DNA of 64,000 nucleotides from Lingula anatina (Eukaryota > Animalia > Brachiopoda), in the NCBI GenBank assembly GCA_051362555.1, contig CM120644.1:21412534-21476533 (forward strand), written 5' to 3'. The notes under the pieces are model-generated. The model saw only the letters and a list, made by a program, of their open reading frames with translations. It ran no database searches and had not been told where the DNA came from. Positions 1 to 64,000 of the stretch are shown one piece after another. Made by a program: the position numbers and the translations under genes. Numbering within the stretch: position 1 is the first letter of the stretch; each line of letters opens with the position of its first letter.

Positions 1-348
1 ACAAGACACTCATCGTGTTACCTTAAAACAATAGCTGTTTGAAAGTTAACGTTTTTATGAAGATTGGATGTAAAACAGTAAAAAGGAAGATAATTTTATT
101 CTCATATGTAGGGCACAGTGACGGTAAAACGTCTTGGATTTGTTTCGTTTTGTTTGTTATAATGTTTTAATTGATATTATTATCTTTTTGTCACACTCAT
201 GTACGTATAAGAGAGATCCAGCCCCTCTTGAGATTTCCCATATATATATTTTTCTTTTTTCCTCTTTTAGGGGGAGAAAAGACATCTGGGAAACAAAACG
301 TAAAAGTGAGAGGAACGCCCTCCCCTAAAATCTGGCATTGAATAAATG

Positions 349-1882
349 GGGTCATGCCGATACTCCCCCGCACCGTTACTCCCCCGCACCGATACTCCCC
401 CGCACCGTTACTCCCCCGCACCGATACTCCCCCTTAGTAAATTTTTGCATTATGCACATCGATACGACCCCACACCGATAGATCCCCGCATCGATAAACC
501 CCCTGTAAAATTGCCGTTATACGCGCACCGTTACTCCCCCGCACCGATACTCCCCCGCGTTGTTGTTTCCCCGCACCGTTACTCCCCCGCACCGATACTC
601 CCCCGCATCATTACTCCCCCTATGCAATTTTGACGAAACTGAGGATCGAGTAACAGAATCAACCCTCCACTTAATTATACAGGTTAGGGTCAGTCTAGGT
701 AAGTGGATCAAAATCTACGACCCGTTTAAGTCCAAATTTTGCGGAGAATCTCATGTACCACGCAAGTCCTTTATGCGAAATTTCGGGTTCGCACGTATGT
801 AAGCACGTACGGAGGATATTGATCATTTCCAATAGATTCTACGAATAATCTGCGAACAGCGAGGCCGCAAGCGTAATTTGCTCCCTTTCTAAGGAGTTTG
901 CGATTGGTTTGCAAGTGACACTTGCCTGGTCCAAGATGCACGCCGCAAGAAATGAAGGAGAAAGAGCCCTTTGCGTGTTGAGTACGGCGCACGCCCTCAC
1001 ATCTATAACGAACAAAATCGAAAACACGACGGGACTGCGAGTATAAAAAGCGTGCTCACGACGCATGCTCGTGTCTCGACAATTTCGTTGAGCAACAATT
1101 TTCAAAAATTTTGAATTTTGCTCAATTCAGATTCTAATCTAATTCAGATTCAAAAGACAAGGGAAAGAAGCTTAAAGAGCAGAAAAGAGGGTTGGAGGAA
1201 AAAGACAGAAAACGAAGCGCTTTAGCACTTCTTTTTTATTACTTAATAATTTTACGAATTCATCGTTGCCTGAAAAAAAAAGACATAGCTGCGTTATCTT
1301 AGATTAAAACTAACTTTGCCTTAAGTTAATAAAAAAATTTAAAAAAAATAAATAAATAAAAGGCCGTACAATATATATACAGTAACTACTGAGTACAGTA
1401 GGAGAACGGAATTAATTTTGCAAAAACATTTCTCAAAAACACAAGGAAGAGCTGTAGACCTACGTACAGTACTGTCAAGTCTGAGATCGACTTCGTGTAA
1501 CGTTCTTTATTTTTCCCAATATATTTCGAATAAAATTAGTCAATTCTGGGTCCCAAGAGGGTGGTGCATCTTGAAAAAAAAAGCATTATAGAAAGTGTTG
1601 TAAATTACGAATGAAAGCCAAGGGAATCTATGCCTTGGGGGAGTAGTGTTTTTGCAGAGTATCGGTACGCGGGAGTATCAGTGCGGGGGAGTATCGGTGC
1701 GAGGATGTAAAGAAGTGGGGGAGTATCGGTGCGAGGGAGTATCGGTGCGGGGGAGTATCGGTGCGGGGATGTAAAGAAGCGGGGGAGTATCGGTGCGAGG
1801 GAGTATCGGTGCGGGGATGTAAAGAAGTGGGGGAGTATCGGTGCGGGGGAGTATCGGTGCGGGGGAGTATAGGTACGTAACC
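349..1882. mobile_element. Foldback-type non-autonomous DNA transposon with internally repetitive TIRs, probably Mutator/MULE superfamily
   Basis: The left arm (349-~620) is an array of ~16-nt CCGCACCGATACTCCC units and the right arm (~1635-1882) is the reverse-complement array. The ends read GGGTCATGCCGATACTCCCC versus revcomp GGTTACGTACCTATACTCCCC. A perfect 9-bp flanking direct repeat GAATAAATG lies at 340-348 and 1883-1891. Confidence 0.8.
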
Positions 1883-2379
1883 GAATAAATGACCAAATCA
1901 TGAAATATGTGGATTATATTTGGCGTCATAACGTTAAAGCTTTGGACAGAAATACAAAAAACGCACCGTGTCTTGCGCTTTGGTAGTTCACCTTGCAAGC
2001 AATACTTTATCTTAGATATTTATGAACAACTTAATTTTACATTTGTATAGAAGGATCTTGTAACTTGGATCCGTAGATGAGAAACAAAAAGCACCAAGAG
2101 AAGTGCATTAAATTTTTTATCGGTATTTTTAGAAATATAAAATGTCAACTTTCGTTTGTTTTGCCATGCAATCAACAGCGATTAACGTCTTGTCTCACCT
2201 AACACATTATCATCAATTTTGTGGAAGACGTCACAACCATGTTGAGACAGAACAGACGCCAATATATCACCCTGTATAATAATGATTATTTCTTATTTAT
2301 TGGTAAGATATTGATAATCCAGTGGGGGTTGAAGTTCTAGATAAATATTAAGAACATTTTAATGACTCTAAGGTTTCAT

Positions 2380-2515
2380 TCCATTCCGTTCTATGTAGAT
2401 CAATCCAACTCTGCTGAATGCAATCAGTTTAACAGATTAACACACCTCCTGTTGTTTCAAACTTTCTTGTATAATCACCACCTTTTCTGTATTCTACCAA
2501 ACGCCAGGAAGAGGT
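2380..2515 (+). repeat. Dispersed repeat fragment, second copy at ~26200-26342
   Basis: Both loci share the blocks TCAATCCAACTC...GCTGAATGCAAT...ATTAACACACCTCCT...TTTTCTGTATT...GCCAGGARGAGG. Confidence 0.65.
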
Positions 2516-2988
2516 GTAACAATTTGAAATATCAATTTCCGAAGAAAAAATATTTGATACGAATGGAATTTCATTTCTTTCATTTCATAAAATATGTTAT
2601 TCGAGTGCTGTATGTGAAATAATGATGTGATGTATGATATATGTTGAAATCTTGTATATGTTAATATTGACAGCATGAAATGACAGGAGGATATTGGGGA
2701 GGTAGAATATAACTGTTATAACTTGTGCATGACAGTACAGACATGCGTTATGATAACTGGTTGTATGATGCAAAGTGAAAAAAATCAATTTCAATAAAAT
2801 ACTTCGGTAAAATATAGGCATAGCGTATCTTCACGGCGTTTGTGCTGACGTGTTAAAATATTGCACGGAATTTACAGGGATAAGTGGTATTTTTCTCCAA
2901 CTAATCAACCCTTCTTTCCTGCCACTGGCCAAAACTCTGAAAAAATCTGGGATAATTTAATAAACGCCTTTGTTATCATGACCAGGTT

Positions 2989-2992
2989 CCAC

Positions 2993-3070
<78 letters not shown>
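2989..3070. repeat. (CA)n microsatellite
   Basis: About 80 bp of CA repeats with two short A-rich interruptions. Confidence 0.95.
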
Positions 3071-3078
<8 letters not shown>

Positions 3079-3184
3079 TCGCAAGTTTATCTGTCATTGT
3101 GAAGGCAAATGAAGACTACACCATCGCACATTCATATATGATCACATGATTTAAAGTTTATAAAGTTTTAGTCTGCAGCTGATT

Positions 3185-3198
3185 CCAGCAGATGGCGC
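3185..3198 (+). promoter_or_regulatory. CTCF-like binding motif
   Basis: CCAGCAGATGGCGC matches the bilaterian CTCF core CCASYAGRKGGCRS. Motif match only. Confidence 0.4.
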
Positions 3199-3966
3199 CA
3201 TAGTTCGCTCAGGTCGGTCACGTATACTAAACTCTGTTCAGATGAAAACGTGCAATTGATCATAACCAGTGACGTAAATAATGTTTCGTGTGAGATAATA
3301 CACTGTCACCCAAGTGATATATTGTGTGTGGGGGGGGGGTGTTAAGGTTTGGGTTTAATTTTATCAATGGCGTGTTTTGAAATATATCAAACACAAATGC
3401 GTCCTATGCATTTTTATAGCAATAAATTGTCAATGAAGGTTCACGTAACAGATATTGATGATAATTGAGTAAACAATGCACCCAAAATATCCTGCCTCCT
3501 CCCCCATGAATCATATGTAACCAACACTCCAGAAAGAGATGTCATGTCTTCATCAGTTCTGAGTGACCAGGGAGTGGATGCGAGGCGGTCCAGATACTAA
3601 GTATACGAATATACAGCATCAGTTTCAACCGATTTAGTACAACACTGTAAGATATTAATGTTAGGTATTTGATGATATCTTATGTGTAATTCATTTTTGA
3701 TGCCTGAATGTTTAAAACAAGTTTGGAAATAACCCAATATATTCCCCATTTTGCTTCCTCCACATTTTCGCCAGCTCTTCAAATCTCATATGCACTTCAT
3801 GTTTAATTATTGAACTACGTTAGTAGATATAGCAGTAGGAGTAAACGTTTTGCATGTATTTTTCTCATTCTTTTTACAAAGGAGAGAGATAGTATATGTA
3901 GGAAAATAGGTAGTCATAAAACTTGTTTGCAAATCTCTTTAAGAAAATATATTCCTTTATCCAGCA

Positions 3967-4132
3967 AAGAGTGAAGTAACTTTTCTTCAATCAACAGCTC
4001 AATATTAAAATAGTTTACCTTTACCTCCAATATTTTGATCTTTAACAGAACATTCATCATTACTCACCTGGATAGCCTCATTCCCTGATTTCAACATTAA
4101 GCTGTTGAATGAAGAAAAATTACTTCATTCTT
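3967..4132. mobile_element. Small palindromic MITE-like element
   Basis: ~45-bp imperfect inverted arms: AGAGTGAAGTAACTTTTCTTCAATCAACAGCT... and ...AGCTGTTGAATGAAGAAAAATTACTTCATTCT. Confidence 0.6.
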
Positions 4133-5723
4133 GTAACGTAACACAGCTGATGAAATTCTCTGATTTGTCCAGTTAAAATGTATTAAATATTGGCAATATT
4201 ACATTGAATAATATTGTTTTTGCATATGTCTTGTGAGCTATATTTTTTTTAAATGTGTTCTTTTATCCAATAAAAATTAATGACAAATAGGGGATATAAC
4301 ATTGAATAATAATTTTTGCTGGTGTCAATTCTTAATTTCTTTTTCTTTAGTACTTTGAATTCAGCATACAAAATAATATCACTCTCTTTGAAAACATGGG
4401 TTTTAATTTCAGTTGAAAGGTATATTGTGCGCGTTACACCTTTACCTAGAAAATAACATCCTGAGAAATTCAACAATATCCCTTCATCACCAAAGCACAA
4501 TTTTATCCAACACCGATGAGAAAAGTACGATGAGTGTTCTAGATACCGTATACCTTGGTGATATATTGTTAAAATTTCAAGGAAAATTTATTGACTTAGT
4601 GGATCGAATTGCTGTAAACTGTTTTGTATACCGTATTACCTGAATTATTTATTGTTGAAATTTCTAGAAAAATAAAATGTTAGCTATATACGGGTCCTGC
4701 ACTCACTATGTGCCTTTAACGTTAGCTTTACTTTAAATGCTCAGGTAAGGGATTAGAATACATGGTTTCAATTTTCATAAATTTGTTCTTGTAATGATCC
4801 AATTTTCTGATGTCTAGGTTCGTAGTATGTACACCACGACTTTCGTAAAAATGTAACTGGACGATGATGTCTCTTAAACAAATCAAGATTCTGTGTAAAG
4901 ATGAAAATTTATGCCATTTTTCAAAATCTGCTCAACTTTGAAAAACCCCTTTTACTTTTATTAGTTCGCTCAGCATGTGCAAAAATGATTACTTTCTGCA
5001 TGTGCTATGTGAGGTTCATATATGTTCTGTGATAGCAAAACATTTGTCACGAGAGTTGTAGAATTGCTCATAATTGTAGGTATTTAGTTACTGAAATGAT
5101 TCTTATAATACCGTATACTATGTTTAGAAACAGAGAGAAAAAAAACAACGTCGGATCTGGAACATGTAAATGTGGTCAAATTGTGAAATTCTAAGCAATT
5201 TCTAGCATTATGTGTACTTGATAATGTTAGTCCAGAGTGGGTTTCCTTCTCGACTTATCTGAGGTTAAAGGTGGGAATGGATACTAGATCCGGCGTTGTT
5301 TTTAAGGGAAAAAGTCTTTTCTAAATATTTTCTTTAATATCAAACATAAGATCAAATATAAAAGGTTTAGTTTTATTTGTCAAATCAAATAGATTGAATT
5401 TGTTAAATCTTTAGTAAATTCTCATGAAGATCTCAATAACTTTGTTTATATCATCATATTCAAACCTTCAAAACTTAAAAAGAATCTCAAATGTAGTCGC
5501 ACAAACTGATGTTTAAAGATGATTAAAAATACATGCATATATGGAATGGAAATTTGTTTTGGTCTTAATAAAGAAATACCAAAATTATGCAATGCGTTGT
5601 AGTATTTTCAAGTTCATTGGTACCCACGGGTTGGGGTTCACTTTCCTGCTCGCGTACTTGGATAAAACCGAGTAATTCCTTTGGTTACTATAAGAAGAAA
5701 GTCTACCCGGGGAGGGTGGGTGG

Positions 5724-5797
5724 GAACAGTTAGAGGAGTAGGTAACGCGCTTGCCTCTCAGACAGAAGGTTTCTAGTTCGATTCCTGGCGGCTCTAG
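5724..5797 (+). mobile_element. tRNA-derived SINE head or tRNA pseudogene
   Basis: A-box-like TAGAGGAGTAGG (5731-5742), then GTAACGCGCTTGCCTCTCA, then B-box GTTCGATTCC (5776-5785). No clean acceptor stem. Confidence 0.55.
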
Positions 5798-7824
5798 GTC
5801 CCAGCAAATTACCTTTTGCAAAAATAAATTAAAATAAAGAACTTCGACTTCTACAAAACAGTGCTACGAACACAGCATAGTAAGAGGAGTCGGTGGTCCT
5901 GTAGTTAAGAAAAATAACTTCTACTTTGTTCATAAAATAATATAGCACATTTATTATTGCACAAATGAATACAAAAAGTAACAGCAGAATAACACAAAAT
6001 ATTTAAAAAATTGGAATCTTTTTTCTACTTTAATGGCAATTTCATAAAACGTACTACGAAATGTGAATTAATCTTTTACATACAAACATAACTGGTTCTC
6101 TATCTAAAACATGTCGAGATTCTATGCATTTTGAACATTTCTACTTGGCCGGCGTAACCTTTTGATTTATAAAGGAGTTAAGGAATATTATGATAAGCAT
6201 AATACCAAAAGATTAACCCAAAAAAAAATGTTTGTCTAAATTCAGTGGTAGAAACGGTATAGAAAATTCAATATGCATAGAACCTCATCCTATCCAGACG
6301 CATGTACCCACATACAAGCACTATGTCCAACCACAGCCATTACATAATGTGCAAAGAAAAACGGAATAAGATTATGCATTCATTTACTAAAACAATGCTA
6401 ATAAACTTAAGACTGGTCTCCGGTGATCAGTGATCAAGTGACACTCAGCATTATAACTCAACAGGACATGCAGGACTGACATCCGATAAGTTTTCTTCAA
6501 TCACCCTTCAATCTTGAACAAAGAGTAAACTGAGAAAATACTAGGTAAAGGCCAACCTTAAACAGGGCGCTGATCTACACACTTTTGGTCAAACATACTT
6601 AATGAAGGACAATTATTCATATTTGTTGAAAGAAGCAAAATACTATAAAAAAGTAATTTTGTGTGATAATTCGACGAATTTTCAAAGAATTGTCAAAAGA
6701 ACTGCTATCCTAAATCTAAGTAAATCTGCGAAAAATGCTTATTTGGTTTTTAAAACTTTTCTATAAATTTCGCTTTAATTGTATCACATACTATTTTGAG
6801 AGTATTGACAGAAATTGGCAGTCTTAAAAACTTCACCGAGTAATCATTATTCTTAATAATCGGCTTTGTGACAGCTAAAGTTGTCGATACGAATTTGTCA
6901 AGAATTTGTCGAAAATTCAGAATGTAAAAGTTTCTGATGAATGTCAGTCCTACATAGACCCTTTAAGGAAGATAACATACCAAAATAAAACATTTTTTTA
7001 TGATTCAACAATTTTCCTTTGTAACCTACCACTACTACAAATGCATATTAATTTCGGAAAAATTTCAACTCCTTGGTTTCGTTTCTAAAACCAGTGACTT
7101 CTCACTCCTCCCCTCATTGAAACACGAAGTTTATTTTATATGCGTCACAATCGCACATTCAAACTTAAGAAAGATCGTTTTAATACGTGTTGACAGTTCT
7201 GCAATACTAATGACACATTCTGCCAGTTTGATAGTGCTGCAATTTCTGAAACATAATTATCTAAGTTACAGCGCTTTATTGTTTTTTGTAGATATACATT
7301 TCGTTTTTGTTTCTTCAACTTAACACTGTAATTGCCAAAGACTTCCATAAATGCATTTTTACGGGGTTGGGACGTCTTTTTCTTTTCCAAAAGCTAACTT
7401 CATCAAAATAAATATTGGGATTCAGTTTTAAATAAATGTTCTTGGCGAAATGTCTTATTGCAGATTTGCCCTCACAAATATTTTACGATCATTAAGAAAA
7501 CCCGTCGTCCTACTATTCCCGAACATTACTTGGTGATAATTTAACAATAACCACAACCGACTTAGTACATCAGTGAGGTCATTTTTTTTTCTTTTTTGCA
7601 TTTGCATTTGCGATATTCATATTAAATGAGGGCTTAAACAAAAGTCGTTTTCAGATTTGAGACCCGACGTGTACCTCCCCCTAAACCAAATACACTAACA
7701 AATTACCATTAAAACACCATGGTCGGGTAGAGTACTGTACAACAACTTGATAACATACATATATATGTGTATATGTACAGATGCTTACCAGCGACGCACA
7801 GGTCGGATGCTTAGTAAAGAATTA

Positions 7825-8012
7825 GACGGCGTTCACAACCAGCTGAACCGCTCTCTATCTAGTCCGTGGATCAAATATGGCGCTTATTTGACAATGGATT
7901 CCCCGCCTCCTACTTGTGTCGTCCCAACGGGTGAACAATTAAATCCAGACTTAATTTCAAGTGGGGCTTTCAACTAGTTAGTCTGTGGATCAACTGGTTG
8001 TGGACGCGGCCC
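7825..8012. mobile_element. PIF/Harbinger-type (Tourist-like) MITE
   Basis: Imperfect TIRs GACGGCGTTCACAACCAGCTGAACC and GGATCAACTGGTTGTGGACGCGGCCC, flanked by TTA and TAA. Confidence 0.55.
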
Positions 8013-9029
8013 TAACCTCTTTTAAAACAGACGTTTCGTGAAAAAATACTCCTTACATTTGACTTATCATTTGATACACCTTCCAATGAAGAACATCACA
8101 ACCCAAAGCAGACATTACACTTCATATTAAATGATAACCAAGCAAAATTACTAGCAGACGAACTCTGACATGCGACATGTAATCTTGACATGGATGCAGT
8201 CGCTGTGGAACACGTGTCTGACGTCATTGATGGAGAACGTATTAAATCTCCTAGTGCGCAGTTGAGTCACTGAAATAAAAAAAAACACTTTTACAAAAGT
8301 ATGTTTATGGGTTGGTTTAATAGAGCAGTTTTTAATTTTAAAGTAACCGATTTCCATAGTAATATTCAACAAACCACTGATCAACTTTTAAATAATACGA
8401 ATATATATATATATACCGAGCTAACACGTTCTATGTAATGAAGGACCTTAAAACAATATCGATTCTATTCTCTTACACCGTGTACACAATGTAAAGCGAC
8501 AACATTCTGTGTCTGTAGAATTATATTTCAGGGAGCTAGAAAAAATACAGACGGTCGGATAACGTATAAAATCGCGCCAGTGAAATTTTAGAAATAAACA
8601 GATGACAGGAGTGTAGTAAAACAAAATTTAGGAAATCTTAGAAAAAAAGAACGACATAGTCACGACATGTACACGGGGGCGGATAGGGATTTGCTGAGGT
8701 AGATTTTGGATATTTTAAAGAAAAATCGGACCTACAAATGTAGTTACCTGTCAAAATGTTCTCACATTGCTCAAGACGGAAGACGCTTTCACAGCTGGAG
8801 CAAACCTCTCACCACCTGTTTACTGGCAAACGCATTCCATCTGAAAATAAGAACAGTAAATGAAATTTTTTAACGTCAAGTTAAAACGTCAAACGGCAAG
8901 ACTTTTACGGAAAAATATTGTTGACGTCAAGAAAAAAAATGTCGACATGTTGCCTTATTAGCAAGTTGCACCATTTTGGCAAATATCATCAACGTGAAAT
9001 AACCAATGTTATCTTCCATCATCTATACA

Positions 9030-9228
9030 GTACTTACAACAGTTCGATGCCAATTTCAGTGCCAGATTTCCGACCAACTCGTGGAAATTATAGCAATGTA
9101 ACACAAGGATGCTTTCCTCTCCATCTTCTACTGACCTTGGTCCTTGCTGAACGCCTCTCACCAAAATGCTCACCTGGATTACATAATAATGTACAGTTGA
9201 GCACCTTCCGTACGGGAGCCTCGATTTT
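9030..9228. repeat. Dispersed repeat fragment, second copy at ~19060-19230
   Basis: Shared blocks TACTTACAACAG, GTGGAAAT, CTGACCTTGGTCC, CCTCTCACCA and CGTACGGRAGCCTCGATT. Confidence 0.65.
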
Positions 9229-9444
9229 CACTTCAGTCTAATTGTTATATGATACACAGCAATCGTGCCCCCATCCATGGAAGATGATTCGGGTTTGCTG
9301 AAATCATAATCATAAAATTATGTGATTTTTTTCCACAACAATTGTGATGTGAAATTTTAAATATAATCCAGTGCCCCTATACCCCCCATGTCCTAATGTT
9401 TACACATGGGGCAGGAAAATTACTCCCACCCCAACACAGTGTGA

Positions 9445-9637
9445 ATGAAAATTTTGACCAGCTGAATTATAGTTCTAAACCGTACCAAAATGGCACCGTT
9501 CGCCCTATAAAATACCAAAATTTCTCGGGGACCTTCAGCGGGCCCCGCACCCCACGCCAACAAGGGAGGGGGGGGGGGGGGGGGAGTCGGCCTCGCATCC
9601 GAAGACCTCCCCTTCAAATAATCCTGGATCCGCCTCT
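9445..9637 (-). mobile_element. CAGGGGCGGATCCAGG-family MITE fragment
   Basis: Reverse complement of the 16665-16875 copy (GGCGGATCCAGGATTATTTGAAGGGG...AACGGTGCCATTTGGTACGGTTTAGAACTAT). A third partial copy lies at ~10378-10480. Confidence 0.75.
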
Positions 9638-10638
9638 CCTACTGTACAAATTTCCTTTGTTTAAATCTACGATCAAGATCTACACGTATTTTACTTTTTA
9701 TTTTTTATAAAAGAAATCGTTGATCTTTATATGGCTCTATCAAAAATATTCCCTGTTTTATTACATTTAGTTACAACGTAACCAATGTTTAACACTTAAG
9801 CAAGATAGTATTTCAAGGTATTTTATTAAATATCACAGAAAGATACAGAAAAAAAACTATGAGAGACGAAACAATTAATATAAATGAAAAATAAAACTTT
9901 ATATAGGGATGGTATTTCTCCTGAATGCTAAGAATCGGCAGTAGGTTTTGGTTGTAAGATATATCTTGTTATCACTATCATCTAAATGTTCAAAGTTGCG
10001 GAGTTGCTTCCTGCTGGAAAACAAACGGGTTTGCTCACGGGCGAAGGTTTGCTTCTACCTGGCCAAAAAGCACAGAGTCCCAGTGAGAGTCTATGTAATG
10101 GGCAGAACGTAACTTTGTTACCGCTGTTATTTTCAACAATGCGCAGTCACACGGCACTCCCCTAGCCACATGCTGCTTCATCAACTGTCTGACGACCCGA
10201 GTTTTATATCTTGACAGTAATGATGGCTTTCCTCGTTAAAAGGGCAAAATATGAGTCAGTCGCCATAAATTGTGTGTTTCTACTAATGGCGTTAATCGCA
10301 TAATTTTAAAAAGCTGGTAAACATCGAAAAAATCAACTGTTTGGGGCGAAATTTTGACGTGCACATGGGTGGCTCGTCTTGACGTGGGGGTCGGGGGCCG
10401 CTGAATATAATTTAGAGGGTGAACGGTGCCATTTGGTACGGTTTAGACCTATGTCAGTCAAAATTCTAATATCAAGAGGGCAGTATTGGTGTTTTTTTTT
10501 TCAGAAACCGAAGGAGGGGGGGCATGATGTTGTTTATACTGAATTAATTTTGTTTACTTAAAAAATAGAATAAAGTTAATGAGATAAAAAAGTATTTAAA
10601 AATATTCGATAAAATATTTTCTTATAAGGCGTATCATT

Positions 10639-10805
10639 CAGGGGCGGATCCAGAGATATTTTCTGACAGGCTTCCAAATTGTCTTCATTGATCAACCCTC
10701 AATTTTTGACCGTCTTCCGACAAAAAAATTAGATACCCGTCCATGTAAACTTGAAAATCTGACCGTCTTCCGGAAGACCCAGAAGACGGCCTAAATCCGC
10801 CCCTG
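10639..10805. mobile_element. 167-bp MITE with CAGGGGCGGAT termini
   Basis: TIRs CAGGGGCGGAT...ATCCGCCCCTG, with TCATT directly repeated on both flanks. Confidence 0.75.
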
Positions 10806-11599
10806 TCATTCAACTTATATTTTATGGTGATGAATCTGATGAAATACAGTATAAAATATTGAACAAACAACTTTAATAAATTAAACCGAGAATTTTAAGT
10901 CTTTGATTAAACCAGCCCGACTTATTCCACTATTAGTTTATTAATTTTCTCGCGTTATTGAAATCTGGAGTTTTTAGATAGTACTAGCTATATATCGCAG
11001 AATAAAGCTCAAAAGATTGCTAACGCATTGCATGAAATTGTTTTCAATTTTAATTTGTTTAGTTTATTTAAAAGCAACAGTTTTACAGCGACGGGCTACT
11101 TATTGCCCCACCCCTTTATAAGGAACGGACAAAACCGGTAATTTTTAATTTTACCTGGCAACTTTCGGCATTTTTTTCCGTAGCTCAGGAAAAAACGACA
11201 AGGTTTACTTTTTATATCATTAGTTTTTAAAAATGATACAAAAATAGTCATCGGGTTTAAAAGAAGATAAGTATGATTGAAGTAATGTGTTCAGTTCGTA
11301 TACGAAGTTCTGATATCGTAGGAGCACCAAAGAAAGGATTATGGAAAGCAACAAACATCGACAACAACGTTAATTCAGGTATAGTCATTTATCATCATAA
11401 AATAATTTTTAAAAAATTACAACTGACTTTAAGTACAATTAAGAAAGCCTGGGAAAGAACCTGGAACTCTTTCACCTTGTTAAATTCCATGTAGTCTCTC
11501 GGTTGAAATAAAGAACCCGACGTTTTTTAACGCGATGCAAATAAAAAAAACGACTCCTACCTCCAGAATGTTACGACGTGTATTGTTATAGACAGGTAT

Positions 11600-12055
11600 G
11601 AATCAAATTCAAACAGGCTGATTCAACTTTGATGGAAGCTGTCAAGCTCACACGACTAAGAATGTTTAATAAACAAACTTCAAACAGAATTACTATAATT
11701 TTCTCCCCGAACACGTAAAATTCCAATATTCACATCCTTTGACTGACAAGGTGCCAATCATATTCAGTTAGTTTTGATAGAAGCTGTCAAGTAATAACAG
11801 CTTGATTGACGGGTTATATAAACAAACGTCAATCACATTCAATACACTCTACTCTCAGACCATGCAAAGCTCAAACTTTTTTATCCTTTGATTGACAAGG
11901 TGCCAATCAAATTCAATTAGTTTTGATAGTTGCTGTCAAGTACTAACAGCTTGATTGGCAAGTTATATAAACAAACATCAATCATCGTGCACTGTGATTT
12001 CTCTCGCTGTGAAACAGTGAGTACGCCGAAAGAGGGCGCTCAAATCTGAAGTTAG
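11600..12055 (+). repeat. ~149-bp tandem repeat (about 2.5 units) ending in a hairpin; Helentron-like internal satellite
   Basis: ATCCTTTGAYTGACAAGGTGCCAATCA occurs at 11734 and 11883. A terminal stem-loop GAGTACGCC-GAAA-GAGGGCGCTC lies at ~12019-12041. Confidence 0.7.
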
Positions 12056-13899
12056 GACAGTAATTAACTTACAAAGTATTTCAAGAGAATATATACAACC
12101 TGTTTCCAAGACTAGTTCTCTTTCTGAACCCTTCAGCATGTATAATACGATACTCTAGATTACAAACTATTTTGTAAAAAGAAGAATTTAGTAAAAGAAA
12201 CCAATTTAAAAACAGATTCAAGTAAAGAAATATGACATTTGACGTTCTTCTGGAGGTAGCGCATGGGTCATTTCAAAATAAGAACAACCATAAAAATGTA
12301 TGCATGTACCTCAGTATGTGCGTGGAAGAAGGAAGAATAAATGTTTTTGCATTATGGGTGGAGTATTGACAGATTATTTTACTGTCAAAGTCTACTTTCT
12401 GTAAAATAATAAATAAATAAATAAATATATACTAATTCATCTTCATTAAAGGTGAAATTCGTGTTGCGGTTGAGGTAAGTAGTTTAAATTTTGCGGGGCT
12501 AAATGTTAGCAAGGGCCTGTGATAATAAGTGGATGGGAAACAGAAATATTACTGTAAACAAATATTTAACTGTGGCCAACTCTCTAGACGTTTTCATGTG
12601 CGTCGCCCATTCCTATTTAACAAACAAACCGCTACCTCGCTCATGTAAATATTCTGTTGGTTTATTAACAGTTCGATAAAAATATTTCAATCACAACCAA
12701 AACTGGGCAAGAAAGCTTTCTAGTCGTGCACGCGAGAACAAGCAGGTGTTTCATGGGAGCCAAGATGTTAAGTATTTCATATCAATTAATGTCAACAAAT
12801 TATTAAAAATTAATGCAAATATTATTTTATAATACGGAAGGAATGAACAACCTGTCAGCTAGGTTTAATATTTACACGAGAAAGGGAGTCACCGTGATAC
12901 TCCACACAGAGGAAGATGAGAATAATGCGGCAAGGTTTAACGGGTTAAATATTTAATGGAAATATAACTATAATCAAAATGTAATCATTAAAGGTGGGGT
13001 GCTAATGCGCCACAAAAACACCGGGATTGTACTGAAATAAGGGATTTACCCTCCAAAATATGTAGACAAAAATAAGGCACAAAGGAAAATGAACGCTTTA
13101 TGGTCAGAGCTCATCTGTGACCCTTGTAGAGAGTAATAATGTACCTTCTGAAATTACAGGGGTCTCTAGTACAGGTTGTTACAAAAGAAGGGATACACGC
13201 TTCTCAACACATTGGTGTAAACTTGGACATGATAATCAATTCGTAATTTTGTCCATGGTGTAAAATAGGATTCACAAACAAATATGATGGGTATGTAGGC
13301 AGAGAACGTGTTCCGTCTGATTATCTCAAATATCCGGGTCGATTCAGCAAATTTTAAATAGACTAGTAGCGACCCCTGTATGACAGAGTACACTGTCCGT
13401 ACACTGTGGCATGATTATACCTCTGTAAAATAACCATCCGTTATTTGTTACTTAGGAACCATTCCCAGACTCTATCGTACTAACTGTGGATCGATCTATC
13501 TCCAAGGGAATCTCGCTAAATTGCAATCAACTTAAGCGGCTTAGATGTCTATCACGCCTACTGAAACTGCCAGAGGGTAATTCATTATCGTTTTGCAGCT
13601 TCAGTAGGCGTGCCAGACATCTAAGCCGTTTAAGCTGAAAGCAATTTAGCAAGAAAACCCTTGGGGATGGATAGACCCTGTTAGATCGATCTAGGTATGG
13701 GAAGCCAGTCTTTATGTGTTGTTCACGGTGTATGTCATACAAGAGTGTTATCTTACATAATTCTTTGAGCCTATATAATTCGACCTCTTTAAATACTGTT
13801 ATTATTTTGTTATTCAAAGCGCTGGCCGTGGGCAGAAAAGGTACCTTTAGAAGGAAAGTGCTCCGAAGACAAATTTATAAGGTACTCAGTCTCGCCATT

Positions 13900-14280
13900 G
13901 AAGTATAGGGTATCTGGATCCTAGGTCTTGACGAAGTGTGCTGGAAGTTCAACAGCTCTGGCATTCAAATACAGCTTCCATTTCGATCAAAAGGTTTGAT
14001 ATTTCTGGGAAAGCATCTTTTCCTCAATTGTCTAGATCATCCTGATGGAAATTTATCTGTGTAGTCTGTTGATAAATTATAAGACTAAACTTTTTACTGT
14101 CTACTAGAACACTAAATCAAAGCTGCACCTGTTTTAAGAGTACAATGTGGTGTGAAACAGACATTCACCCATATGGGGACAGTATTAAAACTGAGACACT
14201 AATTTCAACTTCTTAGTAACACACACACACACACACACACTGAGGAAGGTCCCGGTGTGACCAAAAGGTTTGCTGGGCAT
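13900..14280 (+). mobile_element. Degenerate Penelope-like retroelement 3' end (GIY-YIG C-terminal relic plus hammerhead-like motif)
   Basis: Broken translation GKH..LNCLDHPDGNLSV...IHPYG, followed by (CA)n and CTGAGGA-AGGTC-CCGGTGT-GACC-AAAA (14240-14266). This resembles the CUGAnGA/stem II/GAAA hammerhead core of PLE termini. Confidence 0.45.
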
Positions 14281-14342
14281 AGCTTTAATTTAGTGTAGAA
14301 AGTGAAAAGTTTAATCTTATAACTTATTTAGATTATGCTGGT

Positions 14343-14452
14343 TATATAAAGTCAAGATGTTACTGCCTCTGTCACTGTTTTGCAGACTCAGTAATACGTA
14401 TGTAGACGATTGAAGATGTTATTTTGATTCATAATTATTTTTCTATATTTAG
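14343..14452 (+). promoter_or_regulatory. TATA box, initiator and probable short 5'UTR exon/intron of the cysteine-rich peptide gene
   Basis: TATATAAA at 14343-14350 and an Inr-like TCACTG about 30 nt downstream (14372). Donor GT at 14391 or 14398, and a pyrimidine-rich acceptor TTTTCTATATTTAG ending at 14452, 21 nt before the ATG. Confidence 0.6.
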
Positions 14453-14473
14453 AGCTATTAAATCTGAAAAGCA

Positions 14474-14631
14474 ATGAAAATTGCACTAGTTGTCGCTGCA
14501 TCGTTACTGGTGGTGTATTTGGTGGAAGCCACCAGTGAGAGATCAGGGAACGAAGTTCACTCTGTCCAGAAACGGTCTTCTCTCATGAAAGGTCTTGCTC
14601 GAGAAAGAGCATGCGGTTCCACTACCTGCAA
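14474..14631 (+). CDS. Secreted cysteine-rich prepropeptide, coding exon 1 (signal peptide, propeptide, first two Cys)
   Basis: MKIALVVAASLLVVYLVEA is a typical signal peptide. The propeptide has KR and RER basic sites. Phase-2 donor AA|GTACGT at 14632. Confidence 0.9.
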
Positions 14632-15045
14632 GTACGTATATCGGTATTTTTGGTATTGACTATAAAATAGCCAATTGAGAATAAAATATTCTGATTGTAA
14701 GATATTTTTTACATTTGTCGGGTGTTTATCAGTTATTTTTATTTGCTTTAGTATTATTTACAACGCGTAGTCCATTCAAATTTCTTAATATTATAGCTAC
14801 CCTTACACTGTTTATTGTGCCCCTCTCTGCAAGGAAAGTTCCGGAAAAATGATATTAAGTAACTTTATTAAAGGCTTAGAGTGCACGTTGGGCCTATATA
14901 TATAGCAAATAAATGAATGAAAATAAATAAAGACATAAATAAATGAATGACTTCCAGGTTGCTTGACGGGACCCGGAGACGTAACAGCCATCTTTATATT
15001 GGTACCCAGAACAAATAAACTGTTCAATGTATTTTCTACTTTCAG

Positions 15046-15256
15046 GGTGTCGGGCTGTGAGACCGGGGGTGGCTGGTGGTTTGTGTCGAATTCTGCGGGA
15101 TGGAACATCCGGGGCTCTGACCGCGGTTGCTGTGGCAACTACAGTGGCTGCTGCAAGCATGCTTCTGACGCGTGCTATGTACACGACTACACGTGTCGCT
15201 GTTGTATACCTAGCGTGTTTTGTGGACCCCAGTGTCAAGAAGAACCAGGCTGTTGA
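15046..15256 (+). CDS. Secreted cysteine-rich prepropeptide, coding exon 2 (toxin/defence-peptide-like, contains CxxHDxxC)
   Basis: Acceptor TTTTCTACTTTCAG ends at 15045 and its phase matches the donor (AA+G = Lys). The exon reads VSGCETGGGWWFVSNSAGWNIRGSDRGCCGNYSGCCKHASDACYVHDYTCRCCIPSVFCGPQCQEEPGC*. The spliced product is 122 aa with 14 Cys. Confidence 0.9.
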
Positions 15257-15539
15257 CATATATTATTACTTGAAACAAGCTCACATTTACCAGGCAATTC
15301 CCGGTCTTTTATTATCTAAAGGCTCCTAGGCATTGCTGACATTGGAAACGGTTCCTATTGAGATTGTGGTACTGTAGATTTTTCATTATATGGTATAAAC
15401 TTTGTGGAATCTACCTTCTGCATGGGCTTCTGAAAATGAAATGACTACATAAATGCAAGATCGCCGCCAAGATTGTAAATGAACTCACGTTAGATTAACA
15501 GTTTCAACGGTCATCATATATCATTATATGCATTACAAT

Positions 15540-15550
15540 AATAAAATAAA
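15540..15550 (+). terminator. Polyadenylation signal(s) of the peptide gene
   Basis: Overlapping AATAAAATAAA about 285 nt after the stop codon. Confidence 0.55.
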
Positions 15551-16155
15551 ACGAAGTTTGCCCGTAGATAATGCTTCATTGTGTTCTCTGACAAGTACCC
15601 GTGTATGGTATCATTGCTCCCTGCAAGATTTAAGCTCGAACATCAAATTATAAAGTACCCTGTATACAGAAAACTCCTGCCCTATACCAAGCAAATGTGT
15701 TAAGTAACAAAATATCTTCGTAAGGACTGCTATGCATCGCAGTCAAATTGAGCTCAACACCGAGAAATACTATCTATTTTGACCAAGATAAATTAATATG
15801 CAGTAGTTCTCAGATAAATGGCAAACATGATAAAATTAATAAACCACAATATATTAATTTCAAGTATAAAATTTACAGAATGTTCATTACACTTGACAAC
15901 TCATAATTTTAAAAAAGTTTATAAATAAGGATTGATAAGATATGTATTTACAAAAACGCCTAATTCGGAAGATAAAGTAAACTTTGTATCAAGGTAATTA
16001 ACAGTGCGTCCATTTTAATAGATGTATTGGCCATGTTTTATAAATAATGAGAAATGACCAGTTATTTTAAGACCAGTTCTTAAAAGACTGACAGTTACAT
16101 TTTTTCAGTGGATCACTACAACAAATGTATATGAAGGCATGCAGGTGATTGTAAC

Positions 16156-16321
16156 CTGTGTAACAGGAACGGTAATCCTAGGAATGAAAATCCGAGGTCC
16201 CATATGATTAGTACAGGGTAGGGTTAGTTGGAGAATTAGGGTTAGTATACGAATGTCACCTGTACAAAGTAATGGGAAGCTGACTGCAGTTTCTAGCGGA
16301 CTGCCATTTCTGTTACACCGG
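16156..16321. mobile_element. MITE with internal telomere-like TTAGGG motifs
   Basis: TIRs CCTGTGTAACAGGAACGGTAATCC and GGACTGCCATTTCTGTTACACCGG, with AGGGTAGGGTTAG...TTAGGGTTAG inside. Confidence 0.6.
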
Positions 16322-16664
16322 CCTGGATTTAAGTTACCTGCCTACATTTAAACGAACATCTGCTCTTTTTGGCCAAAAACATAATTTCCTTGGGTAAAAG
16401 ACGATTTTTCCCATACTTTCGATGACATATTGACCTGTAAGACCAACACAAAGTACCAATTAAGCCGGGGGTAGAGTAGGTACAGGGGAGTTAACTAGGG
16501 GTGTTACACCCACGGTTGCCCTTTCTGACGAGTTTCGCTATTCATGCAGCCCACCCGTGGAGACAGTGCTGTAGTTTTGCTTGTTAGGTGTAGGCCTAAT
16601 TCATCTTCTTTGTCATTTTATATATTCAGATCTTAACCACACTGACATTTGGGACAATACATGT

Positions 16665-16890
16665 CAGGGGCGGATCCAGGATTATTTGAAGGGGGGGGGG
16701 GGGGGGGGGGGGGGTCCGCGGATGCGAAGCCGACCCCCCCCCCCCCTTGGCGTGGGACTCGGCGCCCGATGAAAAGCCACGAAAAATATTGGTATTTTAG
16801 AGGGCAAACGGTGCCATTTGGTACGGTTTAGAACTATGATTAAGCTAGTCAAATTTCTAATTTCAAGAGGGGACCAGAAATCGAAAGGGG
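16665..16890 (+). mobile_element. CAGGGGCGGATCCAGG-family MITE fragment with poly-G/poly-C tracts
   Basis: Begins CAGGGGCGGATCCAGG and is homologous to 9445-9637 and 10378-10480. Confidence 0.75.
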
Positions 16891-18411
16891 GAAATTTTTC
16901 TAATGTAAGAATAGTATGAAGTTATCGAGAGCAGTTTGTGGTCATTTTATTTCGAATTAATTTAGACACCCACTTTGGATTGATGTGCCTTCCAGAGCAG
17001 AAGCCAGAAGAAAAATCCTCCAAGGCACCATCATTTACACAGACACGGAGTATGTCTTCAGGGATCTGATTGACAGATTAGTCTGGTAGGCGACACCACA
17101 TTATGAGATGTGATCATGCGTACATTTAATTTTTTTCAATGAAATCTCCAGGATAGCTCTAACCCATTGTAGCATAGTTTTGTTTAATGCACTTTTTTTG
17201 ATGAATTGCTTTATACTTCGTAAAACTCTTCCGTGGTCAGTTGTATTACCCCCCAACGTGGCTCACATTGAACTGTTTATTCAGATTGAATGAACTATTT
17301 TTTATCTATTTCATTTCAGAAACGTGGACCAAAGAATTAGCAGCATGACTGGCCTTTTAAGTCATCAGAACGAATATCCTCGATATTTTGTCTTCCTGCA
17401 ATTTTGGTTGCTGTGAAAGCTCCTAACAATTTTATTTAACTTATTTTTCTATATCTTGGAATTTTATTTAAAATTATTTAGTTATTTTGTATCATATTAA
17501 TATGTTATTAACTACTACATTTATTTATTTATTTGATTATTTATCTACTATAATTATACTTTCGTTTATTTGAATTTAGTTGGCTCTCTGACTATTACGT
17601 GAATGAGTTTCCAACTCATATGGTCGCCTCCCAAATTTTAGATATTGCTCAGGCAAAAATAAATAAAGAAAAAAATTCTGATTTTACTATTCGTCTCTTC
17701 GTTCAATCAATGTATTAATCAAACCAAAAGTCAGCAATTCTGTTTGTAATGGTAAAAGCTTAGATCTATGTTTTCCGCAAACATTCACTAAAACTTGCTC
17801 TACTGAGACTTGTCTTGACCAAACATCTTCACCGCTTCGTCATGACAGGAAGTGTTGGCTGAAGAACAGCTGACCGCAAACAGCAGCGTCCGCAATATTG
17901 ACAATAGCTAGGAGACTGCAGTAAACCACCAGCTGCTTCAATACTTCCCTCAAGTGTTATGTTTTAATTTGAAGTAGCTGACTCTTTGAAACAAACTGTT
18001 TACTCTACTACAGATTTATTCGGATGCATGTCTTTACTCGGAACCACGTGTCGATTTCACTTAATGAAATATTTAAGATAGAACGTCTGTCATAATCAAT
18101 AGAAATAATCATTCAAATCCAAGTTTTCCCTTTCTCTTTCAATATGCAACTTATTTATCTATTGTTTCTGTCGGTTTCATGTAGATTAAATTAATTTTAT
18201 ATGCTTAAAATAACAGTAGTATCTGGTTTAAAGACAATAGTACTTGGTTAATACAACTGTCTTAAAAAATGTATCGAAAAACTATATTGAAAATTGTTCA
18301 TTTTCTGAATTTTCGACAATGTTTGATAAATCCGATACCGATAGTGCTTGGAGTACCGAGCGAGACTTTGCAATGACACGGTGAATCTACTGCAGATTTA
18401 TTTATATTAAA

Positions 18412-18460
18412 AACTAGAAAAGCACTCCGAGAGTGCAGACCTCCGCCAAGGCAGCAAAGT
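18412..18460 (-). mobile_element. 3' end of a Helentron/HINE-like repeat
   Basis: AACTAGAAAAGCACTCCGAGAGTGCAGACCTCCGCCAAGGC is the reverse complement of the end of the copy at 52339-52577. Confidence 0.65.
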
Positions 18461-18676
18461 CTCCACCCAATGCCGTTTCACCCCTAAATTTTAATTCTGT
18501 AATAACTAGGATCCTTCGGTTGATCCTTGGGGCTCTTGCTTTTTAATTTGCAGATATTTTTCTCTTGTAAAAATTACTGATAACAAACTAAACTCAGACT
18601 TTTAAGAGAAGGTATCGTTCTCCTCGGAAACTAATAATGTCCCCCTGGCCAATGGGGCTATGGGCTCATACCCATT

Positions 18677-18854
18677 GTAAATATCGGTCTACGTAAATCG
18701 ATCCAACTCACTTTGAATGCCATCAATTTAATAGACTATGGAATAATAGGGTAACTTACTTAAGATTAACACACATCTTCCTGGGTTGGAAAGAACACAG
18801 AAGATTGGTGATTATACGTTGGAAAAAGGAGGAAGTGTGTAGACCGATATTTAC
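18677..18854. mobile_element. MITE-like element with a perfect 16-bp inverted repeat
   Basis: GTAAATATCGGTCTAC (18677-18692) and GTAGACCGATATTTAC (18839-18854). Confidence 0.55.
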
Positions 18855-19020
18855 CTCCGTCAAGGAGTTTGTTTCCACCCTTGTTTGGCTGTTTGATTGT
18901 CATCAACATAACTCAAAAAGTTATAGACCGTTTTTGATGAAATTTTCAGGAACTGTCAGAAGTGGGTCAAGGAAGAGATGATTTGTTTTTGGTGGTGATC
19001 CGGATCAATAATCAATCAAT
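18851..19020 (+). mobile_element. 5' part of a Helentron/HINE-like repeat
   Basis: TTACCTCCGTCAAGGAG...AACTCAAAAAGTTAT...TGAAATTTTCAGG...TTTTGGTGGTGATCCGGATCA, homologous to 52339-52510. Confidence 0.7.
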
Positions 19021-19606
19021 AATTTCAATTGTAATGAGCTATAAAACTTCGTCTGCGCTGTACTTACAACAGATAGCTCCCGCTAAATATGAGGGCCGAT
19101 TGTGGAAATAGCAGCACTGTGGCTTCTTTCACTGACCTTGGTCCAAACTGAACACCTCTCACCACAAGTACGTGTAATTTACAGTACGTTATTTATTGCC
19201 CACCCTTTGTTCGTACGGAAGCCTCGATTAAAGTTTTTTTTTTTTTTGTTATTAACGGCAACAACGCATGTCCATTTTGTGGTTTTATGTAACTTTATAA
19301 ACAACTCGGAATAAAACAATGGAACAATATACAAAGAATTCAATTTAGACATGAATCTTACTATTTACCAAACAGGGACACTCAGTTAATTCAAAGTAAA
19401 ACATAATATAGTTTGGTTAATACCGACTGTTTTGGATTATTCCCCCTAAGACACCCCCCCCCCCCATCCAGGGAAAGAAGATACGCGGCTTTTAAACTAT
19501 CTATTTGAGGCATTTATACATTCATTGAATACTTTACTGAATATAAGAAAAGGGACTGAATGAAAAAACAAAAACTTTAAGGATTGGCTATTAATTATAA
19601 AATTTA

Positions 19607-22600
19607 AACAAGGCAGCAAAGCTGTCAAATGTACAGACAAAAAAGAGGAAATAACTATGCACAAAATAGGCTACTGTCAATTCTGATGCAAAAGTACATT
19701 CCTTAAAATGTGTTTAGGGTGTTGCATATATGCTGAAAAGTGAAAAAACAGCATAACTTCTACAATAATGGCCCGATCATGCTGATTTTCGAACTTGACC
19801 TGCGTTTTATGAATATTCATCAGCTCTGTAAATATTAAGCCAAAAAGTAAAACTGCCCTCCACTTATCGTGTTTACAATGAAAGTGCACGGCGTCGGCGA
19901 CAGCGACAGTGACGGCGACTACAGACACAGGTGATGGCAATATGTACAGACACATCTGTACATATTTACTGTACTGTTTGAGAACAGTAAGTGACATGGT
20001 TTCTCTTAAATGGTCATCATGGGAGCAGTGCCCAAAATAGGGTTTTTTCAAATTTTGATGCAATAATACATAATGTTTAACAGCATAATGACCATCAATT
20101 TTTAATAATTAAATATTAGTATCATGGATATTCAGAAAATGTGACTAGCAAAGGTCTTCAGGCCCATGGAACTTCAAAGTCACAACTTGAAAATGCCAAA
20201 ATGTAAACAAGACAGCACTGTTCTGAAATGTTTTTTTTTTTTTTTTTCATTTTCAACAATTTTTTTAAACATAAAACAAAATTAACAGGTTACTGCCATT
20301 TTTATACGATCAACTGAGAAAATTGATGAGATGGGAAAAATATCAATAGAATAGTGTTTAATGTCCAATTTCCTCCATTCTAAGATTCTGAACATAGTGA
20401 ATGATTGAATCTGACAAACTGCAATGATATGAGTTTATTTCCATTTTTGACACTTTATTACACAATACACGATAACAAGTTTACCATCATTTTTACATAA
20501 TCAACTAACAATGTTGTAAAGATGCAGGAAATGTCAAACAAACACTTTTACATGTCTTATTAGTTAAATAATGAAACTGTTAACATGCCTAAGAATTGAA
20601 TCTGAGGAAATGTGAAACAAGACAGCTCTGTTCTGACATGGGTTTATTTCCATTTTTAACACTTTTTTTAACATAAAACAAAATAAACAGTTTACTGCAA
20701 TTTTTATATGATCAACTAAGAAAATTGATGAGATGGGAAAAATATCAATAGAATAGTGTTTAATGTCCAATTTCCTCCATTCTGAGATTCTGAACATAGT
20801 GAATGATTGAATCTGACAAACTGCAATGATATGAGTTTATTTCCATTTTTGACACTTTATTACACAATACACGCTAACAAGTTTACCATCATTTTTACAC
20901 AATCAACTAACAATATTGTAAAGATGCAGGAAATGTCAAACAAACACTTTTACGTATCTTATTACTTCAGTAATGAGACTGTTAACATTGCCTAAGAGTT
21001 GAATCTGAGGCAATGTGAAAAAACAGCTTACGGTAAAGTGCCATGAATTTCGAACGGCTCTTGAATTTCGAACGATCTTAAAATCGGCCGTCTGGAGTTT
21101 TTTCTGGACCATGAATTTCGGCCAGTAAGCAATTTTGCGCGATCTTGATTTCGTGAATTTCGTACACCTTAAAATCGGCCACCGGGCTATTTTCGCGCTT
21201 ATGAAGATCTAACAGTCGGCAATGTTGCCCTAGCGTACCTTTACCTGAGTACTACGTGTGCGGCCCAAGGTGCAAGATAACGATCGGTACAGTTGGTTTA
21301 GGACGCTAATCAACATCGTCATATCCATTCATCCAGATAACAGGAGAATCTATTAAGAGTTGTACTGTCGGGCTGTTGTTTCTTTACCTTAGTATTCGGT
21401 GTGAGATAGCGATCGGTAGTTTTGCTGAGGCGCACAATAGCATTGTTAACAGTAGAGACTTCAGTAACAGAACAAAAGAGCAATATTAAGAGCTGCAGTA
21501 AAGATTACCATTATTGATTTCTTGTCTCGCTCAGATCGTTCACGATCTCCCGCTGACGATCTTCCGCTAATGAAGTCCCTTGAAATTTACCAAATGAAAT
21601 GAAAAATATTTATAAAAATTATAAATTCCAGTGGGGAGGGAAGGTTAAAAACAATCGAGAACGATCTCCGGCTGACGATCTTCCGCAAATGAAAGCCACT
21701 GAACGAGTATGAACTTTCTCGTTTCACTCGGATTGCGACGCTGACGATACGAAAATTGCGTTTTCGTCTCGCCCTTGACTTACGAAGTCTCTTTAACAAA
21801 TGTGAAAATTGCCTCCTGGTCTCTCTCGGATTGCGAACGATCTCTCGCTGAAAATTTGAAATTTTCCTTTTTGTCAGTCAGCTTTGTCAGTTGCCGTGAC
21901 AAGGTCCGGAAGGTGTCCCCTTTCACAAATTGGCCTGTAGTTTGCTTAGTGTTTTGTACCGCATGAAGGTCACTCTTGTGACTGCTGCATACGGCGTGGA
22001 ATGTGTATCTTAAAGTTCATAGAAACATTTTATTGTGTTTTGTAAGCTTTAGGAAGTAGTTTCGTCGTCACTGAATATCAGCGTATACACTACAAAGTAG
22101 TACCATTCATCTGTGACGCATCATAAAAGCTAGGTACGTCAAATTACTCTAAGAAAATGTCTTACAACGTCCACGGCTGTCCCGACAAGCCAAGACGTCA
22201 TTTTAAAAAGTCGCAAGCCGTCTAGCCGTCTTTGAAAATATAGGCCGTCCGGTGATGTCAGCGGCCGTCCAAATGACGGCTGGACGGTTCGCTGGGAAAA
22301 GCCTTGCTCATAAGGGCATATTTATTTAACTAGGGGCTTACTGACATCACCCAGCTTACATGCAGGTGCATGCATCCCAAAATTATATTAAAGGATAAAA
22401 TTGTAATATATCTAAGTTTAATTGTTTGTAAATTTTGTAAAAATTGCCCATGCCAACCCGTTAGTTTGGAGGGTTAAGCTGGATCAAGTCCGTGTCAAAA
22501 TTCTTTGAAGCTTTGCGGGAAAAATCAATCTTTTTTTGTTTCTCTGGCTCCTTGTTTAGCCCGATGATCAGATTTATCTAGTGCCCCCAGGTCTGCTGGA

Positions 22601-24831
22601 GCAGCTCTTTGAAAATAACACACAGGTAGATTTTTATCTGAGATAAATATCGCGTTCGATACACTCAAGACAAAAGCTACCTGTGAGCTGAAGGGCACTT
22701 TACCCTCTAATTAAGAGGTAAAGCAAGTTCCAGCTAGATGGACGATTAAGATCGGACTTCAGATTTTAACTAGTATTGTTTACCTCAGTTTTTGAAAGCA
22801 AACGAGAAGGGTGTCAGAACAATGGTGCATATATAAATTATACAGAGAATTTGTACATTCAAGTGACGTTAACTTATAATCGAAGGGGATTTTCGATAAT
22901 ATTCCTTGAAAAGTACACTAGATTTATAGAGAATAATATCATTGTTGGCCAAAAAACTATATACGCAGTGTATCCGTGCGTATGCCTGGTTACGCCCCTG
23001 TCGCAAACCATATCCTGCTGACTACATGAAAATTGCTTTCTAGCATGGACAAAAAGTCCAAGCTTCTATGCTTGCTCGGATCGCTGACGATCTCTTGCTG
23101 ACGAATACAGTAACGAAGTCCCTTGAACTAGTGTGGAAATTGGCTTATTGTCGCGCTCAGATCGCTCACTATCTCCCATTGACGATCTTCCAGTTCCTTG
23201 AACGAATATAAAAACTGCCTTTTCGGTTTACTCTAGATTACCTATCTCTCGCGTTTGTTTGAAGATGGTTTCAATGACAAAACGTACACGCTTTTCAAAT
23301 GCGTACATTGGCGCAACAATGCGCCAGGAAATCAGTTGCTGCTGCTGGTCAAGATTGGGTTGCCTGAGCGAAAAAAAAAAAAAAAAAAACGGCCCTGCAA
23401 CCCCCCCCCCCCCCCTCCCCAAATCTAGTATATTTGATCGCAGACAACAATCAGCGGTCATCTTGGTCGCAGCGCACGACGGAGAGAGACCGTAATACAC
23501 AGTTCGGCTGCCGTGGCGAAAGGCTACCTGTGCGCCGCACATACCGATCTGCGGTCGTAGTGGCCTCCCCGCACGGAGGAGAGAGGCCGTAGTGCCGAGG
23601 CCCGCTTCTGCAGGGAAGGCTACGTATGCGTCGGAGACACCGACCCGCGAACGGCGAGATGAGGACGCACTCGCGCGTAAAGCTCCGCCCGACTTAAACG
23701 GTAAAGGCAACGAACCTGGTCGCGGAAGACACTTATCGCAGATGAAGGCTACCTGCACGTGCGTCATAGACACCGATCGGCTGTCGTCTCGGTTTCAGAG
23801 CACGGAAAGGAGCAACGGTAACACTAAGCTTCCATAGTAAAGGTTATATGGCCGTGGCAGACGCTAATCGTCGGCCGTCTCTCCCTCCGTCCACTCCCGT
23901 TCTGAGCGCCAGGATCGTTTTTGAAAAACGACACTAGTTTCTGGCTGCCAGAATCGCTTTTGAAAAGCGACACTACTGATAACGATGCTGTTTTGCAGCC
24001 CTAGACAACAGTATCGCTCTATCTATGGGCCATACACAGTGATCCGGTGAAAGTACGTGTATCCCTTTGGTCGCAATTACCGACACTCACACATAAAACA
24101 TTATGGTAACTCTAAATAGATCGTCGGGAGAAGATAACAGAAGGCCTAGCGACGAACAGACAACTTCCGGTCAAAATTGACAGAATTCCATGAAATTCGA
24201 ACGTTTTGGATATTCTGAGCACCTCCATTTCATGAATTTCGGCCAGAACGATCTTTTCCCAAATTTAATTATTTTCTACTGTTCGAAATTCATGGCACAT
24301 TACCGTAACTTCTAAAATAATGCCCCGATTATGCTGATTTTCAAAATCAACCTGCGTTTTAGTAAGATTGACCACTCCTGTGAGTTTAATGACAATTGGC
24401 CCATCTGTTTTTCTTATATTGTGTTTACGGTGTTGCATATATGCTGAAAAATGAAAAAACAGCATAACTACTAAAATAGTAGATTTTCGAACTTGACCTG
24501 CGTTTTAGTAAGATTGATTACTTCTGTGAGTTTCATGACAACAGGCCTAACGGTTTGCCTTAAAATGTGTTTACAGGGTTGCATATATGCTGAAAAGTGA
24601 AAAAACAGCATAACTTATACAATAATGGCCCGAACATGCTGATTTTCGAACTTGACCTGCGTTTTATGAATATTCATCAGCTCTGTAAATATAAAGCCAA
24701 AAAGTAAAACTGCCCTCCACTTATCGTGTTTACAAGGAAAGTGCACGGCGCCGGCATCGGCGACGGCGACGGCGACGACAGACGCAGGTGATGGCAATAT
24801 GTACAGACACATCTGTGTCTGTACATAAAAA
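19607..24831. mobile_element. Non-autonomous Helentron-like element, interrupted by a TIR element at 21031-24305
   Basis: Starts AACAAGGCAGCAAAGCTGTCAAATGTACAGAC. Ends with a GACGGC microsatellite and the hairpin ATGTACAGACACATCTGTGTCTGTACAT-AAAAA. Contains a ~400-bp tandem duplication (20200-21020). Same family as 44779-46991. Confidence 0.75.
21031..24305. mobile_element. 3.3-kb non-autonomous Tc1/mariner-superfamily (pogo-like) TIR element
   Basis: TIRs CGGTAAAGTGCCATGAATTTCGAAC and GTTCGAAATTCATGGCACATTACCG, with TA duplicated (21029-30, 24306-07). The flanks rejoin to the host repeat motif AAACAGC(A/T)TAACTTC. Subterminal GAATTTCG repeats. No transposase found. Confidence 0.85.
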
Positions 24832-27214
24832 GGCTCAATTATGAGCTTAAACAGAACTTAGAGGCAACTTTAAATCAGGTGCATATATGCTTTAACATGT
24901 TATTTTTCAAATAAAAAAATACTACCATCTTATCAATTTTTCTGAAAGCAAACATTTCTCTATCTGCATTTCATTAGACATGAGTGAGTTTTCTGAATAA
25001 AATTTTTTTATTTATAATAAAAATGTAATCCATAAAAGGAACAAATAAAAACACATTATTGAAATATCTAGAATATTTATTTGGTATTTAAATTTTGACG
25101 TCACATCATATACAAACTTGGATCTTTGAATTCAAAGCAGGGATTTTGCCTGAATAATGGTGCATGGAATAATGGAAGAGGACCTTGGTTCCATTTTCTT
25201 GGTTTTCAGAACTTAGCTGCAGATCAAATATGGCACACACTTAAAACACCCTTAGATTGCCTGTTGTCAATGTACTGCAGTATTGTGTTCCATGACATTT
25301 AAGACAGAACAGTATGATTCTACTCATATCATCCAGGTGAACAAAGTGAAAAACCAAATCTCATACATAATTTTCACTATATTTTTCTTTTTACTGAGTA
25401 TGAAGAGATACTGTTTATGCACCCTGGTATATAATCAGGCATATTTCAAGAAATATCTAACAAAATCTTCTCAACTTGTCAGTGTTTACAGACTGACATC
25501 ATGCACAGTGTATATAATTATATGCCAAGCTGGCTTTCAAAACCTTCACTATTTGAAAGTTCTTAATTTACCACTCTCTCTCTCTCTCTCTCTCACACAT
25601 ACACACACACACACCAACTGAAGGTTCATCTCAGTGAATAAAAACAAGATAATAATCTCAATCCATATCAAACAGATAAACTACACTAACAACACACTCA
25701 GTGTGTGACATTTCTATAATATATAAATATGTGTGATGACAGAAAAGCTAAGTCCCACAACTCAAATAGTTGTTCTTGTGATGTGTCTTGCAAGGGCAAT
25801 TGTAAGTTCAATGTGCGTGCACACAATACCAGTAGTTTCTGTGCGCATGCAAAAAAGAGGCCATAGCAAAAGAGAATGCGACTTTTGGTTGGTGCTGAAA
25901 TCCCAGAAACTGAATGTCCATCAGTCCAGTGATGAAATTCGAAACATTTGGTATCTCTAATCCCTTTCTTCTGCCAGCTGAAAAGGTAATAGTGAAGTGC
26001 CCCATTAGAATACTTGTTAGCATAACAATGAATTTTATACATTAACAATTTGTTCTCAAAATAAGTAGTTCTTAATTACAAGTCAAAACTCTACAAACAT
26101 TTCTACAATAAAAAAGCAGCAGTTGGTAATTTTCCAAAAACCAAATGCAAACTTAAGTAGACTTGCCCACTATTTTGATTTAGAGCACATTCCCAATGGA
26201 ACTGTCATTCTGTGTAGTCAATCCAACTCCACAGGGACTGGCTGAATGCAATTGTATTAACACACCTCCTCTTGTTTTCACATACTGGTACTTATATAAT
26301 CAACAGTTTTTTTCTGTATTTTACTCAATGCCAGGAGGAGGCATGTTTATCTGATTGCATTCAGCAGGAGTCCCCGTGGAGTTATAGGTATCTATGTAGT
26401 TTCATTGGAAATGGGCCCTTAGAGGGCAACCTACACTGTGTTCTACAGAAAATCAATTCAATTATTTACTGGCAATTTGAAATAAAAGATTTAAATTTAT
26501 AATGCCAAAACAAGGTTTTTGTCAATTTAAATGAAAAACTATTTAATTATTACCTGTAGCCTCTCTTGAATATCTTAAGAATTCTCCACATGTAACTTCC
26601 TCCTCTGCTTAGAAGACAATCAAGCCATGCTGGACATGAACCTACTTGAAGTGGGCCAAAGTTCTGAAAAAATACAAGATACAAACATTATATATCATAT
26701 CATACACCTATTTTTCAAAACATTGGAGTCAAGAAACAAATGTTTTTAGAATATAATTTATTGGTTCCAATTGAGTAACCTTAAAATTGTTTGACATATT
26801 ATTGTAATAATGTACTGCTTACCATTTTATCACCTTCCCATCTCTGGCTGTGTAAATCCAACTTGTCCTAAAACTTGCCACATCCCATGTGTTGTATATC
26901 TGGATGAGATGAAGGCTAAGGATGTTCTCGCTGGTCTTTAACTGTCTGTTCCTTATTATTAAAAGCCATGCCCATGTAACCAGCTGCTGCCCAGAAGCCA
27001 CCATGCCATATAGAAAGGTGCTGGAAAAAATAAAACAGTCCAGTCAACCACTAGTTGGTCATGAAGAAGTCTGGTGTGTTTTGGTATGGAAGACATTTCT
27101 AAGACCCAATTAGATCCATCTAGCAGGATCGACCCATCTACGAAGGGAGTTTGAAGGGCATGGTGAAAGAAACAAAGGCCATTTCCAGGCACTATACTGA
27201 TCCACCTAATTGTA

Positions 27215-28078
27215 TACTGAACAAAAATATAAACGCACGAAACTAAAATGGTCAGTTAAAATGGATAATCATGAAATATGCCCAGGTGGATGGTTTATTT
27301 GTGAACTGATGAATTTGTTTTGATCAAGTATAGTGGTCTGGTTTCACTTGGCCGCTCCCTGTGACTATACTTAAAGGTTCAGTTTTTACACCCATAAGAC
27401 TAATGGAGCATGACGGAGTGGAAGTCAATCTGCATGACCAATACACAGACACTCTCTACAGTCTAGGCAATAAAAGGACACACCAAAATGCGCATTTCTG
27501 TCACTTGTCAACATGCCACAGATGTCTGCCACAGAATAATGAGGGAGCATTGGCATGCTCAATGCTGGCTTGTCGGTAACAGAAGTTGCAGCATGCCTGA
27601 ATGTGCATCATTCCACTGTCAGCCATCTGAGAACACGTTTCAGAGACACTGGTAGCACTACCAACCACCCACATGCACCGACCACACGCGATATGTCGCC
27701 CATCAAACACCTGTGGAATGTTCTGGATCAGCGTTTTAGCCAACATGTTCCAGCTCTCGAGAATGTTCGCCAACTGCGAGTAGCACTCCAGGATGGCATA
27801 ATATCCCTCACACCACTATTTACAATTTAATGATGTCCATGCACCGCTGGTGTACTGCTCTGCGCAAAGTAAATGGTGTTTGTGAACTCAGGATGTTGAC
27901 CCCCACGGTGTATTTGATGCCCTAACTCTTGGACTATGCATTGAAACTTCCCCTAATGCTCTCAAAGTGATGTCTATTTGTCGAGAAAAATATGCTGTTA
28001 TTTTTGGCTATATACTCTAATTCCATATATGAAAATAAATCTACATATTCTTTCGTGTGTTTATATTTTTGTTCAGTA
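27215..28078 (+). mobile_element. Internally deleted Tc1-like transposon
   Basis: TIRs TACTGAACAAAAATATAAACGCACGAA and TTCGTGTGTTTATATTTTTGTTCAGTA with a TA TSD. ORF 27555-27830 joins an N-terminal HTH (GMLNAGLSVTEVA..LNVHHSTVS.LR.RFRDTGS) to the C-terminal DMSPIKHLWNVL motif, so the DDE core is deleted. Confidence 0.9.
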
Positions 28079-28377
28079 TAGTTTCTGTCCAGATGGTAAG
28101 ACTACACAGATTTGACTTATTTGTTGCTCACATCTCAAATCCAAACTCCTGTCAATTTTTTAAATACCAAAGTCCCAATAAATAAATTATGATCTAAACA
28201 AAGGAATGAAAATAAGGTTGAAAGGGAGTTCTTAAGATATTTTTGCCCTCCTGGTTACTTGGGGAGCTTATATAATTAATTACACTTTTCTTTAAAAAAA
28301 ATAAGAAAAATTTGAACCAGTTATATTTTGCAATTGACATAGTAATTGAGGTGTTAAGAGCATGATCAGTATAGTAC

Positions 28378-28930
28378 ATGCAGATTGATGACATAGAGAG
28401 AAACACATGGAAACAAAGCAAGGACAAGCAATGGATAAAAGACTACTTTATCCATTTAACCTCTTCTAACTTTGGAAAAATTTGCAAGTCCACAGTTAGA
28501 ACTGATAGAATTAAACTTGCCAAATCTTTTGTGTGCTATAAGAAGGTTGATGCACCATCACTCCAACATGGATGTCAGTATATGAACACATAGCTGTCAA
28601 CAAGTATGTGAAGAGACATCGGGTGTCAGAACATTTCCATGTGGCATGTTTGTATCAGCACAGTATCCATACTTAGCAAGTAGACCAGACAGAATCATTA
28701 ATGGAGCAACAACACTGGAAGACTACACAGACCACGCCCTTTACCGGCTGTGATGATACTAGACAGCAATAATGACTATTTTTTATCAGGTCCAATGACA
28801 ACCGTTTTGTTGTGATGCCAGAGAATGTCATTTTGTTATAAATACATTTAAAGACCTTAAAGTTGTCATTGTGACACGAGATGAAGAGTTTATTCAGTCC
28901 ATGATTGAAAAGTTGGAACAGTTTTATGTA
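28378..28930 (+). pseudogene. YqaJ/lambda-exonuclease-like domain relic (ISL2EU/Kolobok-type accessory gene)
   Basis: W...HLTSSNFGKICK...SLQHG and CGMFVSAQYPYLASRPDRII match the YqaJ pattern (RITASxFGxIC...CGLxI...PxLGASPD). Stops and frameshifts are present. Confidence 0.75.
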
Positions 28931-30759
28931 TCTTACACGTACTTCAGAGAAGTCTTGTTGGATACTTTGTTTTATAAAGAAACCAACAAATATCACTTTC
29001 AATGACGGGATTGTATTTATTTGATGATGTTAAATCTAATTTCATAAACACTAGGCCACAATAAGAATTCAATAACTGAAAACTTAGTACATGATACCAC
29101 AACAATTGAGCAAATATTTCTATATCTTTTACACACACCACATTCAGAGTTGAATGCATATCTCAAACTGTAAGATCATATTGGGAGTACAAACAAATAT
29201 CAGACAAATATGCACATGAATAATATGTTGCTCTCATCAGTCACGAGAAACAATTCCAAATCTAAAATTGCACAACATGAAACACACAAATTCAGCCTCT
29301 GATAGATGAACTGTCGAATCCTAAATTGTTGAATGGGTGTCTTCGTGACTTGAAATAGAATCAGAATGAGTTCTTTCAAAGCACTGTGTGAAATTTCTGT
29401 CCCTAAAAACCAGTGCCAAACTGTTACCATCCAGATACTTTTCAATCGTGCAGGTTTGGACTTCACCAAAATGGCAAGGGAAGAGTTTCAGAAGGCAGAT
29501 CAAGTACTAATTAGAAAGTGCAAACAAGGAAAATTGCCAACATGCCCAGCTCAGACAAAAGTTCCAACAAATGGACAAATTAAAAAATGCAAAGAAAATG
29601 CATATGGAACAGGTGAATTTCACCAACCTGCAAATTAAGGCTGCTCCAAACTGCAAAACATGTCAAAAACTAAGGGCAGCGGTTTATACAAAAAATTAAA
29701 AACACAATTAGACGTCATAGTTATTAGATCAGACGGCGATACTTTAGAATGAAACGAGACTATTGTTAGCTATTATTGTAGTGATCAAGCGAATTTCATT
29801 GCATTCGATCTATTTCACAAAAGAGATCATTGCCTGTGGACTTTTTGAATACTGACTTATGTACCAAAAATGCATGATACCACTCTGAATAGGGGACACA
29901 TGAAGTACAGGGTTCTGCAGTGCATGGTACACCACTCTCAAGTAATATTAAGCTCACTTCATTTATACCCATTTTATATAAAGCACATACGGTAATACTT
30001 CAATCTATACAAATGGCACAATAATTACCAATTCGCAATAATTCGCAATAATTACGAACTAAACATTTTTTTCTCTGAATCTGAATTTTTTGTCTCCATT
30101 TTGTACGAACGATCGCTGGACTCACCTTGGGCACAATTCAAATTTTCCAAACGCAAGGAAGTGTGCCCAATTAAAATACACCCCATGATTCATCAAAGTG
30201 AGTTTTCAGACCACTGTTCAAAACAATGGAACTGCCACTTGACAGGAGAGATTGTTATCACTTATTTGTGCTGTTTTTGAATGAGACGATTGGAGGACTC
30301 AACCTGCCCGTCGGCAGCTGCTGGCCAGTTTTAAAACCACCATTGTTATTTAGAAATTATGAAAGCATCAGTACACATAAATTACTTACTGTTTATTATC
30401 ATTCCTTAACTTGCTGAGCACTATATTCAACTTTATTGCAGACAGCTACATCAATGATCTATATGCGCCATTGCATGCTCCTATGCTAGACAGATGTCTT
30501 GTGCAAGGCATTCTGGGATAACTTAAATATGCTTGATAAATAATGAAATAGAAATTACAGAGAAAATGGATAAAGGCTCGCTCGCGTTACAAAGACTTGC
30601 ATTATGTTATTCCGGAGTTGAAACATACACTTAATTTCTGCTATTTGATAATCGCTTATGAATAACTAAATGTTTACAGGGGACATAGCCAGACCTTTTT
30701 AAATTCTCGGGTACAGTGGACTTGCGCAGTGGACTTGGGCAGCCTAATTTCATTACTTA

Positions 30760-30996
30760 GGCTGCATTCACATCGAGTTGAGCCATGGCTCTATAAAGCC
30801 ACAACCTAAATATGGCGGACGTACATGAAAGGAAAACCGCCTAATTTGCAGGGGTACAGTCATTAAATCTCGGCTCTATTTGCCAGGAAGCTGGGGAGGC
30901 ATGTGAGAGGCGGAGAGACTATTAAAAGATTAGGCAGTTTTCCTTTCAGGTGCGTCCGCCATATGAACCATGGCTCAACTCGATGTGAATGCGGCA
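30760..30996. mobile_element. PIF/Harbinger-type MITE
   Basis: TIRs GGCTGCATTCACATCGAGTTGAGCCATGG and CCATGGCTCAACTCGATGTGAATGCGGC, a second internal IR pair, and a TTA TSD on both sides. Confidence 0.85.
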
Positions 30997-31587
30997 TTAG
31001 TTTTTACTACTAATAAAATCATCACTAAAAGTTTAAAATATTCCTGTGATTTAAGATTTCAGTATATTTTTTCACCCAGGAGCTTACTGAAACTTTTAAC
31101 TTCTAAAAAATTTGGACACTATATGAACTGCTTATTATGCCTGCTTGTGATGAGCTGAATTCTGAATAATGGTGCAGTCGCCAATAGTATGGTAGTCCTT
31201 ACCACATCAAAGGTATCAAAGCGACATCAAACGTATCAAAGCGACATCAAACGTATCGAAGTCTAATGAAACTTTAACAAGCTCTTCCCCCATCAAGTAT
31301 AAAGGTCGTCTCATTGCTGGGTGAGACAGAGAAGAGAGAGAGGAAGCTGATAGAGTCTGTAGATCAGTGAGCAACTGTAAGGCCGACGCTCAGGCCGCTT
31401 TTAACCTGCATAATAAATGATCAGTTTAACCATTTTGGTTGTTTTGTTTTGGGTCCATCTCCAGCAAAGGTGAATGGCACCAAAGCCTTACGAACCTCGC
31501 AAGTGATAGAAACACCATAGCCTCAGGGTTACACCCTGTCTCTTGAGACTATGTCACTGAGTGCGTGAATTAGCATCGACAACTGAC

Positions 31588-32620
31588 TTCAAGGCTTAAG
31601 AGGGTGGGCGGCCTGCTTCATGACCAGACACGACTGTAAGTCAGTGGCTCCCAACAGACTTGGAATTTAGGTTGAATGTTTTCTACAATCACCTCGGGGA
31701 AGTAAAGGAAGATGGAGAGTTTGATCCAAAGTACACTATAAATATGGACAAGGTGCTAATGACCTTCAACCTGCTCCCACAGAAGACTATCAACACTAAA
31801 GGGGCAAAAGACATGGAGATCATTTCAACTGGGCTTGAGAAACGGCATTTCACCGTAGTACAGGGTGTTGCGGCAGATGGCAGTTACCTACCATAGATGG
31901 TGATCTTTAAAGGTAATATTTCATGAATAGTTCACCTATGTAGATGTAACTTAAAAATATTTCAAGAGCTGTATATTTAGCTATATATTCGATACTTGTT
32001 CTGATTAAATAAATAAATAAATAAATAGTAAATAAATAAATGAAAATAAATAATTCATATAGATTTTTATTATTAAATTAAATATTTGAATATTTTTTAT
32101 GTAACACTTCACTTCTGTCATATTATTAAAAGGATTCATTCTTTGATTTTAGGCAAAAGACAACTGGATGTCATGGCCCCAGCTGGTTGGATTGAAGTTG
32201 CAAATGCAAAGGCATGGATGATGGAGGAGCTGATGTTAAAGTGGACTGCAGAGATTCTGCGCCATACACTGATCGACGTCCATGCCTTCTTGTTTGTGAC
32301 TCTTTTTCCACTCACACGACTGACTGCGTGAAAGAGCTAGGCACTGTGTAAGGTCAACGCTAGGCTTGCTATTATTCCAGGGGGGGGGGGGGGGTGCACA
32401 TCGAAGGCACAGCCTCTGGATGCAAGTCTCAGCAAGCCTTTTAAAGGCCAACTGCAAAGGTTGTGGAGCCAAAGAATGCACGAAGGGATGAATGCAGTTG
32501 TGAAGGAAGGAGAAAATATAGACCAAGTCAAGACAGGAACTAAAGAAGAAATCATGGAATGGGTCTCAAGTGCGTGGGCCTGCATTTCCAGCGAGATGGT
32601 AAAGAAATCCTTTGAATAAT
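31588..32620 (+). pseudogene. pogo/Tigger-type DDE_1 transposase relic with intron 31913-32152
   Basis: FKA..GWAACFMTRH (CENP-B HTH end), NMDK..TF, TGLEKRHFTVV...ADGSYLP.MVIFKG, AWM.EELM..W and IIPGG.CTSKAQPLD...KPFK. Confidence 0.85.
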
Positions 32621-33177
32621 TTGTTTGTGCTAAAAGCTGGTCGCAGTGATTTAATCTATAAGTAATGCTTACACTTAGCAATGTAAGTAAGTGGAGATAA
32701 CTTTCGGTACAGCCGCATTCCATTCGTACTTCAAAGGATACAAACCTGTGGCAATTTTTAGCAGATTGAATATCAAACCTTACGAACAAAATGATTATTT
32801 TTCAAAAATAATTAATTAAAATCGTTCGTATAGATCAGAGAATTACTGTACATTACTGTCTGGATTACTGTTCATTATATGGAGCAGCTGTGCAAAACTA
32901 AAAAACCTATACCAACCTCAAATACGTGGTGCAAGAATCATATCCCAGAAAAAGAAACCAAGAAATATCCATCAATTGAACTATTCATAAAACTAAAATG
33001 ACAAACACAGAATGGACAGAATTGAACAAAGCCATAAAAATCTTTAAATGGACTCTCACCACAAACATCAGGGACTTACTGGGAATTACTACCAAATACA
33101 CTACAGGCAAAACCATCCAATAAAGTAATAAGGGAAATATCTATCTACCAGTAGGCAGACATAAAGACATTAACTAT

Positions 33178-33392
33178 GGCTGTATTCCCAGAGCTTTTAG
33201 ATCAATCTATCCCCTCGGGGGATCTCACTAGATTACTGTCAGATAATCTGGCTTAAATGTCCGTCCCGCCTACTACAAGCTGTAAGGGGGTAATTAACTT
33301 TCGTGTCCGCCCGGCTGACAGCTATTTAGCGTGAACCCCCAGGGAGTTAGGTCGATCTAAAGTAGATTGATCTAATCTCTGGGAATGGGGTC
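33178..33392. mobile_element. Harbinger-like MITE
   Basis: Imperfect TIRs GGCTGTATTCCCAGAG..TTAGATCAATCTA and TAGATTGATCTAATCTCTGGGAATGGGGTC. A related end lies at ~13455. Confidence 0.6.
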
Positions 33393-34579
33393 TTAAGGTC
33401 CAATATGGACTTCGATTAAAATATGGAACCTCATGTCCATCAAAGACCTGTTTATTATAAAGCTGAAGATGATGAGGTTCCCATCATTATTTAGTCCACA
33501 GTATCTTCTAAAATTTAAAAAGTCAGAGGTGATCCTAAGGATTCACCTAAAAAACTACATTTTGACTGAAAAAAATAATTGGGAAACGTTCAGACATTGC
33601 TTTAAGAGCTATCTAAGGGACTGATGCCTATCCAGATCTCCCGGATTCTTTTACTTTTTAAGATAGGGCCATTACAAAATTTTGCCAAGGTTGCCTAGAT
33701 CCGGAGACAAGTAAACACGCCCATCTAATACACCCCATTTTGATGGCAGTTATAGGATTATCATTTAGGTAGACTTATGTAATTTATCTTCTGTTTCAGA
33801 TAGCGATCATTGTCAAGTTGGACCAATAAACGCTTAACGACAAATAGTGCAGTGTACTTATTTAGAAGATGCCATTTTCCAAATTCTCTAAAAATCAGCA
33901 TGTCTGTCAGGATCATCATGAGACCAAAAAGCATGAAAAAAAATTGTGATGATTTCGCCATTAATCAGGTAGAACCTGCTCAGTCTGGTGATGTGTGTGC
34001 CTCCTTCCAAAACTGAACAACTGTTGGAAAGTATTTTAGAAACCCAAACCTAAATTCTTAACCCCCCCCCAATCAACTGCATGTCAATCCCCTTGAAATT
34101 AAATGCATGGAAGATCTAACAAAAATTACTGACAGAACAAGTCATTTTGAAACAAATCAATGGAATCAACCTCTCAACAAAATTGCCCTATACAGACTTG
34201 CTGCTTTTGCCAAAAGCCAAATCAAAGGGATTGCCCAAAATATAAAGCTAAAAGGGACCCCTGTGACAGAGTTAAGTTTTTGAGTGTAATAATCTAGATG
34301 AACCACTGTAGAGGCAATATCCTCATGTACTTTTATAGAAACAACATCCAAATGTTAGCTTATATTCAAAACAAAGAAAGGGACAATTAAGAAAATGAAA
34401 AGTATTTGTGGAGAAACATGGCCTGGGACCAGATACCAAAACTGCAGAGAAATGGATTCAAATTCCCAGAAAGCACTGGACCTCCTGAAAGAAGAGGAAA
34501 TAGAGGCAGCAATTACAAAAAAAGAAACATTCCAGACAATGCAGCATTCTATCTGTCATACACTATCACAAGGCACTTA

Positions 34580-34945
34580 GGAATTTGCAAGCCACCCTTA
34601 AGTTTGGTCGGAGGAGTGACAGCCCACATTTACGCCACATCAGACGACCAGCCCTATTGGTTCTTGATACGTTTTCTGCACACACAACAGAGAAGGTGAG
34701 AGAGGTGGCATGCAAAGCCAATGCCACCATGGCTGTCATCCTTGGGGCTGTACATCTAGGGCCCAGCCCCTAGACATGTCCTTGAATAGACTGTTCAAGG
34801 TACACCTGAGGAAAATGTGGACGGAGCACATGCGACAGACAGCCATGGAAACAGGACATCGTTGCATTGGTGGTATTGGCATGGAACAATATCAGCCCAG
34901 AAATGGTTGTCAAGTTGTTCTAAACAACTGGGATCATCAGTGCAT
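34580..34945 (+). pseudogene. pogo-type DDE_1 transposase C-terminal relic
   Basis: ALLVLDTFSAHTTEKV...AVI.WGCTSRAQPLDMSLNRLFKVHLRKMW, read across a frameshift. Confidence 0.8.
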
Positions 34946-35172
34946 TGAAGTGGGAGGAATCCTGTTCAACCAAACAACTGGGATCATCAGTACATTGAAG
35001 GGGGAGGAATCCTGTCCAACCAAACAACTGGGAACATCAGCGCATTGAAGGGGGAGGGATCCTGCCCAACCAAACAACTGGGAACATCAGTACATTGAAG
35101 GGGGAGGGATCCTGTCCAACCAAACAACTGGGATCATCAGCGCGTTGAAGGGGGAGAGATCCTGTCCAACCA
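34922..35172. repeat. 50-bp minisatellite, about 5 copies
   Basis: Unit AAACAACTGGGATCATCAGTGCATTGAAGGGGGAGGAATCCTGTCCAACC. Confidence 0.9.
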
Positions 35173-35689
35173 ATGTTGTCCCAGATGTTTTGTTTAACAG
35201 TGATGAGGAGGGTGACTTTTTGGCGTTTTCTGACACAAGAGATGACAGTGAGGATCCTTTTAGAGATCTGACTTAGGCACCAGTTTCATTAGGAGAATTT
35301 AAGTTATCTAATATTAAGATGATTTGCGACCACGCAGTCTGTCAGACTAATACTTTAGATATAAAACCAGGCAACAGGTGGGAAATAAACAGTAGATATT
35401 TTATGCTGTGGTTTAATGTTGCTTTTCTCTCCGGGTATAACCCAAATTGGGAATTGTGAACGGAACCTTAGAGTAAAATAGGTTTTTAAAGCGATTGATC
35501 ATAAATGTTTTGGACATGCCCAACACTTATTTTTAAACGCAATATTCTATTTCTTTATTCAATTTTTTAAAACTTACATTTTCTTTCTAACAGTGTGATC
35601 TAGGGTCCGTCCATCCTCTGAATGGGGCTAGGGAGAGTATCCATGGGGTCCAGTTAATGAACTTTACCCTCTCCAAGAAAATGACTCCA

Positions 35690-36143
35690 GAGGTACTAAG
35701 GGATTGCCCTGCCTCGCGGAAAGCAGATTACTGTGTTCTTGGTGTCATGCTATTTGAATTAATGGAGGGAAGGTAAGACAGACAAAGTGTACATTTATGG
35801 GCATGATGACTAAATTAAGGGGTACATAGGGGTTGCCCTGCCTCCTGGAAAGCAGATTACTATGCTCTTGGTGGCATGTTGTTTGAACTTATGGAGGGAA
35901 GGTAAGATAGAAAAAGTGTACAGTTATGGGCATGATGACTAAATTAAGGGGTACATAGGGGTTGCCCTGCCTCATGGAAAGCAGATTACTATGCTCTTGG
36001 TGTCATGTTGTTTGAACTTATGGAGGGAAGGTAAGATAGAAAAAGTGTACAGTTATGGGCATGATGACTAAATGAAGGGGTACTTAGAGGTTGCCCCGCC
36101 TCATGGAAAGCAGATTACTATGCTCTTGGTGTCATGCTATTTG
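35690..36143. repeat. 129-bp tandem repeat, about 3.5 copies
   Basis: TTGCCC(T/C)GCCTC..GGAAAGCAGATTAC recurs at 35704, 35833, 35962 and 36091. Confidence 0.9.
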
Positions 36144-37189
36144 TATGTTTAAGAACCCAGTACAAATTTGGTAAAAGCTCGCACATGATTCCCTTTTGAG
36201 ATTTTTATCGTTGGAGAGAATTGCACCAGCACACAGTGAAGATGGCTGAGGGACACACCAACAACGGGCAAGAAACAGCTATCCTGCCAGGAACAGAAAT
36301 GCATAAATTTTCTTGTTATTTGAATAAGTGCAGTATACATCTTTGGATAATGCTAATTGAGTGACTCAAGCATGGTGCTTACAAACTACATTTGTCAGAG
36401 AGTCACTGTACAGGACATAATATATCGTAAAAGACAGATATTTCTCCATTTTTCCAGGTGGACTAAAGGATGTGCCAGAGGAAACAAATGCCATAATTCC
36501 AGACAGATTTACTGATTTGCCTGAGGGGGACATAACAATTTTCCAGAGGGATTTAATGAAGCTGCTGAGGAAGCAAGAGCCTGGGATATAGAAGTTCTGT
36601 GGAGTCTTCTAAAACTGAGGATGGTGAGTGATCCATACATAAGTTTGGCATTTATCAAACAATGTTTCATAAGTATGGCTGTACATGTAGATATATCCAT
36701 AGCAGCAATGATCTTTTAATTAGGTATGATGATGTTTACTGGCAAGTGCAGTTGTTTCTGTTTATTTCTTTGACACATATTATTTAACATATTAGTAGGT
36801 ACGAATGGAATATGAAATGAAATGCCAAAACTGGCCATTTAACTTCCATTTGTTGTATTCTTATATCGAGAATATTTTATAGTTGAATTGAACTTAATGC
36901 TCCTTGTGTTCAGTTATTCTTTTGTTTTCATTATGACAATTAAGCTGTCTTCATTTTCATTCTAGTGAGCACAACTGCAATCCACCAGCCACTAAACCCG
37001 TCAGAGAGAGAGAGAGATGTTCATGAAGTAGATGGCAGCATTGAGATTAGAGAGGGATGAAGCCCTGCAGAGAGCTGAAAAGAATGTTCAGTCCAGTGCA
37101 TCATGATGACTGGTATTTCTTAGGCTCATTTTTCTCAACTGTTTCTCTTCCTAGCAGCCATATTTCCAAATGGGAATACCAAGTCTGCA

Positions 37190-37426
37190 CTGCCCTTGAA
37201 AGAATAACTCTTTTGAACATTGGTGAGGTTAAGGTACAATACTTCTTTTGATTTAATGTCGCATTTGACAGGTTTGCCAGAATCGACAATCATTGACCAT
37301 TTCTGGAAAATCATTGATGTTCTCAATGCAAAATTGGATTGGAGGATACAACCTCAAGACAGAGAGGGTCTCTTTACTAAGATTCTGCCAGTGTTCAAAG
37401 GGAAATTTCCAAGAATGACACTATAA
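37190..37426 (+). pseudogene. ISL2EU/Harbinger transposase HTH relic
   Basis: TLVRLRYNTSFDLMSHLTGLPESTIIDHFWKIIDVLNAKL.W.I...DRE.L...LP.FKGKFP matches the HTH_Tnp_4 region that precedes DDE_Tnp_4. Confidence 0.8.
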
Positions 37427-37455
37427 TCTCTTACGACAGTAAATTAGCTCACTTA

Positions 37456-37679
37456 GGCTCCGTTCACATGACAAGTCTATTTTCTAAAAATCTATTTTCT
37501 ATTCGCGGTATCTTGTGATCACGGTCTGTGCCCTGAATACCCTACGGCGTAATTACTGGCAGCCCGAGCCAGTTACTTCCAAAGCTGTAATTAATTCTCG
37601 GCTGCGCTCGGAGTGATCACAAGATACTGCAAATAGAAAATAGATTTTTAGAAAATAGATTTTTCATGTGAACGGAGTC
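37456..37679. mobile_element. PIF/Harbinger-type MITE with ~65-bp TIRs
   Basis: GGCTCCGTTCACATGA...TCTTGTGATCAC and GTGATCACAAGA...TCATGTGAACGGAGTC, with a TTA TSD on both sides. Confidence 0.85.
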
Positions 37680-39049
37680 TTAGTCAGAGGACAAGGTATA
37701 TTAATTCAACACAAAGTTTGACTTTAATGTAAGTCAGGGGCCTTGAGCCAATCCTTGAGCAATGGCACCGAGTCCCGATGGTCTCCCCGCCTCCACATGT
37801 GCCATTAAACGGATTAAATCTTGGCTCCAAGGTTTAATTGCTAGGTGCCTACAGCGACGGCGTGTGTGGAGGCCGGGAGACCATCACTGAATTATAGCAT
37901 TATGGCATCGCTTTTGCACTGGGGTCAGCCACATTTTAAAATCTAGTTGATTGAAGGAATGGATTATTTAGGTAAATGTCATAAACTCAATTGTATCTTG
38001 TTTCCAAGAGAAAACTTACATATCTAAAGAAGAAATGGACAAAACTCTGGAAACTGAGATTTTCTGAGACAGACACATCAAAGAAATATATATATAGTAA
38101 GCCTCTTTATATCTGTAGGTGGATTTATTATTTGGTTTTTCAATACAGTGAACTGCAAATGTTAACTTTTAGAAATGCTGAAAAAATCCAGGTCAGCAAG
38201 ACATACCTCATCCTAACGGAAAGAATTTTAAAATCAAGAATCAAATGTCATACAAATATTGTAATTTCAGTTACATAATTAAATACACAGATGTCTTTTG
38301 TGCTTTCAGATGCCTAAGCAGTCATCAAATGGGATGATAAAACAATTTCTGGAATGAAGACTTCAAAATTAGCTACAAGTGAGAAAATCCAATGCAGTGT
38401 GCGTGTTTCTTATGAATTTGAATTTTGGGAAGTCGGAAGGAACGGTTTTAGCTACAACCAGTAAATATCAATTCTTGGGGTGTATATTTGTAGATCTCGT
38501 GCATCTTTTTGGTCTTTACAAAAATAACAGCCATTAACTTCTCCCTATCTTATTATTGTAATTACTGTAATTGTATTACTGTAATTGTTTTTGTACTGTA
38601 CCCCCTCCCCCTATTCCAGATTCCATACAAGAACTCATGGCTAAGGTGCACTATTACACCTGTACAAACAATTCACTGATTTCGATTGGAGACAGAGAAG
38701 ATAGTGAAGATGATATTACAGAGACCGCAACTGAGACAGAGACAGATTCAGAGACTAAGAGAGGTCAGATCCCCCCCTCTAAAAACCAAAAAAAGACGAG
38801 TTTAGAAAGAATATAATTATATGGTTAAAACATACTTCCTGCCTCTCACAATTAAGAGAATTGAAATAATTTTGAAGGTAAAATTTTGGTTTTCGAATAA
38901 CTATGAGGTCATTAATCTGCATTTGGTCATTAATCTGCATTTGTCTTTATAATGTTATCTGAACAGTATTATGAAAATAGTGAATGAAAGCTTTTGGTAA
39001 AGAGTTTTCAAGGTTAGAAGTATGGAAAGGTGTTTTATATAGAAGAGCA

Positions 39050-39718
39050 GAAATAGCTGGGGAAACAAGATTTCAGTTGGTCTTACCAAAAGCTTACAGA
39101 GAGAGCTAGAGCACTGTGGGGAGTGCACAATGATGTTGGCCACCTAAGTAAGGAAAGAGGAATATTAAATTTGAGACAGACATGTTATTGGCCACATATA
39201 ACTGTTGATTTGGAGAACTGAATAAGATCAGGCAAAAGATGCCTAAAACATTAGTCACCCACAAATATGTATATTTGGTAAATATACATGTACTAAGTAA
39301 ACAACCTTTTGAAATTGTTTGCATGGATTTTCTTTCTTTGGCATTGTCTAAAGGTGGGTATTAACACATTTTAGCTATTACGGACCATTTCATAAAATAT
39401 GCAGTGGCTGTACCCACAAAATATCAAATGGCAAAGACAACAGCTGATGCATTTTTACAAAATTTTGTTTATCATTACGGATTTCCTAAATGCATCCATA
39501 GTGACCAAGGGACAAATTTTGAGTCAAAAATGATTAAAGAAATGTGTAAATTGAGTGGGATATGGAGAAGTCACGTAAAACAAGTTACCAACCAATGGGT
39601 AATTGCATTACTGAAAGAATGAATAGTACTCTTTTAGATATGTTATGGATGCTGGAACCACACCAGAAGACTGACTGAAAGCAATATGTGGTGCCACTCA
39701 TTCAACATTACAACAGTA
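39050..39718 (+). pseudogene. Ty3/Gypsy integrase relic
   Basis: VHNDVGH (HHCC zinc finger), PFEIVCMDF, AITDHFIKYAVAVPT, FVYHYGFPKCIHSDQGTNFES and GNCITERMNSTL. Stops and frameshifts are present. Confidence 0.9.
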
Positions 39719-40154
39719 CAGAGAGTCTGTTACATGAACTTGACCGTATATTTGCTACATATCAGATGTAACATATTTTTCTAGAGATTGACTTAAAGAA
39801 ATATCAGAGAGTGGTAATTTGGAACTACGTTAATTACATTTGAAAGCAATGCAGAAGGGCCACATGAGGGACAAGAGCAACCTGCGCCCATGTTTACACT
39901 CGGGGCACTTGTTAAAATTATGGACAAACTAAAGGATTTAAACAAGAACATGGATGACATACAAGAACTGATGAAGGACAAAATAGTAGAGCCCAAAGCC
40001 TCTTATCATTTAAATTCTATTCAGCTTTATTAAACACACCTTGTAGAACAATATATATTGCTTCCTTGAATCTTATTAACATTTAAAAATGGATAAAAAG
40101 CAAACAAATAAAACTAAAAATTGTTTCTTCCTTTATGTTCAAAAATAAAGATGG

Positions 40155-42330
40155 TGTGACGATGTAGTGTGTTAGTTGAATGGTTGAAAAACTTGAGTGA
40201 AAGCCTATAAATAGATCACATGAAATGGCTAGAGAAAAATGGAAAAATGTGCAGAAATGTCAAAAACAATTGTAGGATGCAAAGTTGAGAGAGAGGGTGA
40301 ATATATTTGAGGGATGAAAATCATAAAAAGGGAGAAAGTAAGAAACTTAGACCCTTATATAGAGGACCATATGATATTATCAAAGCATCCCCACCTCTCT
40401 ATACAATTAAAGACAAAAAAGGAAAAATCCAGGTGGTACATCATGACAGATTGAGAAAATTTGTTGAAAGAGAGAATGATTTTTGTTTGAATGAACCACA
40501 GTTGGTGGAACCAAGTGTAAAAAGATCAAGATTTGGTAGACAAATTAAGATGCCATCTCATTTAAGAGATTTTACCTTAGAATGATTATATTGATGTATA
40601 TTTTGTTTATTAGTTAAGGTATAGTTGTATATAAATACTTCCTTAATTTTCGGCAGTGCTGAAATAAAAGGAATTTTATTTATTTATTTGTATTTTTTTA
40701 TTTTATTTAGATCATGGATGAATCCAATATCATGCAAATATTAGAAGCAGTACTCTACGAGCCTATTAACTGGTGTACAGAATGGACTGATAATCCTTCC
40801 TCTCTATTTAATATTGCTTTACAGAGTTTGATACCAAATTCACTCTAAGAAGCGAGAACTTTAAATTACCTAGGCACTCTCTGGAAGGAGAACATTCTAA
40901 CAGAAAAAGGAATGGAGTACATGATTGACAATATTAATGATTATAGAAAAGAAATATCAAAAGAAGAAATGCTAAACATCATATCATTTCAACTGTGAAT
41001 GCATCAACAGGGTTTACTCCTAACATGATGATGTTAGGGAGAGAAGTTTTTATGCCAATGCACTTACTAACAGGTTGTGTGAATGAAAATTTGATACCAT
41101 ATGAAACTCATGAATGGTTGAAAAACTTGAGTGAAAGCCTAAATAGATCACATAAAATGGCTAGAGAAAAATTGAAATGTGTGCAGAAACGTCAAAAACA
41201 ATTGTAGGATGCAAAGTTGAGAGAGAGTGAATATACTTGTGGTCAGAAGGTATATTTGAGGGATGAAAGTCATAAAAAGGGAGAAAGTAAGAAACTTAGA
41301 CCCTTATATAGAGGACCATATGATATTATCAAAGCATCCCCACCTCTCTATACAATTAAAGATAAAAATACAAATACTTCCTTAATTTTCGGCAGTGCTG
41401 AAATAAAAGGAATTTAATTTACTTATTTGTATTTTTTATTTAGACCATGGATGAGTCAAACTATTTTAGAAAAAGAGAAAGGATATGATTGGTATACTAA
41501 GGCATGGATTGAGCTACCCGATATAGCTATTCAACATAGCTATTAAAAATTTTATACCACAAACTTTACAACAGTCAAGACTTTCAATTTATATGGGAAG
41601 CATACTTAATGAAGGACAATTATTTGATAAAGGAATAGAATGGATGAAATTTACTTTACTGCATGGATGAAAAATGGACTATATAATGATTTGACATTTC
41701 ACATTGACATTGTTCTCATTAATAATATTATCTTGAGCAACTTTGAGCTAAAATCACTTTGTGTACTTTAAAGTTGATTTAAAGTGATAATGGATTTTAA
41801 AAAGTTTGCTTTGCATTCCTAAGGATGGACATTTATTTATGAGAGACGTCCGACTTGATTGACTTTGCTTAGCAGTTAAAGTTAAATGTTGACTCTTGGT
41901 ATAACAAGAATGAACTTATTTGCTTTACTTGCTTATTTTAAATGTAAAGGATGATTTTAGTTGCTGAATTATAATAATTGTCAGTTTAACAATTTAAAGT
42001 AATGGTTCATCAAAAGGGGTGAGAGTGTGACGATGTAGTGCGTTAGTTGAGATTGTTTTATATTGCTACCAGTAGATGTCTCTTTAAGTAAAGTGTTGTC
42101 CGGTGTGCAAGTTTGAATCTCTCCTGTGATTGATAACTTAAAGGTTAAACTGTTCACTGTATAATTGGTTCTGATTGGTAAACGTGTATTATCTGAACTT
42201 GTATATAAGGTGTGACTTAAAATAAATCGGCCTCTTTGCGGTCTCTTGGCTCTTGTAGCTCTCTCTTGTGGTCTTTGCTCTTTGGGCTCTTTTTGGCTCG
42301 TAGACCTCTATTACAGTGATTGCAGGTTCT
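40155..42330 (+). mobile_element. Deleted and rearranged Gypsy LTR retrotransposon (LTR stub, duplicated integrase C-terminus, accessory ORFs, PPT, 3' LTR)
   Basis: TGTGACGATGTAGTGYGTTAGTTGA occurs at 40155 and 42026. PPT AAAAGGGGTGAGAG at 42012-42025. The GPY/F module KLRPLYRGPYDII is present twice. The LTR has ATTGG boxes and TATATAAG (~42202). The right end is not defined. Confidence 0.8.
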
Positions 42331-42714
42331 GTTATTTACTCTAGGACACCAGTAAGTACATTGTTATTTGTACCTTCATATGGCACTCGGCTGCGAAGGC
42401 GTAACAATTGACAGTCTTGAATATAAGACCTGCCCCTCCAGCAATCCACCTGAACGTTATGATATATTTGTACGTTTTTAATCCAGTATGATTAGATTTT
42501 TTTGAAAATGTGAGAAGCTTTACGAGACTTTGAACCCATTTGTTAACTAAAAATATCAATAAAAGTGCATTCACAATCATTTAGAGCAGGGCAAAGGCAG
42601 CAACTTCGACGCTATTGCATACCTGTCAGACGGAAGATCATTGCATCATTAAATTATTGTGTATCGCTACATAAACATCAAATACCATTGTATAACCATA
42701 GAAATGCATTGTTA

Positions 42715-43100
42715 CAGGTGTTTTGTGCCTGGTGTTCAAGCCATGGTCAAAGGTTCAAGAAAGGCACTGATATCTGGACCAAAGTCCGGTGCCAGACGTA
42801 TAGAGAAGACACTATTAAGAGGCATGAACAGTCCATCATGCATCAGGTGTCTCACAGTTATATACAGACAATCACAGGTGGATACAGACAATCACAGGTG
42901 GGAAACGAAGGCTTTCATTGGTGCACTGAAGTGCATGTGCTTTCTCATGAAGAAAGAAATCCCACACACTAGAAATTTTAAAGACCTCCTGGAGTTGTGC
43001 AAATTCATGGTTTGTCAGTACTTGCAAAAACTCTCAGAGTGTGCAGAAAAGTGCAATTACACCAGTGAAAGGACTATGCAGGAGATGGTGCTATATTGTG
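42715..43100 (+). pseudogene. hAT (ZNF862-like) transposase N-terminal relic
   Basis: VFCAWC...W....C...REDTIKRHEQSIMH (TTF-type zinc finger) and FLMKKEIPHTRNFKDLLEL...NYTSERTMQEMV. Confidence 0.75.
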
Positions 43101-43796
43101 GTCAGTTTTGTAAAAAGCTTTAAGTTTTGTTTTTTTAACTCGGTATAACAAATAAGTAAATGTAAATGTAACAGAAAAAGTAAAAAGTTTAAAAAGGCTT
43201 TTGCATAGAAAGAGTTATCGCAGAAAGGACTATCAAGTAAAATCTAAAAATCTGAAAAAAGAATTTTGTAGAAAGAAAACAATTTATTTACATCTGAAAG
43301 GGACACTTCTCACTTAACAATGAAATATATCACCTTATAATCGATTACATATTATGGAAACTAGAACAAAATATTCATTTGATCATGTTTATTTCTTCTT
43401 TGATGATGCCCTCGGTAGAATTGTAAATAAAGTTTTCCTGATAAATTTTCCTTCATTTATATATATGAAAGGAAAACATGAAGAAAGAAAAAACATTGTT
43501 AAGTATTGTAAGTCTTATATGTAAATACTGATAGGACAAACTGCATCATAGCACTTGCTCTGAAATAACTGAAACCAATGAATTAACTCGTTTTAAAACA
43601 TCAAACATTAAATCCCATCTACATTGGCACTTATGGCATGTACAGAGACAGTGATCACAAAAAATATACCTATGTGCCTAATCATTACTTGATTTTTTGC
43701 ACTTTCATCTTTATACTATGTTTTTTAATCATAATGAATTGACCATTTTTATAATAATCTAAAGATGTGCATCTAATTTTTTTTTAAAGAAACAAA

Positions 43797-44170
43797 TTGC
43801 AGGGGGTGGACAGCCTGGTGAGGAGACAGAGTGTGGACAGCCTGGTGAGGAGACAGAGGGTGGACAGCCTGGTGAGGAGACAGAGGGTGGACAGCCTGGT
43901 GAGGAGACAGAGGGTGGACAGCAAGATGAAGAAACAGGGGGTGGAGAGCCTGGTGAGGAGACAGAGACAGAGGGTGGACAGCCTAGTGAGGAGACAGAGA
44001 CAGGGTGGACAGCCTGGTGAGGAGACAGAGGGTGGACAGCAAGATGAAGAAACAGAGGGTGGACAGCCTAGTGAGGAGACAGAGACAGGGTGGACAGCCT
44101 GGTGAGGAGACAGAGGGTGGACAGCAAGATGAAGAAACAGAGGGTGGACAGCCCGGTGAGGAGACAGAGA
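43797..44170. repeat. 21/27-bp minisatellite GAGGGTGGACAGCCTGGTGAGGAGACA(GAGACA)
   Basis: Directly visible tandem array. An expanded paralog lies at 55140-55950. Confidence 0.95.
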
Positions 44171-44259
44171 ATGGGATATTCCTCACACCTATGCAGCAGA
44201 AAACCAGATTTGGCACCATATACAGATTCACAAGAAGGACAGTTCCAGTAGAAATGTGA

Positions 44260-44500
44260 ATTCATGGAGGATCTGAAAGCATGAAACAGAGTTTTTCCAA
44301 GTCTGGCAAACAAACGATGCTGCTGATCCCTCAGACATAGGAGAGGATTGAAATAACAGTCAAGTCTTTTACTGAATTGGAAAATCCTGTCATTTTTTCC
44401 AGAGTAAAGGCCGGGCCGAGTTGGTTTTGTCCTCTCAGACCAATATAATCAAGATCCATTAGAAAAATACTTCTCAATGCAAAGAAAATGCAGTTGGTGC
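44260..44500 (+). pseudogene. P-element/THAP9-like transposase C-terminal relic (copy A, truncated)
   Basis: MLLIPQT.ERIEITVKSFTEL...NQDPLEKYFSMQR. Confidence 0.75.
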
Positions 44501-44778
44501 ACCAAAGAAATCTAAACGTTTTGGACATTTTTGACGTTTCCTATCCAGACTGGCATCTTGTTTCAGGAGGCAGAGTTAAGAAGAGATATTCTTCATTCAA
44601 GCCTCTTTATGTTTTTGTCTTTGTTAATAAGAATAATGACATTGGTTTAATTTGTGAGTGTTGTGGCTTTCATATGGTGAGAGGGTTGTAAATAAAAATA
44701 ATGACATTGATATAATTTGTGAGTGTTGTTGCTTTCATATGGTGAGAGGGGTCCACACTCCCGCTCATTGCCAGTTCT

Positions 44779-45695
44779 AACAAGGCAGCAAAGCTGTCAA
44801 ATGTACAGACAAAAAGCAGACAATAACAATGCACAAAACAGGCTACTGTCAATTCTGTTGCAAAAGTACATTATGTGTAACTGCAAATTCAACATCGAAT
44901 TTTAATTATGCTCAACAGGTAATACTAATGTAAGTGAAATGTGTAACAAGCATAAGGCTTCAGGCCCATGGGAGTTTAAGTTCACACTTTGAAAATGCCA
45001 GAATAAGAAATATGAAAATTTCACATAAAACTGCTTAAATTCAATAATAAATGATAACCCATTTGAGCTGGCTTACTTATTTGAACTGCATGCCAATCCT
45101 ACAAATCATACTTGTAAGTGGAAAATAATAATAAGTAACACAGTTTTCTTTTCATCATGTTTGTAGTAGCAGTGCAAAAAGATTTTTGTCAATTTTGATG
45201 TAACATTACATAATAAATTACAGAATAATTATCACCAATTTTGATTATTGACTATAAATAGCATGGACATGTAGAAAATTTGATTACCATTTGGCTTCAT
45301 GTCCATGGGAGCTTAGAGTCCCACAATGAACATGCCAACATGATAAAAATGAATATTTCACTAAAATGTATAACTTCCAGAAAAAGAAGCCAATTAGACT
45401 GCTTTTCCAACTCAGGCTGCATTTTAGTCCTTTGTTTTGTTTTTGAAAGTTTGACAATCATAAGTAACATGGTTTTCCCATAATGGTCATCATGGCAGCA
45501 GCACCCAAAATTGTGTTTTCTTCTATTTTAATGCAATATTACATAATGCTTAACAGCATAATGACCATCAGTTTTTAATAATAAAAGATCCGTATCATGG
45601 ATTTTCAGAAAATGTGATTAGCATGGGTCTTCAAGCTCGTGGAGGTTCTTCAGTCACACCTTGAAAATGCCAATATGTGAAAAATTAAATTTTCA

Positions 45696-45739
<44 letters not shown>

Positions 45740-46991
45740 AAACTGCCAAAAAAATTTACCAAATAGACTGCATTGCCCACTGAAGCTTTATTTAAGTCCC
45801 ATGTTTCTTCCTGTAAGTTTGAGAACAGTAAGTGACATGGTTTTCCTTAAATGGCCATCATGGGAGCAGTGTCCAAAATAGGGGTTTCTTCAAATTTTGA
45901 TGCAATATTACATAATGTTTAACAGGATAATTACCATCAATTTTTAATAATAAAATATTAGTATCATGGATATTCAGAAAATGTTCTTAGCAAAGGTCTT
46001 CAGGCCCAAGGAACTTCAAAGTCACACCCTGAAAATGCCAAAATGTAGACAAGACAGCACTGTCCTGAAATGTGTTTTTTTCCATTTTTAACAATTTTTT
46101 AACATATAACAAAATTAACAATTTACTGCCATTTATATATGATCAACTAAGAAAATAGATGAGATGGGAAAAATATCAATAGAACAGTGTTTAATGTCCA
46201 ATTTCCTCCATTCTGAGTTTCTGAACATATTGAATGAATGAATCTGACAAAATGCAATGATATGAGTTTATTTCCATTTTTGAAACTCTATTATACAATA
46301 CATGATAACAAGTTTACCATCATTTTTATATAATCAACTAACAATGTTGTAAAGATGCAGGAAATGTCAAACAAACACTTTTATGAATCTTATTAGTTAA
46401 TAATGAGACTGTTAACATGCCTAAGAATTGAATCTGAGGAAATGTGAAAAAACAGCATAACTTATAAAATAATGGCCTGATTATGCTGATTTTCGAACTT
46501 GACCTGTGTTTTAGTAAAATGAATTACTCCTGTGAGTTTCATGACAACAGGTCTATCGGTTTTCTTTGAAATGTGTTAATAGTGTTGCACATATGCTGAA
46601 AAGTGAAAAAAACAGCATAACTACTAAAATAGTGGCCCGATCATGCCAATTTTCGAACTTGATCTGCGTTTTAGTAAGATTGATTACTCCTGTGAGTTTC
46701 ATGACAACAGGCCTATCGGTTTTCCTTGAAATGTGTTAACAGTATTGCATATATGCTAAAAAGTGAAAAAACAGCATAAATTCTACAACAATGGCCCGAT
46801 CATGCCGATTTTCGAACTTGACCTGCGTTTTATGAATATTAGTCAGCTCTGTAAATATATAGCCAAAAAGTAAAACTGCCCTCCACTTATCGTGTTAACG
46901 CTGAAAGTGCACGGCGACGGCGACATGATCGGCGAGGACAGACGCAGGTGATGGCAATATGTACAGACACATCTGTGTCTGTACATAAAAA
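44779..46991. mobile_element. Non-autonomous Helentron-like element, full length
   Basis: Same termini as 19607-24831 (AACAAGGCAGCAAAGCTG ... ATGTACAGACACATCTGTGTCTGTACATAAAAA). It is absent from the paralogous site at ~57385, and no TSD is seen. Confidence 0.85.
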
Positions 46992-47078
46992 TATAAATAA
47001 TTCCATCGCTGCAAATCAATTTCAAATTTTCAAAAAGTAGCAGTAACAGTTGTATATGTACTAATTTGTTGAAGTCCA

Positions 47079-47598
47079 TTGCATATTCACAGAAACCTTC
47101 CAGTCAACACTACAGTTCAACATTACATCAAAACAAACAGCACTGGAAATTGGGGACAGTTATCCAGTCAAAAGGCAACCAAGATGGTAGCTCTGGTGCT
47201 TTCTGATTTGGACTGGATCAACAATTACGGTGGAATTTTTGGTGTCTCCAACAATTACTTTCTTGGTAATACTTGCCAGTGGATGTAATGTGAAACATCA
47301 TGGAGGACACTTTGGGGAAGCTATTATGAAGAAGAGGTGGATGTTCCCATTGTAGCTTTTGATGCCACTTTTATGAAATTGTTCAACAGAGATAGTAATT
47401 AACAACCTAAGACATTTGTTCAGTTACAGAAAGATTTCTGGCAAGAGGTAAAATCTCTCTCTAAGGCCACCATGATAAAGGACTTCAAGGAGCAGATGGA
47501 ACCAGATGAGTACATTGTGATGAAAAGTGGGAAGTTTACTGTTGCACTATGTGAAGGTATAAAGTTTCCAAAGACTTTTTTGGGGTGTGAGACATAGA
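47079..47598 (+). pseudogene. Unidentified ~170-codon ORF relic (copy A)
   Basis: A single frame with two premature stops. The paralog at 57518-58040 has sense codons at those positions. Confidence 0.55.
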
Positions 47599-47864
47599 CA
47601 GAAAAGGCCACAACAGACTATACATTTACCTTATTTGATATTTGACATTTACAACTATTTGTATTTTGGTCCCATGCTATGTGGTAACTACGATAATATT
47701 TATGATAAATTGATTCTAACAAAGGGACAGCAGATTTATTTCATAAATCAATAATATTTTGTCAAGGCAAAAATAGATGCCATTTCTAATTGGTGATACT
47801 TAATATAAAATGACCATTTCTTATTTAGACCCCTGTTTTCTGGGTAATTCAGAGCCAGACTGAA

Positions 47865-48070
47865 TTTTTTGAGGGGATATCAGATTTAAGCAAGACAACA
47901 ACTCATAACATACCAGCAGATTGGCAAAGCAATTCAATTTGAAGACAATAATATCAACTGGTTTAAAAAGCCACCAGAGAGAAGAGACCTTGATCAAATG
48001 GACAATTTATGGGCTGAGCTCAAGCACCACCTCAAAAAAATTGAAGCAGAGGACAAAAGATGAACTATTA
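47865..48070 (+). pseudogene. Degenerate Tc1-like DDE_3 fragment (paralog ~58270-58460)
   Basis: FKQDNNS.HTSRLAK...INWFKKPPE.RDLDQMDNLWAELKHHL. Confidence 0.65.
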
Positions 48071-48729
48071 AAAGACTACTAAAAGTCAACCTTCCAAAAA
48101 GAGTAAACTGGTGCTGAGAGGCACTGGCAGTTGAAGACAAATTTTAGGACATTGTGTTTTCTGGTAAGCAACAATCCACAGATCTGCATTCAAAATCCAA
48201 CATGTATTGTTGTTTAAGTGCCATTACCAGGTATTCCGCTCACTTTGTAAATCCATATACATATGGGAAAAGGTATACAAACATTTACAATATTTTCTTC
48301 TATAATTTGCTTTTTGAGTTTCACATTGTGTTTTTTTTCTTAATCTTATTTGCTCATTCAATTCAGATGAGTGCACCTTGGAAATGGACTCAAATGGTAT
48401 CAAATGGTATAATTCCGGAAAGTGATAAGAGATGATATTGGAAACAACATTAGCCCGCCCCACCCACAAACCTAAGGACCCATGTATGGGCAGGTGAGAC
48501 GCTACAACTAGTGGATATTGACATGAAAAATGTATTTACTTTACTTGTAGAAATTTGATGAATTAATTAAAATTTAACATGTGTACATAAACAGCCCAGG
48601 AATGAAATCTAATCGGCCAGGACTGTGAGAACTAGGCCACTGTTGAACCGGTAATTAAGTAATTTACTTGACCATACATGTTTAGCTTTGTGTCACGCAT
48701 CTTTCAATCTTGCCTTTGTGAATCTAGGA

Positions 48730-49045
48730 ATTTTGAAAGACTTCCTCCTGCCATTTCTCAGTGAAACTCTTGCTGAAGGCCACCATTTTTTCCAAGACAA
48801 TGCCCCTACCCACACAAGCCGCTTGACCAAAGAATTTCTGCAAGAAAATGGCGTTAAGTGGACGAAGACATCCCTGAAAGCCCTGACCTTAACCCCATTG
48901 AACTGCTCTGGGCTGAGATGAAACACCACTTGAGAAAACACACCAAACCCAAAAGAAAGGATGAGTTGGTTGCAGGCCTAAGAGACTTTTGGAGAACTGT
49001 GGACAGTGAAAAATGTAAGAAATACATCGGCCACCTGAGAAAAGT
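48730..49045 (+). pseudogene. Tc1-like DDE_3 transposase C-terminal relic (copy A)
   Basis: FFQDNAPTHTS...FLQENGVKW / PESPDLNPIELLWAEMKHHLRK...KCKKYIGHLRKV, with one frameshift. Confidence 0.9.
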
Positions 49046-49106
49046 ACACTTCCTGCCACCTTCTCTGCCCCCTGCTATATATAGTAACATATCCAACTAT
49101 TAATTG

Positions 49107-49934
49107 TGTAGTGGCTAGAATTCTATATCCCGTGTTTAAGGGAAAGTATACTTATATAATTACCATGTAGTCTCACATACTGCATTCGGTGCAATTGCTA
49201 TGTATTTGGTTGAGAAAATGATCTTTAGAAGAAAGAGATTGGTAAGTTGGGAGAGGTGCACACGTTCAGATTCACGGAGGACACAACGCTCGCACGTATG
49301 AAGAGAAAGTAGGAAAAAAGACAAATAAGTACAGTATGTATTTCCCGGTCCTTTCTTAAAACTCATTTTATATATGTTGCTTGGTTACTAGACCTATTTT
49401 ATAGCTCATTACGTAATTAGCATATAAATTTGCAAGTTATGTAAAGGCATTTTAAGAACACGTGTTATAATGCATGAATGTATTAGGCGTGGTTAACAAA
49501 CAAACTTTGTCAGGCCTGTTAGTTTACGTTTATTTTCTTTCCTTAGATATTGAGTATGTTTATCTCAGCTAGCTACATAATTTCATGAAGTTGTTTTATA
49601 TTTATTACAGTGTCAGCAGACAAAGGTTATACGGTATTTTGTCATGTTTCACAAGTCGAGGCTAGACAAGTCTAGTGAGTAGCTAGTTTATGTATGTTAT
49701 CATTTAATTTTGGAATTAATTTGTTTCTTCTTAACTTTGTAATGCACTTATAAAAGAAATTGATTTAATAACAGTGACATTCAGTCATTATATAAGTAAG
49801 TCATATTGAAAAGGATCATGAAGTATAGATGTTAAGTATCTTTATTTATTATTATTTCAGAACGTATCTTATTGTAGTGGATCAATAAAGGCTCAAACAG
49901 GCAACCTGCGTTTGTAAAGATATTGGACGCTACA
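49107..49934 (+). mobile_element. Solo LTR (828 bp, BEL/Pao- or Gypsy-like)
   Basis: TGTAG...CTACA termini, a 5-bp TSD AATTG (49102-49106 and 49935-49939) and AATAAA at ~49884. The paralog shows an empty site with a single AATTG at ~61518. Confidence 0.9.
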
Positions 49935-50239
49935 AATTGATTTTCAGAAACCTAGCAGTTTGGATCCTACCAGTTCAGATGTCAGAGCTCAGGTTGTGAA
50001 AAGTTCAAGTTCAGCTGTTCTTGGTAAAATTTCAACTGTTTCTGGTAAAATTTTAACTAGCAGTTTTTGGCTGACATAAAATGATCTCAAGCACTGAAGG
50101 TTCAAAAGTTGGAGATGAGAAAAAGGAAGAGAGTGTGAATTGGGAAGAAAAGTATAGAAAGTTGATGGAGTGAGTGAAGGTACAAAATGAAAGTATATCA
50201 AATCTTCGAGATGAAGTTAAAAGATGCATGGGTATTATT

Positions 50240-50740
50240 ACACAGATGATTAGATATAATGTAGAAGGGAATGTAAGATATTGGGATAGAGATTTACCTC
50301 AATTAGTTATGGCATTACATTCAACTGTGAATGCATCAACAGGGTTTACTACTAACATGATGATGTTAGGGAGAGAAGTTTTTATGCCATTGTATTTACT
50401 AACAGGTTGTGTGAATGAAAATTTGATACCATATGAGACTCATGAATGGTTGAAAAACTTGACTGAAAGCCTAAATAGATCACATGAAATGGCTAGAGAA
50501 AAATTGAAGTGTGTGCAGAAATGTCAAAAACAATTGTACGATGCAAAGTTGAGAGAGAGTGAATATACTTGTGGTCACAGAAGGTATATTTGAGGGATGA
50601 AAGTCATAAAAAGGGAGAAAGTAAGAAACTTAGACCCTTATATAGAGGACCATATGATATTATCAAAGCATCCCCACCTCTCTATACAATTAAAGAAAAA
50701 AAAAATCCAGGTGGTACATCATGACAGATTGAGAAAATGA
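50240..50740 (+). pseudogene. Gypsy integrase C-terminal relic (third copy)
   Basis: WDRDLPQLVMALHSTVNASTGFT.NMMMLGREV...KLRPLYRGPY, near-identical to 40988-41370. Confidence 0.85.
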
Positions 50741-52338
50741 GATTGTTGAAAAGTGGTCCAAATTAGTTTGGGCTTGCATAGTAAGAGTTATTAAACAGGA
50801 TTCATATGTGTTTGAGTTTTTTATTATTTGGCTAAAGAATTCAAGCCTAATATGTTTATATATAAAGTATATGAATGGAATGATAAATTGTGATTTTTTA
50901 GCAGTTTAAGGAGTGGTGAAGAAGAGTAAGGGGTTAATTTTTTTGCAATTAGGAGATTTATGTAGGAGATGGATTGGTTTAGAATAAGTACTTTAGGGTC
51001 GTGGTAGGTTTTATTAGTTTGATTGATGAGTGCAATAAGAGTGCTCAGTCTGTATATGGAAAATAAATTGTGAATAAATTGAAAGAAATTGATGGCTAAT
51101 TAAAGTTGAGTCTTATAGTTTTATGATTCATTTTTTTTAAATTTGAAATATATTAAATTAAAGTTAAAATGACCATGTTAAATTTTTATGAAAATATGTG
51201 TTTTAGGGGGGGTTTGTCAGTAGAATGTTGAATATTAATAGTAATAGTAAGGTGTCAACTCTGAAAAGGGTACTAAACCTGCTGATTCATTTATTTTAAA
51301 ATATTTATCTCAGATATGGAAAGAGGAGAGACTATCAGAATGTGCTGGAGAAGTTACGATAAGAAATTTAGAAATAATGGAAAGTAATCTTTCTAGAAAA
51401 CAATGTGTAGATTTGTTATTTTTTATGAAAAAAAATATTGTTTAGATTATCTTGGGATGTTAGAGGAAAGTAAGGTTGACATAAATATAATAAAAGAAAG
51501 TGTGAAGTTCACGATTGAAGAAAAAATATGCTGTTATCGCACAGAAGAAATACCTGTGTGGCAGTATTTTTTTGATATTTGGGGATGTGACGCTTTTTAT
51601 TCAAAATCAAGAGAAATGTTGATTGAAAACTTAGAGAAAATAGAAAACAATGTCTAAATTTACTTTATTTTATGAGAAACAAGTACTATATACAGTGATT
51701 TTTTTTTATCACGAAGTTTTTTCTTAAATTGTTTATGTAAATTTCTTGTATTATTTAGGGAAGAGGGGTAGTATTGAGTTATGGCATAGCTTTTTAATGG
51801 TAATTTTTTTTTGTTAAATGTTCATTTTAGTTGGAAGGGTAGGAGTTGTATTAGTTCATATGATAGTTTTTGTGAGTTAAGTCTCTTCATAAAATGTGTG
51901 GAGGTTAAAACCCATCATTTGAGGTGGAGGAGACAAAGGAGAGGAGGCTATATTTGAAAGGTGAGTTCATATATATTTTGAGTTTTCAGAGTGAAGGGAA
52001 ATAAGAGCATTGAGTGAAATGGTTTGTATTAATTTTGGCTGTAAAAAAAATTTAATATAAATAGTAATGAAGATTTATATGATAGTTTAATTTTATGAAG
52101 GTACTGTTTTTTTTTAATTTTTTTTTTTTTTTTTGATGTTTTTATGTCATTCAATCAATGATGTAACAATCTGTAATAAAAGTTAATGATAAGTAATTGG
52201 AAAATTGTCTGATGTTTGGGGTTTATAGAGGTTCATTAAATGTATATTTTAAATGATTTATGTATGGACAGAAGTGGGAGGAATGTATTGTAAAAGAAAT
52301 TAATGGGCATGTTTGGCAATGCTAGAATATTCTTTTTA

Positions 52339-52577
52339 TTACTTTTGTCAGGGAGGTTATTTTTATACACATTTTTTTGTTTTTCTCTGTTATGAAGATA
52401 AATAGAAAAAATTGTGGATCGTTTTTGATAAAATTTTCTGAAACTGTAAGAAGTGGGCTAAGGAAAAGAGGATTAGTTTTTGGTGGTGATCTGGATCAAT
52501 AATCAATCAGTTATTATTAATAATAAAAATTTGTTGTCTTGGCTGAGGTCTGCGCTCTCAGAGTGCTTTTGTAGTCT
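52339..52577 (+). mobile_element. Short Helentron/HINE-like copy, C-depleted
   Basis: Both ends are present and homologous to 18851-19020 and to the revcomp of 18412-18460. Confidence 0.7.
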
Positions 52578-55139
52578 TATTGTTGTTTTGATATTTTTTG
52601 CAGTGATGGCAGGAAGAGGTATGTGATATAGGAAATACTTGAAGTTGACAATGATGTTAGTAATGGGAGCAGGGTCAGTATATATTGATTAATTAATCAC
52701 ATGGAATTATTTTTCAGAGTAAACAAATGGTGATTTTTAATAAGGAAAATATACATATGCATTTTTTTAAGTATGGGAAATGTGCTTTTGGTTTTTGATA
52801 GAGTAATCGAGTGGCATTTAGTGTAATTTATGTAAAGACAATTGAATAATTTATTGATTTTTGATTATGAATAAATATTATTTTTCTAACAGAAAAAGAA
52901 GTAAATGTAAACTGACGGAGTATTTTTGTTATAATTATAACATTTATTTGTGCAGATGAGTTTTTTGTATATAGACATGATGTTTGTAATTTTTTTATTT
53001 ATATGTTTGTTTATTTTCTGGTTTTTTAGGAATGATTATCATTGCATGTAGAGGAAAAAGGATTGGTTAAATTACAAGTTTGTTAAATTATTTGGTGAGT
53101 ATTTTTTATGTAGTGGAAATGTAAGAATTTTTTATAATGGCAGACTTAGATGCAAAGATGATATTTATTTGTGTAGTGTATATTTTGTGGTAGATGTATA
53201 TGCTTATATAATATTTTCTTAGTAAATGGATTTTGGTACAGATGTGATTATATGTTGTAAGTATTTTAAAATGTATTTATAATTGATTTATTTTATTGTA
53301 TGTTTACAGGCACCTTTGGAAAATTCAAAAGGCTATAAGTTTTAACGAAATGGAAGAATATATGGACTTTTTGCATTATATTTGTGAGGTAAGAGATGAT
53401 TTCATTAATTAACTTATATTTGAAGAGAGAAATTTGTATATTTATTATATGGATTGAGTGTAGTAAATATGTAGTATGTTGCTTTTATAATCTAATTGTT
53501 AGCACTTATGTGATAAAAGATGGTATATTTTGATTTATTTATATTAATACTTATATTTTTGTTTTAGGCAATTGTGACGAAAGGAATTTGGAAGATTGGA
53601 TATAAAAAAACTTTGTATGTTAAGATGGATTGAATATTGTTTTCATGTTGTCAATTTGAATATTATGTTCTTAAGTAAGAAAATGATATTTTAAAGAAGT
53701 TTTTTAAGTTAATTTTTTGTGAATTCATTTAAATGTGTTGCTTTATTTGGTGATTTTGCTATAAATAATTTGGTAAGATGTGAGTAAAATGTGCATAATG
53801 TTGTATATAATGTTTATGGTATTATATGAAATTAGTTTTTAAAGCAGTGTGTATTAATCAATCTTTATTAATTGCTCTTATGATTAGAAAAATAGGAAAA
53901 TTGGAAATATAATTGATTATGTACTTTTAATGAAGTGACTTTTACATGGGTATTTGTGCAATTATAAATGATAGTTTATATCATAAAGAACATTGTTCAA
54001 GCTGTATTAATTGTTTTTAAGACTAGAAGAATAATAATGTCAAAACTGCAATAATATAATGTTCTTTAAATGAATTGAGTTTACCATGGATATTTGTATA
54101 ATTAAGATGGCAGTTTATGTCATAAAATAATTTTAATATGCAGTTAAGTGTGTTGCTATTATGAAGTTATATTGTCCAAAAGAAAATTTGTATATTTTTA
54201 GTTTTGGAAAGTGAATATTTGTTTCCAAAGAAAATTGATGTTAAAAATGTTGAACTACAAGATGACAAGTTGATATGATCAATTAAAAGGAAGCTCATTT
54301 AAAAAATGATTATTTGGTGCTGTCTGTGTTATGGGATATGTTTCATTTGTATTAAGCATAAGAAAGAAGTTATATGTATTTTATAATATTTTCTTTGTAA
54401 TATGAAATGAGTTGTTTTGTGATGTATTGAAATTATACAAAAATTTGAATTATAGTGCATTTTAAAGAGACAAGGTCTGAAGAAATAGTTACATTGAGTT
54501 ACATAAATAATTACTTCACAATGGCATATTTCTATGTTGAATAAATTTTATATAGGTTTAATTAAATACAAGGTTGCAATATGATTTTTAAAACAAGATT
54601 TTTTATTGAACTGAAATTATAATAAATATTATACCTTGAAATTGCATAAATCTGGTTTTTTTTTTTTAATTTTAATACTAACTCTCAGTGTATCATTGCT
54701 ATCTCATACCTGAGCGTTTAAAGTTACACCTTAAGAGCGTTGTTATAATTTTAGGTATATTTTGTCAAAAAACAATACTAATATAATATCTTTATCTCAG
54801 GTTATGTTTATTTGTCATAAAGTATTTTATTGTTTATAAATGAGAGTAAGTCATATATAATCATGCAACCACAACTAATGGTAATGTGTTTGATGTTTGT
54901 TGCATACATTTTATTGACTGTCACATTGTGTCTTTTGTGAAACATCTCAAAGTTTAATTTTCATATCAAACTGGGGAAATAATTTAACTGAAGTTCATTT
55001 ATGAGGTTAGTGAAAAAATGTACTTTAATATATACATAATTAAACTTACGCTTGCAGTATGATTGTGAATACAAGACTTAATTGAACTAAAACTATAATG
55101 AATGTAATAGGTTGAAACTGCATACAGAAGAAACAAATT

Positions 55140-55950
55140 GCAGAGGGTGGAGAGCAAGATGAAAAAACAGAGGGTGGACAGCCTGGTGAGGAGACAGAGA
55201 CAGAGGGTGGACAGCTTGGTGAGGAGACAGAGGGTGGACAGCCTGGTGAGGAGACAGAGGGTGGGCAGCCTGGTGAGGAGACAGAGGGTGGGCAGCCTGG
55301 TGAGCAGACAGAGACAGAGGGTGGACAGCCTGGTGAGGAGACAGAGGGTGGGCAGCCTGGTGAGGAGAGAGATGGTGGACAGCTTGGTGAGGAGACAGAG
55401 GGTGGGCAGCCTGGTGAGGAGACAGAGGGTGGACAGCCTGGTGAGGAGACAGAGACAGGGTGGACAGCCTGGTGAAGAGACGGAGGGTGGGCAGCCTGGT
55501 GAGGAGACAGAGACAGAGGGTGGGCAGCCTGGTGAGGAGACAGAGACAGAGGGTGGGCAGCCTGGTGAGGAGACAGAGACAGAGGCTGGGCAGCCTGGTG
55601 AGGAGACAGAGACAGAGGGTGGGCAGCCTGGTGAGGAGAGAGAGAGAGGGTGGGCAGCCTGGTGAGGAGACAGAGACAGAGGGTGGGCAGCCTGGTGAGG
55701 AGACAGAGACAGAGGGTGGGCAGCCTGGTGAGGAGACAGAGACAGAGGCTGGGCAGCCTGGTGAGGAGACAGAGACAGAGGGTGGGCAGCCTGGTGAGGA
55801 GACGGAGCTAGGGTGGACAGCCTGGTGAGGAGACAAGAGGGTGGACAGCCTGGTGAGGAGACAGAGACAGGGTGGACTGCCTGGTGAGGAGACAGAGGGT
55901 GGACTGCCTGGTGAGGAGACAGAGGGTGGACTGCCTGGTGAGGAGACAGA
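55140..55950. repeat. Expanded 21/27-bp G-rich minisatellite
   Basis: About 30 units of GAGGGTGG(A/G)CAGCCTGGTGAGGAGACA(GAGACA). Confidence 0.95.
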
Positions 55951-56039
55951 GAATGGGATACTCCCCACACCTATACAGCAGAAAACCAGATTTGGCACCA
56001 TATACAGATTCACAAGATGAACAGTTCCAGTAGCAATGT

Positions 56040-56330
56040 GAATTCATGGAAGATCTGAAAGCATGAAACAGAGTTTTTCCAAGTCTGGCAAACAAAAGAT
56101 GCTGCTGAGCCCTCAGACATAGGAGAGGATTGAAATAACAGTCAAGCCTTTTACTGAATCGGAAAATCCTGTCATTTTTCCAGAGTAAAGAAATTGGTTT
56201 TGTCCTCTCAGACCATTATAACCAAGATCCATTAGAACAATACTTCTCAATGCAAAGAAATGCTGGTGGTGCTAATGAAAATCCCAACATATCATCTTTC
56301 CACTTCAACACATCAGCCATTAAATATTGC
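56040..56330 (+). pseudogene. P-element/THAP9-like transposase C-terminal relic (copy B)
   Basis: MLLSPQT.ERIEITVK...NQDPLEQYFSMQRNAGGANENPN matches the QDxLExxFxxxRxxGGxxxNP catalytic-E motif. Confidence 0.85.
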
Positions 56331-56361
56331 AGAAATTGTTTGCCATGGCATCATTTAGAGG

Positions 56362-56589
56362 GAATTCACACCAGGAACTACCACATAGAATTCACACCAG
56401 GAACTACCACATAGAATTCACACCACCACATAGAATTCACACCAGGAACTACCACATAGAATTCACACCAGGAACTACCACATAGAATTCACACCAGGAA
56501 CTACCACATAGGATTCACACCAGGAACTACCACATAGGATTCACACCAGGAACTACCACATAGAATTCACACCAGGAACTACCACATAG
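56362..56589. repeat. 26-bp minisatellite, about 9 copies
   Basis: Unit GAATTCACACCAGGAACTACCACATA, contiguous with no spacers. Confidence 0.95.
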
Positions 56590-57173
56590 AGATTAATTGA
56601 TAACACACCTCTTCCAAAAAGACGCAAGGGGGAGACTGAGAGAGGGAGTGAGGGTGGTAGGTATAAATAAAGGGAATTTATATATGGTTGTGGTGGGGGT
56701 TATATAAGATGCACCTATATGATAAATCCTAAGCAGGGATTACTTTCAAGTATTTTATTTTTGTCATTGCAAGTTACAGTATTACTGTACTTTGCTGTCT
56801 TTGAGGAACCCTCTTTGTCTAGATATTAAGGCTGGCTATCATTATAAAAATGTGTCATTCTTTTTATATTTCAATAATCATATTCTTAAGATTAGGTTTC
56901 GGATGAAAACAGAAATACATTTTTATTTTGTTTGCCACATACTATAAGCTAAAGTTCTAAAAGTCATATTTCTCTTAAAGTTTAACTCCTTTTTGCCATT
57001 TTTTTATTATATGCAAATTTTATTTTTCATTCAAGCTCCAAAGAAATCTAAACGTTTTCAACATTTTCGACGCTTCCTATCCAGACTGGCATCTTGTTTC
57101 AGGAGGCAGAGTTAAGAAGAGATATTCTTCATTCAAGCCTCTATATGTTTTTGTCTTTGTAATTATAAATAAG

Positions 57174-57357
57174 AATAATGACATTGATATAATTTGTGAG
57201 TGTTTTTGCTTTCATATGGTGAGAGGGTTGTAAATAAAAATAATGACATTGATATAATTTGTGAGTGTTTTTGCTTTCATATGGTGAGAGGGTTGTAAAT
57301 AAAAATGATGACATTGATTTAATTTGTGAGTGTTTTTGCTTTCATATGGTGAGAGGG
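57174..57357. repeat. ~65-bp tandem repeat x3 (x2 in the paralog at 44632-44750)
   Basis: AATGACATTGATATAATTTGTGAGTGTTTTTGCTTTCATATGGTGAGAGGG recurs three times. Confidence 0.85.
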
Positions 57358-57517
57358 ATCACACTCCTGCTCATTACTAGTTCTGAAAATTGAAATATTT
57401 TTATCACTGCAAATCAATTTCAAATTTTCAGAAAATTTAAAGTTCTCAGATCTCTTTGAAAAACAAAACTGAAATGTAATAGTAACAGTTGTATATGTAC
57501 TCATTTGTTGAAGTCCA

Positions 57518-58040
57518 TTGCACATCCACAGAAACCTTCCAGTCAACACTACAGTTCAACATTACATTAAAACAAACAGCACTGGAAATTGGGGACAGTT
57601 ATCCAGTCAAAAGGCAACGAAGATGGTAGCTCTGGTGCTTTCTGATTTGGACCGGATCAACAATGAAGACAGAATTTTTGGTGTCCCCATCAATTACTTT
57701 CTTTAAGGGTAATACTTGCCAATGGATGTCATGCGAAACATCATGGAGGACACTTTGGAGAAGCTATTATGAAGAAGAGCTGGATGTTCCCATTGTAGCT
57801 TTTGATGCCACTTTCATGAAATTTTTCAACAGGGACAGTAATGACCAACCTAAGACATTTGTTCAGTTACAAAAAGACTTCTGGCAAGAGGTAAAATCTC
57901 TCTCTAAGGCCACCATGATAAAGGAATTCAAGGAACAGACAGAACCAGGTGAGTACATTGTGACCAAAGGTGGGAAGTTTACTGTTGCACTATGTGAGGG
58001 TATAAAGTTCCCAAAGACTTTTTTTGGGTGTGAGACATAG
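57518..58040 (+). pseudogene. Unidentified ~170-codon ORF relic (copy B)
   Basis: ORFs 57518-57706 and 57663-58040 join when a 4-nt insertion (~57704) relative to copy A is removed. Confidence 0.55.
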
Positions 58041-59118
58041 ACAGAATAGGCCACAACAGACTATATATTTACCTTGTTTGATATTTGACATTTACAACAA
58101 TTTATTTATGATAAACTGATTCTAACAAAGGGATGGCAGATTTCTTTGATAATTCCATAATATTTTGTTAAGCCAAAAATAATTGCCATTTCTAATTGGT
58201 GACACTTGATATTAAATTACCATTTCTTATTTAGGCCCCTGTTTTCTGGGTATTTCAGAACCATACTGAATTTTTTGAGGGGAAATCAGATTTAAGCAAG
58301 ACAACAACTCATAACATACCAGCAGATTGGCAAAGCAATTCAATTTGAAGGTAATAATATCAACTGGTTTAAAAAGCCACCAGAGAGAAGGGACCTTGAG
58401 CTTGAGCTCAAGCACCACCTCAAAAAAATTGAAGCAGACGACAAAAGATGAAGACTATTAAAAGACTATTAAAAGTCAACTGTCCAAAAAGAGTAAACTG
58501 GTGCTGAGAGGCACTGGCAGTTGAAGACAAATTTGAAGATGCTGTGTTTTCTGGTAAGCAACAATCCACAGATCTGCATTCAAAATCCAACATGTGTTGT
58601 TGTTTAAGATCCATTACCAGGTATTCCGCTCACTTTGTAAATCCATATACATTGGCATCTTTGTTGAAAAGGTATACAAACATTTACAATATTTTTTTTC
58701 TTGAATTTGCTTTTTGAGTTTAATAATGTTTTTTTAAATCTTATGTGCTCATTCACTTCAGATGAGTACACCATAGAAATGGACTCAAATGGTAGATATA
58801 TTTTACGGAAAGTGATACGAGATGAAAATGGAAACAACATTAGCCCGCCCCACCCACAAACCTAAACACCCATGTATGGGCAGGTGAGACGCTACAACTA
58901 GTGGATGTTGATGTGAAAAATGTGTTTACTTTTCTTGTAGAAATTTGATGAATTAATTAAAATTTAACATGTGTACATAAACAGTCCAGGAATAAAATCT
59001 AATCGGCCAGGACTGTGAGAACTAGGCCACTGTTAAACCAGTAATTAAGTTATTTACTTGACCATACATGTTTAGCTTTGTGTCACGCATCTTTCAATCT
59101 TGCTCTTGTGAATCTAGG

Positions 59119-59435
59119 AATTTTGAAAGACTTCCTCCTGCCCTTTCTCAGTGAAACTCTTGCTGAAGGCCACCATTTTTTCCAAGACAATGCCCCTACC
59201 CACACAAGCCGCTTGACCGAAGAATTTCTGCAAGAAAATGGCATTTACTGGACGAAGACACCCCTGAAAGCCCTGACGTTAACCCCATTGAACTGCTCTG
59301 GGCTGAGATGAAACACCACTTGAGAAAACACACCAAACCCAACAGAAAGGACGAGTTGGTTGCGGGCCTAAGAGACTTTTGAAGAACTGTGGACAGTGAA
59401 AAATGTAAGAAATACATCAGCCACGTAAGAAAAGT
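59119..59435 (+). pseudogene. Tc1-like DDE_3 transposase C-terminal relic (copy B)
   Basis: FFQDNAPTHTS and PESPD.NPIELLWAEMK. Paralog of 48730-49045. Confidence 0.88.
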
Positions 59436-59459
59436 ACACCTCCTGCCACCTTCTCTGCC

Positions 59460-60145
59460 ACCAGACACCCCCCCGCCACCACCACCACCAGACCACCCCC
59501 CCTGTCACCACCTCCACCACTAGACCGACCGCCCTTTCACCACCTCCACCACCAGACCACCCCCCCTGTCACCACCTCCACCACCAGACCACCCCCCCTG
59601 TCACCACCACCACCACCAGACCACCCCCCTGCCACCACCTCCACCACCAGACCACCCCCCCTGTCACCACCTCCACCACCAGACCCCCCCCTGTCACCAC
59701 CTCCACCACCAGACCACCCCCCCCGCCACCACCTCCACCACCAGACCCCCCCCTGTCACCACCTCCACCACCAGACCACCCCCCCTGTCACCACCACCAC
59801 CACCAGACCACCCCCCTGCCACCACCTCCACCACTAGACCGAGCCCCCCGCCACCACCTCCACCACCAGACCACCCCCCCCGCCACCACCTCCACCACCA
59901 GACCACCCCCCTGCCACCACCTCCACCACCAGACCACCCCCCCTGTCACCACCTCCACCACCAGACCACCCCCCTGCCACCACCTCCACCACTAGACCGA
60001 CCCCCCCGCCACCACCTCCACCACCAGACCACCCCCCCCCCGCCACCACCTCCACCACTAGACCGACCCCCCTGCCACCACCTTCACCACCAGATCGACC
60101 TCCCTGCCACCAACTCCACAACCAGACTGACCCCCCCTGCCACTG
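59460..60145. repeat. C-rich ~30-bp minisatellite (G-rich on the - strand)
   Basis: Units CCACCACCTCCACCACCAGACCACCCCCC(C)TG(T/C). Confidence 0.95.
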
Positions 60146-60174
60146 CCTACGGAACACCACCTCCTGCATCCCTT

Positions 60175-60610
60175 TTGAATTTAGACAGCCCCTTCCCATC
60201 TCCCCAACCTCCCCCTGCTTTTCCTAGCCTACCACCTTTCCCTGCATATCCCCAACCCCCATTTTTTAACATACAAGGAGCACACCCCCATGCCCCCTTC
60301 CCTTTCCCTCCACACTACCCGTACCCAGTCCCTGCCCCGGCTCGTTCTCAAGGCCACCCTTCCCAGACCCATCCGTTATTCCCCACTGAGTACGAGCTCC
60401 TTGTCCTGAAACAGAATTCCACGGGGGGCGACCAATTTTTGCATTAAGCTACTGGGGCAGCTCTTCAGCAGGGAGGAGAGAACGGACCCCACAAAGAACG
60501 CGGAAGGCTCGAAGAGAGGGGGCGACATGCGGAGTCCGTTGGATAGAAATAGAATCTAGTTCATACAGAAAGCTGTTAGTCGTTACTTTCCGGAGCAGCA
60601 TAGACTAACC
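60175..60610 (+). pseudogene. Proline-rich linker plus BEN domain relic
   Basis: After removing one G from the G6 run at 60423: ELLVLKQNSTGATNFCIKLLGQLFSREER...NAEG....SPLDRNRI*FIQKAVSRYFP. This fits the BEN pattern (F...LL..LF..EE...G.....LD..R+..I...V). Confidence 0.7.
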
Positions 60611-60716
60611 AAGAACTTTTTTTACCGAGTAAATCATAAAGAAGAAGACAAATCTGAATTTTAAGAGAAGTGTCAGCTGCACAAAAGTTACAAAATATAT
60701 GACATTTTATTTGTGC

Positions 60717-60898
60717 CAGGCCCGTAGCCAGGGAGTTCAGGGGTTTGAATGAACACACACCCTACCCTTTTTTTTTAGCTGGGAAAGGGTCCCTTCTGGG
60801 TGAAATTTTTTTATTTAGGTAAATGTAAGTTACACAGTAAAAAATCCATTTTTTTCAGAAAAAGAATCACCCTTTTGAAATTGCTGGCTGCAGACCTG
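60717..60898. mobile_element. MITE with CAGG termini
   Basis: CAGGCCCGTAGCCAG ... CTGGCTGCAGACCTG. Confidence 0.6.
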
Positions 60899-62559
60899 CA
60901 GTGTTTTAACTTTTCCAAAAGGCTGTTAACTAACCATCGTATATGCCATATTTATTCATTCCAACGAAACTTCGCTGTACTACAGCAGCACTATACTAAA
61001 AAGAGAGAAATGAGAGAATGTACTGAAAACCGCCAGAACACTGCGATGTTTAATATATGTAACTGTGCTGTTTAATAAGCATTTATTCAAACTTTTTAAG
61101 GTAAAAAATGTATGTGATTTCTTATTTCAGCATTCCCATCAGAATTTAAGTCTTAACTTTGCCCAGGTACATGTATTACTGTTTGCACGACAGTTAATCG
61201 CAAATTATCATCAGGACAGAGGCCTTTTTAGATAGAAAAATGTCCAATGCTTGGACACAAAAGCCAGTAGCAACTTTTTAAGCAGGATTGCATTTGTGGT
61301 TATCACCAGGTGGGTTAACCATTTTATTAGGTTTAGATTTCAGGTCATTTTTTACCTAAAAATTAAAGCTGGTCATATTAAAGCTGCACTTCTTTTCAAT
61401 TAATGAATGGTTTGAAATTTATTGTAGTTATTTTCTATTATTTTCCATGATATTTATCAAAATTGGAGCCATATCTTTTTTTTCCATCTTGTGTGACTAG
61501 TAACATATCCAACTATTAATTGATTTTCAGAAACCTAGCAGTTTGGATCCTACCAGTTCAGATGTCAGAGCTCAGGTTGTGAAAAGTTCAAGTTCAGCTG
61601 CTCTTGGGGTGAGGGGTTATAAGTATTCATTTTTGCTTTACATTCAATAGTCTTGTGAACGATTGCGTTTGTTGCTCTTTTGTTGTTATGTTATTGCACG
61701 CATTGCTTTAGTTGCGATTGCTTTCAGTTATAGATTATTATGGGATACGAATCAGTCCATGCTTCCACACTTTCCACGAGTTCCAAAGTAGTGCGAGTTT
61801 TTAGTTGTTTTACTGGTATTTGTAAACTCTATTTATTTAAACTTGTTAATTTAGTTCAACCATTTATAGTTTGCCTTTTAAGTAATTTTGCTTTGTTTTC
61901 TTACAGTTTTGACCGCTTCGCAAGAGTCGCTTCAAGCTACATGTACAACTGTGCAAGCCGCAAGTCAGGCTTTAAAGAGCAAGAAATAAAACAGAAGCGC
62001 GTTTACAAAAACTTTGGAACATTCTTTGTTTTTATTTTTATTTCAACAACAAGTCTGGTGATAGCTTAGTTTTGTCTTTATCGATACTGCATATGATAAA
62101 TGTTTTTCTTTCCCAAATAACTTATTGATTTAAAATTTTCATAGTGATTTTCTAATATTTTTAAGGTAAAATATTTAATTTGAGCCTTATCTATTTTCTA
62201 TCAAGTGAGGCTAACAAGTACATCCATTTTTTTTTTTTATTTTCAGAAACCTAGCAGTTTGGATCCTACCAGTTCAGATGTCAGAGCTCAGGTTGCGAAA
62301 AGTTCAATCCCAACTGCGATCGAAAGACTGTCAACAAACTCTTAATCAACGACCGGTAAAATTTCAACTGTTTCTGTTTGACATAAAATAATCTCAAGCA
62401 CTGTAATAAATTTGCTGAGCCTTGCAAATATTTTTTGTTTGTTAACTGATTTACGATTATCATAGATATGTATTCCTAGAAATTTCAAATATCTATCAAA
62501 GTAGGAATTTTCCTTGAAATGTACAACATTTTCTAAGGTCTTTTTAACAGTATATCTGT

Positions 62560-62830
62560 AGGCCTTCTCCATCCACACCACTGAGAGAGTGGTGCGGGCA
62601 CTGCAGTGTCAGCATAGCCAGCCAGCATTCCTAGGAGGGTTCACCTCTAAGGCCCAGCCCCTTGAAGTATCTTTGAACAAGCCGTTCAAAGGCCATCTTA
62701 GGAGGCTGTGGTCTGAGAGGATGCGTGAAGATGTCGCAGCTACAGAAGAGAACACTGACAAGTTGAAGACTGCTAGTAAGCAAGAGATAGTTGATTGGAT
62801 CAAGGCTGCCTGGGACCATGTCCCCACAAC
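62560..62830 (+). pseudogene. pogo-type DDE_1 transposase C-terminal relic
   Basis: AFSIHTTERV...GGFTSKAQPLEVSLNKPFKGHLRRLW...SKQEIVDWIKAAWD. Confidence 0.85.
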
Positions 62831-63439
62831 CAGTGCCAGACAGCAATGTACTGATGCCATACAGTAACAGCGATGGAGAGGATTTAATGGGTTTTCTTCC
62901 AGATGATCCTTTTCAGGCATTTTTTATACGTAACATTGGACAAGTTTGAATTTAAAATATTTTTTTAAATAATAAAATATTTTTTGAGTGAGGAGGAAAC
63001 ATTAGGAACTGAATACAGACTTTGGTACAGTGGACAGTCCTTGGAAAGTGTGAAAAAGTCATGTGTCTGTAGTACATGTGGTGGCAATGTTATTTTAGTT
63101 AATTGAAAGTAAAGAAAAACAACAAGGTTGGGCCAGTCAAATGTGGTGGCTTTGTTATGTTTGCAACGGCATTCCAGAAGAGGACTGGACCTCTACTTCA
63201 AGAAAAACAGGACAATTTTTTTAAGTGAACAAGGCCAGCTAGTGTACTGGGAATGCACATAATAGAAGTTCATATACCTCTGCAGAGAAAGTGGTTACCT
63301 GTCCATGCCGCCACCAGTATGTAGTCATAGCTGGATGGAGCATACACAAGCCTTGGGAGACAAGTCTTGAGAACTGGCAGGTGATAACATGATGGCTGCT
63401 GCTATTTGTGTGACGAAGCTTCTTCGGGGAAGTGATGTA

Positions 63440-63805
63440 TGTAGACATTGACAAGATTGTAGACTGTGGTATAACAATTGATGGCTCTTGGCAGACAAGG
63501 AGCAATTAGAAACATGGATTTGTGGCCGCAATCTCAGTAGACACTGGCAAAGTGCTAGACATGCTTTACATGTGTAGGACCTGCAGGATTTGTGGTATTT
63601 CAACAGCAAACTGCACACCGCCCTGGATGAAATGGAATTTCACATAAAACATTTTTCTCAGTGCCCTCAATCCAAGACAGAATGGGCACAAGCCATGGAA
63701 GCAGAGGGTGTGACTTATACAGCAGCTAGATCAAAGGAGCTCCATGGACTTAGATACAATCCCTTCATGGGTGATGAGGACAGTTTGGAATTCTGGCGAG
63801 TACAG
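63440..63805 (+). pseudogene. Kolobok-type (Mutator-like fold) DDE transposase relic
   Basis: CGITIDGSWQTR...HGFVAAISVDTGKVLD and AMEAEGV...ARSKELHGLRYNPFMGDEDS match the DGSW..RG / ME..G...RS...LRY...GDGDS motifs. Confidence 0.8.
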
Positions 63806-64000
63806 AGGGAGTTATGGCAAGAAGTGCCTCTTTTGCAAAAAATTTGCTGGGTTAGTGTGACCTTTTCCTTGTTAGTTATGGCAATGGCAAAAGAATTTAG
63901 GTGGATTTAACAACTGCTACCTTAGATGAATTAATGAGAGGACCTGGCATGGGTTAGAAGCGTGCTGAAGCCCTTCTAGATTTCAGAGAGCAGGGTATCT

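Follow-up and report, generated by a model that had tools for sequence, protein, structure and literature searches.

A predicted secreted 14-cysteine protein of Lingula anatina carries a His-Asp domain shared with toxin–immunity-like gene pairs of bacteria

Secreted phospholipases A2 (PLA2s) are recognised by a DxCCxxHDxC motif (groups I/II/III) and a Ca2+ loop of the form YGxxCG or WCGxG, and their second catalytic Asp is carried by a long antiparallel helix. Class II microcins and pore-forming colicins are paired with small inner-membrane immunity proteins. The polymorphic toxin systems of bacteria, in the relevant passages of PMC3482391, share with the bacterial loci described below an exported protein, a variable C-terminal domain and a small single-domain gene directly 3′, as well as orphan tip-plus-immunity cassettes and a sporadic distribution; the same passages offer Imm-CdiI and Imm17, with two transmembrane helices, as precedents for membrane-embedded immunity. 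In invertebrates, the relevant parts of bioRxiv 10.1101/2020.04.10.036376 present tick Dae2 as a domesticated bacterial effector with demonstrated antibacterial activity, and those of PMC12419801 predict an antibacterial role for Min-Wnt/Lipocone toxins in rotifers and Saccoglossus. Here we describe a Lingula anatina gene that connects to both themes. It lies in the window, the whole 64,000-nucleotide stretch of DNA that was analysed, and its coding model has 2 exons, 122 codons plus a stop, and 14 Cys. Its features are as follows.

14343..14349, + strand: TATA box TATATAA (sequence).
14372..14376, + strand: candidate initiator TCACT, its A 31 nt past the first T of the TATA box (sequence).
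14398..14452, + strand: possible 55-nt 5′-UTR intron, GTATGT..TTTAG (from sequence only).
14474..14530, + strand: predicted signal peptide, residues 1–19, with a mean hydropathy of 2.9 over residues 3–17; putative cleavage site.
14474..14631, + strand: coding exon 1, with the signal peptide, the pro-segment, KR33-34, and the helix up to Cys47 and Cys52 (sequence, read depth).
14570..14575, + strand: dibasic KR33-34, a likely convertase site giving an 88-aa mature peptide (from relatives sharing the 14-Cys framework).
14632..15045, + strand: 414-nt GT..AG intron, phase 2, splitting the Lys53 codon (spanned by RNA reads).
15046..15256, + strand: coding exon 2, with 12 Cys, the conserved Cys/His-Asp domain and a TGA stop (sequence, read depth).
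15113..15154, + strand: conserved core residues 76–89, G-S-D-x-GCCGNY-x-G-C-C, common to bacteria too (alignment).
15182..15187, + strand: His99-Asp100, on predicted helix 94–102 (each residue in 94/95 aligned proteins).
15540..15550, + strand: two overlapping putative AATAAA polyadenylation signals, at 15540 and 15545 (sequence).

The model is identical to RefSeq XP_013406099.1 (LOC106170673, Lingula anatina) at 119 of 122 residues, with one of the 3 differences in exon 1; that record is an automatic annotation, "uncharacterized protein", without function. Translation starts at the ATG at 14474, and the donor site AA/GTACGT follows directly after 14631. Two upstream ATGs, at 14400 and 14416, both fall inside the putative 5′-UTR intron, which would possibly excise them. 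The promoter called in the initial annotation is there in its parts, TATA box and initiator, but with 11 instances of the same pattern in the window the call is weak by itself. Ranked by Cys per 69 codons, exon 2 (12) comes first among the window's 173 open frames of that length; the frames that follow, with 11 and 10, mostly lie in tandem repeats. Transposon remnants and repeats surround the gene, and no second copy was found within the window.

Seven RNA runs (X1, X2, X3, X4, X5, X7 and X8), out of nine under the species label, were examined. Junction 14631 to 15046, as predicted from the sequence in the initial annotation, was crossed with GT..AG ends by 8 reads in X1 and 6 in X2, and 20 further reads in X1 and 15 in X2 linked 14631 to 15047 across a single other letter. 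In all junction reads the first mate lay on the minus strand, which is the sense orientation in most stranded libraries. Because reads were mostly 90–95% alike to the model (at least 99% alike in 0/372 and 2/356), they show splicing for alleles or paralogues bearing this species label and not for the exact allele. Read depth reached about 260–370 on exon 2 (X1, X2, X3) and was zero over 14353–14454. The counts in X5 (0), X8 (3) and X4 (6; none on exons), and the 35 reads of X7, nearly all on the upstream repeat, are informative only if the organism was present in those runs. Expression was strong in one study's three runs and near zero in two others, and reads distinguished at least three expressed variants, a pattern that fits a regulated small family. 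Differences among the expressed copies cluster at positions that vary across the family, and the codons for His99 and Asp100 carry no listed change among the expressed read variants. Bacterial contamination was rejected on the strength of the intron, the spliced poly-A reads and the RefSeq model. With its intron, predicted signal peptide and expression, this is a genuine host gene, intact and spliced as first proposed.

Cysteines at positions 47, 52, 57, 81, 82, 88, 89, 96, 103, 105, 106, 112, 116 and 122 bear out the framework C-C-C-CC-CC-C-C-CC-C-C-C originally read from the sequence, and the hydrophobic leader agrees with the secreted-type product predicted there. The RER cut that was to yield a 77-aa mature peptide fared worse: conservation gives RER no support as a maturation site, and it was rejected as such, while a cut after KR33-34 appears at least as likely. 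The predicted mature part holds 4–5 basic and 6 acidic residues and is not cationic. In the AF2 model His99-Asp100 sit on helix 94–102, after which there is just a 4-residue helix; fold searches used whole precursors.

The Cys/His-Asp domain is common to 107 clusters (E≤1e-3), and on that count the gene was rejected as a lineage-specific orphan. Named animal members (8 of 10 looked-up records carried a name) come from Mercenaria, Mactra, Haliotis, Mizuhopecten, Pecten, Glandiceps and Amphiura, that is, from bivalves, abalones, a hemichordate and a brittle star. In GTDB genomes the domain occurs at 53 loci, 51 of them titled Bacteroidota. The domain's age and its sharing with bacteria had escaped the initial annotation. 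Across 95 aligned proteins, conservation is concentrated in the core (G76 92/95, G80 91/95, C81 95/95, C82 94/95, G83 90/95, N84 87/95, Y85 93/95, G87 90/95, C89 94/95), in C96 (95/95) and in the His-Asp pair, with the next Cys at HD+3 in 95/95. CxxHDxxC was present in 8/8 named animals, 42/44 unnamed CC-type proteins and 50/50 GTDB rows; the CC-type relatives that have lost His or Asp are P0067 and P0054. The importance first attached to the pair is thus borne out. The bacterial set has 8 invariant Cys, and the 7-disulfide framework elaborates this smaller core in animals.

No named family could be attached to the gene, as already stated in the initial annotation. For P0001, P0002 and P0003, Pfam gave no family at E≤10, venom and defensin families included; its above-cut-off matches were only nucleotidyl-transferase families, on the N terminus of P0093, an apparently chimeric record. 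NCBIfam returned nothing above cut-off for 27 proteins and 23 partners, PADLOC no informative match for 6 proteins, and PDB sequence searches no informative match (best E 0.19). Neither JGI metagenome contigs nor IMG/VR gave a confirmed relative, and a search for the motif strings and accessions, covering few subscription papers and the supplements of one paper, found no publication. A weak Acidobacteriota match (L055) was rejected as an opposite-strand artefact. A scan of 151 cyanobacterial genomes yielded no PF05826, and L060, which has two stops, was excluded from the comparison with PLA2s.

In bacteria the domain sits at or near the C terminus of a protein of about 300 aa with an N-terminal domain of about 200 aa. 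By a crude hydropathy rule, 33/42 full-length ORFs have a predicted hydrophobic N-terminal export signal, 18 of them lipoprotein-like. A downstream ORF of 75–125 aa with 2–3 hydrophobic segments follows 48/55 domain copies, against 2/262 control ORFs of at least 200 aa in the same loci, the loci not being independent draws. Two families account for these partners, and hhalign finds no connection between them (probability 0.8%). On the tree, proteins with the same type of partner tend to cluster: partner type changes 7 times, compared with an average of 10.7 after shuffling, and 5/500 shuffles gave so low a count. At L024, one full gene and its partner are followed by two orphan domain-plus-partner cassettes behind a repeated junction sequence; L043 holds a partner–domain fusion plus two more partners; extra or lone partner copies occur at L005, L018 and L043; and at L057 the partner lies upstream of the domain gene. 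L020 and L033 are identical at 197/214 positions of the N-terminal part and 30/47 of the domain, with partners from different families; among five compared pairs this is the one clear case where tip and partner have changed while the N-terminal part stayed constant. Seven of the 55 copies have no partner within the interval searched; among them, the L014 partner is 175 nt away, and none was detected at L021, L028, L030, L032, L042 or L049. The distribution is sporadic (1/400 sampled Bacteroidota besides the centre genome). No unrelated toxin domain was found on the same N-terminal carrier in the fetched loci, and the carrier profile matched the centre genome alone among 381, few for judging other tips. 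A complex prediction for the L011 domain and its partner, made without alignments, scored 0.25 against a mark of 0.34. Taken together, we consider it quite probable that the bacterial pair is a toxin with its immunity protein.

Animal and bacterial proteins are also linked outside the shared domain. Among the 107 proteins, an HMM built from bacterial N-terminal parts alone matches Amphiura P0012 (E 4.4e-10) and, weakly, Glandiceps P0010 (E 1.6e-3). The Lingula protein lacks the bacterial-type N-terminal domain, and neither partner HMM matched the window at E≤0.01, so that no partner gene was found beside the Lingula gene. An unrooted tree joins the CC-type rows to L049, P0052 and P0068 (99/87) and separates them from Bacteroidota; among genome-verified bacterial relatives of the animal-type group, the Acidobacteriota locus L049 is the closest, and no partner was detected there. 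The 14 CC-type rows, only 2 of them named animals, form one group in 4% of bootstrap trees under a mixture model, and a single CC-type group is not rejected by the AU test under LG+G4 (p 0.72). Transfer from bacteria to animals is the likely direction. Since the domain occurs in both lophotrochozoans and ambulacrarians, the transfer would be an older one, or there would have been several.

The reading towards which the evidence, in our judgement, just tips is that the domain is likely a bacterial toxin that acts on the envelope and that animals probably received by transfer and now use for defence. The bacterial proteins would be exported toxins with a C-terminal Cys/His-Asp domain, and the downstream membrane protein would be the immunity factor; animals would have acquired the domain from bacteria, and Lingula would secrete it, once processed, as an antibacterial agent attacking the bacterial envelope via the His-Asp site. 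"Toxin", the word of the initial annotation, would then mean an antibacterial weapon and not an animal venom, because the domain is shared with bacterial toxin–immunity-like cassettes. The target is rather likely the inner membrane or its periplasmic face, given a domain that depends on disulfides and a partner integral to the membrane. Several long animal-type relatives have RxxR/KR sites just before the domain, which makes it reasonably likely that the N-terminal domain serves as a pro- or carrier domain and is removed before action. That the Lingula peptide is itself antibacterial we put at about an even chance. It is a doubtful proposal that His99 acts as general base while Asp100 and loop carbonyls bind a divalent metal, hydrolysing a membrane lipid; such hydrolysis would be PLA2-type chemistry on a different scaffold. 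Some observations go against the overall reading. The N-terminal domain is found only with the same tip, unlike classical polymorphic carriers, and the predicted mature part is non-cationic, unlike typical membrane-lytic antimicrobial peptides, which are cationic. Further, 14 long CC-type proteins without the N-terminal domain have an acidic [DE]GSG[DE]-type motif, and matrix anchoring rather than free killing is therefore indicated for them.

A broader version, rather unlikely in our estimate, would have a disulfide-knit His-Asp hydrolase fold of about 50 residues, independent of the known PLA2s and much smaller than they are, captured by animals before the lophotrochozoan/deuterostome split and kept for more than 500 million years as secreted antibacterial enzymes of marine invertebrates. 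On that version bacterial lipoprotein toxins armed with the fold, together with immunity proteins in the membrane, would make up a new class, and the Lingula peptide would be the stripped-down form. Quite unlikely is an extremely reduced true secreted PLA2 serving lipid digestion or signalling in Lingula. Membership in the PLA2s was suggested by the initial annotation, which held that non-conservation of the His-Asp pair would speak against the link; the pair is conserved, CxxHD lies on a predicted helix with a Gly/Cys loop 17 residues before His, and the best local alignment with bacterial PF09056 proteins falls on CxxHD. Three of the four Atlas feature rows listed carry a family or name, two of them PLA2-labelled at 0.77 and 0.76, which under the 0.9 bar are leads only, and a supplementary table of PMC4595640 counts 21 PF00068 domains in Lingula. 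Against this, the signature itself is missing: only 8/95 retain Asp94 (the "DAC" Asp that precedes Cys96), residue 95 is not a Cys, the spacing is HDxxC and not HDxC, and the conserved loop G-x-x-x-G-C-C-G-N-Y-x-G, which could bind metal, is neither YGxxCG nor WCGxG. The Tox-PLA2 motif CxxHxxxYxN, as given in the relevant passage of PMC3482391, is not matched either, with D-x-x-C after His and no conserved Tyr/Asn. At E≤10 none of the 95 members had a Pfam PLA2 match in the 25 families listed out of 52, and at E≤0.01 none of 106 proteins had one. A PDB search with the domain profile gave 0 sequences at E≤10, and hhalign against four PF09056-like proteins, four sequences only, gave a probability of 0.2%; profile searches of this kind could miss a remote relative of about 50 aa. 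The model lacks a long antiparallel helix after the His-Asp helix.

We give a little less credence to a bacterial ligand with a receptor or export helper, used in signalling or kin recognition, and a non-enzymatic signalling peptide in animals. A small disulfide-rich domain with prohormone-like processing sites, a membrane-protein partner and the clustering of partner type on the tree would suit it, but orphan cassettes, extra or lone partners and replacement by an unrelated family are expected of immunity genes, not of receptors, and an invariant His-Asp amid variable surface positions looks catalytic or metal-binding. Much the same small chance goes to animal proteins that, whichever role the domain has in bacteria, were re-purposed as extracellular-matrix or shell/mucus components, in which His-Asp would bind Ca2+ or another metal structurally. 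The [DE]GSG[DE]-type motif resembles glycosaminoglycan attachment sites, the 14 CC-type proteins bearing it have long acidic tails (the four named ones are molluscan), and most of the named hosts are marine invertebrates that mineralise. The Lingula protein, however, is tail-less and ends at Cys122, variation among its expressed copies sits mainly at variable family positions, and a search of one supplementary file from the Lingula genome paper did not turn up the motif. A venom-type or anti-predator toxin directed at ion channels is scarcely credible: the signal/pro/Cys-rich layout and several expressed variants would agree with it, but the family is common to bacteria and to filter- or deposit-feeding animals, and Pfam yields no venom or defensin match. 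Lingula is a suspension feeder and is not known to have a venom apparatus.

If the bacterial-toxin reading is true, environmental Bacteroidota would have a new toxin–immunity family, animals across two superphyla a new candidate domesticated bacterial weapon, and biochemistry a very small His-Asp domain; unannotated genes in clams, scallops and abalones would gain a function. The bacterial pairs open that function to toxicity-and-rescue testing, which is rare for orphan invertebrate Cys-rich peptides.

Set beside the closest known systems, the family keeps features of its own. Unlike the carriers of polymorphic toxins, the bacterial carrier here is short (about 300 aa), of lipoprotein or Sec type and without Rhs or filament repeats; it was seen with one tip family only, a disulfide-rich domain of about 50 aa from no known family, and its partners belong to two unrelated families, mostly with three hydrophobic segments. 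Class II microcins and pore-forming colicins likewise have the gene of an exported toxin next to that of a small hydrophobic immunity protein, which points to an inner-membrane target, whereas here the tip is compact and disulfide-linked and has a His-Asp pair. Secreted PLA2s (groups I/II/III/XII; Tox-PLA2/PF09056) are also secreted and disulfide-rich, with C-x-x-H-D on a helix after a Gly/Cys loop, but the present domain is about half their size, has no long second helix in its model and finds no profile match among them. With Dae2 and Min-Wnt, as the relevant parts of their reports describe them, the Lingula gene shares the use of a bacterial conflict domain as a secreted stand-alone invertebrate protein; it differs in that its domain is unrelated, has extra disulfides in animals and has a putative antibacterial role.

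The initial gene model holds base by base. On AT-rich, repeat-laden animal DNA, two exons encode 122 codons with 14 Cys in the framework first described:

Elements of the Lingula gene
14343, plus strand: TATATAA (sequence)
14474, plus strand: start ATG (sequence)
14631, plus strand: end of exon 1 (sequence)
Between 14631 and 15046, plus strand: GT..AG intron, 414 nt (sequence and RNA joints)
15046–15256, plus strand: exon 2 (sequence)
15540 and 15545, plus strand: AATAAA, twice (sequence)

Raw RNA reads from two runs labelled Lingula anatina, X1 and X2, were mapped to 14200–15700. Apart from small clusters at 14251–14352 and 14914–14964, the 372 (X1) and 356 (X2) reads fall on exons 1 and 2, and the exon reads are sense-strand under the usual library convention. 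Spliced reads in both runs bear out the proposed 14631/15046 junction: 8 in X1 and 6 in X2 carry the GT..AG joint, and joints with one differing first base number 20 and 15. Exon 2 reads total 400 in X1, 438 in X3, 3 in X8 and none in X5. Reads are mostly 90–95% alike to the window and therefore stem from alleles or paralogues other than the window's own that carry this species label, with at least three variants among loose read ends on exon 2. None of the 22 single-site differences listed in exon 2 reads (11 synonymous, 11 non-synonymous; depth near 300) alters a Cys, the GCCGNY loop, or the His99 or Asp100 codons. An exon 2 search returned a single protein, L. anatina LOC106170673 (XP_013406099.1, 122 aa), which differs from the model at residues 32, 59 and 111 only. 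The Lingula gene is real and of expressed type, and no paralogue lies within the 64-kb window.

Antisense-oriented X1 and X2 reads at 14914–14964 match ~35–50 nt within the intron and continue into unrelated sequence, probably marking a short repeat common to another transcript. A possible 55-nt 5′-UTR intron spans 14398–14452, and two upstream ATGs would go with it. Upstream of the gene is a MITE-like inverted repeat (13462–13703, ~200 bp, 78% identity). Transposon remnants occupy 42547–43123, 62562–62867 and 63578–63910, with a DDE_1 match above cut-off (E 2e-6) and weak Mutator-like and zinc-finger matches below it. The repeat elements at 43800–44500, 55141–56272, 47033–49072/57472–59462 and 59442–60143 comprise two copies of 27/33-bp minisatellite arrays, a dispersed 2-kb duplication (90% identity) and a 32-bp CCA-rich array readable as a Pro-rich frame.

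A phmmer search of 1.84 billion representatives (E ≤ 1e-3) defined a family of 107 clusters. The shared domain had a Pfam match in none of 106 proteins, and none of 27 scanned proteins passed the NCBIfam cut-off. Eight of the ten top matches looked up are named or have named members; the named animals are Mercenaria, Mactra, Haliotis (three species), Mizuhopecten, Pecten, the hemichordate Glandiceps and the brittle star Amphiura. Across 95 aligned proteins (12 long or odd ones omitted), six Cys (81, 96, 103, 106, 112 and 116) never vary, His99 is kept in 94 and Asp100 likewise in 94, and G76, G80, C82, G83, N84, Y85, G87 and C89 occur in 87–94. The motif and accessions were absent from the literature searched, which comprised non-subscription papers and a minority of supplements. 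Judged by sequence, this is a previously undescribed domain family, to which these searches matched no named family. The only aligned members lacking the His (replaced by Lys) or the Asp (by Gln), P0067 and P0054, may be inactive copies. Fourteen long animal-type ("CC-type") proteins (P0009, P0011, P0013, P0014 and 10 others) carry a long, acidic, low-complexity tail after the domain, with a [DE]GSG[DE]-type motif; such motifs resemble proteoglycan/glycosaminoglycan attachment sites.

Thirteen proteins, including those of scallop, abalone, hemichordate and brittle star, have the same A/S-C extension at the N-terminal side and the same number of Cys (14) as Lingula. Because the residue preceding A/S-C is basic in 7 of these and a KR or RR pair lies ~7–17 residues upstream in 6, the originally proposed maturation at RER stands as one candidate and is not favored over a cut after KR33–34, which appears at least as likely and would leave a predicted helix attached. 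In an alignment-based AlphaFold2 model (mean pLDDT 85), helix 94–102 bears C96, H99 and D100 and is followed only by a 4-residue helix. Fold searches run on the entire precursor yielded no clear match, a result of limited weight given the domain's small size.

The GTDB genome scan required the exact core motif, making its bacterial count a lower bound: 53 loci were confirmed from 101 pattern matches, by title 51 Bacteroidota-type, one Acidobacteriota MAG and one Microcoleus contig. The gene is rare: of 400 Bacteroidota sampled, a single one carries it apart from the centre genome. Full-length bacterial products span ~280–490 aa, and a crude rule assigns a hydrophobic N-terminal signal to 33 of 42. 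In the model of one, P0041 (pLDDT 87), a five-stranded sheet and a helical bundle precede the shared small domain, whose helices are arranged as in Lingula. Directly 3′ of 48 of 55 domain copies is a 75–125-aa ORF in which hydrophobic segments number two or three (three in 46); of the 262 other long ORFs at these loci, 2 are followed by such an ORF. The partners fall into two families with no alignment between them. One has an E-x-x-T-I-P motif, the other a Trp conserved behind its first segment, and none of 23 partners scanned reached a Pfam or NCBIfam cut-off.

Partner examples
L001:6785–7060; L011:2757–3071 and equivalents: three-segment membrane proteins, 90–116 aa

In Fluviicola locus L024, a full gene and partner are followed by two domain-plus-partner cassettes, each opening with a repeat of the sequence immediately preceding the domain; L024:2479–5052, from a MAG, is the family's clearest locus of polymorphic-toxin type. 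Locus L043 has a partner–domain fusion and two additional partners, and L005 and L018 hold lone partner copies. Loci L020 and L033 are identical at 197 of 214 residues up to the domain, against 30 of 47 inside it, and their partners belong to different families, a pattern absent from four other pairs compared. Taken together, these sequences give a strong genomic signature of a putative toxin–immunity system. Four loci (L025, L028, L030, L057) encode an extra ~100-aa C-terminal extension past the Cys domain, L030 with two paralogues. In the marine Flavobacteriaceae loci L001, L005 and L036, the gene is flanked by further ORFs and fragments that recur (cluster c8); these may represent another cassette-type system within that island.

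A carrier HMM, for which only the N-terminal regions of 44 bacterial ORFs were used, was searched against 107 proteins and matched the brittle-star (E 4.4e-10) and hemichordate (E 1.6e-3) proteins, so homology spans both domains; both animal genes lie on chromosome-scale contigs. The Lingula and named molluscan proteins lack the N-terminal domain, and their tip sits behind a signal peptide and short pro-segment. RxxR or KR sites immediately before the tip in several long CC-type forms suggest that cleavage removes the N-terminal domain there. In an unrooted two-domain tree (70 rows, 272 columns; short ORFs omitted, as were L007 and L010 as near-duplicates), its 14 CC-type long forms, 12 without a named source, cluster with L049, P0052 and P0068 (99/87) and P0074 (98/95), apart from Bacteroidota. 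These forms are monophyletic in 4% of bootstrap trees, but an AU test under the simpler model does not reject their monophyly (p 0.72). In a domain-only tree (78 columns), P0007 and the hemichordate lie nearest Lingula, without starred support. Operon context and the wider spread among bacteria make bacteria-to-animal transfer the likelier direction. One expanded group (P0105, P0119–P0127, P0036, P0101) consists of intact two-domain forms with eukaryote-like signal peptides and furin-type sites, from ENA contigs of up to 2.7 Mb; its source may be an animal of an early-branching lineage, in which case it would date the transfer.

We infer the animal function, its chemistry and the transfer direction alike. 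In bacteria, the protein would be exported as a lipoprotein or Sec substrate, form disulfides and release its tip, which would attack a neighboring cell's inner membrane or a membrane-bound precursor; the small membrane protein would block this attack in kin. The Lingula protein would be secreted, cleaved by convertase and act upon bacteria; no partner gene lies beside it within the 64-kb window. The invariant His-Asp, set near a loop rich in Gly, points to a general base together with a metal ligand, and PLA2-type lipid hydrolysis is our leading, if doubtful, guess at the chemistry. Language-model features lean weakly toward it (0.76–0.77, under the tool's bar), but sequence profiles revealed no PLA2 link; the Asp initially equated with the PLA2 DxCC motif is kept in only 8 of 95 proteins. 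Rival readings are a true mini-PLA2 and a matrix protein, for which the acidic Gly-Ser-Gly tails of 14 CC-type relatives speak. Two further rivals are a venom peptide and, for domain and partner, a ligand–receptor pair.

PMC3482391 recognizes polymorphic toxin systems by a toxin gene preceding its immunity gene, by small genes lying next to each other, by orphan cassettes and by exchange of tips, all features that the bacterial loci display. Against this reading, no partner lies within the stretch examined for 7 of 55 copies (for one of them it is 175 nt away), in L057 the partner is upstream, and the carrier was never seen joined to an unrelated tip. In mode of action, the Lingula protein may be likened to a polymorphic toxin tip and to domesticated effectors such as tick Dae2 (bioRxiv 10.1101/2020.04.10.036376) or the Min-Wnt toxins of rotifers and Saccoglossus (PMC12419801).
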